Shown here: positions 1 through 64,000 of the stretch, piece after piece
How positions within the stretch are numbered: position 1 is the first letter of the stretch
Layout of the letters: every line of letters begins with the position of its first letter
From: Guillardia theta CCMP2712
Lineage: Eukaryota > Protista > Cryptophyta
Direction: 5' to 3'
NCBI RefSeq assembly: GCF_000315625.1
Contig: NW_005434482.1
Location: forward strand, 22,338 to 86,337
Length of the DNA stretch: 64,000 bases
The notes under the pieces: model-generated
What the model saw: only the letters and a program-made list of their open reading frames with translations
What the model was told of the DNA's origin: nothing
Databases searched by the model: none
Position numbers and translations under genes: made by a program

Positions 1-186
1 TGAAGACTGACTGCTGACCGCTCTCCTCTCTCCTCCTCTTCGTGTGTGCCCTCCTACTTTGTCCTCCTCCTCTCCTCCGCTGTCTTCTCGTCGCTCCGTC
101 TTCTCGCCCTGCTGATTCTCCTGACCCTCGTGTCTTCTTGTGATACTCTCTGCTCCTGCTCCTGCTCTTCCTCGTCTTCCTATCAG

Positions 187-363
187 GGCTTGATCGCGCT
201 CAGCGGCGGGAGGCAAGCAGCCTTCAACGGAGCTGTGCTGGTCGGCTGGAGCTCCTGCGCCTTGCTGCTGCTGTGCATCTGCTTGACATTGCGCAAGGAC
301 GAGCAGAAGCTGCAGCAGCAGATCAAGTTGGGGCAGGGGGCGACGAGATGCTGCTTTGTGTAG
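187..363 (+). CDS. Last exon of a membrane protein, probably an MFS transporter (gene starts upstream of the window)
   Basis: A polypyrimidine tract and CAG acceptor at 184-186 precede GLIALSGGRQAAFNGAVLVGWSSCALLLLCICLTLRKDEQKLQQQIK...*, a terminal TM helix plus charged tail as at the end of MFS permeases. Confidence 0.5.
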   Translation, partial: GLIALSGGRQAAFNGAVLVGWSSCALLLLCICLTLRKDEQKLQQQIKLGQGATRCCFV

Positions 364-899
364 AGAGATGCGACAGGTAGTGTAGGAGTAGGATGAAGGG
401 GCCGGTGATAACGAGGATTACAGACTTGATGCCTTTGACATATTGGAGGAGAGAGGAGAGGAAGGGGGAGAAGTTGGTAGAGGAGGCGAGTAGCATTGAG
501 AGGAAACGAGTTGAGGGTGAAACAAGGAGGAAACGGAAGCGGAAGAGGAGGGGAGAGGGAGAGGAGGAGCAAGAGGAGAAGAAGGGAGAAGGAGGAGAGG
601 CTCGTCTGAGGGAAAGGAGGAGGAGGAGGAGGAGGAGGAAGAGGAGGAAGAGGAGGAGGAGGAGGTGGTGGTGGTGGAGGAGGAGGCATTTAGTTAAGAT
701 GTGTATTTGCTGATTTGGGAGACATGCCGGCGAACTATTGAAGTATTCGTCCTTGTCAAGCTTGTCAAGCTCGACCGTTGAAGTTCGCGGCGCCGTGCTC
801 GCCTACATCCTGGCCGATCTGCCGTTAACATTATCGCCCTCCTCCTACTGTCCTTGGCCCTTGCTGGGGAGCAGGAGGAGGGAGCATGGCGAGGCTGCG

Positions 900-2700
900 C
901 TAGTCTTGCTTCCTCCTGCTCTGACTGTCGAGGAACTTGAGGGTGGCGTACCAGACGCTGGCCATGAGGCCGAGGAGACAACCTGAGGCAGGTGAGGGGC
1001 GAGCGAGAGAGGAGGAGGGAAAGTTGCCTGAGATGTGGACGATGCTGTGACGGAATTGAGAGAAAGCAAGGATGGCGGATGGATTATGAGAGGGAGAGGG
1101 GGCGAGGCAGGAGGAAGCGAAGAGGAAGGAGGAAGGAGGGAGGAGGGAGGAGGGAGGAGGGAGGAAGAGGAAAGAGGGAGGAGGGAGGAAGAGAGAGGAT
1201 AGAGGGAGGGAGGAGGAAGGGAGAGGAAAGAGCGAGGAGGGAGGAGGGAGGAGGAAGGGAGGAGGGAGGAAGAGAGAGGAGGGAGGAAGAGGAAGGAGGG
1301 AGAGGGTCAGGCAAGGGCAACAGACGTTAGACGGCAGACCTGTACTCTGCTGGAGGCATGAAGATAAAACCCCCTAGCGAGCTCACCACATTCTTCGCTT
1401 GCCCTGTGTCAAGGAATATGAGCACGGAGGAGGACCAGGAGGAGGAGGAGAAGAAGGAGGGGAAGGAGGAGGAGGAGGATGTCTGAGCGAGAAACAGCAG
1501 CAGCAGCAGGGCGAGTAGTAGTAGCAGTCGTAGTTGGAGGATGAAATGCAGAAACAGTAGCAGAAGGACGAGGTGAACGAGGAGGAGGAGCAGTAGTAGC
1601 AGTCGAATCAGGTAGATGAGAGGCAGGACGAGAAGGAGGGAGGGAGGGAGGGAGGGAGGGAGGGAGGGAGGGAGGGAGGGAGGGAGGAAGTCTTACCAGT
1701 GACGCAGGTAGTTAAAGGAGAGTTGACAGAGGCGGATAGGAAAACAAGATAGTTCAAGAGGCCAGAGAGGATCTGATGCGAAACTTGAGCAAGGAGGGAG
1801 GAAGGAGAGAAGCGATAGGAGGGAGTGAGAGGATGGGAGAGAGAAGGAGGGACAGAAAGGAAGAAGAGGAGACGAGGGAGTGAGAGCACGTACTGAAGAT
1901 CCGAAGAGCGAGGCGAGGAAGCCACTGTCTGTAAGGAGAGGAAAGGAGGAGACCCTATGAAACTGAAGAGGCGACTGTAAGGGCAGGAGCTTGAAGGAAG
2001 AATGAAGGATGATGAGGGAACGCACGCGAAAACGAGAAGGAGGGGAGCAAGGATGGACGTATGGATGGAGGAGGTTGAGGTTGAGGTTATGATTGAGGTT
2101 GAGGAGAAAGAGGAGGAAGATAAAGAGGAGAAAGATAAAGAGGAAGGGGAGGAGGAGGAGGAGGAGTAGGAGTAGGAGGACTTTCGGTACCTCACTGGAC
2201 AGAAGAACGAAGAGGGCGACGGGTAGGAGGCACCACATGTTGGTATACATGAGCACGCCCATCTCCGACATCCCTGGCCGCCCCCAAGCTCATCAGCGCC
2301 CCAGCTCTCCCTCCAGCTCCCTCCCCACCTGTCTTCTTCTTTACTTGAGTCACGGCCCGCAGGTACAGCGCGGAAGAGAGGCAGTTGCAGGCGACGTGCA
2401 CATACCCGCTGCAGCCGGACTTTAGCTGGACTCTACCCAAGGGCCCCACCGCTCTCCTCTGACCCACCGCAAACTTCCCTCGAAGTCTCCCAGCCCGGCA
2501 AGGATTGCGCCTGCCAATAGGCTCAGCTGGGCCCCCGCTGGAGCCGCTCGCTGCCCCTCACCCAGCAGCATGAGGACTATGGAGAGCCAGATGCTCATTG
2601 GCGCCAACTTGTCTCGAGAGCGTCAGTAGGAGGTCGAGGGCATCGAGCATGACCTTGCTGTCGCTGAACCAATCCAGAAACTGCGGAGGCAGCTGGTCAG
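900..2700 (-). CDS. Nucleotide-sugar transporter, SLC35D/TPT-like (multi-exon; 5' part lies in or beyond the N-gap)
   Basis: Spliced exon peptides in the expected order: LLAGAILAGLGDFEGSL; GYVHVACNCLSSALYLRAVTQVKK; MGVLMYTNMWCLLP; LLNYLVFLSASVNSPLTTCVTG; GQAKNVVSSLGGFIF; GCLLGLMASVWYATLKF...* (stop 900-902). Confidence 0.8.
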
Positions 2701-2749
2701 ACTCTTCCTGCTCTTCCTGATCCCAACAACCCTCCCCCCCCCCCCACCA

Positions 2750-2751
<2 letters not shown>

Positions 2752-2814
<63 letters not shown>
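2752..2814. repeat. (CT)n microsatellite running into an assembly gap (N 2815-3331)
   Basis: Directly visible. Confidence 0.95.
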
Positions 2815-4079
2815 NNNNNNNNNNNNNNNNNNNNNNNNNNNNNNNNNNNNNNNNNNNNNNNNNNNNNNNNNNNNNNNNNNNNNNNNNNNNNNNNNNNNNN
2901 NNNNNNNNNNNNNNNNNNNNNNNNNNNNNNNNNNNNNNNNNNNNNNNNNNNNNNNNNNNNNNNNNNNNNNNNNNNNNNNNNNNNNNNNNNNNNNNNNNNN
3001 NNNNNNNNNNNNNNNNNNNNNNNNNNNNNNNNNNNNNNNNNNNNNNNNNNNNNNNNNNNNNNNNNNNNNNNNNNNNNNNNNNNNNNNNNNNNNNNNNNNN
3101 NNNNNNNNNNNNNNNNNNNNNNNNNNNNNNNNNNNNNNNNNNNNNNNNNNNNNNNNNNNNNNNNNNNNNNNNNNNNNNNNNNNNNNNNNNNNNNNNNNNN
3201 NNNNNNNNNNNNNNNNNNNNNNNNNNNNNNNNNNNNNNNNNNNNNNNNNNNNNNNNNNNNNNNNNNNNNNNNNNNNNNNNNNNNNNNNNNNNNNNNNNNN
3301 NNNNNNNNNNNNNNNNNNNNNNNNNNNNNNNNTGCCTTGGAGGGAGGAACGGCAGGAGGAGAATCTTGAAGGGGAGAGGGGGAGGGGGAGGGAGGGCAGG
3401 AGTAGGGGGAGCTGCCGGGCCCTTGCAAGCGATTGGGATCAGATGTAGGAAATGAGACGAATCCAACAGATCCAGTCCCTCGCACCTACCTACCTACCTC
3501 CTCCTCCTCCTCCTCCTTCCGCCTCCTGTCAGGGATCACTTGGTTGATATCTTTTCCTTCACCCGCACATTCCCTCTCCTCTTCTCAGAGCTGCATGCTC
3601 GCCTGTTGGGGGTCTTCGAGTTACTTCAAACGAGATGATTCAAAGCCATGAACGAGTTCTGCTGTCCCTGGTTGATCGCGATCCTCAAACAATCACTGAA
3701 AGTTGTTCTGATACACGCTGTTGCTTCTCCTCCACTTCTTCTGCTTCTCCTGTTGCTCTTGCTCCTGCTGCTGCTCCTGCTCCTGCTGCTCCTGCTCCTG
3801 CTCCTTGTTTGCTGCTTCTGCTGCTGCTGCTCCTCCTCTCCTTGGCTGATCTTGTTTCCTTGCGTTCCCCACTAATCGCTACAGTATGGGGTGCAGGTTC
3901 TGATATGTCATTTTTGAAAACATATTTATAAATATTGTCTTGTTTTTGAATCGTTTGGTGTCACATTGAAACTTAATAGGTTTTAAAGTGAACATTTGAT
4001 GTACTTGGTTTGAAAGGTAAAACAAACTTTTTGAAAACACAGGCAGTTGAATGCAGCAGTGACGAAGCGAGAGTATGGA

Positions 4080-4430
<351 letters not shown>

Positions 4431-4636
4431 ATGTTACGAGGCGGCAAGGTCGACCGGGAGTGCGAAGTGAGCTATGATCAACTTGCAGCCGGGCAGCTGG
4501 TGAGGGCTGAGATGAAACATGAATGAGGGAGGGGAGAGGAAGGAGTTGTAGGAGGGGATTGATAACTAGAGGGGAACGTCTGCTTCTCTCCCGCTTGCTC
4601 ATGCTGGTGGCAGGCGAAGCTTTGACACTGATAGCA

Positions 4637-4971
4637 ATGTCCTCGCCGGCGGGAAAGAAGATTCTTTCCTTCTCTTCCCCCGGACACATCTACAAGTCTC
4701 AGTATCCTCTGCCCCAGTGCGACCTCTCCTTGGACGTGAAGGCTCGGGCGCTCGAGTGCAAGTGAGGAGGAGGAGGAGGAGGAGGAGGAGGAGGAGGAGG
4801 AGGAGGAGGAGGATGAGAGTTTCGCTTGCTGACCCAGGGAGCAGGAAGATTCTGGTGACGAACACCCTCAACGAGCTTCGAGAAATGTCGTCGGGACTGA
4901 AGGAGGACGAATGGATGTTTGAACACGATGGAGAGAAGCGAGCTGTGTTGTCAATATGTAAAGGTGTGTGA
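4637..4971 (+). CDS. Small two-exon hypothetical protein (~83 aa); C-terminus weakly APC16-like
   Basis: ATG 4637, GT donor after ...ALECK, (GAG)n intron with CTGAC branch site, exon 2 KILVTNTLNELREMSSGLKEDEWMFEH...*. Confidence 0.4.
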
Positions 4972-5063
4972 GGTGGGGAAAATAAGGCATCATTATGTGT
5001 TAGGACAATTCTGTTGATATCAATATATACATATTTACATCTTCTTCATCACCTAATTTGACA

Positions 5064-8000
5064 TCATCGCCTTACTTCCTCTAATCTTTTTCTCATCTTC
5101 ATCTTCATATTGACAACGTTCTCAATCTTCAGGAGCTTCTTCTCTATGTTCTCCTCTTCTTCCAGCACATCTTCGTCATTGATGAAGTTGTCTCTATCAT
5201 CTTCCTCTTGCGTCTGGCTCATTTTGTCTCTTTCCTCCTTCACGTCTTGCGCCATCGGAGCTTCGCCGAGCTGTGCCTTGCCTTGCTCGAGATTCTGCTC
5301 CGGCGGGCTGATCGGGAACAGTCATTCTGACATCTCAACCACAAGACATGTCAATGTTACATGTTCTGTACATCCCTGCCGTGGGGAAAGCAAACGTTGA
5401 AGATGTTGTCGACAATCTGCAATTTGACATCAGCATGTAACTTTGAGCGTGAAGAAGACAAGGAAAGTTCTCACCTCTGCAAACATCTTGACTAGATATG
5501 ACTGCAAGGTTGTCAGAAGAGAAGCAAGATATGACAACTTCTGACATGAAGGCCTTGAAGGAGATTGAAGAGCAACCTTTCATTCCCTGCCACCTTGCCG
5601 AACGACTGCAGCCTTGTCACTGAGCATGTTGCAGCAAACACGATCATTGACCGAGAGGATGTCGGCGTCGTAGGACAAGTCTGTTCGATCTTCGGATGCG
5701 AGTGCTGGTGCGAAAAAATCATATGAGAAAATGCGCGAAGAAGAAGGGAGGGGACGGGACGGGAGGGGAGGGGAGGGGAAAGGGGAAGAGTAGGATGGAG
5801 GAGACAAGTAGACGGGAGGAGGAGGGTAGATACCGGCAGTGAAGGCTTGAAACAGAACCTTTGCGATGATCCTATTCCTTACATGAACAAGAGCAAGAGC
5901 AAGATATTCTCTCGTTTACCTCAAGTTGTTCATCGTTACCTTACCTGGCGCTCTGCCGCCAATACCATGCTGGCAGCAAATCAAAGGGCTTGAATTGCCA
6001 ACAAGATGAAGAAGATGGAGAGAAAAACATCATCAAAGTGATGAAAGCAGCATGTGAGTAATGAAAACAGCATGAACGTGATGAAAATATACGAATGATG
6101 ATGTAAACATCAAGAATGGGAGCGGAAGAAGACTGGGAGTGAATCATTGCATATAAAACAAAAACGAAGGAGAAGAGGCAGGGGTAGCAGAAGATGGTAG
6201 TGTGGAGGAGTGAGAAAACCTTCCAAGGATTGAGGAGAAGGTCGATGAAAAAAATTCTTGTAAAGATGAATTGAGCGATAAGAAACTTGGCCTGTCGTTG
6301 GTAAGGAAGGATGGAAGGAGGGAGAAGAAACGAAAAGTAGCAGAAGAAGAGGAGGGAGGAAGAGGAGGAAGAGGAGGGAGAGGAGGAGGAGGAGGAGAAA
6401 GGAGGAGGAGGAGAAAGGAGGAGGAGGAGGAGGAGAGAGATCGTTACCTGTCTATCGTTGATCTCCCTGCTTGCTCATTGTCACATATCCCNNNNNNNNN
6501 NNNNNNNNNNNNNNNNNNNNNNNNNNNNNNNNNNNNNNNNNNNNNNNNNNNNNNNNNNNNNNNNNNNNNNNNNNNNNNNNNNNNNNNNNNNCCACCTACT
6601 CTTCCCTCCCCTTTCTCCTCTCTCTCTCTCCTCCCTCTCCCTCCTCTCTCTCCCTCCTTCTTCCCTTCTTCCCTTCCCCTGCACTTCTCTCCTCCTGTCC
6701 TCTGCTTCCTCTCCTCTCTCTCTCCTCCTCTCCCTCCTTCCCTTCCCCCTGCACGTCTCTCCTCCTGTCCTCTGCTTCCTCCTCTCTCTACCCTCTGGTC
6801 AACCTGCAAGACGAGGTTCGAGTCGAAGACAATGCTCGAGACCACGTGCTTGCAGATCTACAGAAAGAGCACAACAAGATTTAGCGCAGCAACTTTCATC
6901 TCGCCTCGACTCTTTCACCCTCTTCATCCACGATCTGCAAACTTCTTGATACGTCTGAACCTCGTCGCCCCTGCTGCTTCTTAGCGATCACAACAGATAT
7001 TGAGGCTGTTGCTGACGTGATCTTGTCTTCATCGAGCTCGTCTTGGCCCTCAACCTCCTCCTCCTCCTCCTCGTGTTCTGTTCTCTGCCAAACAAGTTGG
7101 TTTGAGATCCAGTTGACAAAAAAACAAGACAGTGAGAAAGGATAGGATGGATTGAAGTGGGACGAAGACATGCCAAGATTCAACATCAGCAACATCTTGC
7201 GGATGTCCACATGTTCAAGAGCTCACTCCCTCACACACTCCCTCACTACAATCAACTCGGCAGTTCAACATTCTTACATCCAGTCTTGAGGCTTCAGCGT
7301 TGACATTGTTCGCAGCTTCTTCAGATATCTGATTGAGATGTCATGATCATCTCTGAGGAATCGAAGCTTCAGCACCTGACGAGTCTCCTTCCCGGCCGAT
7401 ACAAACTTGTCCGTAACTTCTTTCAGATTCTTCAGGAACTGAAAACAACACCAGCACCACGTGTCAATATGACAAACAGCATTCATACAGTCTTCAGCAC
7501 ATCATATTCCCTCAACAAGGCATGTCTTCTAAACAAGTCATGTCTTCTCATAAGATCATGTCTTCTCAACCAAATCGTATTTTTACAACAAGTCACGTTC
7601 GCTGACCTGGCGGTCGTATTCATCCTGATCCTCCTGTCCATCCTCCCGCCATTTGTTCACAGCGCTCGAACGTCTCCTCGGCGGCTCGACGACCCTTCTC
7701 TTCTCTGCTCCTGTCACGATCGTCTTCTCCTCCCTGCTCGCCTTCCCCCCGTCATCTCTGCTCGCTGCTCGCTCGAAGCTCCTCGATGTCTTCACTCCTC
7801 CCTCACTCTGCGAGTCGTCCGTTTCCTTCAGCATCGCAATCAGAAAGAAATCATACGAGAGCTTCCTTGCGCTTCCCTCCTCCTTCGACTTTTCCCTTCC
7901 TCAGCGGTGCTGAACCCCCCTCCCTCCCCCTTCCTCCTCCTCCTCTCCTCTCCCTCCTCCTCTCCCTCTCCTCGCTCCTCCTCTCCTCCTCTCCTCCTTT

Positions 8001-9050
8001 CCATCCCACCATGTGCTTCAGAAACATCTTCTGCATGGCAATCGTACTCTCTAAAAGCGCCTCAAGTTTCGAGGCAGCAGGCGGCCTGACTGCCAGTCTT
8101 GGCTGCTGCCGGACACGCTCGCCTCCCGCGATCTCGCTCCCTCGTACTGGTTCCTTCCCCCTGCCATCGGGGGGTCCACTGAACACAACCTGTTCCTGAT
8201 CTCGGTCTCACGATCAGCATGGCAGGAGGGAGGAGGGAGGGCGTTAACGGACCTTCCTCCTCCTCAGCTGCTGTTGCATCGCTCGATTGGACTCTTCGAT
8301 CGATCGCAGCTCAGCAAACTTGCTGTCGAGGAGGCTTCTCAGGAACGCCTCCTGCCGTCCCGGTCAGAGCAGTTCCTTCCTATCTCCTCTTGCTCACCTG
8401 CGGTGGAAGTGTCTCCGGCAGTCCTCCCCTCCTCCTCTCCTGCTCAAGTACAGCAGCCGGTCTGGCGTGTATGGCAGGCAGACTTGTTCCTCCCATTGCA
8501 TGCTCTGCGGGAGCTGCGGGGCTCGATCGCTGCTGCTCCAGCAGTGAATTGAGTTCGTTCAGACGCCGAATGACGTGCTGCTGTGACATGAAAGAAGAGG
8601 GACCGAGGAGTTCGCGTGATGTCACATGCTCCACTTGAACTTCCTTGCTGGAACAGCAAGTCCTGTCAGATCGAGGTAATAACGAGGAGATGCAGGAGAG
8701 GGAGGGGGAGAGGGAGGGGGGGAGGGAGGGGGGGAGGGAGGGGGAGGGGAGAACTTCAAAGCAGGATAGGGGGTTGCTATTATGCCTCTCGTTCCATCTC
8801 TCTGCAAAGGGTCTCAGCTGCTTCGTAGTCTGCTAGCAGCTCATCCGTCGACCTATCCCATCTGGAGCAGTCCCACCCAGCCCTCGGATCAGCTCACAAT
8901 TGGCAATTGTTCCTTACTATTTCCTCTGACACACTCTCTACTTCTCACCCGCGCATTAACAACACAATGTTCTCTGCTTTCTAAATGTGTTGGTTTTCCC
9001 CGGCTCCTACACTTTGGTCTCCCCCATCGTCTTTGACTTGGATTGTCATC
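5064..9050 (-). CDS. Multi-exon hypothetical protein (5' boundary approximate)
   Basis: Chain of minus-strand coding-like segments with GT/AG ends (e.g. 8380-8634, 8010-8190, 7600-7830, 7274-7440) and an acidic last exon 5064-5255; no family recognised. Confidence 0.5.
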
Positions 9051-9244
9051 CTCCTTTCCTCCTCTCCCTCTCCTCCTCCTCTCTCCTCCTGCTGTACTCT
9101 CCTCCTCTCTCCTCCTGCTGTCCTGTTCTCCTCTCTTCATTCAACCATGAGCACAGGCATTTGGTTTCCAACTGATTGCAATGGCGCGAAAAGATCCAGT
9201 GAAGATGGCTGACCACCTTATCAAGCCCGCCTCAGCAATCACGA

Positions 9245-9345
9245 CTTGCCCGGCCCCGGAGCCCGGTACACCTCCCGGCAACGGCGACAGTTACTCAAGG
9301 CCCGGCCCGGCCGGCCCGGTCCCGGTTACACTACTGCCTGGTCAC
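9245..9345. other. GC-rich palindrome-dense intergenic island (short)
   Basis: cccggccccggagcccggtac, ggcccggcccggccggcccgg; same vocabulary as the other islands. Confidence 0.6.
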
Positions 9346-10916
9346 GTTCATCGGAAAACCAGGTCTTACTGCGCCTGTCATCCACGTGTTTTTAGTTGAC
9401 TAAAGTATGGAAGAAGGCAGCAGCTTCACAATAGGATATCAATTAGTGCACTCATAATTGACCAAGCTCTCATGGGACACCTCGGATGTCCAATTTGGCT
9501 ATGACACGACAACGGTGTACCCCCCACCCCCTCAACTACCATGTCAACAACCCCTCCTTTGTCATATGCCCCCCTTCTCCGCCCATCGATTTTTTTTTTC
9601 GGAGCCTTCCGGATGTCATGCTGCGTGTCATGCGGTCACATTGCAGGTTGATGGCATGTTTGGGTGGGTACTTTACAAATGGATTTCTGGGGTAGGGTAC
9701 TGAGTCATGGAACAAGGAAGGTGACAAACGACCTCTTCCTTTTAAAAAAAACAATTATATCAGTATAATTATTCTTATTGACAAGGATGTAACGGAAAAT
9801 TATAATTACTACACGGTTTATTCCTTATGGGTCCAAATGCTTATAATCTTTTTACGGTAGTCGATTCGGCCTTGCTCTCTTCAAAACAATGGAATATCTT
9901 GAAATAGTTGTCTCTAGTTTGAAATGTACAAAAAGAATCAATTTCCAAATATGGATCGGTGTTGCCGAGGTGAGGACTCATTGGGCCCTGGGATCGGCAG
10001 TCCACGTTGGTCATTGACGAACACGTATATATCTGACCATATCTAGAGTTCATTTTTGTATGGCAAACACTATAAAAAGTATTGCAATGTTCCTCACAAT
10101 CACCTTGTACCCCCGTTGTCGTATATCATTTACATCCTTATTAACTTACACCTAGGATCGGAAGTTCTATATTGTGTCATATTTCAGTACAAACATTACC
10201 TACTTTTTATAGTCCACAGAATCCCAGCAATATCTAGGACGTGCCAAACCCCAAGATATCTGTCTCATGGTTATGCTAATCTGGGGTCAAGGGATCTTAC
10301 GATCGAATTGAAGGCTTCGGAGTCATAATTTTTCATAAGTCTAGTAAAGATGATTACTGAGAAGAGGGCACCTTGGGCTTCTGGCAAACGACGCTGATAC
10401 GTATCAGCTAGGGGTACCTCTTCAAAAACAAGTTTTTGATGTAAGATTTGTGTCAGCAACCGACATATTCTGCGAATCGTTGAGGATTTATGTAGTAAAG
10501 AGAGTACCATATTATCCTAATTGAAAGATATCTTGGACCCCACAAAGGGTCTCCCGTACCATATCCAGCAAGATGTTTATCTACCCCCCATTGAACTATT
10601 CAAGATATCTATGAAGTACCCGGTACTAAAGTACCCCACCCCCCTTCGGAATCTCTTTTCGAAGTATCTCTCACCTCCTTTGTTTGGCCTCTTGCCCTGC
10701 GTTTGCCTGTCTGTAGCTTGACCCGCGCATTTCCCCTCCTCCTCCTCCTCCTCCTCCTCCTCCTTCCCCCGCTCCTTTTACTCTCCCTCCTCACTCCCCC
10801 CAATCCTCTCCCTTGCAGCGCCCATCTCCTTCAGTAACGCTTGTCTTGCTCTTCTCGCCCTTCCCTGTAGTCTCTTTTCTTTCTCGCTGTCTTTCCCTTC
10901 ACACAACATTACTGTG

Positions 10917-11579
10917 ATGCAACGATACGGCGACATTCCTTTGGACTTGAGCTCCTGGCTAGTTCCTTCTCCGTTGAATCCTGTGCAGTCTCATTACAGC
11001 GCTTTCCCGAGCATCTTGCCTGTTTCTTTCCCTATCGCGGCTCAAAGTCTTCAGGTGGGTTCATTGCACCCCATCATCCCCTCGGAGGACACCACCCTTC
11101 TACTCCAGCAGCAGCTGCGACTGATGGAGAGTCAGAATGCCATGAAGCAGAAGATGCTAATGGACGCACTGACTTCTCTGGCCTCGACCAACATGCTGCT
11201 GCAACCTGCTGCAGTCACGATGGCAACCCCGGTCGTTGCACAGGAGATTGCTTCCCCCCCAAGTCAAGACATGACCCCAATCGACGCCGAGCAGGGCAAG
11301 AAAGGGAAGGTGATGAAGTCCAAGAAGAGCAAGCAGACCATGAGGAAGCGAAGCTTCTGGTCAGATGAGGAGCATCAGCTCTTTATGGACGCCCTCAAGA
11401 AGTACAACGTGAACCCAATGCGGGAGACAAAGGCGGACGGGAAGCTCTATGTTGGGCTGGGGCCGTACGTTGCCGACATGATCGCGATCGAGATCGGGAC
11501 TAGAAATGCAGCGCAAGTCCGATCGCATGCGCAGAAGTACTTCCAGAAGACCTGCGTTAGTGCGCTACCAGCCAAGTGA
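10917..11579 (+). CDS. SHAQKYF-class single-repeat MYB transcription factor (MYB-1), intronless
   Basis: WSDEEHQLFMDALKKY...IGTRNAAQVRSHAQKYF; ATG at 10917 (ORF track starts at the GTG at 10914). Confidence 0.92.
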   Translation: MQRYGDIPLDLSSWLVPSPLNPVQSHYSAFPSILPVSFPIAAQSLQVGSLHPIIPSEDTTLLLQQQLRLMESQNAMKQKMLMDALTSLASTNMLLQPAAVTMATPVVAQEIASPPSQDMTPIDAEQGKKGKVMKSKKSKQTMRKRSFWSDEEHQLFMDALKKYNVNPMRETKADGKLYVGLGPYVADMIAIEIGTRNAAQVRSHAQKYFQKTCVSALPAK

Positions 11580-12472
11580 AGTCCCGCTAGTTAAATGCTT
11601 GTTGTTATTCTTTGAATCCTGACGAAACATTCTCCCTTTCTAATGTTAAACCTCATCGCTCAAGTGGAGAAGACAGAGATGCACCTTCAGCTCTCAGCAC
11701 TGTTTGAATGTCTTTTAAAGGTCCTTGCCCAATTTTCGAACCGCAAGGTCCCGATTTTAATAGATCTGTGAAAGATACACCGAATGTCTTGAACGTACGT
11801 TTGAAATTTGCCCATGCTCAATCTATTGTTGGTCCACTCCCATCTCACATTCTATCGTTCAGCAGTATTCAGCCAGAGGTTGTTATGGAAATACTAAGAC
11901 AAAGGAGAGTGATCACCACTTGTCACACAATAAATGGAAAGATCAAAATGGCAAATACGTCTATCGCGTCAAAAGTAATATGATGCAGCTTGAAAAAGCA
12001 ATTCATCATTCTATGGATCATTCAATGTTTCAATTCGCGGAATAGCGTCGTGATACTCGATAAAGTCATGATAAAGTTATGAAGCGTTTTCGAGGACTTT
12101 GCCATATCTCCGAGGGCTTCATGGAGCTTTCATACTCTCAACGGCTAGATTACAAACTTCTTCCTATCCGCAGCTGTAAGAAGTCTTCGGACCGAGAATG
12201 TCGTAGTTCCAGACAGGGACAGGCAGGGGCAAATATATGTGAGTGTGCTAGCAAATCTCCTTCTCAACATCTCTTCTTGTGAATTAGGAGATTACGGACA
12301 TTATAGATACGCAACAAAGCATGTAATGGGATTATTCATCATGATTTCTTCGTAGAGCTGCGTGCTCTCATGTAAATTTGGCGACGTGGAGACCCTAGAG
12401 TTGGATCTATGTAGCCACTTGTACATATTCATTTGCTTAATGAAGACATATGATTAATAAAATCGAGAACAG

Positions 12473-15327
12473 CAGCACGATGTCAATACCTCTCCAGACC
12501 TCTAGCTGCCGACTCATTACACACTCACACACTCAACGCATCATATCAACTCCTGATCTTCTCTCCCTCTTTCCCTCCTCTTGTCTTGAAGCTCATCCCA
12601 CAATGCCCAGCTTCGTCTGGTAGTCCCATGGTATGAAGGCGCTCCTGTTCGTCCACACCCGTCAGTCTCTCCCTCCTCCCCCTCCTCTCCCTCCCCCTTC
12701 ACCCCTCCTCTTCCTCCTTCCCCTCCTCCTCCTCCCTCGCTGACACACCAGCTCTCGTCGTACACGTAGCAGTAGGCGTCGTTGAACTGCTCAAGCCACG
12801 TCACTTCCTCCTTCCCCTCCTACCGCTGCCCCTTACCCATCCGCAGGTGCCTTGTCCTTGCAAGCACATCCACACCTCCTTCTTGTCCTTCAACATCTGC
12901 TTGCCCAGCCCCCCTGCCGTCCCTCTCACGTCACCCGCGTCGCGAGCGAGGCAGCAAGCTCACCGGTGATGAAGGTCTTGAGGGGGTCCCGGCTGATGTT
13001 CTTCCAGCTGCTCCCGGCATAGCACTGCCACAGACTCGTCACGACCTTACGACCTCTTCTCAGCTCGTACCCCAGGGTTCCAATAGTCGTTCAGCATGTA
13101 CAGGGGCATGGGCGCGGTCGATATGACCTTCATGTCGCTGTACATCTCAGTCCAGCCTCTCATCAGCCCCTGTACAACCCGCGGCACGTGAGACCAGCAC
13201 AGCCCCAGCTCCTCGCCTGCTTGCCTGGAGGATGGAGAACTTGTTGTCTACATACGGCGACAGCTCGGCGGTCAGCATGGCGTCCTGCCGGCTGCAGTGA
13301 GCAACAGAAGACAGCCATGCGGACGAGGCAACGCACATGCTCGGCTGACAAGACCTTGACGTGCAGTTGGAGAGTCGCTAAAGGGTACTGATAGGTCGAG
13401 AAGTGCAGATACGTCTGCCAGGCAGAGTGTAAGAAGTAGGAGATGCCGAGGACGTCAGTCTCACTCCGTTGTAGGTAGCCGGGAAGCTCGTGACAAAGTC
13501 CATGACGGCCTGCAGCAGGTAGTGAGGAGGAGGAGGCGAGAGGAGGAGCGGCGCTCCTGGGCGCTTACCGAGTTGAGGAAGTCGTTGCCGCCATACGACA
13601 ACATGCCGTACATGCCGTACATGCCGTACATGAAGTAATCCGGGTAGAGGTTCTCAATTGCGAGTTTGATTGACTTGTGCATTGGATAGGTGGAGTACAT
13701 GTCGCCTGACGATCAAGTCTGTCAGCAGCTGTGCAGTAGGAGCGGCAGCTTCATCACAGGAAGGAGGAGGAGTCATGGTGCTGTTGCTGTCCTGCATGTT
13801 GTTTGCATAGCAGGTGTCGGTGATGTTCTGCCAGATGGTCTGAAACTGCCACGGCATCGCGTCTCCCAACCCATTGAGGCAGCAGCCCATGTACGACTGG
13901 TACGACGCCAGCGCCTCCTGCTCTTCCCGTCAGCCCCATGGCTTCCATGTCCTCCCCTCTCGTCGTCTGCTATTGTTGCTCATACCTGGCATTCCATCGA
14001 GCAAGCAAGTCCCATGTAAGACATGTAGGTGTAGTCCGTCACGGACATCGGTTCGGCGGGAAGGCCACATGCAGAAAGAACGGTACTCCACTTTGGCGCA
14101 AACTCAGCCTCGTTCATGTATCGCTCCGCACAGTAAGAGCCTTGGTCTGCTCGCATGCACCGTCATGACCCCCTCGTGACCCGACGCTTCCACTTGACCA
14201 ATCGTCCCTCCCCTCATCTTCCTTCCCCCTCTATCACCCCCCCCCCCCTTTGCTGTCCTCGCCCTCTTCCTCTCTCTTCTCTTTATGTATCTCATGCTCC
14301 TCTTTCTCTCTCTCCCCTCTTTACCTTGGTAGCAGCCTGCGCTCGCAATCATGCTCATCCGACTGTCTGGCTCGACAAGTGCAACCGCTTGCATCACCTG
14401 ACGCGAGTCATCTCAGCCTTCCTCCCTCCAGGCTCCGCCTTCTCTCTCACCTTCATCCCGCAGGACGAGCAGAGCAGGCTCGCCCTCGCCTTGTAGTCAC
14501 TCGAGGACCCGGTCATGGCCTCCAAGACAGCTGCAGGAGTGCATTGGTCGCACAGCTCCATCACGTTGTTCATCACTTGATCCTCGTTGGACGACGCGGG
14601 CATGCTCATTTCTCCCTCCCCGCTTATCATCATCATCATCGTAGTCGCCATCTGGTACATCATTTGCACGCAGTCGCTGCATATCACCTGCAGCCTCCAT
14701 CACATGCCCCTCCCTCGCTAGCCCTCTCGCTCTGCTCCTCTTGCTCACCCCCATGGCAGCTTGCGGAGACTCGACGTTGCTGAGTTGGTCCAAACAAGCC
14801 GCAAACTGATTGTCGCGACAAGTCATGTTCCATGTTGTGATGGAGATGTTGATCATCGGACAAGCCATGAGCGAGCTCAGGTCTGCCTCCGACAGGCTCC
14901 CAACCATGTCAAGCATCCCCGACATGCACTCACACCCAGACGCCCTCGAGCTTGCATCGAAGAAGTCAAGCGTGGAGCAGTTGGTCATGGAGGAGGACAT
15001 CTCCATCATGAGCGGGTTGCTCCACTGCTCGCAAGGGTCTCCCGACATGCTGCGGGTCTTGGCGCGCTGCTGCTTCGACGCGTCGGCCTTGTGCTTGGCC
15101 ACGTGGACCTTGAGGGAGTGCGGGAGGTCCGAGAGGGAGGACGAGAGCTGCCCGACCCTGGTCTTGACCAGATCCAGGAAGTTGTGGGCATGTTGGGCCG
15201 GGGCAGCATGGCTGGCCTGTGTGTCAGTCTTGGCAGGCTCCCTCTGAAGTGCAGCAAGGGCGAGGGCTGGGAGGAGGAGGAGGAGGAGGAGGAGGATAGC
15301 GGAGAGCTTGGAGGGCATGGGGTCTTT
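12473..15327 (-). repeat. Left arm of a ~2.85 kb inverted segmental duplication (partner 19441-22287)
   Basis: Reverse complement matches the right arm through exons, introns and 3' UTR. Confidence 0.95.
12593..15318 (-). CDS. Secreted Cys/Met-rich protein of unknown function, copy A (multi-exon)
   Basis: Signal peptide MPSKLSAILLLLLLLLPALALA; exons collinear with copy B; ends ...AFIPWDYQTKLGIVG*. Confidence 0.8.
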
Positions 15328-15689
15328 GCAGGCGAAATTCCTGCCTCAAAAGTAAAAACAGGGCGACGAAATGAAGATGAGAAGGGCTGGTTTGTTCTTG
15401 ATGAAGAGGTTGTTAGGTGTGAGGGTCACTATGATTGTCAATATTAGTCAAGTGGGAATGATGGGAAGTGAGGGAGGGAATTCGATTGAGGAAGAGGACA
15501 AGCAGGAGGAGGAGGAGAAAAAGGAAGGGGAGAGGAGGACAAGTTAAGGTCCAACGAGGAGCGGGGGAGGTCGAGGACGATGCTATATGGATGATCGCGA
15601 GCAAAGAAGGAGGAGGAGTCTAGAAAAAAGCCTGGCAATATTGTTGTGAAAACTGGATGATCAAAGTTCAATCGATAAGAAATAAAAGA

Positions 15690-15690
15690 T

Positions 15691-15729
<39 letters not shown>

Positions 15730-15824
15730 ACAATAATGGAGGTCATGATGATGGAGGAGATGATGATGTAGCTGATGGAGAAGAAGAACACTATGATAAT
15801 GATGGAGTACAAGAACATGATAAT

Positions 15825-15856
<32 letters not shown>

Positions 15857-15860
15857 CATG
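15690..15860. repeat. (GCT)n and (GAT)n trinucleotide repeats
   Basis: Directly visible upstream of copy A. Confidence 0.9.
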
Positions 15861-16309
15861 GTAGGGTGGTTCAGATGAAGTTAAAGATGAGCATCATGGT
15901 TCATGACGATTATGGTTCATGACAACAGCGGACGAGGAGAGAGGAGGAGGGATTTCCAACGCTATTAGTGAGGGAGTGAGGGACAAGTAAGACATGTAAA
16001 AGGAGGGGAAGTTGACATATTGGTGATGCAAAATCATGGGGGGTAGGGGTAGTCTTATCCAGGGTTACCGCTGACTTCGTCCTCTTCACCCTCAAAAGGG
16101 GTAGGTGAATTGGGGTATTATGGACGGGTCCTGAAAAGCAAGTGATGCTGATGTGGGAGGGGTGGTGGCAGTGAAAATTAACTTGTCGTCGGCGGTGGGG
16201 TGCACCTTATGAGTAAAGTAAATTGTAAAAGTAAAGGTTTGTCCTTCTTTTTCAGTCAATAAAGTAAAAAAGTAAATTAAATAACACAACACCCTCTAAT
16301 ACTACTGAC

Positions 16310-16830
16310 TAATAAGTCAGTACCATTAGTAATCCTCCGCGGATCTGGTGGTACTTAGTACCAGGCTACTACTGTGGTACTGTACTACACTAGTGCCGGA
16401 ATCGCCGTCGAGTTTAAAATCATTCCTTGTGCTACTTTAAAACTCCGATATAGTACGGTAGCCTACTAGTACCGCAAATCTGTGCCGCAGTATTGCTGAG
16501 TCACTTCACTTCGCCGCCGCCCCCCAGGCTCAGCAGCGGCGGTGGCGGGTCCCGTGGCCGGGCCCGGCGGCCCGGCTGATCGGACCGCCCGGCCGCTCAC
16601 CGTACGGTACCGTCCGTCAGTCAGTGGCAGGCTGCCACATAAGTGTGCGGCCGCCGGCCCCGGCGCCCTCGGACCGGCACGGTACCGGCCCGGGCCCCGG
16701 CGGGGACCGTCCGGCGGACTGCCCGGGACTCAGGCTCACTGACAGCTGACCGTACCGTCTCCATCTTCCCCCCGAGTTTCTGAAATAGTCACCGTCCGTT
16801 ACATCGCCGCCGGGCCGGGACGTCAGAAAG
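16310..16830. other. GC-rich palindrome-dense intergenic island
   Basis: tggtact-t-agtacca (16349-16363), accgtacggtaccg, ccggcccgggcccc. Confidence 0.75.
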
Positions 16831-18019
16831 TCACTCAAACCGTTCCAAGAGAATGTCAGCAGATCCAAGTCAAGATACGATGATACAACGTCAAGTTCAC
16901 AGTCATGCTGAGTGGGCAATAACCATTCAAAGATTGTCCATTCTGAAGAAGATTTTCATGCAGGGCTATTAGATGTGCAGTGCAGAGATAAGGGGAGATG
17001 CCGCTGGCGAGCTGATGGCCGCAAGAGAGAGCCTCGGAGAGAGAGAGTGCCCGCCGGCATTTGAAGACCAAAAGATAAATTTTGAACCGTAAAGAACTTG
17101 TGACCAGAGATTGCTGCCGCGAGATTGGAACATCGAGTCCGTTTCAAGGCATCTGAACATGTTTTGCAGTTGTACCTTGTTCGCCGATCCAGAAGTAGCT
17201 CTGAGTTATGCATGCCACAGCCTAGCTCCATGCCATGAAACTTCCGCCAGATCTCAGTCCTGGTAGTTCCATTTGATCCTACTCAAAGATCAAGAAGATT
17301 AGAATCGAATTAGCTCCGACAACTGTGTTTCCGACACAGTTCAGATATTCGAACTTGCGGCTAGAGAGAGAGCCTGATTGAAGAGAGGAGTCATCCGAAT
17401 GTGTAAGGCTTGATAAAAATTGCATAACTTCAACTTTCAACAGCAACGGAAAACAATACCAAGAAAGAAAAAACTCCAGTGTAAACAATTCAACTAACCA
17501 AATATAAGATCAACATGATTCGGACTCGGGGGGGCGGCATGTAATCGGGGCCCATATGACGGAATACAAGTTTGTTAGACTTGTACTAGTCCAAAGTCAC
17601 GCAGATATCACATCGACAGGCTAAGTTGTAACAAGACAGTGATGGCAAGTTTTGCTCAAGACCGAGTTTAATGCACACAAAAACCAGAATTGAGGAGCAC
17701 ATGAGAGATAGACTGTATGCTAGGATGTGAAACCCAAGCAGACGGCTAGGAAGGCCTCCTCTTCATCACACGTACTACAATGCCGCCTTGACACGTAAGT
17801 CGTCTTGGTTTACAGGAGAGTTTTTGTTAACTCGGCGCTATCTGGCAGGCTGGCACGGCTGGCATACGCTCCATCACGCATGGCACCCCGTGATGTGAGA
17901 CTAGTAGCAGAGCAAGATAACGTATCCGAGGGACTGACTCGTGTAAGAGTGGCGAGGTAACGAGCGGCCAAGGTGTCCGCTCCTCTCTGAGCTTAAATAG
18001 TGTCGTAAATGATCTTGCT

Positions 18020-18730
18020 ATGGTACCGTACGGTCAAGTCTCATCCTCGTAGTGAAGTACTCTACCTGTCACTATCATTCAACGGTACTGAGTTTACGAC
18101 GGAGTAGCCGCCAGGTCCACCGTACAACTCGGATGCCGTTGGGCATGGTATACATAACAGTCGGTATTCGCCTGATGAAGTACCAAAATGGCTACCCGAC
18201 ACGGTACCGGAGGTATTTCATATAAAACTTCATATTGCCCTTATGAGTTTTTGCTATTTCAGTTTCGGCATGACTCGGGGATGATGCTGTCAGTGTTGCA
18301 TCGTTACAAGTGCAACGATGTCATGGGTACAACATCACCCCGCGACTGTCGAACGGTCCGACAACCCGGCGTCACGGCCGCGGCGTTGCACCCGGGCCGG
18401 CCGCCGGGCTGCGCCCGGATCATCGCCGGATCCCGGAGTCCCGGCGGAGTCTGCCAGACCGGTCTAGGCGGCAGTGGCCGTTCAAGTTGGCGCCCCCCGC
18501 GGCCGGGCGCGGCCCCCTCACCCATGGTCGGAGGCCGGGGCCCGGGTGCACCGGGGCGGAACTTGAGGCCGCCGTCCGGAGCCTGCAGTGGCCGGGCCCG
18601 GCGGCGGCCCGCCGGGCCGGGGCCCCGGGGCCCCCCCGCCGCCGGGGCCGGGAGCCGGGCCGAGAGGGGGGGGAGTCACAGTGAGTCACGTGACGACGTC
18701 GTCACGCGGCGTTTGCAAGTGACTGAAAGA
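18020..18730. other. GC-rich palindrome-dense intergenic island
   Basis: 18-bp perfect palindrome cgtgacgacgtcgtcacg (18689-18706); many ccgg/ggcc words. Confidence 0.75.
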
Positions 18731-19440
18731 TGAGTAACTAAAAGTATGGGCCCCTGCAGCATCGCAGAATGGCGCGCCCGCCTCGTCCGGTTGTCACCAT
18801 GGTGGAGTCCGTGTCCTTTATGACCGCCAACCAGATTTTTTGATAGTCTTAAATCTATCTATGGTATTTCAAATTTCATCGAGATATTCCAACATGGTGG
18901 TGCAAACTTTTCAGAAATAAGAAGTGAGTTATTAGAAGTAAATTTTCTGCAAGTGAACCCTCACAAATGAAAACAATTCAAGATATTAACAAAATTTGAA
19001 AACGTTTGAAACAATTTGAAATTATCAGAAATGTTCATGTCTTCAAAAACGATTTTTTTCATACCCCCCGCTTGCCGCTTCCGCTCAATATCCCTTCGAC
19101 CACGATGCTTCTGCAGTCGCGCCTGACTAACCCGTGTTCGCTCTCCATCCTCTCCTTGCCATGTCCAGTAGGGGTTCCTTTCGTTTCCCTTGGCTATTTT
19201 TTGCGTCCTTCGTTTCCTTCCCTTCTCTTGCTATGATTCGAGTCTCCCTGCTAGGCTGTACCTTGCTGCAATGCGGCATGATCGCTGCTGAAACCCTGCT
19301 CGTCATTTCGCTCCACTTCTCATCAGCTCTTGCGTTTTGCTTTTCGATGTGATCCTTTCTGTCTACCATCACATATTCTTTTCCTTTTTCTCGTAATCAC
19401 ACCAATTCTGAGCCATTTTGACTTTTGTCGCAGGGTGCTA

Positions 19441-22287
19441 AGACCCCATGCCCTCCAAGCACTCCGCTATCCTCCTCCTCCTCCTCCCAGCTCTCGCCCA
19501 TGCTGCTCTTCCTGTCCAACAGCATGATACAAAGTCCAGCCATGCTGCCCCGGCCCAACATGCCCACAACTTCCTGGATCTGGTCAAGACCAGGGTCGGG
19601 CAGCTCTCGTCCTCCCTCTCGGACCTCCCGCACTCCCTCAAGGTCCACGTGGCCAAGCACAAGGCCGACGCGTCGAGGCAGCAGCGCGCCAAGACCCGCA
19701 GCATGTCGGGAGACCCTTGCGACTCGTGGAGCAACCCGCTCGTCATGGAGATATCCTCCTCCATGACCAACTGCCCCATGCTTGACTTCTTCGATGCGAG
19801 CTCGAGGGCGTCTGGGTGTGAGTGCATGTCGGGGATGCTTGACATGGTTGGGAGCCTGTCGGAGGCAGACCTGAGCTCGCTCATGGCTTGTCCGATGATC
19901 AACATCTCCATCACAACATGGAACATGACTTGTCGCGACAATCAGTTTGCGGCTTGTTTGGACCAACTCAGCAACGTCGAGTCTCCGCAAGCTGCCATGG
20001 AGGTGAGCAAGAGGAGCAGAGCGAGAGGGCTAGCGAGGGAGGGGCATGTGATGGAGGCTGCAGGTGATATGCAGCGACTGCGTGCGAATGATGTACCAGA
20101 TGACGACTACGATGATGATGATGATAAGCGGGGAGGGAGAAATGAGCATGCCCGCGTCGTCCAACGAGGATCAAGTGATGAACAACGTGATGGGGCTTTG
20201 CGACCAATGCACTCCTGCAGCTGTCTTGGAGGCCATGACCGGGTCCTCGAGTGACTACCAGGCAAGGGCAAGCCTGCTCTGCTCGTCCTGCGGGATGAAG
20301 GTGAGGGAAGAGGCGGAGCCTGGAGGGAGGAAGGCTGAGATGACTCACGTCAGGTGATGCAAGCGGTTGCGCTTGTCGAGCCAGACAGTTGGATGAGCAT
20401 GATTGCGAGCGCAGGCTGCTACACAGGTGAAGAAGGGAGGGAGAGGAAGAAGGGCATGGATGGACAAAAGGAAGAGAGCGAGCAAGGGAGGGAGAAGGGA
20501 GAGTTGGGGAAGGAAGATGAGGGGAGGGATGTGCGGTGAAGTGGAAGCGTCGGGTCACGAGGGGGTCATGACGGTGCATGCGGGCAGATCAAGGCTCTTA
20601 CTGTGCGGAGCGATACATGAACGAGGCTGAGTTTGCGCCAAAGTGGAGTACCGTTCTTTCTGCATGTGGCCTTCCCGCCGACCCGATGTCCGTGACGGAC
20701 TACACCTACATGGGCTTCATGGGACTTGCTTGCTCGATGGAATGCCAGGTATGAGCAACGATAGCAGACGACGAGAGGGGAGGACATGGAAGCCATGGGG
20801 CTGACGGGGAGAGCAGGAGGCGCTGGCGTCGTACCAGTCGTACGTGGGCTGCTGCCTCAATGGGTTGGGAGACGCTATGCCGTGGCAGTTTCAGACCATC
20901 TGGCAGAACATCACCGACACCTGCTATGCAAACAACATGCAGGACAGCAACAGCACCATGACTCCTCCTCCTTCCTGTGATGAAGCTGCCGCTCCTACTG
21001 CACAGCCGCTGACAGACTTGATCGTCAGGCGACATGTACTCCACCTACCCAATTGAGAAGTACGCTGTCATTGCCTTTGAGAATCTCTCCCCGGATCACT
21101 TCATGTACGGCATGTACGACATGTACGGCATGTCGTGGTATGGCGGCAACGACTTCTTCAACTCGGTAAGCGCCCAGGAGCGCCGCTCCTCCTCTCGCCT
21201 CCTCCTCCTCACTACCTGCTGCAGGCCGTCATGGACTTTGTCACGAGCTTCCCGGCTACCTACAACGGAGTGAGACTGACGTCCGCGCCATCTTCTACTT
21301 CTTATACTCTGCCTGGCAGACGTATCTGCACTACTGGACATATCAGTACCCCTTGACGACTCTCCACCTGCACGTCAAGGTCTTGTCAGCCGAGCATGTG
21401 CGTTGCGCTCATCCGTCTGGCTGCCTTCTGTTGCTCACTGCAGCCGGCAGGACGCCATGCTGACCGCCGAGCTGTCGCCGTATGTAGACAACAAGTTCTC
21501 CATCCTCCAGGCAAGCAGGCGAGGAGCTGGGGCTGTGCTGGTCTCACGTGCCGCGGGTTGTACAGGGGCTGATGAGAGGCTGGACTGAGATGTACAGCGA
21601 CATGAAGGTCATATCGACCGCGCCCATGCCCCTGTACATGCTGAACGACTATTGGAACCCTGGGGTACGAGCTGAGAAGAGGTCGTAAGGTCGTGACGAG
21701 TCTGTGGCAGTGCTATGCCGGGAGCAGCTGGAAGAACATCAGCCGGGACCCCCTCAAGACCTTTATCACCGGTGAGCTTGCTGCCTCGCTCGCGGCGCTG
21801 GTGACGTGAGAGGGACGGCAGGGGGGCTGGGCAAGCAGATGTTGCCGTACAAGAAGGAGGTGTGGATGTGCTTGCAAGGACAAGGCACCTGCGGATGGGT
21901 AAGGGGCAGCGGTAGGAGGGGAAGGAGGAAGTGACGTGGCTTGAGCAGTTCAACGACGCCTACTGCTATGTGTACGACGAGAGCTGGTGGGTCAGCGAGG
22001 GAGGAGGAGGAGGGGAAGGAGGAAGAGGAGGGGAAGGAGGAAGAGGAGGGGTGGAGGGGGAGGGGGAGGGGGCGGAGAAGGAGGACGGTGAAACTGACGG
22101 GTGTGGGACGAGCAGGAGCGCCTTCATACCATGGGACTACCAGACGAATCTGGGCATTGTGGGATGAGCTTCAAGACAAGAGGAGGGAAAGAGGAAGAGA
22201 AGATCAGGAGTTGATAGGATGCGTTGAGTGTGTGAGTGTGTAATGAGTAAGCAGCTATAGGTATGATGAGGTATTGACATCGTGCTG
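19441..22287 (+). repeat. Right arm of the inverted segmental duplication
   Basis: Matches the reverse complement of 12473-15327. Confidence 0.95.
19448..22167 (+). CDS. Secreted Cys/Met-rich protein of unknown function, copy B (multi-exon)
   Basis: Signal peptide; spliced exons ...PQAAME|VICSDCV...CSSCGMK|VMQAVAL...|QGSYCAERY...ACSMECQ|EALASYQSYVGCCLNG...; ends AFIPWDYQTNLGIVG*. Confidence 0.8.
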
Positions 22288-22920
22288 ATTCATTACGAAA
22301 GACAAGAGAAGCTTGGTGATGTTTTCAAATGGAGAATGGTTTCGTGAAGGCAATAAACTTGTCTGACTGTTCAAATATCATTTGTACTCAGCTTTCGCTG
22401 ATAGTCATTATTATTCACGCAACTTGAGAAGAGGTTTTTCAATGAGTCATTCAGATGTCCTTCAAGCGAGAGATGATACTTATTCTGGTTTATCTTGACT
22501 TATTTTCTTGCAGTGTTGGCAAGGTGGAGCATATTTTGTTTCTGATTGCGAAAATGAAAAACTCGACCTGCTGTATCAACTTTGCAATTCCTTTTGCATT
22601 TTTTCGATCTACCACATTGATGGTATATCTCCATTGCATGCACCCAAACATTTTGTACAGTTTCCAACAAGCAATAAACTTTTTCTGATAGAAATGACAT
22701 CGTTACCTACAAGGCGTGTCGAAAGTCCTCGAAAACAAGGAATTGTGGACAAGTATCGAGTCGGGGAACGAATTCTTCAAGTCGTCAATGAAATATTTTG
22801 GATTAATTTGGTTTATTGATCTAGGAAAAGCAACCAGGACAATATTTTACACGAAATCTGCCACATAAGATGGAAAACTGCCCGCCATAACACAGGAGGA
22901 GGGAGATAGAGCAAGGAAGG

Positions 22921-23523
22921 TTACTCCTGCACAGGGGACGTCCTGCTCCTCTGACGAGAGAGACGCTGGAAGTACTTCTGAGCATGAGATCGGACCTGCG
23001 AGACTGTCCTCGTTCCAATGTCCATGGCAATCAGGTCGGCCACGTGTGGCCCAAGGCCAGCGTACATCCTGCCGTCCTCCTTAGTCTCTCTGTTGCAGCT
23101 GATGTTGAACTTCTTGAGAGCATCGAGAAACTTTTGATGCTCTCTTGGCGACCACATGCTCCGCTGCACAGACTTGGGCATGTGGCCGGTAGAGGGAGCA
23201 GCCCGGGGCTCCCCCCTGTTGGCTTGCTCCTCCTCAGCCTCCAGCGCTGAGTCCGACTCTGACGTGCAGTAGCTGTCGTCGGAGTTGGTGTTGGACTCTC
23301 TCTCGTGCTGCTCCATGCCTGCCTCCTTGGGGAACGTCTTGGCATAGATCATCATGATCCTGGGAGATTCTTCCTGAGCCGAAGGAAGAGCTTGCATCTC
23401 TTCCTCTTGGAAAGCAAAGAGAGAGGGGGAGGGCGATTGTCTTTCAGGAAAGACAAAGGAGTCCTCTGGGAAGAGAGCGGCGATTGCATCAACCAAACTG
23501 ACTTCGTCCTGATAAACTTGCAT
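22921..23523 (-). CDS. SHAQKYF-class MYB transcription factor (MYB-2), intronless
   Basis: WSPREHQKFLDALKKF...IGTRTVSQVRSHAQKYF. Confidence 0.92.
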   Translation of the reverse strand: MQVYQDEVSLVDAIAALFPEDSFVFPERQSPSPSLFAFQEEEMQALPSAQEESPRIMMIYAKTFPKEAGMEQHERESNTNSDDSYCTSESDSALEAEEEQANRGEPRAAPSTGHMPKSVQRSMWSPREHQKFLDALKKFNISCNRETKEDGRMYAGLGPHVADLIAMDIGTRTVSQVRSHAQKYFQRLSRQRSRTSPVQE

Positions 23524-24699
23524 CTTGGTATGTGAGATGGTTTCAAACGGGTTCTGATGGGAGGGGAAGGTGACTGTCAGGCAGACGAAGGAAGGGAGGT
23601 GTAGATTCTTGTTTGTTGTTGGGGAGGATGGAAGAGGTCAGGCAAGAACAAGTAGAGGAGGTAGGAGATGGCAAAGCTTGTTGGGGAGCAGGAGCGTGAG
23701 TAGAGGGGAGGGGAAGAAGGTAGAAGAAGGGAGAAAGGAGGGGGAGCCTTGAAGCTGTGCTGAACGGAAAGATGTCTTTTCGACAAAGATGACGTAACCC
23801 CTAACATCTGAGATCCAAGGAAAACACTCCAGTTCGGAAATTCTTTGCCCCCTGTCCATGAAGCGATGCCATTTGGAGGAAGTGGGGTTCAAGGTCCATT
23901 GACGAAAATGTATCGAAAAGGTGTATTTCCATGCTCTCCGGTCATCAGTGCACGGCCACCCTGTAAAACCAACCCTTAAATTAGATCTCAATCACCAGAT
24001 CCGATGACAGTAAAGTCTCCGGGACGGGTCTTCAATTTCCTGTAAGGGGGGGTGGGGGTCTTACCCTTTGCACGTAGCTTTCATGGCTCAAAAAGATCGC
24101 AGAATCGTCTAGAGCCTGCATGGGTGGCCCCTTCTCCCAGTCGTTTGTGTTTTGTGCTCTTACCCCTCTAAGGTTTACATTTTCTTAAATGAGAGCATAT
24201 GCAAGCAAGGGTATCCTCAATGGATGCGTCATAGTGCTGCCGTGGGCCTGCTGCGTCCTTTCGGGGTCTCCACTGCCGTCCCGTCCTCCGGCCCTCTTCA
24301 GCCCCCGGGTGCTGCTGACGAAAAAAAGAGTCTATAAAAAGGTAAGGGAAACTATATCCGGTACACGTGGAATTGTGAAACGATGCTGTTTCAGAAGAAG
24401 GGGAATGCGTGCCCGAATCCTCATGGGGAGGGGTGGACTTCCCCTTGTTGCTAGGACTGGATTGGGCGGGGTACTCGAATTTGAGGCCGTCGTTAACCAA
24501 AAAAAAGGCGTGCCCGACGGTTTCCAATTCGTCCGTTAAAACTCAACGGTGTCCCGTCTACTACTACTCCTGATTGTCATCGTACTGATCTTTAACTTAA
24601 CTTTGAGTAAAGAACATGAGGAGTAGACCAGCCTCCTTGCACAAATGTTTAGTCAACTTGGCAAAGGGAGGGCCATTCGAAGTTTGAAGTTCAAACTTC

Positions 24700-25260
24700 A
24701 ACCGATGGGGAACTTCGGAACTTCCCGGGAGTCCGGCCGCCGCTTGGCAACGTGCCCGCCGGGCCGTGGAACCGGCGGACCCGGCCGGCACACGCCGGGC
24801 GGGGCAGTGCAGTGCGGCGGACCGTACCGCCGGTCGGCCGCGGGGGCCGGGCACTGCGGAATGCGCACGCCGGGCACTGCGGCAGTCGCGGCGGCGGCCC
24901 GGCGGACCGTGACTGTACTACGGTACTCCAGTCGGATCGGATCGGACCGTCGACCGCTGGCATCTACCGTCAGGCTAGGCCCTACGGCGTGACACTGTGA
25001 CACGGTCACCGGTCCGGTATTCATCTCGCTGGGCCGCAGTGTACCGGGAAACGAACCTTCTCAGCACGGTCTTACCGTACGGTAAATGTTGTGTATTTTA
25101 ACACTAAGTGAGTCAATGTTTCACTGCAACTTACGGCTACTACAGTGATGGTATTTGCGGCAACTTGCTTGAGTTCGGTTGCTCAGTGACGGTGATCGGA
25201 CTCAGTGTCGGATGCCGTGACTGACCATGATGGTGTACTAGTAGTTGGTGTGGTAGCTCC
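24700..25260. other. GC-rich palindrome-dense intergenic island
   Basis: 14-bp perfect palindrome ttaccgtacggtaa (25072-25085); tcggatcggatcgga; gtgacactgtgacac. Confidence 0.75.
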
Positions 25261-25372
25261 GAACTTAGCATCATCATTCACCATGCAGGCTGAGTGACCT
25301 CGGAACGGTTCAAGTGAGCGGCTATCATGAGAACTAGTTTCATCAGTCTCGTAGAAGTCCCGGACTCGGAGT

Positions 25373-26277
25373 TCATGACTTGTCACGATCATCGAAGATG
25401 GATGACTTGCGTTTCCCAAGCGGCACGAAATGTATGCTGTTGTCCCAAGAGGCTTGCTTCTTCTTTTTGGAGATGTTTTGAAAGTATTTCTGGGCGTGCG
25501 ATCGTACTTGAGCGACAGTGCGCGTTCCGATGTCCATGGCGATGAGGTTTGCGACGTGGGGGCCAAGCCCCACGAACATCTTGCCATCCCCGTCCTCTTC
25601 TCGCTTCGTGTTGATGTTGTACTTGTTCAGGGCTTCAAGAAACTTGGCATGCTCCTCTTTCGTCCACATCATCCTTGGCTTTTCCGATGGAGATCCTCCT
25701 CCTTCTGGGCTGGAGCCAGTATTCCTCGCGCCTTCCGGCTTACGTTGTGCAGCATTGCTGCTAGAGGAAGGCATCGAGTGGCTTGCGTCCTGGTGAAAGA
25801 GCAAATGGGGTGTAAACCTGCACGGATGACCTTGAACCTCTGCTGCAGGGCTGACGAGCAGTGTTGGATTACAGCTGAGCTGTCGATGAGCAGGGTCGCG
25901 AAAGTCCAGAGGAGAAGAGAGAACAGGAGCTGGCAAAGCTGCACACTGAAGAGGCTCGTCGAGGCTGATGGTATGCGGGCGCGGCATATCGCACTGAAGC
26001 AGCGCGGTTGAAACCGAATGGTCGAAGTCGAACTTAGACGGCAGGTGGTTTTGTACCGCACCCGCTAGGTTGACGGAAGAAGAGGAGGGGTTGAGAAGAT
26101 AGCATGCTGGTTGGCAGCATAGGAAGCTTGCCTGTCGAAGTCTGCAGAGAGTTCGCTGGAAGGGAGAGCCGATGTTTCCGTATCGATCGGGCAAGGGTGC
26201 GGCCAGCCTTGCTCACCCTCAGGGAACAAAGCCGCGATAGCGTCGTCAATGCTCAGTGTATCTGGTTTCTTCTGCAT
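25373..26277 (-). CDS. SHAQKYF-class MYB transcription factor (MYB-3), two exons
   Basis: join(26217-26277,25373-26064) with a GT-AG intron at 26065-26216 gives 250 aa; WTKEEHAKFLEALNKY...IGTRTVAQVRSHAQKYF; N-terminal DAIAALFPE shared with MYB-2. Confidence 0.88.
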
Positions 26278-28515
26278 CCTTGACCTGCAAACAGACAGCC
26301 AATGTCAGTTGAAGTGATAACACTATCAAAACACGCAAGCTGCAGAGCTGGATACTGAACACTAGGAATACTTCACATCAGGCTGTTTCAAGTCATGAGG
26401 AGTTGGCCGCAGGTATATCTCCCTCTCTTGCAGCAAAACAAGCGATGAGGGTCAGGAAAACCAGAAGACGTTTATGACCATCTAAGTTAGTCAAGTGCAT
26501 CGCTACTTCATCAATCTCAAGGGCGTTTGTCTTTCCTGAATTTGAATGTTTTCGTACGAGTAGCAGTAAAGCGAATCACTACTTCCCTCAGCTTCTACAC
26601 ACGTACGTTGCAATGCGCTGCACAGATGTTGATGCAGAGGTATAATCAACCCACATGGACACCATTTAGTGCACTGCAGACACCAAAGGCAGGGCAAGCG
26701 TGAGCACGAGGGGATGGGCATCGCGTGGGATAGTACATGATATCTGTGTGGGAGCACAGTAGCAGCGACGCTGGCAGAGCCATCAAGCAGACGTTGGTAG
26801 TTACATGGGGAAGGAGGGGATGCTGGTAAGTGTGTGGAGGGATGTGAAGCTTCTTGCTGGAGGAGGGAAGGGGGGTGGGGGGGGAGGAATGACGGGCATT
26901 CGGGGATGAGCTTTTAGGAGCTGGGGGACGGAGGAAGAGGCGAGGGGGGCTGCAGCCATTTCCTGCTTACATGAAAAATACATCGATTGGAATATTTGCT
27001 GACACAGACAAACTGAAAAGACTCTCATCCAGTCAAAGCCAGAACCACCTGTTCTTCAAATGATGCTTTTTGGTCTACACCAACGACCCGGAGGCCAGAA
27101 ATCTCCTGAAAGTCTGCTTTTCCAGCTTTTCCACGGATTTATAGCAACTTTTTACCACATAGCGATGACATCATGAGTTATTTTACCACAGCCTGGAAGG
27201 TCTTACAAAGGTCAGCTGAAGATATTCTTGGTTTAATAACATTTTATAAATAAGGACCCAATATTATACATAAAAATCTATAATATGCCGCACTATCTCG
27301 CTATAAATAATTTTTCGCACCTACATGTCACACCTGTCACGAGCTACTTTTAGTTTCAGTCACGCCGCCCCCCCCGGGGGGGGGGGGGGGGGGGGGGGGG
27401 GATAAAAAAAATCGCGACAAGGGTGTGATGTTTATTTGGGAAAAAAATTTTTTTGGGGAGGGGGGGGGGGTTTTAGATTTTTATTGGTGACCAAAAGGGG
27501 GCTGCAATAAAGAAAGCGAGAAAAAAGAGAAGATAAAGTTGGGGGNNNNNNNNNNNNNNNNNNNNNNNNNNNNNNNNNNNNNNNNNNNNNNNNNNNNNNN
27601 NNNNNNNNNNNNNNNNNNNNNNNNNNNNNNNNNNNNNNNNNNNNNAGTGCATTGGGAATCTCGTGAGTCAAACATAGGGGTCGCACCAGTACCTCAGCGG
27701 ATGAATGGGCTAGTGATCGAGAGAGTTTGCAGAGAAGCAGACGTAGACTGATTAATACCATGATTGCAGATGAAGAACAAGTACACAACACAAAGAAGCA
27801 GGTTGAATCGATGAGCAGATGAAATGTTTTTTGTGGGGGGGGGAGGGACGGGCCGGGGCCCGGTTGAGGTTTGCTAAAAGTAGTTTTGAGTATGATTGCG
27901 GGGACGTGATGTATTTCACCTGGGTAGGGTACTTGATGCACGGGTGATGAATAAAGTAATTCAATGGGAGTATACGGGGTCCAGAATGCTCTCCGGGGGT
28001 TTCTTAGGGACAGGAGGGGTGGTCACACGCAAAGTACGAAGGAACCAAAAATGAGACTGGATGGAGGGAAAGAGGAGGGAGGGAGGAAAGAATGGAGGAG
28101 TGAGAAGGGTCAGATACGACATGAGGGTGAAGAGAGCGATGCCGTGATTGGTAATGGAGAAGAGCAAGGGGGGATGTGTGATGCGAAAGGGGGGGGAGAG
28201 ATCTTTGATGAGATCTTGTGGTTTGAAGAAAGCGAAAGCGTGATTAGTTCGACCGACTTCGTTTCTCTCAGAAGGGATCGTATGACTTATAATATCTATC
28301 ATGATGGAAGAAAACTTGGGAAAAGGAAACTTGGTGGAATGGCCGCATGCAAAGGAGCCATGCCGCTTCGAGAACGGCAAAGCAGATTGAATTTCTCTCT
28401 TGTAGACATGAGAGGAACTGCATTGGAACGGCCGATTCCCCGCCGAATTAACTGAAAGAATTCTCAGGTAGATTGAAAGAAGCGGCGCTACCGAATCGGA
28501 CATGCTGCGCTGGAG

Positions 28516-30750
28516 ATGGAAGCTGCTGTGCAGCTTTCTCTCGGACTACCCGAGCTCAGTATGCTGGAACGGGGTTGTCGGGGAGCTGGACGTCTTTTCC
28601 TCGGTCTCGAGGAGATCATCGCTGCAGACTAGTGAGATGGATTCACTCACTGTCGCAGAGCTAACAGGGTGAGCCCGAACCTCTCTGGATTCCGCCTCTC
28701 CTTCTCCCGCTGCTACGAGCACATGCAGCCCCCTTCCCTTCGCACTTGCTCGTCCCCGCTTGTTACCGTCACCGTCACCATCACCACCATGATCACGATC
28801 ACTTCCAACAGCTATCTATGTCACTATCTATATCTTCATCGCTTCCATCGGTTGACTTGCTCCGGCCCCTTTTCTCATACCTCCACCTCTGCCCCGCCCG
28901 CAAGCCCCCTGCCTCCCTTATTTCTCCTTTTGCCTGTTGTGTTGGTTTCAAACTTGCTGATCGCCTGTCAGGCTGGGGATCACGCTGGGGATTGTGCACG
29001 TGCTCAGTGGACCGGATCATATCAGTGCCATGGTCACGTTGTCGGCAGGAGGAAGCTTTCGCGCGTACGTTCCTTTATTTGTGCTCCTGGTTTCCACATG
29101 ATTGTTCACTTACTGCCTGCTGGTCGCCGACTTGACTTGTTGGCATCTGCTCCCCATTCTCTCGCTCCGCTTGTTTCCTTTGATGTTTTCTTGTTTTGGT
29201 CTTCCTCTTCCTATCCTCCTCTTGCTCCTCTTCTTCCTCTTGCTCCTCTTGCTCCTCCCCTTCTTCCTCTTCCGCCTCCTTCCCTGCATGCCTCGTACTT
29301 GTAGCATGCTCATGCATATCGCAGGTTCTGGAAAGGCGTGCAGTGGGGGTTAGGTCATTCGGGGGGGCTGCTTCTCATGTTCGGAGTTTTTCGTATCTTT
29401 GACGAGAAGATCGACTTTGACCAAGTGGGCCAGTACGCGGACATTGTGAAAGCTGCTGGCATGTTAAGGACACCTTTGATGGTGTTGATGCAGATTGTTG
29501 GGCTGTTGATGATTCTGCTGGGGACTTACGGTAGCTGGAGAGCGTGGAAGCTTCATCGGAGTGAAACAGATCACTTAGGGCACCAAGAACTGTCTGTCAC
29601 TCATGTTTGATGACAAGACTTTACGCTCACTTGCACCTGTTGACAGGAAAGAGTTGTATGATGTGGTGGTGGACAGCAGCAGCTCAAATCTTCAAGAAAA
29701 TCCTGAACAGGACTGCAAGGTTGCACATTAGCTGTTGTCTTGTTTGACTCATAGCCATGTTGCTCACAGAGCGACACGTTTCTGAGCGATGCCACAAAGA
29801 GCAACTCTCTGCTCTCAGTCTCTGCAACGGAGATTACAATAGACGTATGAAATCTCAGCTTGTGATTTCAACTTACAGCAATCATCTTCAGAACAACGAT
29901 TATCCCCCCGAGCAACTTTCCAGCCACAAAAAAGCCGAAAAGCACTCCATCCTCCGGACGCTCAGAGCCGTCGGATCAAAGTCTTTCCCTGCATGCTGAT
30001 GCGGCTCGTTGATTATCAGGAGCAGGTCCGTCTCCCTGGTTGTCGGCCTCGTGCATGGGCTGGCAGGTGCCCTGTTCAGTCTCCCTCCTCCTCGTAGACA
30101 CTCAGAGCAACTCTGCAGGTCCCGGCGGGATCCTCGGGGTTCTCCCTGCTGTTGCGTTGAGAGACAGGTCAGAGAGGAGGGGGTCGAAGTGAAGACGAGG
30201 ACGCTGACGAGTTTTCTTAGCTTGAAGTCTGGGTTTTATCTGGGATCGTTCTGCATCGCAAGCATCTTGAGTAAGACTGGGATCTTGATCACTTGTTTCT
30301 TTTCCATTCTTTTCGGCGTTATGCTCACTTCATCTTAACAACCTCGTCACTTCAAGATTATCATCATCATCATCGATATCATCATTATCCTCACCATCAT
30401 CGTCATCATCATTTCAATCTTGATCTTCAACATCTTTATATTTCTCTTGTTTCTCCATCCTTTCTCGCTCGTCTTTCTCACTTCTCCATCGCAGTCATGG
30501 GAATCTTCTGCGCTTTCTGGGGTGAGATCACTGCGAGAGTGAGCTCGTCGAACAGGTTATGGATCACCCTCAGACAAGCATCAGCTGACCCTCAGCTGGC
30601 AGGGTGCAGGTCTGGATAATTTTCCTCTCCTCTCTCAGCTCATTTGTGGTTGGCGTGCTGTGGCTGGTCGGTCGAGCCCGATGGCGATACTCGTCTAATC
30701 TTGGATGGCAGGTGTTAGTTGCAACAGGCAAGATGAATCTGATAGCATGA
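28516..30750 (+). CDS. UreH/HupE-UreJ/NiCoT-like nickel-cobalt transporter family membrane protein (plant CGF-like), multi-exon; start approximate
   Basis: Exon peptides GITLGIVHVLSGPDHISAM; WGLGHSGGLL; VGLVHGLAG|PGGILGVLPAV; YLGSFCIASIL; MGIFCAFWGEIT. Confidence 0.8.
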
Positions 30751-31485
30751 GGAAAGGAACTGTGTCTTCCATGTTGTTTCCTGTTTTTGTGTGTTTCCCC
30801 GTGTTCCTGAGTTCGATGTTTTCGTTTGAGATCAAACTTATTTATTCAGTTTGTTAAACATGTGAAATTCGTGATTGTACAAAAACATTCTAATCATCTC
30901 ATCTTTCCTTCGATTCTGCTGACATCGGGCCTAGGAAGGCTGAGATTGTTCATCCCATGGTTAGATATGCATGTAGCTCGCTGGAGTTTCAGCCCACAGT
31001 CAGTGTCGTACGTTACTAAGATAACACCAGTCGGTGTGCTGTTATTTTTATGAAGGAAGAGAACTGAGATGAGAGCAGGAGCAGGAGCAAGAGCAAGAGC
31101 AAGAGCAAGAGCAAGAGAAGTTGTACGAGAAGAAGAGGGTGGAGGATGAGGTGTAAGAAGAAGAGGGTGGAGGAGGAGGTGTAAGAAGACAAGAACGGAG
31201 GAGGGTGGTGTAAGAAGGCAACAAGACTGGGGAGTATTGTCCCTAGAAGCAAGTACATTTCATGTATGGTACAAATTAAAAATATTATATGTCTATACAT
31301 ACTTATAAACAAGATATTGTACCGAGAACTTAACTTTTTCAGCTTTTATTTTGTACCTGGGAGCTAGCAGTACAAAGGGGCCATCGAGGGAGAGTGGGGG
31401 AAAACAGCGAAGAAGAGAGTGAGAGAGAGAGGAGAGAGGAGAGGAGGGGAGAGAGGAGAGAGAGAGGAGAGACGAGTGGGAGAAG

Positions 31486-34206
31486 ATGATGAGTCAGAAG
31501 TGGGCTGAAGGAAGCAGGCAAGAGAATGTTGGAAGGGAGGAGGGGAGGTCCCCGGTTCCCAAGGAGTTTCATCTTCACAAGATTGAAGTCATCAAGGACA
31601 GGAAGGACGTTGACAAGGTCAGGTCCGACGGAATGCGGAGGAAGAGAGATACGGAGATGCAGGAGCTACTGGACGACATTGCAAGGTACCAGGAGCTTGC
31701 TGAAGCCTTGCAGAGGCAGCTGGTGGAGGCGGGGAAGAGGCTGGTGGAAAGCGAGCAAGAGCTGAACGCGGCGAACATGTGCTGTGAGCGGCTGGAGGAA
31801 GAGATCGAAAGACTGCGGAATGACAAGACGCACCAGCGACTAGAGGATGGGCAGGAGGACGGGCAGGATGAGCGGGCAGTCCAGGGGCTGCAGCGGAGGT
31901 TGCTGGTAATGCAGCAGGAGCTTTCCGAGCTGAGGAGGAGGAACGTGGAGTTGGAGCTGAAGATGGGCCATGAGCAGGAGCTGCGAGAGGCGTTGGAGCA
32001 TGCAGAGAGCTCGAACAACGAGTACAAGGAGCAGCTGGTGAACTTTGGAAGGATCAACAGGTCCATGACGGAGAAGTACGAGAAGGAGCTGAGGAGGATG
32101 AAGAGCGAGCAGGAGGTTATGGAGGAGGAGATGAAGACGTTGAAGAAATTTCGTGAGAGGTGGGAGGAGGAGGAGAGAAAGAAAATGAATTTGGTCAGAA
32201 TTGAAAAGACCAGGGAGGAAGGAATTTGTTTCTTACCGTACACTTGTCAAGAATTCTGGAAGGGAGACAGGGAGAAGGAGGAGAAGGTGGAGGAGGTGGG
32301 GAAGGAGGAGGACGGGAAAGCAGAAGCTATCACAAAGGAAAAGGAAGATCCATCTCCTACTCTAAAAAGCGCGGTTTCAAAGGACGACAAGACAGAAGAG
32401 GTCGTGAAAGAGGAGCAAAGCGAAACGTCAAGACAGATTGATACGATCAAGTCTAAGTGCGAGCTCTACAGGGACAAAGGGTGTTTGGACTTGTTGACAT
32501 GCTTGAAGACTATGAATGAGATTCTTGACAGCAACCTTGCAGGCTTTTTTGTTCCGCCAGCTGATGAGAAGGAAATTGGAACAAAAGGTGATGGCGATTC
32601 ATTTTTTTTGTTGCGACAGTTGACAAGAAAGTTTCTCTCCTTTATCTCCTTCTGCTGTGTCGAGAACGAGAAATGCGTCATTGAACTGATATCTCTCTAC
32701 GCTGTGATCGACCAAGTCAAGGAGAACTTTGAGAGCATCGCATTTCTTACTCCTGATATCTTCATCAACATCAACAACCTTGTTGGAGAGTTTGAAAACC
32801 AATCATGCTGTCTGCGAGATCGATCAGTGAAGAGATTGCTGGAGCTAAAGGAGAAGGTTGCAGTTGTTTTGTCGAATCAGAACTCAGAGCTCAAGGACTT
32901 CACCGGCAAGATGTTGGATGTGGCAAGCGCGCAAACAAAAGTGATGGATATTCTCGAGACGGCGAAAGCTTCTTGCGACAAGTTGGACGAAGAGGAAGGA
33001 AAAGAAGATGTCGAGGCGATAGTTGTCAACGCTCTCAGGTACATCGAACAGAAAGTTCAAATTCTTGCCAAGATGATCGGCAAACTTGCCGCTTCCTCGT
33101 CTCTAAACAACTCCGCGGATGACTTGAAGCAAGAGATGTGCGGATGTTTGGAGATCTGCGACCTTTTGCTTCAAGCTCTTTCCGGTGATATCAATACCTC
33201 CGGCTCAGCGGGCAGCATGCAGTGCGGGTCCGGGGTCACTGGAGAAATGCGGTCGGGTGCTGGAAAGGAGGAGAGAAGAGGGGAGGATGGAGGGGAGCAG
33301 CAGCAGACGGGAGGGGGAAGGAGACAAGGGAAGGAGCAGCAGACGAGAATCGGGGGCAGGAAAAGCGGAGGGGATGAGGACAGTGGAAACGATGATAAGG
33401 AGGAGAAGCAGAAAAAGCAGGAGGATGATAAGGAGCAAGAGGAGCAGGAGGAGGAGGAAAATTGGCAAGAAGAAGACAGCGGAGACGACAGTGAGGCTGA
33501 TGAAGAGATTCATAGGATTGTATTCAGCCAAAGGAAATGTGAGAAAGATCGACACAAACTGTTGAGCAGCGAGCAAGAGGTCAAGGAGGAGGAGACGGGA
33601 GCACGCCGAGAGAGCATGGGAAGGACAAGGAGAAACAAGAGCGTGGTGGAGGTGCTGCTGGAGGGATCGGACTCCATGGACTTCGACGCAATGCTGGACA
33701 TCAATGAAAGTCTGCAGGAATTCATACAGACAAGGAAGAAAACTGCGCGTGGAGGGAGGGCAGGAGACATATCGCTCCTGCTTTCTCCTCCCGCTCCCTC
33801 TGATCCCACCGGAGACGATGAGGAGCAGGGAGAGGCTGAATGGCCTGTCCAAGGGAGGGCGGAGGATGCGACCGAGCAAGACACAAGTTCTCCTCCTCCT
33901 CCTCCTGCGTGGGCTACCAGGATCTCAAGGCGCTGGCGGCGAGCTTTCTTCGTGCACATGCCCAGCAGGAGGACTCAGTGGAAGTACCCTGAGGAGAGGG
34001 AGCTGAGAAGAGGCCAGCTGGTAGAGGAGCTGAGAACTGTCGAGGTCCAGCTAGAGGTGAAGAGTCTGACAGGGCTGTGGGTGAGCTGGGAGAACGTCAG
34101 AAGGGTGCTGGAGGGGGAGGGGTGGAGGCACCGGGCGGCAGTGAGGACGACGCTGCTGGCTGTGGCAAAGATGAAGCGGAAGGAGATGGAGTCCTCTTGG
34201 GTGTGA
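31486..34206 (+). CDS. Coiled-coil protein with a C-terminal WW domain
   Basis: 906-aa ORF; heptad-rich N-terminus; PPAWATRISRRWRRAFFVHMPSRRTQWKYP fits the WW pattern. Confidence 0.75.
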   Translation: MMSQKWAEGSRQENVGREEGRSPVPKEFHLHKIEVIKDRKDVDKVRSDGMRRKRDTEMQELLDDIARYQELAEALQRQLVEAGKRLVESEQELNAANMCCERLEEEIERLRNDKTHQRLEDGQEDGQDERAVQGLQRRLLVMQQELSELRRRNVELELKMGHEQELREALEHAESSNNEYKEQLVNFGRINRSMTEKYEKELRRMKSEQEVMEEEMKTLKKFRERWEEEERKKMNLVRIEKTREEGICFLPYTCQEFWKGDREKEEKVEEVGKEEDGKAEAITKEKEDPSPTLKSAVSKDDKTEEVVKEEQSETSRQIDTIKSKCELYRDKGCLDLLTCLKTMNEILDSNLAGFFVPPADEKEIGTKGDGDSFFLLRQLTRKFLSFISFCCVENEKCVIELISLYAVIDQVKENFESIAFLTPDIFININNLVGEFENQSCCLRDRSVKRLLELKEKVAVVLSNQNSELKDFTGKMLDVASAQTKVMDILETAKASCDKLDEEEGKEDVEAIVVNALRYIEQKVQILAKMIGKLAASSSLNNSADDLKQEMCGCLEICDLLLQALSGDINTSGSAGSMQCGSGVTGEMRSGAGKEERRGEDGGEQQQTGGGRRQGKEQQTRIGGRKSGGDEDSGNDDKEEKQKKQEDDKEQEEQEEEENWQEEDSGDDSEADEEIHRIVFSQRKCEKDRHKLLSSEQEVKEEETGARRESMGRTRRNKSVVEVLLEGSDSMDFDAMLDINESLQEFIQTRKKTARGGRAGDISLLLSPPAPSDPTGDDEEQGEAEWPVQGRAEDATEQDTSSPPPPPAWATRISRRWRRAFFVHMPSRRTQWKYPEERELRRGQLVEELRTVEVQLEVKSLTGLWVSWENVRRVLEGEGWRHRAAVRTTLLAVAKMKRKEMESSWV

Positions 34207-34335
34207 AGCTTTCGCCTATCATAGGACGTTGAAGGAGGAGGAGGAGGAGAAGGTAGAGGAGGAGGCGTTAACAGATGTTTCCCTAGGAGCATGTCATGCG
34301 TTTGGACATGGGCGGGCTTGTGCTTTATAACTCTT

Positions 34336-36570
34336 CTAGTTTACATCTGCATTACACACAAAAGATTTTCTCTTCATGCTGCCCTGCTGTGCCGGGCCCA
34401 CACAAACGTCGCACTGGTAGAGATCCTGTAGCGCAAGTCAGATGAGGAGAAGGAAGGAGAAGAGATGAGGAGAGAAGAGAATAGAGGCGCATGACAAGTG
34501 TGTGTGCTGTAAGGGGAGCCCAAGCAAGGCAAAAAAGTGGTGACAATGGAAGAGGAGGAGGAGAGGAAAAGGCATCAGCAACTTTACCTTATCAGAACCA
34601 CTCTTCGTCAAGGTGTTGGAGCTCGAAAGATCTGAATCTGATTCGTCGTCTTCAATCTCCTTTGCCTCCTCTCCCTCCTGTTCTTCTCCTCCTACAAGTG
34701 CCGCTGCTTCTTTCAGCACACTTTCTGCTCTTGACGACTGATTTAAACTTTCCACACAATTGAGAAGCTCGACAAAGCTCTGATCAGAGAATTCATTTCA
34801 GCGACGTTCAAGGGAAAGGCAGGAGGAGAGGTAGGAGACATGAAGGCATACAGGCAGATGAGTTGAGAAAGAAGGAAGTGACAGAGATGAAATTTAAGAA
34901 GAAGGAAGTGAGAGAGATGAAAGGAAAAAGGGAAAGAAGGAAGAAGTTAGGACATGCAAGGCGATGCAAGGAGTGAGGCAAAAGAAAGAGAGGGAGCGGA
35001 GGAAAGAATCAAGAGACAGATTCACAACAGGGAGAGGACAGCAGGCAAAGGGCGGGAGGAGACAAACGGAAGAGGAGCAAAAGGGGTAAGAAGCACAGGG
35101 GGAAGGAGGCAGGGGAGGGGGGGAGGAAGAAGAGGAAGTAGGAGGCAGGGGAGGGGGAGCAGGGGAGGCAGGGAGATCGCTTCCCCTTACCTGGAACCAT
35201 CTCCTCTGGTAGGCTTCACTGACAGGGAAGGGAAAGATCCCCATGTGATCTTGCGGATGCTCCTCCCAGTACCAGACCCCTGGCGCTGGCATCAGCTTGC
35301 AGGTTACACCAAATCTAGAGAACCAAGTCGTAGAAAACCATAACAAACACTGAGTCAACGAGTGCAACAGCAAACACGTCGCAATTCGTTTTCTCTTTTG
35401 TGATTCTACTGTCATACATCACGTCATCCTTCTACAAACAAACCATCGTATCACTCCATTGCGAACAACTTCATAACATCGTTCATTTTGCGACAGACTT
35501 CGCAGGAAGTCATTCTTCTGCAAACTTGACAATCTCCTCATGAGCTTCTCTCACCTGGCTTCACGCTACGCAAATCTTCTCGATTCAGCTTGCAGGAAGG
35601 AACATGGCCTGAGATTCCAACGACAGGAAATCTCTGCGAGTAGACAGGGCACAGGCCGTCTCCTCCTCTCTTCCACTCCTCTACGTCAACCCCCTCCAGA
35701 CCCCTCAGTCCTTCATACTTCCTCCACCTTGTCCTCCAAGACAGCAGCAGCAGAAAACTGCGACGGAACACGAACAACATCAAGGTTAAGATCCACGTGA
35801 GCATGTTCATGACGCTCAAACTTCCCTCCATCCTCGGCACTTGGTTTGCTTGCTCCGAAGTTCCAACGAAGGAGAAGTAGTAGCAGCACCCGTGCCCTCC
35901 TCCCATGCTCTCGTTGTGTTTCTTCATGGCATGGATCGTCGTGTCGTAGGCCGCGTTGTCTTCCTCCTCCACAAGGTCGCTGTGGACTAACAGACATCGC
36001 ACCAGCTTCTTGATCGCTGCTCCTGCCCCGACGTCCTTCATCGACAGCTTCCACTGCTCCAGCCCCAGCTCATACCCCAGCATCCTACCCCCGCACATGG
36101 CGAGCACGTGGACTAAGCTTCCTAGTATGCTTCCCGGGCTCAGCCGTCTGACCCGAGGGGGCGCATCTTCCTCCTCGCCCAGCGCGTAGGTTGTGAGGGT
36201 CCCGTTGAGAGGAGCAGAGAGGGAGGAGAGCGAGAGGATCCAGCTCGCGTCTGTCGCATGCCCTGGGAAGGCGCGAGCCTCTAGCAGGTGCTGCAGGTAC
36301 CGCGCTGTCGCCCCTCCCAGACTGTGACCCAGCATGTGTATCGGACGCTCGCTGCTCCACTCGCTGAACAGCCCGGGGTACAGCCTGCCATATCTCGCAT
36401 GCCCGAACCTCTGGCTGTGCTCCTCGCCGTAGTCTACCTTCCCCCCCTTGATCTGATAGAAGACCTCGCACGCTCGGTCATGCAGGCTCGCAAACCCGCA
36501 GGGCCAAACGCAGAGAACGGGGTTGAAGCAGGAATTCAGCTCTGCAACCCTTCCCCAATATTTGTACCAG

Positions 36571-36605
<35 letters not shown>

Positions 36606-36797
36606 GTCTATATTCTCCCACCCTCCTTCTGAGGGAGATGACGGGGCGAGGAAGCCTGGAACAAGAACAAGAGGATGGTTTGAGACAGATTCTTCACTGT
36701 TTGCATGCGAGGAACACTGCTCACGGCTAATATCTGAGAAGGCCTCTGCTTCGACTGCATCGAGGGCATTTGCTTCCTTCAGCCATGACGTGCGCAT
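34336..36797 (-). CDS. Alpha/beta-hydrolase lipase resembling the Staphylococcus/Geobacillus type, about 4 exons
   Basis: HPLVLVPGFL, SLHDRACEVFYQIKGGKVDYGEEHSQRFGHARYGRLYPG, nucleophile GHSLGG, DGLCP, and DHMG in the exon at ~35190-35290. Confidence 0.88.
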
Positions 36798-37079
36798 TTT
36801 TCTTTCACACTTTGTCCTACGGCACGAACTGCTTTGCTCGGCTTTGTTATGTCACGCAGCACAAGATCTTTTCATGCACCGATCTGTATCTTAGATGACA
36901 GCGTTGAGCTTGTACCTCCTCCTCCCCTGCACACACACACGCCCGACGCGGCTTCTCCTCCTGATCACATCGCCTGCTTCACGTTCTCGACATTCCATTT
37001 CGCTTGTATGTCGGGCCCGAATAGTGCGTGCATAATAGGGTAGCTGAAGATGGGGGGTGGGTACTCAAAGTTAAGTTAA

Positions 37080-37640
37080 AAATCCGATCATCATCAGTCC
37101 CCGGGCCGGCCCGGCGGGCAGGCCGGGCCCGGGCCGGGCGGCGATCGTCATCACGCGGCCGGTCACCGGTCAGGAGTCACCGTGCCACGGTCACGCCCGG
37201 CCGGGCCCAGGCAGTGTCACCGACTCGGAGTCGTCGGCTCGGATCCGATCAGCCCGGACTCTCCGAGGCCCGGACTCTCCGAGGCTCCCGGCCCGGAGTC
37301 CGCCGTAGCCTGACTCAGTAAAACTTTCCGAGCGTGGCCCTCAGGGCCTTAAAGATCGGACGGTACCGTCCAAGCCTATCAGCCGGGCCCGGCCCTCCGA
37401 GCTCGGAGGCTCGGAGACTGAGTCGAGGAGCGGCTTGACCCTGACACACCGTTCGTGTCACACTGGCAGGCCAAACGGCGAGGCCCCCGAAGAGAAAAGC
37501 CTGGACAGCCGGCGCTGACGGAGAACCAAACCTAATAATCCTGCCAACTGCTGTCCCCCAAACTTAACTGATGCCATCATCGGCGGCATCATGAGGCGAG
37601 TCCGCCGATTGCCCCGGTGCCGCAGTCGGGAGTCACGGGG
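37080..37640. other. GC-rich palindrome-dense intergenic island
   Basis: ggccgggcccgggccggg, tcggatccga, duplicated cccggactctccgaggc, ctccgagctcggag. Confidence 0.75.
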
Positions 37641-38169
37641 TGACAGACACCTGGCGATCAGATAGTAGCAAGAAAAAAGCCTTCATTTTCATGATCGAAA
37701 AAGAGTCTTTTGGTGTCTAGCGACAAACGTAAGGCATCAGGTAAGTTGACCTCTGTCGGCAATTTTTGTTATTATTATAATTTACCACGACCTTTCGTTT
37801 GCAACAGTCATGGTAGGGTAACAAAAAGCTACCCTGTACCCCCGTAAAGAAGCTTGAAAGTACCCCTCATGTAATAGGGTGAAGTGCATACAAGGGTAAC
37901 GTGATTTTCTTCGGCGGCGAGCCGTGACGTATGAATGCTTACGTTCGGTCTGTCCACCCCCCCACCCCCCATTAAATCTATGTACCCTCAGGTCGTGTTT
38001 AGTTGAACCACTCCACCCCATCCTCTGAACAAGCTTTAATGATACTTGCACCGGTAGACATTGCACCCGACCTACTCGATTACTTCAATAAAGTTCCTGA
38101 TACCGGTGGTGGGTAGAAATTGGCTTTCTATTAAAAACCCAGTGGTCGCGAAGCAGAGTTGTTGGTGCC

Positions 38170-38955
38170 ATGCTGTCACTTATCCAATCCCTCTCGTCCC
38201 TTCCAGCACATCTTCTCTTCCTTATGATTCTATCTGCTTCTTGTCTCGTGCTTCTCTCCGTCATGCTCCTCCTCTTGCTCTCTCGATGTTCTGAAATCCG
38301 AGTTCTTGAAACCAAGGAAAAGGAGCTCGAGAAGCATTTCAATTTTGTGGATAACCTGTGCTCACAAGTGAATGAGCAAGATCTCCAAGCGATGAAACTA
38401 TTAGTGGATGATCTCTGCAAACAGACAACGACTGATGCCATCCAATGCGCCATCGCACGATTGGAGAGCTGCTGCTCGTCCGAAGGGTCGCACAATCTAC
38501 GTAGGTGTTACTCGACGCCTTGGCCAAAGGAGCAATTCCTGTCGTCAAACTGCAGAGTGCAGACAAATGCATGCTCTGCATTGCAGCAAACAGACATGCA
38601 CACTCGATCTATCAATGGTGAACTCAGATGCAATTCTTCGCCGACGTTCTGCGAGAGCCCGAGATCGTACGAAGGTCCAGGATGCTCACCGATCAGCCTC
38701 TTAGACCCCACGAACACGAGAGATTACCGTCATTCTGATGTTGGCTGTGGATATTATGCCTATGAGATGGAGAGCAAGAGTGGCTGCGGACGGGTGAGCA
38801 TCAAGAGGAGCAATTCATTCTCAGATGGGACGCAACGAATGAGGGGCCCTTCGGGTCGCAGAGGATCAAAGTTTTCTAGCGGATCCAAGTTCTACGCTCG
38901 AATCATTGCTAACAGGGCGGCGTTTGATCACAAATGCAACTCTTTTTATTTGTGA
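38170..38955 (+). CDS. Orphan membrane-anchored protein, paralogue 1 (intronless)
   Basis: 261-aa ORF; N-terminal hydrophobic helix, short coiled coil, C-terminal SSGSKFYARIIA. Confidence 0.7.
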   Translation: MLSLIQSLSSLPAHLLFLMILSASCLVLLSVMLLLLLSRCSEIRVLETKEKELEKHFNFVDNLCSQVNEQDLQAMKLLVDDLCKQTTTDAIQCAIARLESCCSSEGSHNLRRCYSTPWPKEQFLSSNCRVQTNACSALQQTDMHTRSINGELRCNSSPTFCESPRSYEGPGCSPISLLDPTNTRDYRHSDVGCGYYAYEMESKSGCGRVSIKRSNSFSDGTQRMRGPSGRRGSKFSSGSKFYARIIANRAAFDHKCNSFYL

Positions 38956-40194
38956 ATTACTGTACATCTTGCATGTGAATATTTTGTCTGGCTGCCGTTC
39001 TGTAATGAAACTTGAAAAAAGCAAGCATAGACATCAGCCACATGAGTAGGCTCATTTGACTGAGCGATTCCTGCTGCAGACATGATCGAACTTGAATGCA
39101 GGAATACTGTCACTCGCGTCAGTAACACCATTGACCGTACATTCCTGATCGGAACTGTGACTGAGCCAAGTCAGGCCCAACCCTCACTCAGTCACTGCCG
39201 GCCCTCAACTTCTCTCATGAGTACTACGGTAGTACCCTACCCTCCAATGCTCTGAGAATCTATTGACTTAATAACGGGTTTGTAAAAGTCAACTTCGAGG
39301 GAACCAGACAACTTTGCTCACCCACCCCCGATATCTCAGCGTATGACCCACCCATTTGTAGTCTCTGAGCACCCCACTTCGCCTCACCACCCTACACTTT
39401 CTCCAGTCTAACCCCCCAAAGTTTCTGAAAACGTGGCCCTGCAAGTGCACCCGGCGTCTGCACGCACCTCTCCCCTCTCCTCACGCAGATTTACCCTCTC
39501 CTCACTCGCTCTCTCTCAACCACCCTTTTGCTCTGTCTGTCTATCTCTCTGTCTCACTGTCTCTGTCTCTTCTGTCTCTCTGTCTCTCTGTCCCTTCTGT
39601 CTCCCCCCCCCCCCCCTAGGGGGGGGGTGAAGAATTTGAACAAGCTCTAGCAAGGCTCCGTCGTGGAGACTGTGCGGGTTCCCTTGACGATCTTGCTTGA
39701 GCTGCTTCTACTTCTTGATCTTGAGGTGACATTCTTGCCGCTTTCCCATGCGATCTCAGTTCCGTCAACCTTCTCACGGAGAGGAGTCGGCTGACGAGTC
39801 GGCAAAGAATTAGGTCTTTGTAAGGACTTCGGTGGTGAAAACTCGTCTTGTGGAAGGAGAACTTGAGGTAAAAACCGATTTCTACTCCTCACGGAGAGTC
39901 TGCGCATGATATCAGAAAGAACTTGAAAACACTTCGACCTGTCGGGAAGTTGCTTCCGATGATTGCACAGTCTTCATAGCCTCCATCAGAAACAGGAATT
40001 CAGTGCAATCGACTTCTTNNNNNNNNNNNNNNNNNNNNNNNNNNNNNNNNNNNNNNNNNNNNNNNNNNNNNNNNNNNNNNNNNNNNNNNNNNNNNNNNNN
40101 NNNNNNNNNNNNNNNNNNAGCCATGCGGCGTAGTTTTGAACATGGAGGGGATCAGCTACATCCGCTCTCTCTCTCTCTCTCTCTCCTTTTGCTT

Positions 40195-40225
<31 letters not shown>

Positions 40226-40463
40226 TCTTCTCTCTACGATCCTCTCTCCTTTGCAACAGCCCTCGCTTCTTTCTGTGCACACGCTGTTAAGTCAAGTTAT
40301 CCGGGGATCGTCCATGCATACCAGCAAGATAATGAACAGTAGATTTGCTTGTTCCTGATCTCGCGGAGGGTTGGTACAGACATTGCAGACACTGCGGATT
40401 TCTTCTTGATTCTGTCATCAGGTTGGAAAGAAAACATTCTCAGCTATCTCGATCCTCCGTGAC

Positions 40464-41321
40464 ATGCTTTCTCTGTCTGAATTCTGCACTTCGCTTCTCC
40501 TGACGAGGTCGACAGCCATCCACCAGAGTTCCTGCACGACAAACCTATACATCCTTACTGTTCTTCCTCTCCTACTCTTCCTTTGTCTGTTGGGCCTGCT
40601 GAGGTTCTTTCAGTGTCTTCTTCGTCTCCGCGAGCAAGAGCGCAAGTTGAACGAGAAGATAGACATGCTGGTCTCTCACATGGCACAGAAACGTTTCCAA
40701 ACTCGTTGTGATGAGTGTGCTGAGCAAGGGGATGTGACGTCGAACAAGACCCAGTCAACGGAAGGAGCTCCTGTTTTCTTCGTTCGAGCAGAGTCCTTCC
40801 CTTGTGGTCAAACTTGCAGCCACGACAAGGGCGAGCATGTGTTTTGGGGGAGAGGAGAGTGCTCTGATGGCAACGACCACAATACCTTAGCATCCAGCTT
40901 GTTTTCGCGGTCACAGAGCTGCGTTCCAACTCGAAGGATGCCTGCCCCCATCAAGGTGAGGAGCGAGAACGAGCAAGGAATGTTCGTTCGCTGTGAAAGC
41001 ACGAGCACCAGGGCGTCACACTGGACAACAGCATCCTCCCGCGCTCTCTCCCCTGTCGACGGAACAAACGGGCAAGAGGCCGGGCAAGAGCCTCTCTTGC
41101 AGCCTCTCTACGCAGAAAGTTCACCTGCGGAGTCCCCGATCAAGAACCCTAACCGCATGTCTCCTTGCGCAGACGTCCCCGGCTTCTCTCGGACAGCATC
41201 GACTCACGACCAGTCGAGGAGAAGGAAGAGTGTGGGGCAGGTGGATAAGACTGGAAAGGCTTCGAGCGGTGCTCGATTTTATGCAAAGGTTGTGGCGGGG
41301 AGGTCTCCGACAGTGGATTGA
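40464..41321 (+). CDS. Orphan membrane-anchored protein, paralogue 2 (intronless)
   Basis: 285-aa ORF; same layout; C-terminal SSGARFYAKVVA. Confidence 0.7.
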   Translation: MLSLSEFCTSLLLTRSTAIHQSSCTTNLYILTVLPLLLFLCLLGLLRFFQCLLRLREQERKLNEKIDMLVSHMAQKRFQTRCDECAEQGDVTSNKTQSTEGAPVFFVRAESFPCGQTCSHDKGEHVFWGRGECSDGNDHNTLASSLFSRSQSCVPTRRMPAPIKVRSENEQGMFVRCESTSTRASHWTTASSRALSPVDGTNGQEAGQEPLLQPLYAESSPAESPIKNPNRMSPCADVPGFSRTASTHDQSRRRKSVGQVDKTGKASSGARFYAKVVAGRSPTVD

Positions 41322-41329
41322 GACGGTGC

Positions 41330-42320
41330 CAAGTCACACGGTTCGGAACTTGCACTGAAACTCAGGCGTCGGCCGTGAGTACGGTCAGTCTGTGGTGGCA
41401 CCCAGCTAGCCTGGTCCGAGGCTTCACAGCCACTGCCGGCTAGCGGCTCCTAAATTGCCTTTTGATCTGGCTTGCATTGAACTCCTCAGTTGAACTGTCA
41501 CGATACTGCCAGTTCAAGTGCCTATCAAAACTGATGAGTCCGATGAGCCTTTAAGCTGGCACCGTCGAGTTCACAGAGCCTACTACTAGTAGTCCGAGTC
41601 ACAGACTGAGACTCCGGGCCCGGTAACGCTGGCCGGGCGTGAGCCTCTGAGCCCGGCACGGCAACTACGGTAGCCGCAACGGCCGCAGAGGAAGATCATG
41701 ACTCAGTGATTAGGCCGAAGATGCGCTCAGTGGCTGGCACGGCAGTCGCCGCGAGTCGGATCGGACGTCACTGGGATGATAACGCGCGGATCATGACTCA
41801 CTGATTGAATCATCCCGGCGTCCGGTCGTCTACTATCAACTACTAAATCAATCATGATGTGAAGCGGCGCCGTCACTGACCGGCGGGGGGCCCCAATCCG
41901 CTCCGGCGCCGGACCTCCAACGCCCGGACCGTGCGGCGGACGCCGCCCCCCCCCCGGCGTGGCCCACGGTGGCAGGGCCGGCTGACGGGGCCGCCCGCTG
42001 CCACTAAGACTCTCCGGACCCGGTGACGCCGTACTTCGCTGTACGGTACGCCGGTCACGTCCGATCATGGCATCCTGAGTCGAACCATTACTGAGTTACC
42101 GCCGCCGCTTAACCTTGCGTAACTTGAACTTGGCAGTTACAGTTAGTACTGCCGATCATCGGCGAATCATCTCGATCGCCGGGGTCCGATAGTCATCCAG
42201 GGCCATCATCCGGATGGGGCCGGGCCCGGGGGGCCGCTGTCACTCTGTATTGTGACGGAGGCTCAGTGGTGGCAGATGGGGGGCCGTGATGACTGGGGGC
42301 TGTGTCGACGGCTGAGGGGG
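41330..42320. other. GC-rich palindrome-dense intergenic island (longest)
   Basis: actactagtagt (41582-41593), ccgggcccgg, gctaccg/cggtagc-type words, ggggccgggcccgggggg. Confidence 0.75.
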
Positions 42321-43243
42321 GCCCGTTTCAAAGATTCCGAGTTTCACCTTTTTCAGCGGATGACATGATTACAAGAGCCGCAAAACTCCTTTTATGACCC
42401 GAATTTATACCATGGCGGGTGGGTCCACAGATGGGGAAGGAGGGGTAGGGGTCATTGGGACCTAGCATCCCATACAGCCTTCGAGACTTCCTGAGATTTG
42501 AGGGGCCATAACCTTTTGTAACAAGGAGGGGTACTACAGAGTGGTCTTTAGGGGGTAGTGGTACTGCCCTGATGACTACGCTACAGAAAGAGTGATACCT
42601 GGAACTCAAGTCGTTTGAGATCTAAAGTATCCTTGCTGACATCCGTACTTCTCGAAATGGGGATCAAACGAACTCAGTACCCCCATTTTGATATTGTTAT
42701 GAAGGGGTTGTCTTGTCGTGTAGTAATTATGTCACATGGAAAGATATCATTCGATTTGAACAATATTAAAGGATCTTGTCAACATTTCAACATAGAACCT
42801 ATGATTTCATTGGATATGTTTCTCCCTCGGATTGGATTGTGTCCCCGTGCAGATCGGAAATACCAAACGTTGTACATTCTGAACCTTTCGAATCTTTGGC
42901 ATCAAACACCCTACCCTATGTCAACATTCTACCCTACCCTCACAAAATCAAACTCCTGATATGATTCTACCCTACCCTTACAGCCAATCAGAGTAATCCG
43001 CGGATCACAATGGGGTAGTGTGGGGGAGTTATTCCCCGTCGATGACTATTTCTGCTCCCTGCGCGCGGCTGAAGGGATCGAGCAACAAGACTTGGTTCTT
43101 CCTCTTACGCCATTTAGCAGCCTTCCTGCTTCCTCCTCCTCTCCTTGACCTACAACTCCTCAGTTCATCACAGCTTCTCTGGCAACTCTACCTGTCTACC
43201 TCTGCTAGATTGCTCCTGCTCTCTTCTTTGGGCTGCAAAGACA

Positions 43244-44701
43244 ATGACTGTGGAGGTTCAACGTCATGCCGCCTCCTTCTCGATGGGAAAATCACCGATG
43301 CCGCGTGTACCCAGCATGCCCAGGAACCACTCATGTGAATTCGATCAATCTCCTCCCAATCTTTCTCGTGTACGTCGTGGATCGGCCCCGAACTTGACTA
43401 GCACGTCAACTTCTGGAAGCGTGTCGCCTTTAAGCACAAGCAAATCAGCGATATCGCCCTCTTCTTCGCTCTCGTCTCCTACGCTCTCTTCGGATTCTCA
43501 CAAGTCACTACTCAAGATGGACTCGAGTGGTGAGGAAAGGAGAGGTCGTCGTGCCTCAGTTCACTTTGAGACGGATGCCAATCCTCCTGCCGATCTTCAG
43601 CATCAGACCCCAGAAAAGGCCTGCCGCTTCTCGTTCAACAACGAGCGTGAGAAATGGTGCAAGTCATCCTGCAAGGTTCACTTCAATGAAACTCCACTGT
43701 CAACTACTCAAAAGAGCGCCACCTACAAGATGGTAGATGCCTTGACCGGCGAAGAGAAGATCTGCACTCTTTTTCCTCCAAACACTCCCGAGGAAACTTA
43801 CTTTGATGATGCCATGATCCAGCATCTTGCTCAAGAGTATGCCTTGTTGTTCAACGAGATTTCAGAGTATCCCGTCAAGTTTGTGCCCAAGGACGTGTAC
43901 AAGCTGTCTGAAAGGCAAAACTTTCTGGTGAGCGTCCACCCCAAGCTCTGTGGCGAGTTTGCGCCCAACGAGGAGATGGTGCTGACAGAGGCGGAGCAAG
44001 ACATCATGGAAGCCTTCTCGCACTTCAGCTGGGAGGCGTCCCACGGCAACCTTGTCATCACCTCAATGAGCGGCTATGGCGGAGTCTACACCAGCGCCAG
44101 GATTCACAGTGTAGAGCAGCAGTGGCTCAAAGATCGAGGCACTGAGGGCATTGTTCGCTTCTTCAAGAAGCACACTTGCAATCAATATTGCAAGATGCAC
44201 AAGTTTCGTCCCTTCAAGATGCCGGAGCAGTTCAAGGAGGCTCCTGCCCCGGTTGTTGCAGAGAGGAAGGCTGAATCCGTCAAGCCGCCCCCCCTTGCTC
44301 CTGAGGAGAAGAGCAAGGCAGAAGCTCCGAGGCACATGAGCAGCTGGATCGAAAAGATGGATCAGCCCCCGCCACTGATCGAGCAGGGGGCTGACAAGAG
44401 CCCCGTCAATACGAGTAGCAGGCCAGTCAAGGTGCCCCTCATTCCCGACAGCCCTGAAACGCACGCGCTCAAGACCGACTCGACCTTGCAGGACCTCAAC
44501 AGCCTCACCAAAGGGATGCGCAACCAGCTAGGGGTGAAACCTCCCAAGATGCAGCAGGAGCAGCCAGGCAGCAAGTCGCCCAAATACTCAGGCCTGCTCG
44601 TGTCTAAGGGAGTACCTGGAGGAGTGTTGAAGATCACCAAAGCGGGGATGAAGAGCATGGACAGGGAGAGGAAGCACAGTCCTCTTCGGAGGCAGATCTA
44701 G
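43244..44701 (+). CDS. Alpha-kinase (eEF2K/MHCK-type) domain protein, probably a pseudokinase; intronless
   Basis: AQEYALLFN, EAFSHFSWEASHGNLVI, RIHS, GTEGIVRFFKKHTCNQYC; first ATG at 43244. Confidence 0.85.
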   Translation: MTVEVQRHAASFSMGKSPMPRVPSMPRNHSCEFDQSPPNLSRVRRGSAPNLTSTSTSGSVSPLSTSKSAISPSSSLSSPTLSSDSHKSLLKMDSSGEERRGRRASVHFETDANPPADLQHQTPEKACRFSFNNEREKWCKSSCKVHFNETPLSTTQKSATYKMVDALTGEEKICTLFPPNTPEETYFDDAMIQHLAQEYALLFNEISEYPVKFVPKDVYKLSERQNFLVSVHPKLCGEFAPNEEMVLTEAEQDIMEAFSHFSWEASHGNLVITSMSGYGGVYTSARIHSVEQQWLKDRGTEGIVRFFKKHTCNQYCKMHKFRPFKMPEQFKEAPAPVVAERKAESVKPPPLAPEEKSKAEAPRHMSSWIEKMDQPPPLIEQGADKSPVNTSSRPVKVPLIPDSPETHALKTDSTLQDLNSLTKGMRNQLGVKPPKMQQEQPGSKSPKYSGLLVSKGVPGGVLKITKAGMKSMDRERKHSPLRRQI

Positions 44702-44814
44702 AAGTTTAACTGTAGATTACGTGGTAATGTACATGTACATTTTGAATTGTGGCTACTCTCCCCGCATCCAAAAGCACATCATTCGTGCATCTTCGTATAC
44801 CTCATGATCAAGCC

Positions 44815-46233
44815 TTACCCTTCAGCTTCAGTGAATTTGTTGGTCCTGTCAGGGACGAACTGGAGTTGGTTGGAGACCATGGCCGTGAAGGCTTGAAGGA
44901 GGACAGAAGAGAGGCAGGGCTGCTCTGGCTCTTGCCGTTCAAGAAAGGGCAGGCAGTGTGCGATGCTCTCGAGGGTGGAGAGGTAGTTGTGCTTGGGTTC
45001 CTTGCGAAAGATATACTTGCCTGTTAACCCTCCAGCAAACTGTAAAATGAAAGATGTCAAAAATTTCTGACTCACTTCATATATCGCCCTCGCTCTCCAT
45101 TTCCCTCACTCGTCTTGCATTCCTCCTCTTTTCTCCATTCCCACTCTCCTGGCTCCAAATTTTTTTTGCTGCTACTTTCGTTGCTACTACACCATCTTCA
45201 CAAGCCCACAGCTCACCTGTACTCTCCTAAATCCGTGAAGGAAGGAGCAGCTTCGGTACATCGATTTAGCCTGCGCCCAAGTCCCATCGATGACAACAAG
45301 GTGCTTGACATGCCTAAGAACATCCTCCTCGTCTGCATTAGCCTGAGACTCTTTCAGCCCCAAGTTGATCGCCCCCTTGTCTCTCAGCTCTGGATGTTTC
45401 AGCAGGAAGATATCGTCTTCCTCCAAATCCGGGAACAGAACGACAGTGTTTTTGGTGTTCAGATCGTAGCTGAGCTTGAGCTGGGCCTCGAAGTTCAGAG
45501 CGATGGCATGATACACAAGCTTCTCTCGCGCTAGGCTCAGGCTTCTGGAGCCTCCTCCATGCGGCATCGTGAAGTTTCCCTGCAGAACGTGGACGTTCTT
45601 CAAGCAGAGCTGCACGATGGGAACAGTGCCGTAGGTTTTCTTCTTCCTCTCCTTTGGGTGCTGCAAGATCATAATCTTCAACTTTGACTCAATCGGCTCC
45701 TCTGGCAACGACGAACATATGCAGACTCGAGCGGGTCGCAGGCAGCGGTGGCAGAGACGCGCATCTGCTCCTCGACACCTCACGGTCAACGGTTGCTTGA
45801 CCTGGTTCAAGTTGACGTCCAGGGACATGGTGGTGCCTGAGGCAAGAGCGTGAGCTTCAGGAGCCTGCATCTCTCTCTCACCAAGATCGGGCTGAAAGCA
45901 GACCATGGGGCCTCGCACGCCCCCCAGGCGCCTCGAGCTACATGGCAGCTTGCAGGCTGCCAGTCTTTCATGCTCGTGCACAGTGCAGCGGTGGAGGAAA
46001 GCGAGGGAGTTCGCCTCATAGTATGTTGCAAGTGAGGTACGAAGAACAATTGCGAGGAAGAGAAATGAGAAAAGAAGCCGAAAGGAGAAAGAGCAAGACA
46101 GGAAACGTCTGGACATGACACGAGACCAAACCAAGAAACAGAATTCACATTCGTGGTTGACCGTTCCTGGAACCTTGAAACCAAAAAATCTTCCATCAAC
46201 AACCATGAAACCATGAAAATCGATGGTACGCAT
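44815..46233 (-). CDS. DTW-domain tRNA-uridine aminocarboxypropyltransferase (DTWD2/TapT-like); start uncertain
   Basis: CHRCLRPARVCIC, ILQHPKE, LVVIDGTWAQAKSMY; last exon YIFRKEPKHNYLSTLESIA. Confidence 0.9.
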
Positions 46234-46464
46234 TGGCGCCTTATCATAGTCATAATATCCCTTTCCTTCAGTTGGGCTGCAGTATTCGTTGTCTTTGTGC
46301 TTGACTTCTAATCTACAATTTCAACGTAATCGAATCCTAATTCATCTGTCCACCTTAGCTTGCTCTGTCTAACCTGATATCCATCACAGACATCTACCTC
46401 ATCTACCTCATCTACCTCGTCTACTCCTTGAACAATAAACTTCCTGGCCAATAACGCTCCTCCC

Positions 46465-46472
46465 TCTCTGTC

Positions 46473-46561
<89 letters not shown>

Positions 46562-46661
46562 NNNNNNNNNNNNNNNNNNNNNNNNNNNNNNNNNNNNNNN
46601 NNNNNNNNNNNNNNNNNNNNNNNNNNNNNNNNNNNNNNNNNNNNNNNNNNNNNNNNNNNNN

Positions 46662-46722
<61 letters not shown>
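46465..46722. repeat. (CTGT)n and (CT)n microsatellites around the gap 46562-46661
   Basis: Directly visible. Confidence 0.95.
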
Positions 46723-46724
<2 letters not shown>

Positions 46725-47612
46725 GTTTCACGTGATCTCATACCCGACCATCTCTACCACATCCCTCGGCCTTCATTGCGCCCCTTGCGGTTCGCATGTT
46801 TCCATTTTTAGGTGCCTTTCATTGTGGTCCAAGTTTGACATGCCGACAGCTCTAAATTTGAACAATAAAGAATATGTTTCAAATCCAATGGAGACCCAGG
46901 ATCACCGGGCGCAACTCAGTTATCAAGATGAAGGAGACAGCGAAAGTGGGAGAAGGCGATATGAGAGAACCCTGAGAGAGAAGAAAAGGAGGGGTAGCGA
47001 CTTGAAGAGAGAGGAGAGCGAAACGAGGGGGAGAAGAAGGAGGAGTGTTGGACCTTCAGCAAGGCTGTTGTGGAAAGAGTTGAAGAGGAACATGGATTTT
47101 CATGGTCTATGATTACTCGGGAACGCAGTCCAGCAGCGCTAGAGGATCAAAAAGCTTTCTTGTTGAATTTTGCGTTGACGTCATGCTTGCAGTAAGGTAA
47201 TTATTGAAGACATCATTTCAAGTCGGACATCATCATGATTCAACGTATGGCAATGCTCGGAAGCTTTGGTTGTGGTGCTCTAGCAAGTTTTGCGGCAACC
47301 TACGCCAGCAAGCCCAAGTTGTCGTATATCAAGGTGGAGGTTTTCCTGCTCTGCATGCGTTTAGGTTGATCGGAAGGTTTGTGCAGGAGGAATCGCAAAG
47401 CAATTCCTGTCAAGTGGAGCAGGAGGCTTCGAAGATAATACAAGTGAGCTTCGACTTGTTGTAAACATCTTTTGGCTCATGGAGGGAGGAAGGTTGCCGT
47501 TCAAGTGATCAAGAACGTCAATGCCTGTGTTTTCTGCACCAACTCAGCTGAAGGAGCCCCGCGATGCCGGGTCGTCAGCCCGTGAGGCTGTCACTCCGGT
47601 CCCTTCCTCAGC

Positions 47613-48237
47613 TCAGATGCTTCCAGATCTCCACCAGATGACCAGCTGACCTCTATGCGCTTCACGACAGGCTCGCACACTCGCAAGGCAACATATTTCT
47701 TTACCTTCTCCTATTTCACTCCTTATCTTCTGATTCTTGTCTCTCTTCTTCTTGCCCACCCGCTGCTTTTCAGGTTCTTGAGCTGCAACAAGACAGCAGA
47801 GCTTCCATGACTTACTTTGATCCGGAGAACGCAGCATACGTCTTCTTGGCTGGCAGGTTGTCACTCCCTTTTCTTCTTTCCTTCGACTGACATCAAAGTG
47901 ATAATTAGGGTGCAAGTTGTCGGCAAAGAAACGCTCAATCCTGACATGTGAGTGTTAGAATCCCAGTGTTTGTAAATAACTTATCTGGTAGCATCAACCC
48001 CAACTTTATGTTCTCCGGTTTCAAACCTCCGGGAGTAAGGTCTCTGTGATCTTTGACTCTCATGATTTCCCTCGTCAGAAGATGGCTTCGATGCAGTTCG
48101 TCCCTCTCCAAGTTGAGGTCATAAGGTGATTGATCCGATCTGATGTTGACCATGCCTGTTGACCTTCTTGCCCAGTCCTCTCGATGGCATGACCGGCGAT
48201 AAGAAGTCATGGATTCCCCCGGCAGCCTGGCGAGCAT
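47613..48237 (-). CDS. Hypothetical protein (multi-exon, boundaries uncertain)
   Basis: MLARLPGESMTSYRRSCHREDW...LMLPDK followed by a GT donor and further coding-like segments. Confidence 0.4.
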
Positions 48238-48399
48238 CGGACGGGTGGGCGCATGGGAGAAGCTGAAGCTGTCTCCGGCAGTCAGTCGAACGGTTCTGAG
48301 TTTCTTTTCTGCAGGACCTGGAAGAAGACTCAAGTGGACAAGTCAAGTTCAAGTTAGCGCGGCTAGGCAGCCTATTCGCACTGAATTAGCGCAAGTTGT

Positions 48400-48790
48400 A
48401 GTGAACAAGCGTGAGAGTACCGGCGGTCAGCCCCGCGTGCCGTCACTGAGGAACTTCGGCGATAGCCCGGCGCCGATTTTACTGCCTCGTCGAGTCGGAG
48501 TCTCGTAGCCGGGCAGTGCCGCCTGTCAGTGTACGGTCGGCGTCCGGCTCGCGGCACCGCCGCTCAAACTTCAGCGGGACCCTGACCCGGCGGACCGTGG
48601 CACCGTCACAGGGCCGTGCCACCGTGCCGTGCCACCGGCGAACTTGCCGGTACGGCCGGCCCGGCCCGGCCCGGCCAGTCCGACCGTCTAAAACTTTTAC
48701 TCAAAGTTTGAGTAAAAGTTCCGAGTTCAGTAGTGACCGCCCGACCGTTCCGAAGTTCACCGAGAGTCACGTCGTACGGCAAATTGGGCC
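48400..48790. other. GC-rich palindrome-dense intergenic island
   Basis: Perfect 14-bp-arm inverted repeat aacttttactcaaa-g-tttgagtaaaagtt (48692-48720); gccgtacggc; (ccggc)n. Confidence 0.75.
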
Positions 48791-49401
48791 CGGGGAATCC
48801 GATCGTGGGGGGTCGCATCTCCTTTTTTTTAACCGTACCCCTCCTGTTGGTCAATTAACCAGGCAATCATGGTCTACCACCCCACACTCTGATGGGCAAT
48901 AAGTAGGTCATATGCAAAGACACGAAGTGGGGGTGGGGTAACCATTTGTTCCAATGGACATTGGCGTACGCTCTGGTACTGAAGTTTATGATTTGAACGA
49001 CAGATGCTTGGGACAGGCTTGCTCCTCAAAACTTGCCATACTACACTAAAACTATCGACGAAATATCAAATTCTGACTCACTATTTGGAATTTGAAGAGG
49101 AAATCTATCAAGGCTTCCGGATATCAGGAGATACATGAGATAAACGAAACGGTGGGGTGGGGTCAACAAACTCCAAAGGGAAACGGAGGCCGAGAATGGG
49201 TGGGGGTGGTGAGGGTACCCTCCTTTGATAGGACTATCAACCGGTGGGATGGCAACGAGTACACCCAATGCGGCTCGTTTTAAAAGGATGGGTCTGGTAG
49301 GGGTGGTTGAAAGGGTCTTGTGGTAAAGAGGAAAGGGGGTGGGTACGCAAGGAAGCAGCAAGTTTGCATGATACGAGACGGCGAAGTCGGATCGTAGTAA
49401 C

Positions 49402-52400
49402 ATGTCAAGACTAGACAAGTTGGTGAAAGACAAGCTGGATAAACTAGACAAGAAGAAGTTCTCGCAAACAGAGTTCGAACAGGCATGCAATGCTGGTCAG
49501 CTGCTGATTGTCATCGAGGACAGAGTTTTCGATGTCGAAGGGTTCCGACACAAACATCCTGGCGGAATTTCTTCCTTGGAGAGATATTACGCCCGGGACG
49601 CAACCGAAGTTTTTTTCCGTGTGCATGGACCAAATGCACACCGTAGCTTGGAAGAACTGTACATCGGGGACCTGGTTCCTTCGATACAGATCTCTTGCAA
49701 CGTAAACGCGAAGCTGGATGATGTTGAATCAAAGTTGGCCAAGCAACACGATAGTCATCAGCATGAATTTGATCCTCAGTCGAGTAAGTGTCCGTTTGCT
49801 ACACTTACTGGAACCCTCAAGGACCCTCCGCATCCAGGCATGTTCCACCAGCATCCAGCCCACGAGCACTTGGATTCAGGTGGGAAGGAGAACGAGGCAA
49901 GATGTCCCTTTCAGCACACGCTCAAGACGCCGGATGAGTCTCTCCCTGAGAATCCTCCAGTAGATAGCAGTCACTCCAAAGATAATCGAGAGAACGAGGT
50001 AGCCAGCATAGTCAAAGCGTCAGGTTTCGATTTCGCATATCCCGAAAAGGACAAGGCATTTGATGGACACTGGCATTCTGATCGCAACAAGCATGAGCCA
50101 CATTTCAGCACCTTAGAGGCTCTAGTGGAAGAGATTGACAATGAGAATGTGTCTAATGGCGACAACAAGACTGAATCTGATACTCCAACCTCTTCAAACA
50201 GTGATGGCGTGAATGAGCAGAGCTCACGGCCTAGTAAACCTGTCGGCGATGATGCTCCTCTTGATGGTTTTACGAGGGTGAAGTCCGGAGGAACTTTCTC
50301 TAGGTCAAGTTCATCCGGATCATTTTCGAAGAAGATCGTTGAAAACGTTCTCAGACGAACTGGGTCTGGATCTAGTCTTCGATCCTGGAAGGAGAACCTC
50401 AAAGGCGATGTTCATGCGGAGTTAAGCGAAGGAGGATGCCCCTTCAAGGCCTTAACCTCTCTTCCGACTGAGTTTGCTGCGGCTCGAGGTCGGAGGAGAA
50501 GCTCTGTTACTAAGCAAGACTTTTCTACGCGTAGAGGATCTGGAGTGTTTCCTGGAGGCAACGATTTCTTCTCCGGTCCAGGCAAAGCTCTCGAGTCTCC
50601 TCGCTCCATCCGATCTCGTGATAACGCCTCTGTCGCGTCTCGTCAGGTCTCAGTATACGCGCAGTCAAAGCGATCAGGCCACGGCACTAACTTGAGGTCG
50701 AGCGGCGGCGTCTTTCGAGGAGCAAGGACTCGCAGGAAGGCAATGACGCACAAAAAGTCCTCTGCTCCTCCGATCAATCGCGCGGAGTGGGATTTCCATG
50801 CTGCGAGACTGGAGTCGTCTTGGAAGAAGCTTTTGAAGGTCGTGTCGTATGCAGATCTAGGAGGAGCAATCTACGAATCTGTTCGCGACAATGATATTCT
50901 AGAACCTCTCTTTCGTTTTACGAACAGGTCTGCTCAAGGCACCAAGTTCGTTGACATGTTGTCAAGCATTGTTGAGAACTTGAACTCACCTGCAAATGTC
51001 TACCAGAAGATTGCTGACCTCGCGCCTCTGCATCACCGCAAAGGCGTAGAAATCAGTCACATGCCAATGATGCAGATGATTGTGTTGGGCGTCTTCAGGC
51101 ACGCGCTGGGAGATGATTTCAGTCAGGAGGAGATGCAGTCATGGCTGTGGATGTGGGAGTACCTCACTACTGCTCTCGATGTCTCCTTGAAGGTCATCTG
51201 TTCTACTATGGGCGTTGTAAGAGACTCTTGGGAGACCATCTTGGAGTCCTACACGCCTGGTCAGCTGGGGGAGATGATCTACGACTGCCTTTTCAAGCTT
51301 GCTCCTAACGCCACTCACCTCTTCACCAAGCCCCGCGAGTATATGGCCATCAAAATGGGCGATACGCTTGGAATGCTAGTTTCTTTTGCTGATGATCCAG
51401 ACGACATGAAGAAACAAGTGGCATCGCTGGGTCTGCGGCATGTCAAGTATAACGTTCGTCCTCATCACATTCCTCTTATCGCCCCCGTGATTGTCAACGT
51501 GCTTGCTGAGGCTTGCGGTGAAGCCTGGAGCGAAGAAATCGAGCAAGCCTGGTCCACAGTGATTCACATGGTCTGTCAGAACATGGTGGAAGCAATTCAA
51601 GATGGTGAAAACTTCGCGACCAATTTGGAATATAGTAGCCAACAATTTCAAGAGGTTGGAATGAAGGACAAGCTGAAGGACGCTCTTTATGAGAAACTCA
51701 GGAATTACTCCCCTGAAATATTCGAAGTGCAAGCTCAGTCAGATCCCAGAAAGCTGTACAATGAAATCTCGATGTCCCAGCTGCAAGCGGAAAACACAAA
51801 AATCGCCTCAAATCACAAGGTGGACTTGTTGTTATCGTTAAGTAGTAATAACATTGCAGAGTTTTATGCAAGAATATGCCTCATTCAAGTCCGGACTCAC
51901 AAAGAAATCTTCAAAGAAAGACGTCTCAAACGAAAAGAGCAACAAGGAGATGTCGAAGCTTAACAAGGGCACGAAGGCTTATGACGCTTTTGAAGTGTCT
52001 TTGTACTTTTACCTCCTCGTTTCTTGATATCCTATCCAGGGCCTGATCGACTTGATCGTGGAATTCAATCTTGAGATCCTGAAGCTTGTTTGGGAGCCCG
52101 AGAGACAAGTCGAGGTTGTTTACATCTACGCGCCCAAATTTTATGCCATGTAAACGTCAAGCGAGTATTTCTACCTTGTTTGACATCTCATGTAGGGGAA
52201 TCAGGAACAAGCATCTCAAGAACATTGCTAGATCATTGCAAGAAGCGATGGTTGTCGTTCTCGACGACAGGTTTGGGACCAAACTGCCTGCAAACTCTCT
52301 AAACAAGACTCGCAGGGCTGTTGAGAACTTCGATGATTGTCTACAATGGCTATGGAGGTTGATCCTTGATGTGAGCACAAGACGTTACGGTATTGTTTGT

Positions 52401-55400
52401 GATCGTTTCCGCGTTACAACAGGCTTTCACAAAAGAGCTTGCTATCATTGAAGAAGCTAAGTATGAACTGATTCTCGATTCATACGAACAAATCAGATCT
52501 CAATGCGAAGATGAAGTCTGCCTGAGCAATGCCCGATTGCGAAATCTTACATCTCGTGCAGCAATTAGGCAAGATATTCTGGAAGCATCTGAATGACTTG
52601 GTAAGAAAACTTTTTTACGATTGATTCAAATGCTCTTGTACCTGAAGTTCAAATACAGTCGCCCGAGCAAACTCATCTATTCAGAAGATCTCTCAAAATG
52701 TTCGTACGATCTCTCTTGCCTTTTTTTCATTCTTTTTGCTCAGGTGGGGAAGGCTGCTGCAGCATATCATGCGCATGTTGGTCATGAGCACTCAGGACGC
52801 TGAGGTAGGCTTTAGGTTGTCCCTCATCGCCCAGTGACGTTGCCAACGACAGAAATTCTTTCAAGTGCTTTTCGACCTGACTGTGAATCACATTCGCTAT
52901 GGAGTCAAATCAGAATATCTCAGCCCATTCGGACAAGCGCTCATTCTCACTCTCGAAGAGGTGTGCACTTGTACCTTCACTCGATGGGTTGACAGGATTC
53001 TCAGATCTTGAAGCCTTCATGGTCGACAGACATTGAGAACATGTGGAAAGAGGTTTGCTACTTCTTTCCTTTCTCTCGCTTTTCTTTTCCCCTTTCTTTG
53101 CCTTTCTACCTCAAATTCTTCTTAATTCTTTGTGCAACCTAATCTGTTCCCTCCAACTGCAGCTCTGGCGAAGGGCAGCGAACAGCATGACCCGGGGGCT
53201 GAACATGGGTGGAAATGGCATCACCCATGCGCTAGTAGAAGGAGATGTTGGCATGTTGGAGCAAGCGATCAGTTGCGCTCCTCGAAACTCACGTGCTCAA
53301 TGGCTTTGCGAGGTATTGTAGAGAGAGGGAGCAAGGGGGGAAGAGAAGCAGAGAGGAGTTGGTGCGGTCAGGATGTGATGAGATGAAGGTAATGGTTAAC
53401 GGAGCCTCGATCTCTCCGCTTTACTGGGCCTTGAGGGATGGCAAGTACGCTCTCGTAGAGTTTATCCTCAGGTGTGTGACTCTTTTAGAGCGAGGACGTC
53501 TGACGCCGTGACAGTGACCTGCTGACTATCCGGGCGGACATACACGGTTACTACTACGGGAGAGAAGTGACGGCAGTTGAAATGTCGCCACTAATTTGAC
53601 GGGAGCTGCAGGAGCTATTCAAGTTCCATGAGGACATTGTCGGAGCACTCGGTCGTCAGAGTGTTGGTCTCATACCGATACTGCTAGACGGGTTGCTGTG
53701 GCACGCAAAAGAGAAGGAAGACGGAAGGCTGGTCGGCCAATCCCTCACGTCATCCGCTTCTTCTGATTTCTTGTCCCTCTTCCTTCTCAATGCTCTCTCA
53801 GTGTGTCTTCTGAACTGTCATGTAGGTAAGAGTCAACTATTACATCAAAGACCTCTATGGCGATCCTGGCATCATCGAAGACCCTTGGAAGTCTCCACTG
53901 GCTTGGCTCATCAAGTTGGGTGAGAGAACTTTGATTGCTTGTCGTTGCCGTCATGCCATTGCTAGATGACAACGAGTCGTTCAAGCATCCAGCTGTCTGC
54001 AAGACCCTCGACCTGAAGTGGACGAAGTTTGCGCTCAGAGTTTTCCTGCTGAAGGAATCGTGTTTCCTCCTCATGCTTGTCGTGTTTATGATTCGACATT
54101 CTGTTGATCCCAGTGGCTGCGACTCGGCCCTTGAGGTGAGAGGCTTTCACGCAATGAAGTTGTTTGACAATCACCAAACCAGTGGTTGAGAGTACTCCTG
54201 CTGCTCTTGACGCTTGTTAGCCTTGGGCTGCAGGTGACCAAAAGACCAGCCTGTCAAACTCTAGTGTCTGACTTGATCACTGATAAGGCTTGGATCATTT
54301 TCTTTCAAACCAAGAAGAAAATCTTTCTCCCCTTGAAACTTTGGATCTTTCGTTTGCAAATGCCTCGGTTAGATGTTCAAATTAATTCAATGATTCTGAC
54401 ATCTTTGCAAAGATGTTTTAGCAGCATTTGGAACTGGATCAAAATTGTGGCCTGCATCTTGATCATATCCTCATTTGCTAACCAGGTCTTGATATCTTCG
54501 CGTGTGTATCAACTTATTGACTGTCAACTGATGAATTGTTGTTGCAGACATGCTTGGATGGGTTTGAAGGTGTGACTGTTTGCGTTTTCTTCAAAGTGAT
54601 CTGATTTCTTCATTGCAGATAACAACAGTGTGAAAACTGCAGAAGCTTTCGCAGCCATCTTGCTGTGGGCCGAAATGTTTCAGGCACTGACATATGAAAG
54701 ATGCTTGTATTCAATCTTTGATCATGATTCAGATCAGCATGTTGTCAACTCCGATGGCGGCGTTTGCTTACACATTGGGAATCATGGTTCGGGATCTCAG
54801 TCATTCACTGTATATGATCATCATCCTTATTTTTGGTGAGTAGGAGGCGATTCGCTTCCATGCCTGCCTGTCACATCTCTATCTCACCCACGTCATCTGT
54901 GTCTTCTTTCTCGGTTCTGTCTGCGTTAGCTTTCTGCTGCCTACCGTCCCGGCTTTGCCGTTTCTATCCTACTTGTTTTTGGTCTCTGATATCATGAACA
55001 CATTCTCTTGTTATTGTTGATTTCAATCTTTCTCTGATGCTGCTTGCAAGGGTTTGGATCTGCTCTGTCCATTATCGGGGACCCTCCCTTTGACGAGGGA
55101 TGGGACACTACTGCCGTTATACTGTTGCAAGAGGTAAACCTCAAGCCAAAGCCATTCCTTCCTAGGCTGAGACTATGAAACAGGTGATGGGTGTAGCTCA
55201 GCCCATGTATCCTCAAATCTCAAGCTTGACTCGTTTTCTTCTCCTCGTCTTCGTCACGTAAGTCTACTCCTGCTTTACCTGATTCCTCTTCACATACTCT
55301 TTTCGACCTTGACTATTTCGTTTACTTTTTCTCACTCTCCCGCTTTCTTCTTCTCCCTTCTTCATCTTTTCATAAACCTGCTTTGTCTCTTGCCATTTCC

Positions 55401-56142
55401 CTTGTGCTCTGCCCCCCCTCATGTCGTTTTCAGGTGTGTTACGATTGGACTCCTCAACGTCCTGATCGCGCAGCTTACCATCACCTACGATCGGCTCAAC
55501 GTGGACAAGGAAGGCTTTGCAATGATGCACAGGTGAGGGTCAACGAGACGAGCAGGAGGAAGAAAGTCAAACAAGCAGGAAGCAGATGAGGGAGAGGAGG
55601 ATCAAAGCCAACAATTCAAAGACAACCAGAGGAAGGGAGAGAAATCGAGACTGACTGCTTGCCAGGGCAAGTACGTGCTTGGAAATCGAGACCTACCTTC
55701 CACTGACATGGAGGAGGTGAGAGAGGGAGGAAATCGCCTGGCGTATGATGGCATGTAGGCGTCTCTTCAACAACATGGGGTTTGACCGCCCCCTTTCCTT
55801 CGCGGAAGGAGATGAGGGTCCATGTGGGGGCGTGCAGGTGAGAACAAGTCCAGAGGCAGGAGAGGCGAGGGGGGGAGGGAGGTTGTGGTAAGAGAGGGGG
55901 GGGAGGGAGGTTGTGGTAAGAGAGGGGGAGGAGGGAGGTTGTGGTAAGAGAGGGGGAGGAGGGGCAGGACAGGAGGATGAAGGGTGGGCTTGATGGTGTC
56001 GCAGGTTCTTGAGCGAGATGACTGTCCTCGCTATGTCGCTGATCGCATCTTACGCTTCACCGGGGACGCGAGCCCTGAAGACCCCTGGCCCTCCATCAAC
56101 TTTGATGAGCCTCCTGTTGCCCATAATGCAGAGGAGCAGTGA
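49402..56142 (+). CDS. Cytochrome b5 + 4x globin + ankyrin-like + TRP-like ion channel fusion protein (~28 introns)
   Basis: b5 motif VFDVEGFRHKHPGG...DATEVFFRVH; globin F-helix motifs LAPLHHRKGV, LGLRHVKYNV, YAPKFYAMGI, LTVNHIRYGV; ANK-like SPLYWALRDGKYALVEFIL; pre-S1 FKHPAVCKTLDLKWTKFA; S6 IGLLNVLIAQLTITY; reading frame can be kept by GT(GC)-AG splicing to TGA 56140-56142. Confidence 0.82.
55870..55960. repeat. Intronic ~29-bp tandem repeat x3
   Basis: gagggaggttgtggtaagagaggggg repeated. Confidence 0.85.
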
Positions 56143-56409
56143 GGAGTTAGTAGTAGGGGTCAAACTGAAGTTGAGAAGGGGTCAAACACCAAAAGGATTT
56201 GAATGATGGGGAGACCATCGAAAACCATCACCGACTGTTCTCACTCAAATGAATGAAGCTGACTCTTAACATGTAACTATGTAAATGGATGATATTCAAG
56301 ATTGATAATGAATATTGTGAATGATTGCGATGAAAAAGAATGATAATCGGGTCTGATTGGGTTCATGTGGCAGGAGGACAGTGGTATAGTTAATAACATT
56401 TCTTGCCAA

Positions 56410-57122
56410 TTATCGTGAAACTTGCATGTGAAACTTGAGCACCTGACTCCTCACGATGGATCGCAAGGCAAAGAAGCCGACGATGACCTCGAGGAAGACG
56501 AAGACCGTCAGGATGATGCTGCCTGCCAAGTCGAAGGAGAGCTGAAGAGGAAGTCCGCTCACTCGAACGGGAAGCGAGAGGACGAAGAAGAAGGCGATGG
56601 GCAGCTGCGGGATGAGCGTGAGGAGCCAAAAGCCAGTGAGCTGAGGGACTTTCTCCTGGAGGTTACCAACGAAGCCTAGAGGAGCACAGGGATCACTCGC
56701 TCGCATGCAGCAGGTGGAGATGCTACCCAGGTAGAGGCGGACGGGCTCCAGGAGGAACCAGACGGAGAGGACAAGAGGGGAGAGAACTTTGTACGCCTGA
56801 TTCACAATCAAGTAATTTTCCTGCGCCGCACAGTGAGGGAGGGTCATGAGACAACCGATACATCACCTTGAAGAGCATGAGGGCGAGGGTGAGGGCGCCC
56901 CAGAAAATTGAGTAGAAGACGTTGAAGTAAAGAAGCATCTGAAGCGGCAGGCTAGAAGCAATCTGCGTGTCTACAACCTGGTCATTTTAATCATGTGAAT
57001 AATGTGTGCATACTTGTTATCATCAGCTCTTCGTCATTTCCTAGCTCCTCCTGCTGCTCTTGCGACAAATGGACTTGTGCAAACAGACGTCCAGACAAGG
57101 ATGTCAATCCTCGTGCAATCAT
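56410..57122 (-). CDS. TMEM17: TMEM17-like ciliary transition-zone membrane protein (4 exons)
   Basis: IASSLPLQMLLYFNVFY, LEPVRLYLG|FVGNLQEKVPQLTGFWLLTLIPQLP, GFFALRSIVRSQVLKFH. Confidence 0.85.
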
Positions 57123-57519
57123 ACCAGGTCTGCCAAATATTAATCAGAACGAGGAGATTAAGTTCAACCTTCAAAATATTCATACCTTTTTGTTGCCGTC
57201 TTTGACATTTTGTTTGATTTCTAGCAATATTATCGGTGCATTCTCTACAACGTGAGCGCAAGTAAGCTGGTTCTGCAAAGATGAGTGGTTGCTTTCTACA
57301 ATCCTTTGACTTTCCAAGGTGATCCTTGACTCTTATCAGCACTGCACCTCGCTGCTTCCCTATGCCCTTGCCTGACCGTCTTGTCTCACCTGATCTTGCG
57401 CTCCCTGCTCCCCTCCCTGGTCTCCTCCCGCCAGTTTTGTTTGCAATCTGGAAGGCACGGATCCGGCCGGGCAAGAGACGACTCAGAAATTCAAGTTCAG
57501 ACTTCAAGCCTGAGGCTTA

Positions 57520-57930
57520 GTCCTGGCACTACCCGGTGACTCGGGCCGCCGCAAGCGCGGCCAGCCTGGCACGGCTGAGGCGGCAGTGCCGTGCTGGCTT
57601 TAGGCTCCGAGGCTCCGCCGTGACTGCCAGCCATTGATGATGAGTCAGTACGGTCACGAGTCGGTGGCCGCCGCTGATGCGGCCCCGGGCGGCCAGCCGC
57701 GCGCCGGGCCCCCGGCCGGCGGCGTGAGTCGGACTGGGCCTGAGGGTCATCAGTTTACAACGTGGCAGGATTTAGCCCCACGGGCAAGTTTAGGCTTGAA
57801 ATCCAACCTACTAGTCAGCCGGGCACCTCCGAGTACGGTAGTGCTAAGCTGTCATACGCCCGGCTATTTTGCGCTCTCCGGGCCGAATGGCAAGTCGGAT
57901 CGGCGGGCGGAGTGAGGGACACTGGGCTCA
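57520..57930. other. GC-rich palindrome-dense intergenic island
   Basis: gccgggccccggccggc, tgagtcagtacggtcacgagtcgg, actagt. Confidence 0.7.
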
Positions 57931-58401
57931 TGTCACTGAACTCGGAAATATTCAGCCGGTCAAAAAACAATGATTCGAAATTTGGTTCCGACAACCCCCC
58001 CGGACTCCCCGAAGTTATCCGATCCGATAATCGATTGTAATAAGATGTGGAGTTGGGTACCGACCGGAAACCACTGAGCCGCTGGTTAATACCTCGCAAA
58101 AACAGGGAGGGGGGGGGGGGCGGGCGGGAAGGTACTACGGTATCTACCCTCCCCTGAGAAACGAAATACAAACTAGTATCGGACGGTCGATTTCTTAAGA
58201 CTGACTCTGAAACGACTTCCACAAAATACTCCAGTATGAAACAGTTAGGCGATTTGCTTTCTTTTTTGTGCTTTTTTTTCCCCGAACTTTCGAACTTTAC
58301 AGCGACTGGTAGGATTGGCTTCTCTTTTTTTACCGCCTGACTCAGACTGACAGTAGTACCTGCGCTCCTGGCACTCTCCCTCCCCTCCTCGCCCCCGCCG
58401 G

Positions 58402-61400
58402 ATGGTAGCGGAGCAGCAACCGCTCGCGTCCTTCTTCTGCCCCATCAGCATGGTACTGATGACCGACCCTGTCTCCTGCTGCGATGGCAACACTTATGAA
58501 AGATCCTCCATCGAGACCTGGCTCCAGCTCCATCCTTCCAGCCCTCTCACTGGCGCCTGCCTCCCTTCCAAGCAACTTGTTCCCAACTTCGCTCTCCGCA
58601 GCGCAATCCAAGAGTGGAAGGAGCAACACGCGTTTTTCGTCCCCAGACACGAAGTCGAGATTGACCAGCAGCCTATCTCAGAAGGCTCATCCAAGACTCT
58701 CTACATAGGTTACCTCCGCATGCGAGGGCGAGGAGCGATGCCAGAGAAGATCAAGGTCGCGGTGCTCAAGCTGAGGCAAGGCGACGGCGAGAGAGAAGCC
58801 GGGGTGATGCTGAGTCTCGGGCCGCATCCTCGGCTTGTACGGTACATGGGGCAGAGCGAGGACGCCGAGGGCTGCCGCCTGCTGCTGACCGAGTACGCCG
58901 AGCTGGGATCGTTGAGGCGGGCTTTACTGGGGAGGCTGGCGGGCCAGGTGACGGGAGGGCACCAGATGGCGATGATGCATCAGATCGCACAGGGCATGGA
59001 GCACCTTGCTGAGCAGCGGGTTGTGCACCGGGACCTCGCGGCAAGGCACGTGCTGGTCTTGGGCTTCGATAAAGACGACTTGCGGAGGACGTCGGTGAAG
59101 GTGGCGGGCTTCGGGCGTGCAATAGACCTCGCGGACGGTACTGACGCTACGGTAGCGGGGCGGGGGCTGCCGGTGCGCTACATGCCCCCGGAGTCCATGA
59201 AGAAAGGTCGGTGCTCGGAGAAGAGCGACGTGTGGGCCTTCGGGGTGACGTGCTGGGAGATCCTGACCTTGGGCAAGACCCCCTACTCCAACATGACGGA
59301 CGATACTGTGATCAGGTACGTGTGCGGGGGAGGGAGGCTGCCCCGAGAGGACATAGAGGGAGGATGTCCAGACGAGGTATGGGCTCTAATAGAGAGCTGC
59401 TGGTCGACGAGTGAAGAGGATCGCCCGACGTTCGCGGAGCTTGCGGTAGCTTTAGGAAGAGCCGGAGCGGAGGGGCCTGAGAGGACAGCATGGAGGTGGT
59501 CAGGCAAGACGCCTGGGCTGCAGGACGCATGGAGTAGCAGCCAGTCACTATGCCGAAGAATATGCAGTGTAGCAGAAGCTGCGTGGAGACGCATCGGGGA
59601 GGCAGCGGGCGGAGGGATTGATGTGGTTGCGACGAGAGTAAGAAAGCGCAAGTACCGAGAGCTTGCGGGACAAGAGTCAGCATGTGATGCTTTGGAAGGC
59701 ATGACGAGTGCTGCCCGTGACCCGCTGAGCACAAGAGCTAAGAGGCTACGGGTCGGGGCGCCGTCAACGGTTGAGGGCCAAGACGCACGCGGGATGCAGC
59801 AGCTGGCAAGGGAGGCATGGAGGCAGCTGAGGACGGGAGCTGAAGACAGCATAGAGGCGGTAGTGCAGGAGATAAGGACGTACGAGGTACTCGCGGAGGT
59901 ACAGCAGGCTGCATGCGAAGCCTTGGTCAGCATGGCTCAGAGCGTTGAAGACTACAAGCACAAGGCGAGAGAGGCGGGAGCGATCGAGGCTGTCGTCAGC
60001 GCCATGTCCAGGCACCCACAAGATGCGCAGGTACAACAGGCAGCGTGCGAGGCCCTGAGGCATACAGTGTGTCGCGCCGAAGTTAGCCAGGAGTGCGCGA
60101 GAGAGGCGGGAGCGATCGAGGCTGTCGTCAGCGCCATGTCCAGGCACGCGGACGATGTACGGGTACAGCAGGCAGCATGCGAGGCCCTGGAGGACATAGT
60201 CTCGTTCATCGATGGGAACAAGGTGCGCGCGCGAGAGGCGGGAGCGATCGAGGCTGTCGTCAGCGCCATGTCCAGGCACCCAGAGGACGCGGGGGTACAG
60301 CAGGCTGCGTGCCAGGCCCTGGAGGACATAGTCTTGTTCATCGATGGGAACAAGGTGCGCGCGCGAGAGGCGGGAGCGATCGAGGCTGTCGTCAGCGCCA
60401 TGTCCAGGCACCCACAAGATGCGCAGGTACAACAGGCAGCGTGCGAGGCCCTGAGGCATACAGTGTGTCGCGCCGAAGTTAGCCAGGAGTGCGCGAGAGA
60501 GGCGGGAGCGATCGAGGCTGTCGTCAGCGCCATGTCCAGGCACGCGGACGATGTACGGGTACAGCAGGCAGCATGCGAGGCCCTGGAGGACATAGTCTCG
60601 TTCATCGATGGGAACAAGGTGCGCGCGCGAGAGGCGGGAGCGATCGAGGCTGTCGTCAGCGCCATGTCCAGGCACCCAGAGGACGCGGGGGTACAGCAGG
60701 CTGCGTGCCAGGCCCTGGAGGACATAGTCTTGTTCATCGATGAGAACCAGGTGCGCGTGCGAGAGGCGGGAGCGATCGAGGCTGTCGTCAGCGCCATGTC
60801 CAGGCACGCGGACGATGTACGGGTACAGCAGGCAGCATGCAAGGCCCTGTCCTGCGTGTTGAGTTTCATGAATGAGAGCCAGGTGCGCGCGCGAGAGGCG
60901 GGAGCGATCGAGGCTGTCATTAGAGTCCTCGATATCCACGCAGACAATGTGCGGGTGCAGTTTGAATGGTTCTGGACCCTCAAATACACCATGCAATACT
61001 TCCGATATCAGGGCACAGCGAGGGATGCAGCAGCAATCGACGCTATAGTCAGCGCCATGACCAGGCACCAGACCCGCACGAAGGTACAGGAAGGGTTCTG
61101 CAAGGTGCTAAATGAAATAACCAAAGACAACAAACAGAACAGACTCCCGGTCACCCAGGCGGGAGCGATCGAGGCCGTCGTCAGCGCGATGACCAGGAAC
61201 ACAGACCACGACGTACAGCAGGCAGCATGTGACGCGCTGCACAGCATGGTCAACGGCATGGCAGACAGCCAGGTGCGCGCACGAGAGGCGGGAGCGATCG
61301 AGGCCGTCGTCAGCGCAATGACCAGGAACACAGACAATCGGTGGGTACAGCAGGTAGCATGTGACGCGCTGCACAGCATGGTCAACGGCATGGCAGACAG

Positions 61401-61680
61401 CCAGGTGCGCGCACGAGAGGCGGGAGCGATCGAGGCCGTCGTCAGCGCAATGACCGGGAACACAGACCACGACGTACAGCAGGCAGCATGTGACGCGCTG
61501 CACAGCATGGTCAACGGCATGGCAGACAGCCAGGTGCGCGCACGAGAGGCGGGAGCGATCGAGGCCGTCGTCAGCGCGATGAATAGGAATGGGCGTGGCT
61601 CTGAGGCGAGCCGACGGCTGAGGTCTGTGCTTGAGCGACAAGATTCCGACACGGCGATGGTAGGGGAGAAGAGAAGCTGA
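58402..61680 (+). CDS. U-box + tyrosine-kinase-like (pseudo)kinase + armadillo-repeat protein, intronless
   Basis: FFCPISMVLMTDPV..DGNTYERSSIETW..SPLT..LVPNFALRSAIQEW; VHRDLAARH, LPVRYMPPE, KSDVWAFGV; ~13 ARM repeats of AGAIEAVVSAM...VQQAACxAL. Confidence 0.92.
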   Translation: MVAEQQPLASFFCPISMVLMTDPVSCCDGNTYERSSIETWLQLHPSSPLTGACLPSKQLVPNFALRSAIQEWKEQHAFFVPRHEVEIDQQPISEGSSKTLYIGYLRMRGRGAMPEKIKVAVLKLRQGDGEREAGVMLSLGPHPRLVRYMGQSEDAEGCRLLLTEYAELGSLRRALLGRLAGQVTGGHQMAMMHQIAQGMEHLAEQRVVHRDLAARHVLVLGFDKDDLRRTSVKVAGFGRAIDLADGTDATVAGRGLPVRYMPPESMKKGRCSEKSDVWAFGVTCWEILTLGKTPYSNMTDDTVIRYVCGGGRLPREDIEGGCPDEVWALIESCWSTSEEDRPTFAELAVALGRAGAEGPERTAWRWSGKTPGLQDAWSSSQSLCRRICSVAEAAWRRIGEAAGGGIDVVATRVRKRKYRELAGQESACDALEGMTSAARDPLSTRAKRLRVGAPSTVEGQDARGMQQLAREAWRQLRTGAEDSIEAVVQEIRTYEVLAEVQQAACEALVSMAQSVEDYKHKAREAGAIEAVVSAMSRHPQDAQVQQAACEALRHTVCRAEVSQECAREAGAIEAVVSAMSRHADDVRVQQAACEALEDIVSFIDGNKVRAREAGAIEAVVSAMSRHPEDAGVQQAACQALEDIVLFIDGNKVRAREAGAIEAVVSAMSRHPQDAQVQQAACEALRHTVCRAEVSQECAREAGAIEAVVSAMSRHADDVRVQQAACEALEDIVSFIDGNKVRAREAGAIEAVVSAMSRHPEDAGVQQAACQALEDIVLFIDENQVRVREAGAIEAVVSAMSRHADDVRVQQAACKALSCVLSFMNESQVRAREAGAIEAVIRVLDIHADNVRVQFEWFWTLKYTMQYFRYQGTARDAAAIDAIVSAMTRHQTRTKVQEGFCKVLNEITKDNKQNRLPVTQAGAIEAVVSAMTRNTDHDVQQAACDALHSMVNGMADSQVRAREAGAIEAVVSAMTRNTDNRWVQQVACDALHSMVNGMADSQVRAREAGAIEAVVSAMTGNTDHDVQQAACDALHSMVNGMADSQVRAREAGAIEAVVSAMNRNGRGSEASRRLRSVLERQDSDTAMVGEKRS
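59965..61580 (+). repeat. Coding tandem repeat: 132-bp units (396-bp higher-order), then 129/132-bp units
   Basis: gcgggagcgatcgaggc(t/c)gtcgtcagcgc recurs; unit starts at 59965, 60097, 60229, 60361, 60493, 60625, 60757, 60889. Confidence 0.95.
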
Positions 61681-62630
61681 GGACCGACGGAGGCAGGAGG
61701 GAGGAGAGGCAGGACTATACGACTTGAGGGTGAAGTGGCTCATCAGGAAGCAGCTCACAGAAAGGAGGGAAGAGGTTAGTACCTTGAGCCTGGGTCAAGA
61801 CATAAGAAATCGAACAACCCTACCTGGATGGATGTGTGGTCAAATCTTGGGATAAGTTCTTCAAGGCGACGAGAGCTTCAGGGTGAAGCATCTCAGCAGG
61901 TGGCCGAGCTCAGCGAAAGGAGGGAGGCCAGAGCTCATAGGAACCGAAACCCGAGTCCTGCTGACGAGGACCCCTCGGGATCCTCTTTGTTGCAGGAACA
62001 GTTTACCCGTGGTGGCTTTTACAAGCGGAATAGGAGAGTAATTCTTGTGGAGTACAACCCGTTGGAAGCAGCCTGCTTGCATGCGAGGACGGGGGCCTCT
62101 TCCCTACGCGAGAGCAAGGCTTCCTTTCGAGGTCCTGAAGGGATGGTCAACATCTAAGGGGAGAAGCTTGTCAACTTCCAAGCAAACAACCCTCCTACTT
62201 CCTTCAGCCAAAAGACGGTACCTCTGTCTGCTTGTTCGAAGCTATAAAAGGATCATCATCTTCAGGACCAGGTGATCATCTTCCACTTTCGCGTGTGTGC
62301 CACGTCTGTTTGTGCCACACCTGTGTGTTGGCTTCACTTGTTTGTTGTTTGAGAATAAAGAGAGGTAGATCTCTTTCTCTCACACTGATTTCCTCTTGAT
62401 AGAGTAAATCCAGCGCGAGTTCTTGTTGAGCTGCGCTTGAAGTTCATCCTGTAAAGCCTCGGGGTGTGACAGAAGGTTGGGATCTTGAGGTAAAGTGAGA
62501 AAATAGAAAATCGACTGACCTGGATTGATGCGTCAAGCAGTTAATTTGCTTTGCATTTTCTCGCTTCTTTCAAGCGTTGCACTAGTAGGAAAGAATGTCT
62601 TTTATGGAGAATATATATTTGCTGAAGTGT

Positions 62631-62848
62631 AAAAACTTTGATGAGCTCCTTGAAATGATTTATTGGAATGTAAAACTTTGATGCGCTCCTAAAACTTTGA
62701 TGAGCTCCTTGAAATGATTTATTGGAATGTAAAACTTTGATGAGCTCCTTGAAATGATTTATTGGAATGTAAAACTTTGATGAGCTCCTTGAAATGATTT
62801 ATTGGAATGTAAAACTTTGATGAGCTCCTTGAAATGATTCATTGAAAT
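62631..62848. repeat. 40-bp minisatellite, about 5 copies
   Basis: aaaactttgatgagctccttgaaatgatttattggaatgt. Confidence 0.95.
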
Positions 62849-63794
62849 CACCTTTCATGTGATTCACGAGGACGATAACGACAGCAACGCCGGATGAGGT
62901 GACTGTCAGGCCCTGGCCTTGACGATGTTCCTTACACGGAACATACCTGGCGGCTGAGGAGATAGCAGGGGTCTCACGAAACGGATGAGTGATGCTAGCA
63001 AGCAACAGAACGACCGGGTCTCAGGCCTCTCAAGGACCCTCGCCGGGACTTCAAGGTCTGCCACTTCGTCTCCTTGGGCCACAACGGAACACAGACCCTA
63101 CCTGGTCTGTTGCGGTGGAATGAACGGGTCTGCTCCCTCTTGCTGCAATGTGGCGTGCGACCTTTGGTACATGGTTCCCTTCTCCTTCCTCCGCGCTGTA
63201 CGTGTCCTTCCCTCTCTCCGCTGTCTCCTAGCATCTTGAATAAACCCCTTTGAGTTCACACCTTTCTCCTTAGCATTCGAGGTCAGCGAGAATTCGCTTT
63301 GTAGCAGTGACCTACACGCCCTCTGTGCTAGAGATTATGCCAGCGTTGAATTTCTGTTGTCGACAATTTCACGGAGGATTCCAACAGAATGCGCGGACAC
63401 TTTTACATCGTTCGTTTACATTGTTCGTTGCAAACAGAAACGAATCAAATGCAGTTTTCATTAACCAAGAGCGTTGGATCACAAGCTTCTTGTCGATGGC
63501 AAGATTGCTGATGACCAACTTTGAGACGGAAAGGACGGGTAGCAATCTGTTAACCTAAATCCTAAACCTTCGGGTCTCGTTCTAGTTGATCTGCACGAAT
63601 CACGGTTAGGAATGTCACATCAGCGGCGACGACTTTCCTGGATGGTGAGCTGAATTTCGCACTGGTAGTTGCTTTTGAAATGATATCCTGGCCTGCACAC
63701 TACGTTAAGGCTGAAGTAAAACTATCTCTATGTCATCTGCCGACGTCTTTCCAAGATTTCCAAGATTTGCCTTTCTTTAAAAGAAAGAAATCAA

Positions 63795-64000
63795 GGTAAA
63801 GAGAGAGATTGAGGGGGTAAAGAGAGAGATCGAGTGGGTGGAGAGAGAGATCGAGGGGGTAGAGAGAGAGATCGAGGGGGTAGAGAGAGAGATCGAGGGG
63901 GTAGAGAGAGAGATCGAGGGGGTAGAGAGAGAGATCGAGGGGGTAGAGAGAGAGATCGAGGGGGTAGAGAGAGAGATCGAGGGGGTAGAGAGAGAGATCG
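63795..64000. repeat. 21-bp tandem repeat running off the window end
   Basis: gagagagagatcgagggggta, about 10 copies. Confidence 0.95.

What the first reader, a model, noticed from the sequence alone, without database searches (positions are those of the whole stretch)
49402..56142. Candidate globin-coupled TRP-like ion channel: cyt b5 - 4 globins - ankyrin - 6TM pore in one gene
Seen: the ORF track stops at 51963, but a GT-AG intron at 51820-51859 and ~27 further short introns continue one frame. That frame runs through two more globin folds (the fourth: LILDSYEQI..QLGKIFWKHLNDLSPEQTHLF..LTVNHIRYGVKSEYLSPFGQALILTLEEIL..W..W), ankyrin-like helices (GITHALVEGD, SPLYWALRDGKYALVEFIL) and a pre-S1 motif (FKHPAVCKTLDLKWTKFA). 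Six hydrophobic segments follow, with a pore region TTAVILLQEVMGV and S6 IGLLNVLIAQLTITYDRL. Established: ANK + 'HP..L..KW' + 'LLNxLIA' is the TRPV/TRPA-type layout, and characterised globin-coupled sensors feed chemotaxis, cyclase, phosphodiesterase or kinase outputs. I know of no characterised ion channel carrying its own globins, although uncharacterised database homologues in other algae may exist. Inference: an O2/NO/CO- or redox-gated cation channel, possibly driving aerotaxis or flagellar responses.
Basis: partly seen in the sequence, partly recalled or inferred. Interest (0 to 1): 0.93.

Follow-up and report, generated by a model that had tools for sequence, protein, structure and literature searches.

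The report
Globin-carrying TRPV-like ion channel gene
One 29-exon gene of a cryptophyte alga joins a cytochrome b5, three haem-type globins and one degenerate globin to a TRPV-like cation channel; this looks like a built-in oxygen, nitric oxide or redox sensor wired to an ion pore, belongs to a large algal family, and I found no paper describing it.

Summary
Spliced RNA contigs from three studies run as one molecule from 49366 to beyond 56283 with 28 short introns. They give one 1589-codon frame (49402-56142).

Domain order:
- cytochrome b5
- a 360-residue linker with three CPF motifs
- globins G1 and G2
- a degenerate half-globin, G3, with Phe in place of the proximal His
- globin G4
- about two ankyrin-like helix pairs
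- a TRPV-type linker, six transmembrane helices (S1-S6), TRP helix and C-terminal strand

A close paralogue models with high confidence. It matches only TRPV channels in the PDB, by profile (E 2e-18) and by fold (Z 18.4).

The fusion is not a one-off. This genome has 8 such loci. 67 of 73 sampled relatives carry a globin in front of the channel, in cryptophytes and dinoflagellates. An intron-poor relative encodes globins and channel in one open frame.

A 2014 paper listed two paralogues as 'chimeric globins' and does not mention a channel. Seven literature searches found no description of a globin-channel fusion.

Gating by O2, NO, CO or redox is inferred, not shown. The scan had already noted the globin and b5/CPF details on this same stretch.

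The parts
49402..56142 (+). Whole coding region: 29 exons, 28 introns, 1589 codons plus stop. Exons: 49402-51819, 51860-51994, 52040-52149, 52196-52270, 52316-52370, 52423-52515, 52562-52600, 52659-52699, 52744-52804, 52853-52960, 53005-53052, 53163-53312, 53389-53471, 53515-53566, 53612-53731, 53826-53919, 53966-54135, 54183-54233, 54288-54367, 54413-54485, 54548-54569, 54619-54683, 54733-54835, 55051-55133, 55184-55257, 55434-55532, 55666-55716, 55759-55837, 56005-56142.
   Evidence: Spliced RNA contigs; exon model; collinear homologues; conserved splice sites in L001; dN/dS 0.117.
49465..49674 (+). Cytochrome b5 domain (aa 22-91), with HPGG at 49555-49566.
   Evidence: Pfam Cyt-b5, E 1.1e-14, 54.6 bits against a cut-off of 23.7.
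49687..50766 (+). Ser/Gly/Lys/Arg-rich linker (aa 96-455) with three Cys-Pro-Phe motifs at 49789-49797, 49903-49911 and 50437-50445. The third motif (GCPFxAL) is conserved in all relatives that carry a b5.
   Evidence: Motif scan; dN/dS 0.23.
50779..51237 (+). Globin G1 (aa 460-612): Tyr491 at B10, Gln512 at E7, His544 at F8.
   Evidence: Pfam Globin; AF2 model matches myoglobin and cytoglobin, Z about 17.3-17.5, rmsd 1.9-2.0; alignment to HGbI and HGbRL; residue positions.
51238..51648 (+). Globin G2 (aa 613-749): Tyr627 at B10, Met648 at E7, His680 at F8.
   Evidence: Pfam Globin; PDB sequence hit to Hell's Gate globin I, E 8.5e-14; fold Z 18.2, rmsd 1.6 over 130 residues.
51983..52452 (+). 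Degenerate globin G3 (aa 848-941, exons 2-6). Only helices E-H are recognisable. Phe885 sits at the proximal-His position.
   Evidence: No Pfam hit; hhalign to G1 gives 98.9% probability, E 3e-17, 92 columns; internal repeat G1G2 ~ G3G4 by BLAST.
52459..53204 (+). Globin G4 (aa 944-1075, exons 6-12), His1022 at F8. In the model its last helix runs straight into the first helix of the channel's cytosolic domain.
   Evidence: Pfam Globin, 26.6 bits against a cut-off of 22, on the equivalent stretch of P0003; hhalign to G2, E 9.5e-32; F8 His invariant in 22 relatives; helix continuity.
53205..53988 (+). Ankyrin-like helix pairs plus a TRPV-type linker domain with a beta-hairpin (aa 1076-1235).
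   Evidence: AF2 model, pLDDT above 90 here. VIA alignment spans model 1-531 = TRPV3 197-739; placing this N-terminal part on TRPV3's last ankyrin repeats and linker uses TRPV3 domain limits from memory. No Pfam Ank hit. Lowest dN/dS, 0.028.
53989..55503 (+). Pre-S1 helix and S1-S6 (aa 1236-1491): S1 54031-54102, S2 54124-54314, S3 54426-54482, S4 54633-54744, S5 54796-55076, pore helix and filter 55101-55210, S6 55223-55503 with LLNVLIAQL.
   Evidence: Mapped from the AF2 model of P0003; profile hit to TRPV3 and TRPV1, E 2e-18; Ion_trans in 22 of 46 and PKD_channel in 15 of 46 relatives; tetramer prediction 0.43 against control 0.00.
55507..55696 (+). TRP helix (aa 1493-1511, KEGFAMMHRASTCLEIETY). 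Ala occupies the place of the TRP-box Trp.
   Evidence: HMMER alignment to TRPV1; AF2 helix 474-492; family alignment.
55775..56139 (+). Conserved C-terminal region (aa 1524-1589) with the GDxGPxGG(I/V)Q and RFTGDASPxDPWP motifs. It includes the strand that, by analogy with TRPV, should pair with the linker beta-sheet.
   Evidence: Invariant columns in 46 relatives; strands 512-514 and 524-529 in the model.
54684..54732 (+). Intron 22, the only GC-AG intron. The other 27 are GT-AG, 40-215 nt long.
   Evidence: Homology across the junction; L001 has GT at the same donor position.

Best explanation
This is one expressed gene for a 1589-residue subunit of a tetrameric TRPV-like cation channel. 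In place of most of a TRPV ankyrin domain, its cytosolic N-terminus carries a haem module.

Shown here:
- the single transcript;
- the domain order;
- conserved proximal histidines in G1, G2 and G4;
- purifying selection on every domain;
- a TRPV-type fold;
- a large family with the same fusion.

Inferred:
- The three canonical globins bind haem.
- Binding of O2, NO or CO, or a change in iron redox state, moves the globin helices. G4's last helix continues into the ankyrin-like and linker domain, which in TRPV channels couples cytosolic signals to the S6 gate through the TRP helix. Ligand state would therefore set the channel's open probability and be turned directly into a cation or Ca2+ current.
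- The cytochrome b5, present only in the cryptophyte members, would re-reduce ferric globin haem.

My odds: real fusion gene 0.97; pore-forming TRP-type channel 0.8; haem ligand or redox state gates it about 0.5.
For: Single spliced transcript:
- Three contigs from three studies share 28 identical joints and match the window exactly.
- The 4770-nt frame has no stop.
- The model aligns end to end with full-length proteins P0003, P0008 and P0011.
- In the orthologous locus L001 every donor and acceptor is kept, and dN/dS is 0.03-0.31 in every domain.

Haem module:
- Cyt-b5 scores 1e-14 and Globin 2e-19 in Pfam.
- G1 and G2 model as full 3/3 globins, Z 17-18, rmsd 1.6-2.0.
- G4 passes the Pfam cut-off.
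- The F8 His is invariant in G2 and G4 and nearly invariant in G1 across 22 relatives.

Channel:
- The AF2 model has pLDDT 87 and pTM 0.83.
- The Foldseek top 50 are all TRPV, best E 4e-12.
- VIA gives Z 18.4 to TRPV3 over 427 residues.
- The family profile scores E 2e-18 against TRPV3 and TRPV1, and the top 60 PDB hits are all TRPV.
- The S6 motif LLNxLIAQL is conserved across the family.
- A four-copy prediction of S4 to the TRP helix scores 0.43, best of three controls 0.00, at least 59% of contacts shared between runs, partner pLDDT at least 57. In the tool's calibration the mark was reached by 21 of 30 proteins solved as pairs of one chain and 0 of 23 solved as single chains.

The fusion is the rule:
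- 67 of 73 N-terminal regions of relatives carry a Globin domain.
- This genome has 8 loci with the same layout.
- Relative P0216 encodes globins and channel in one 1256-codon open frame.
Against: - No haem binding, ligand response or current has been measured.
- The globins are Mb/FHb-like (Pfam PF00042, nearest to HGbI), not the sensor-globin lineage of classical globin-coupled sensors. The Tyr-B10/Gln-E7 pocket of G1 is also typical of NO-dioxygenase-type globins.
- The filter region is variable, and here it lacks the acidic residue of TRPV1 (GVAQ against GMGD), so selectivity is unknown.
- The TRP-box Trp is absent.
- Structure models were made on paralogue P0003 (52% identical overall, higher in the channel), not on the window's own protein.
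- The tetramer pass may reflect the predictor's memory of solved TRPV structures.
- Transcriptome-derived relatives truncated by retained introns (P0002, P0005, P0006) leave room for short soluble isoforms.
Confidence: 0.55

Rival explanations
1. The channel is real, but the b5-globin array is a tethered enzyme rather than the gate sensor. It would act as an NO dioxygenase, nitrite reductase or peroxidase. Such a module would protect the channel, or shape local NO and reactive oxygen around it, with b5 feeding electrons for turnover.
For: G1 has Tyr at B10 and Gln at E7. By my own knowledge this pair is typical of flavohaemoglobin-type NO dioxygenases and of HGbI, which is the best PDB sequence match (E 8.5e-14). 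A fused cytochrome b5 is what a catalytic cycle would need.
Against: Only 5 of 73 sampled relatives carry b5, so the electron donor is optional while the globin-channel link is nearly universal. The strongest conservation and lowest dN/dS lie at the junction between globins and channel, which suggests mechanical coupling. An enzyme would not need to be fused in this fixed order in hundreds of clusters.
Confidence: 0.2
2. It is a channel regulated by haem or iron. The globins are partly empty, and the CPF (haem-regulatory-like) motifs bind labile haem reversibly, so the channel reports haem supply rather than gases.
For: There are three CPF motifs in the linker. One of them (GCPFxAL) is kept in all b5-bearing relatives. 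One globin, G3, has already lost its proximal His.
Against: The CPF motifs are absent from the dinoflagellate members checked. The proximal His and pocket residues of G1, G2 and G4 are conserved as in stable haem proteins.
Confidence: 0.1
3. The membrane module does not conduct ions. It serves as a tetrameric membrane anchor or scaffold that concentrates globins on a membrane, for example to store or hand over O2 or to detoxify NO at an organelle.
For: The filter sequence varies across the family, and the TRP-box Trp is missing.
Against: The S6 motif LLNxLIAQL, the pore helix and the S4-S5 linker are conserved, with dN/dS 0.069. The whole TRPV coupling apparatus is kept. A simple anchor would not need any of this.
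Confidence: 0.1
4. It is an artefact: two neighbouring genes (a b5-globin gene ending near 51963 and a separate channel gene) joined by assembly or by my exon model.
For: The ORF caller stops at 51963. Databases hold 854-residue versions (P0001, P0002). The tool warns that a contig across two genes does not prove a single transcript.
Against: Contigs from three studies splice intron 1 and run on in one frame for 1589 codons. P0001 is an ORF call on unspliced metagenome DNA, and P0002 reads into intron 2. Homologues are collinear over the whole length. An intron-poor relative has globins and channel in one open frame. Eight loci in this genome have the same order.
Confidence: 0.02

Closest known systems
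TRPV channels (TRPV1-6, OSM-9, Nanchung/Inactive)
   Same: Both have pre-S1, S1-S6, a pore helix, the S6 LLNxLIA motif with Asn and Ile at the TRPV1 positions, a TRP helix, a linker beta-hairpin and a C-terminal strand. The profile scores E 2e-18 and the fold Z 18.4.
   Different: There is no six-repeat ankyrin domain, only about two ankyrin-like helix pairs. A b5/globin array sits in front instead. The TRP-box Trp is Ala. The filter lacks the TRPV1 or TRPV5/6 acidic residue. The family occurs in cryptophytes and dinoflagellates, not animals.
Globin-coupled sensors (HemAT, EcDosC, AfGcHK, Leishmania HemAC, and the membrane-bound GsGCS of Geobacter; PMC8076648)
   Same: An N-terminal haem globin is joined in one chain to a C-terminal output domain. 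GsGCS also has a membrane domain as its output.
   Different: The globins here are Mb/FHb-type (PF00042), not sensor globins of the protoglobin lineage. There are four in tandem rather than one. The output is a six-helix pore-loop ion channel, which to my knowledge, and in the seven searches run here, is not among the described outputs.
'Chimeric' haemoglobins of Guillardia theta, EKX33177.1 and EKX39126.1 (Smith, Vinogradov and Hoogewijs 2014, PMC4101818)
   Same: They are paralogues of this gene (P0004 and P0013), described with an N-terminal cytochrome b5 and three globin domains.
   Different: The paper does not mention a channel or a C-terminal domain (0 occurrences) and counts only two such proteins. 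Here there are 8 loci. The 1060-residue model ends by reading into an intron, which would explain the paper's 'D3 lacks the H helix'.
TRP channels with a fused sensor or enzyme domain (TRPM2 with NUDT9-H, TRPM6/7 with alpha-kinase), and haem- or gas-modulated channels (BK/Slo1, Kv1.4, KATP; O2 sensing by TRPA1). These examples are from my own knowledge.
   Same: A channel's gating is tied to a cytosolic sensing module, or to haem, O2, NO or CO.
   Different: In those cases haem binds short motifs or acts through separate proteins, and TRPA1 senses O2 through Cys and Pro chemistry. None carries its own globin fold.

Membership tests
TRP superfamily, TRPV-like (group 1) | Six transmembrane helices with a re-entrant pore helix between S5 and S6 | tested here: met
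   AF2 model of paralogue P0003:900-1470, pLDDT 87, mapped onto the window protein with a gap only in the S3-S4 loop. Foldseek top 50 are all TRPV. VIA Z 18.4.
TRP superfamily, TRPV-like (group 1) | Sequence homology to TRPV over pre-S1 to the TRP helix | tested here: met
   The family profile against PDB sequences gives TRPV3 and TRPV1 at E 2.3e-18, profile positions 176-475 = TRPV3 425-715. The top 60 are all TRPV. The single sequence scores E 1e-3.
TRP superfamily, TRPV-like (group 1) | S6 motif LLNxLIA (Asn of the pi-bulge, Ile of the lower gate) | tested here: met
   The window has IGLLNVLIAQL at aa 1473-1483. The motif is conserved in 46 relatives.
TRP superfamily, TRPV-like (group 1) | TRP box (IWKLQR-type, with a conserved Trp) in the helix after S6 | tested here: not met
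   The helix is present, but Trp is replaced by Ala: FAMMHRA against IWKLQRA. The family consensus is GxAxxxRA.
TRP superfamily, TRPV-like (group 1) | N-terminal ankyrin repeat domain (six repeats in TRPV) | tested here: not met
   No Pfam Ank hit in P0003:900-1100 at E up to 10. One of 46 relatives has a weak Ank_2 hit. The model shows about two ankyrin-like helix pairs. From the overall VIA range (model 1-531 = TRPV3 197-739) and TRPV3 domain limits from memory, these should overlie TRPV3's last repeats.
TRP superfamily, TRPV-like (group 1) | Linker-domain beta-hairpin joined by a C-terminal strand | tested here: met
   Strands 125-132 and 136-141, and 524-529, in the model. VIA alignments run to TRPV3 residues 739-752.
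TRP superfamily, TRPV-like (group 1) | Homotetramer with a central cation pore | tested here: inconclusive
   Four copies of P0003 1232-1400 scored 0.43, best of three controls 0.00, at least 59% of contacts shared between runs, partner pLDDT at least 57. In the calibration the mark was reached by 21 of 30 proteins solved as pairs of one chain and 0 of 23 solved as single chains. The contacts are S5 with the neighbour's S4, and S6 with the pore helix. The pass may come from memory of TRPV structures. Conduction cannot be tested with these tools.
Globin-coupled sensors (strict sense) | Sensor globin of the S (protoglobin-related) lineage | tested here: not met
   Pfam assigns PF00042 Globin. 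Protoglobin PF11563 appears once among 73, at E 0.00098. The nearest PDB sequences are HGbI, HGbRL and neuroglobin.
Globin-coupled sensors (strict sense) | Globin at the N-terminus and an output domain at the C-terminus of one chain | tested here: met
   Domain order shown by the transcript and homologues.
Globin-coupled sensors (strict sense) | Haem bound through the proximal His; output changes with ligand or redox state | not testable with these tools
   The F8 His is present in G1 (H544), G2 (H680) and G4 (H1022), and absent in G3 (F885). Binding and signalling need experiments.
3/3 globin fold | Full A-H helical fold for each of the four units | tested here: inconclusive
   G1 and G2 meet it: Z 17-18 over 130-140 residues. 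G4 meets it by Pfam (26.6 bits) and hhalign (E 9.5e-32 to G2). For G3 only helices E-H align (hhalign E 3e-17). Its N-terminal half was not resolved, and its fold was not searched alone.
Cytochrome b5 | Cyt-b5 fold with the HPGG motif and two axial His | tested here: met
   Pfam, 54.6 bits against a cut-off of 23.7, aa 22-91. HPGG at aa 52-55. A second His in FFRVHG is read directly from the sequence.

The most novel reading that the evidence does not exclude
This would be the first ion channel gated directly by its own haem globins. It would be a one-polypeptide transducer turning O2, NO, CO or redox state into an electrical or Ca2+ signal. It has expanded to 8 genes in this alga and is common in cryptophytes and dinoflagellates, where it could underlie oxygen or NO taxis, day-night redox signalling, or responses to hypoxia in blooms and in coral symbiosis. 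It might also serve as a gas-gated actuator for cell engineering.
Probability: 0.45. Interest if true: 0.92.

Novelty: new variant of a known kind. Interest (0 to 1): 0.82.

Why it matters
Known haem-based gas sensors act through enzymes, chemotaxis proteins or transcription factors. Known gas-sensitive channels borrow haem through short motifs or partner proteins.

A globin array built into a TRPV-like channel would be a direct route from gas or redox state to membrane current. It is immediately testable by expression and patch clamp.

The family is large: 417 clusters at E 1e-30 or better. It occurs in ecologically important algae, including coral symbionts and bloom-forming dinoflagellates.

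The result also corrects the globin census of this alga. Eight multi-globin channel genes exist, against the two 'chimeric globins' reported. It also shows that a TRPV-type channel lineage exists far outside animals.

Tried and rejected
- **GT-only splicing.** An exhaustive search with GT-AG introns only gave 25 solutions. The best needed a 19-nt micro-exon and gave a frame (TCLDGFEGVTVCLSQPSCYACIQ...) that homologues do not share. I rejected it for a GC-AG intron 22, which restores LLWAEMFQ|ISMLSTPMAAF. This matches P0003 and P0008, and L001 has GT at that donor. A first unconstrained search timed out.
- **The window's own protein.** I looked for its full-length form in the protein collections and did not find it. 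The nearest entry is an ORF-only call on a metagenome contig (P0001, 93% identical). Folds and searches therefore used paralogue P0003 and alignments.
- **Raw RNA reads.** Run X15 gave only 6 reads, all at the 3' end. That is too few to show transcript ends or strand.
- **G3 and the ankyrin part.** Pfam found nothing in either. G3 was rescued by a profile-profile comparison.
- **Literature.** Seven searches found no description of a globin-channel fusion. Only open-access papers and preprints are covered.
- **Two-gene artefact.** Considered and rejected; see the rival explanations.


Full report

Three runs from three different studies hold spliced contigs of 4036, 4947 and 3365 nt. These lie on the window without a single differing letter and share 28 identical joints. 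The 15 joints printed are all GT..AG and skip 40-110 nt.

The longest contig starts at window 49366, 36 nt upstream of the ATG at 49402 and just after an in-frame stop at 49369. It ends past the stop codon at 56140-56142. The runs are only guessed to be RNA. However, contigs that precisely lack 28 GT-AG intervals can only come from spliced RNA. A separate 168-nt contig of low depth covers part of intron 25, which fits traces of unspliced RNA or DNA.

**2. Exon model**

Thirteen joints were not printed. I fixed them from several constraints:
- the exact number of exon letters between anchored pieces (780 nt between 54183 and 55837);
- the number of joints;
- the exonic share of each 199-nt depth bin;
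- an open frame.

GT-only solutions required a 19-nt micro-exon and produced sequence that no homologue shares. A GC-AG intron at 54684-54732 gives LLWAEMFQ|ISMLSTPMAAF, which matches homologues residue for residue.

The final model has 29 exons and a 4770-nt coding sequence (1589 codons plus stop), which equals the length implied by the contig.

Independent support comes from L001, a 7.9-kb metagenome contig that carries the ortholog (93% identical protein in exon 1):
- All 28 donors and the 27 acceptors it reaches are conserved.
- Its donor of intron 22 is GT.
- The projected frame has no stop.
- dN/dS is 0.117 overall and at most 0.31 in every domain.

**3. What the protein is made of**

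Pfam finds Cyt-b5 (aa 22-91, E 1e-14; HPGG at aa 52-55) and Globin (two stretches, E 2e-19) in exon 1. Because a spliced protein cannot be passed to the tools by reference, I used P0003 as a stand-in. P0003 is a complete 1470-aa transcript-derived paralogue. It is collinear with aa 344-1589 of my model at 52% identity, and much higher in the channel.

*G1 and G2.* An AlphaFold model of the globin region (22-sequence alignment, pLDDT 82) shows two complete 3/3 globins. G2 reaches Z 18.2 to Hell's Gate globin I (rmsd 1.6 over 130 residues) and Z 18.0 to neuroglobin. G1 reaches Z 17.5 to cytoglobin and 17.3 to myoglobin (rmsd 1.9-2.0).

*G4.* It passes the Pfam cut-off (26.6 bits against 22). It matches G2 by profile comparison (E 9.5e-32).

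*G3.* It has no Pfam hit. Its four helices align to helices E-H of G1 (98.9% probability, E 3e-17). G3-G4 is an old duplicate of G1-G2. Its proximal-His position holds Phe885.

*Conservation of the proximal His.* It is invariant in G2 and G4 and nearly invariant in G1 across 22 relatives.

*Pocket residues.* By alignment to HGbI, G1 has Tyr491 and Gln512 and G2 has Tyr627 and Met648. These correspond to the B10 and E7 positions; the HGbI residue identities are from my own memory.

*Linker.* The 360-residue linker between b5 and G1 is Ser/Gly/Lys/Arg-rich and holds three CPF motifs. One of them (GCPFxAL) is conserved in every b5-bearing relative.

**4. The channel**

The model of P0003:900-1470 (46-sequence alignment) has pLDDT 87 and pTM 0.83.
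- The 50 best Foldseek matches are all TRPV1, 3, 4 or 6, best E 4.3e-12.
- The second-look aligner gives Z 18.4 to human TRPV3: 427 residues, rmsd 5.9, model 1-531 = chain 197-739. TRPV5/6, Nanchung-Inactive and TRPA1 score Z 16.5-17.8.
- By sequence alone, P0003 hits almost only TRPV chains at E about 1e-3.
- The family profile raises this to E 2.3e-18, covering pre-S1 to the TRP helix, and the top 60 hits are all TRPV.
- Among the 46 relatives, 22 hit Pfam Ion_trans and 15 hit PKD_channel at E up to 0.01.

Mapped to the window, the elements are:
- S1: aa 1250-1273
- S2: aa 1281-1310
- S3: aa 1333-1351
- S4: aa 1365-1385
- S5: aa 1403-1424
- pore helix and filter: aa 1433-1452
- S6: aa 1457-1491, with LLNVLIAQL
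- TRP helix: aa 1493-1511

Differences from TRPV:
- The TRP-box Trp is Ala across the whole family.
- The filter is variable, and here reads GVAQ where TRPV1 has GMGD.
- The ankyrin part is only about two ankyrin-like helix pairs, which Pfam does not detect.

A four-copy prediction of S4 to the TRP helix scored 0.43. The best of three controls was 0.00, at least 59% of contacts were shared between runs, and partner pLDDT was at least 57. In the tool's calibration the mark was reached by 21 of 30 proteins solved as pairs of one chain and 0 of 23 solved as single chains. Contacts were of the domain-swapped kind. This may reflect the predictor's memory of TRPV structures, so it shows likeness rather than assembly.

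**5. The fusion is a family trait**

The window's genome has 87.1 Mb in 669 contigs. It holds eight loci in which a b5/di-globin open frame of 713-918 codons lies 2-3.5 kb upstream of a channel module on the same strand. Two of these are head to head on one contig.

A profile search of 1.84 billion cluster representatives found 417 clusters at E 1e-30 or better. Of 73 representatives with sequence in front of the channel, 67 carry Pfam Globin and 5 carry Cyt-b5.

Named members come from two groups:
- Cryptophytes: Guillardia, Hanusia, Hemiselmis, Chroomonas, Cryptomonas.
- Dinoflagellates: Symbiodinium, Durusdinium, Effrenium, Polarella, Polykrikos, Scrippsiella.

Databases label them only as 'globin domain-containing', 'ion transport domain-containing' or 'hemoglobin-like flavoprotein'.

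One relative on metagenome contigs of up to 284 kb encodes globins and channel in a single uninterrupted 1256-codon frame. A Cyt-b5 frame lies just upstream on the same strand. This shows the fusion without relying on any splicing model.

**6. What is known**

Smith, Vinogradov and Hoogewijs (2014, PMC4101818) reported 13 globin domains in Guillardia theta. Six of them lie in two 'chimeric' proteins with a putative N-terminal cytochrome b5: EKX33177.1 (1060 aa) and EKX39126.1 (1497 aa), which are my P0004 and P0013. The words 'channel' and 'C-terminal' do not occur in the paper.

P0004 ends by reading into the intron after ...LTLEE. That is a likely explanation for the paper's remark that its third domain lacks the H helix.

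Seven full-text searches found no paper on a globin-channel fusion. The closest described case is the membrane-bound globin-coupled sensor of Geobacter (PMC8076648), whose membrane domain is not a pore-loop channel. To my knowledge, the reviewed outputs of globin-coupled sensors are chemotaxis, cyclase, phosphodiesterase, kinase and anti-sigma modules, not channels.

**7. How it most likely works**

*Shown:* the order b5 - linker - G1 - G2 - G3 - G4 - ankyrin-like/linker domain - S1-S6 - TRP helix - C-terminal strand, with purifying selection on all parts. The strongest constraint falls on the ankyrin-like/linker domain (dN/dS 0.028). The most invariant columns lie in that domain and in the C-terminal motifs.

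*Inferred:*
- G1, G2 and G4 bind haem.
- G4's last helix runs into the first helix of the channel's cytosolic domain. Ligand- or redox-linked helix shifts could therefore reach the TRPV-type coupling domain and, through the TRP helix, the S6 gate.
- The b5, found only in cryptophyte members, would keep the globin iron reduced.

*Rivals:* a tethered NO-dioxygenase-type enzyme (0.2), a haem-supply sensor using the CPF motifs (0.1), a non-conducting scaffold (0.1) and a gene-model artefact (0.02).

**8. Verdict**

- there are three canonical globins plus one degenerate one, not four;
- the ankyrin part is ankyrin-like by structure only;
- the TRP-box Trp is absent;
- one intron is GC-AG.

The function remains inferred. 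As far as I could find, the family's channel half has not been noticed in print. I rate it a new variant of known kinds: a TRPV-like channel with a new sensor module, or equally a haem-globin sensor with a new output.

The scan had already noted the haem-pocket differences and the b5/CPF motifs on this same stretch.

Noticed in passing
G000 contigs C78 (205520-210978 -, 215429-221106 +, 308402-314378 +), C178 (53785-59735 -, 78312-84425 -), C189 (58991-65100 -), C29 (252784-257770 -): Seven further paralogous globin-channel loci have the same layout as the window's gene. Two on C78 are head to head, about 4.5 kb apart. Published counts of globins in this alga (13 domains, two chimeric proteins) are therefore too low.
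   Followed up: partly
window 49789-49797, 49903-49911, 50437-50445: Three Cys-Pro-Phe motifs lie in the disordered linker. The third (GCPFxAL) is conserved in all b5-bearing cryptophyte relatives and absent from the dinoflagellate members checked. They resemble haem-regulatory motifs.
   Followed up: partly
L012 and L013, 8233-13771: An intron-poor relative on metagenome contigs of up to 284 kb has globins and channel in one 1256-codon frame. A Cyt-b5 frame lies directly upstream, and a small Ion_trans-hit frame lies nearby on the other strand. The source organism is unknown.
   Followed up: partly
P0004 (EKX33177.1), P0002, P0005, P0006: Several database proteins of this family end by reading into an intron, at positions matching this gene's introns 10, 2, 3 and 15. 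They are truncated models or intron-retaining transcripts, not short natural proteins, although short isoforms are not excluded.
   Followed up: partly
window 56410-56847 (-): A convergent neighbour encodes a TMEM17-family protein (Pfam Transmemb_17, E 1.4e-12). By my own knowledge, this family belongs to the ciliary transition zone in animals. No functional link to the channel was tested.
   Followed up: no
window 43145-44698 (+), 45187-46230 (-), 58402-61677 (+): Other neighbours: an alpha-kinase-domain frame about 5 kb upstream, a DTW-domain frame, and a U-box/protein kinase/armadillo-repeat frame of 1092 codons without introns.
   Followed up: no
window 55870-55960 (inside intron 28): About three tandem copies of a G-rich unit of roughly 26-27 nt (...GGGAGGGAGGTTGTGGTAAGAGAG...) lie in the longest 3' intron. 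L001 ends before this region, so its conservation is unknown.
   Followed up: no
window 54548-54683 (exons 21-22, S3-S4 loop): The extracellular S3-S4 loop is about 40-50 residues shorter here than in paralogues P0003 and P0008. The exon-length sum from the RNA contig rules out a missed exon.
   Followed up: yes
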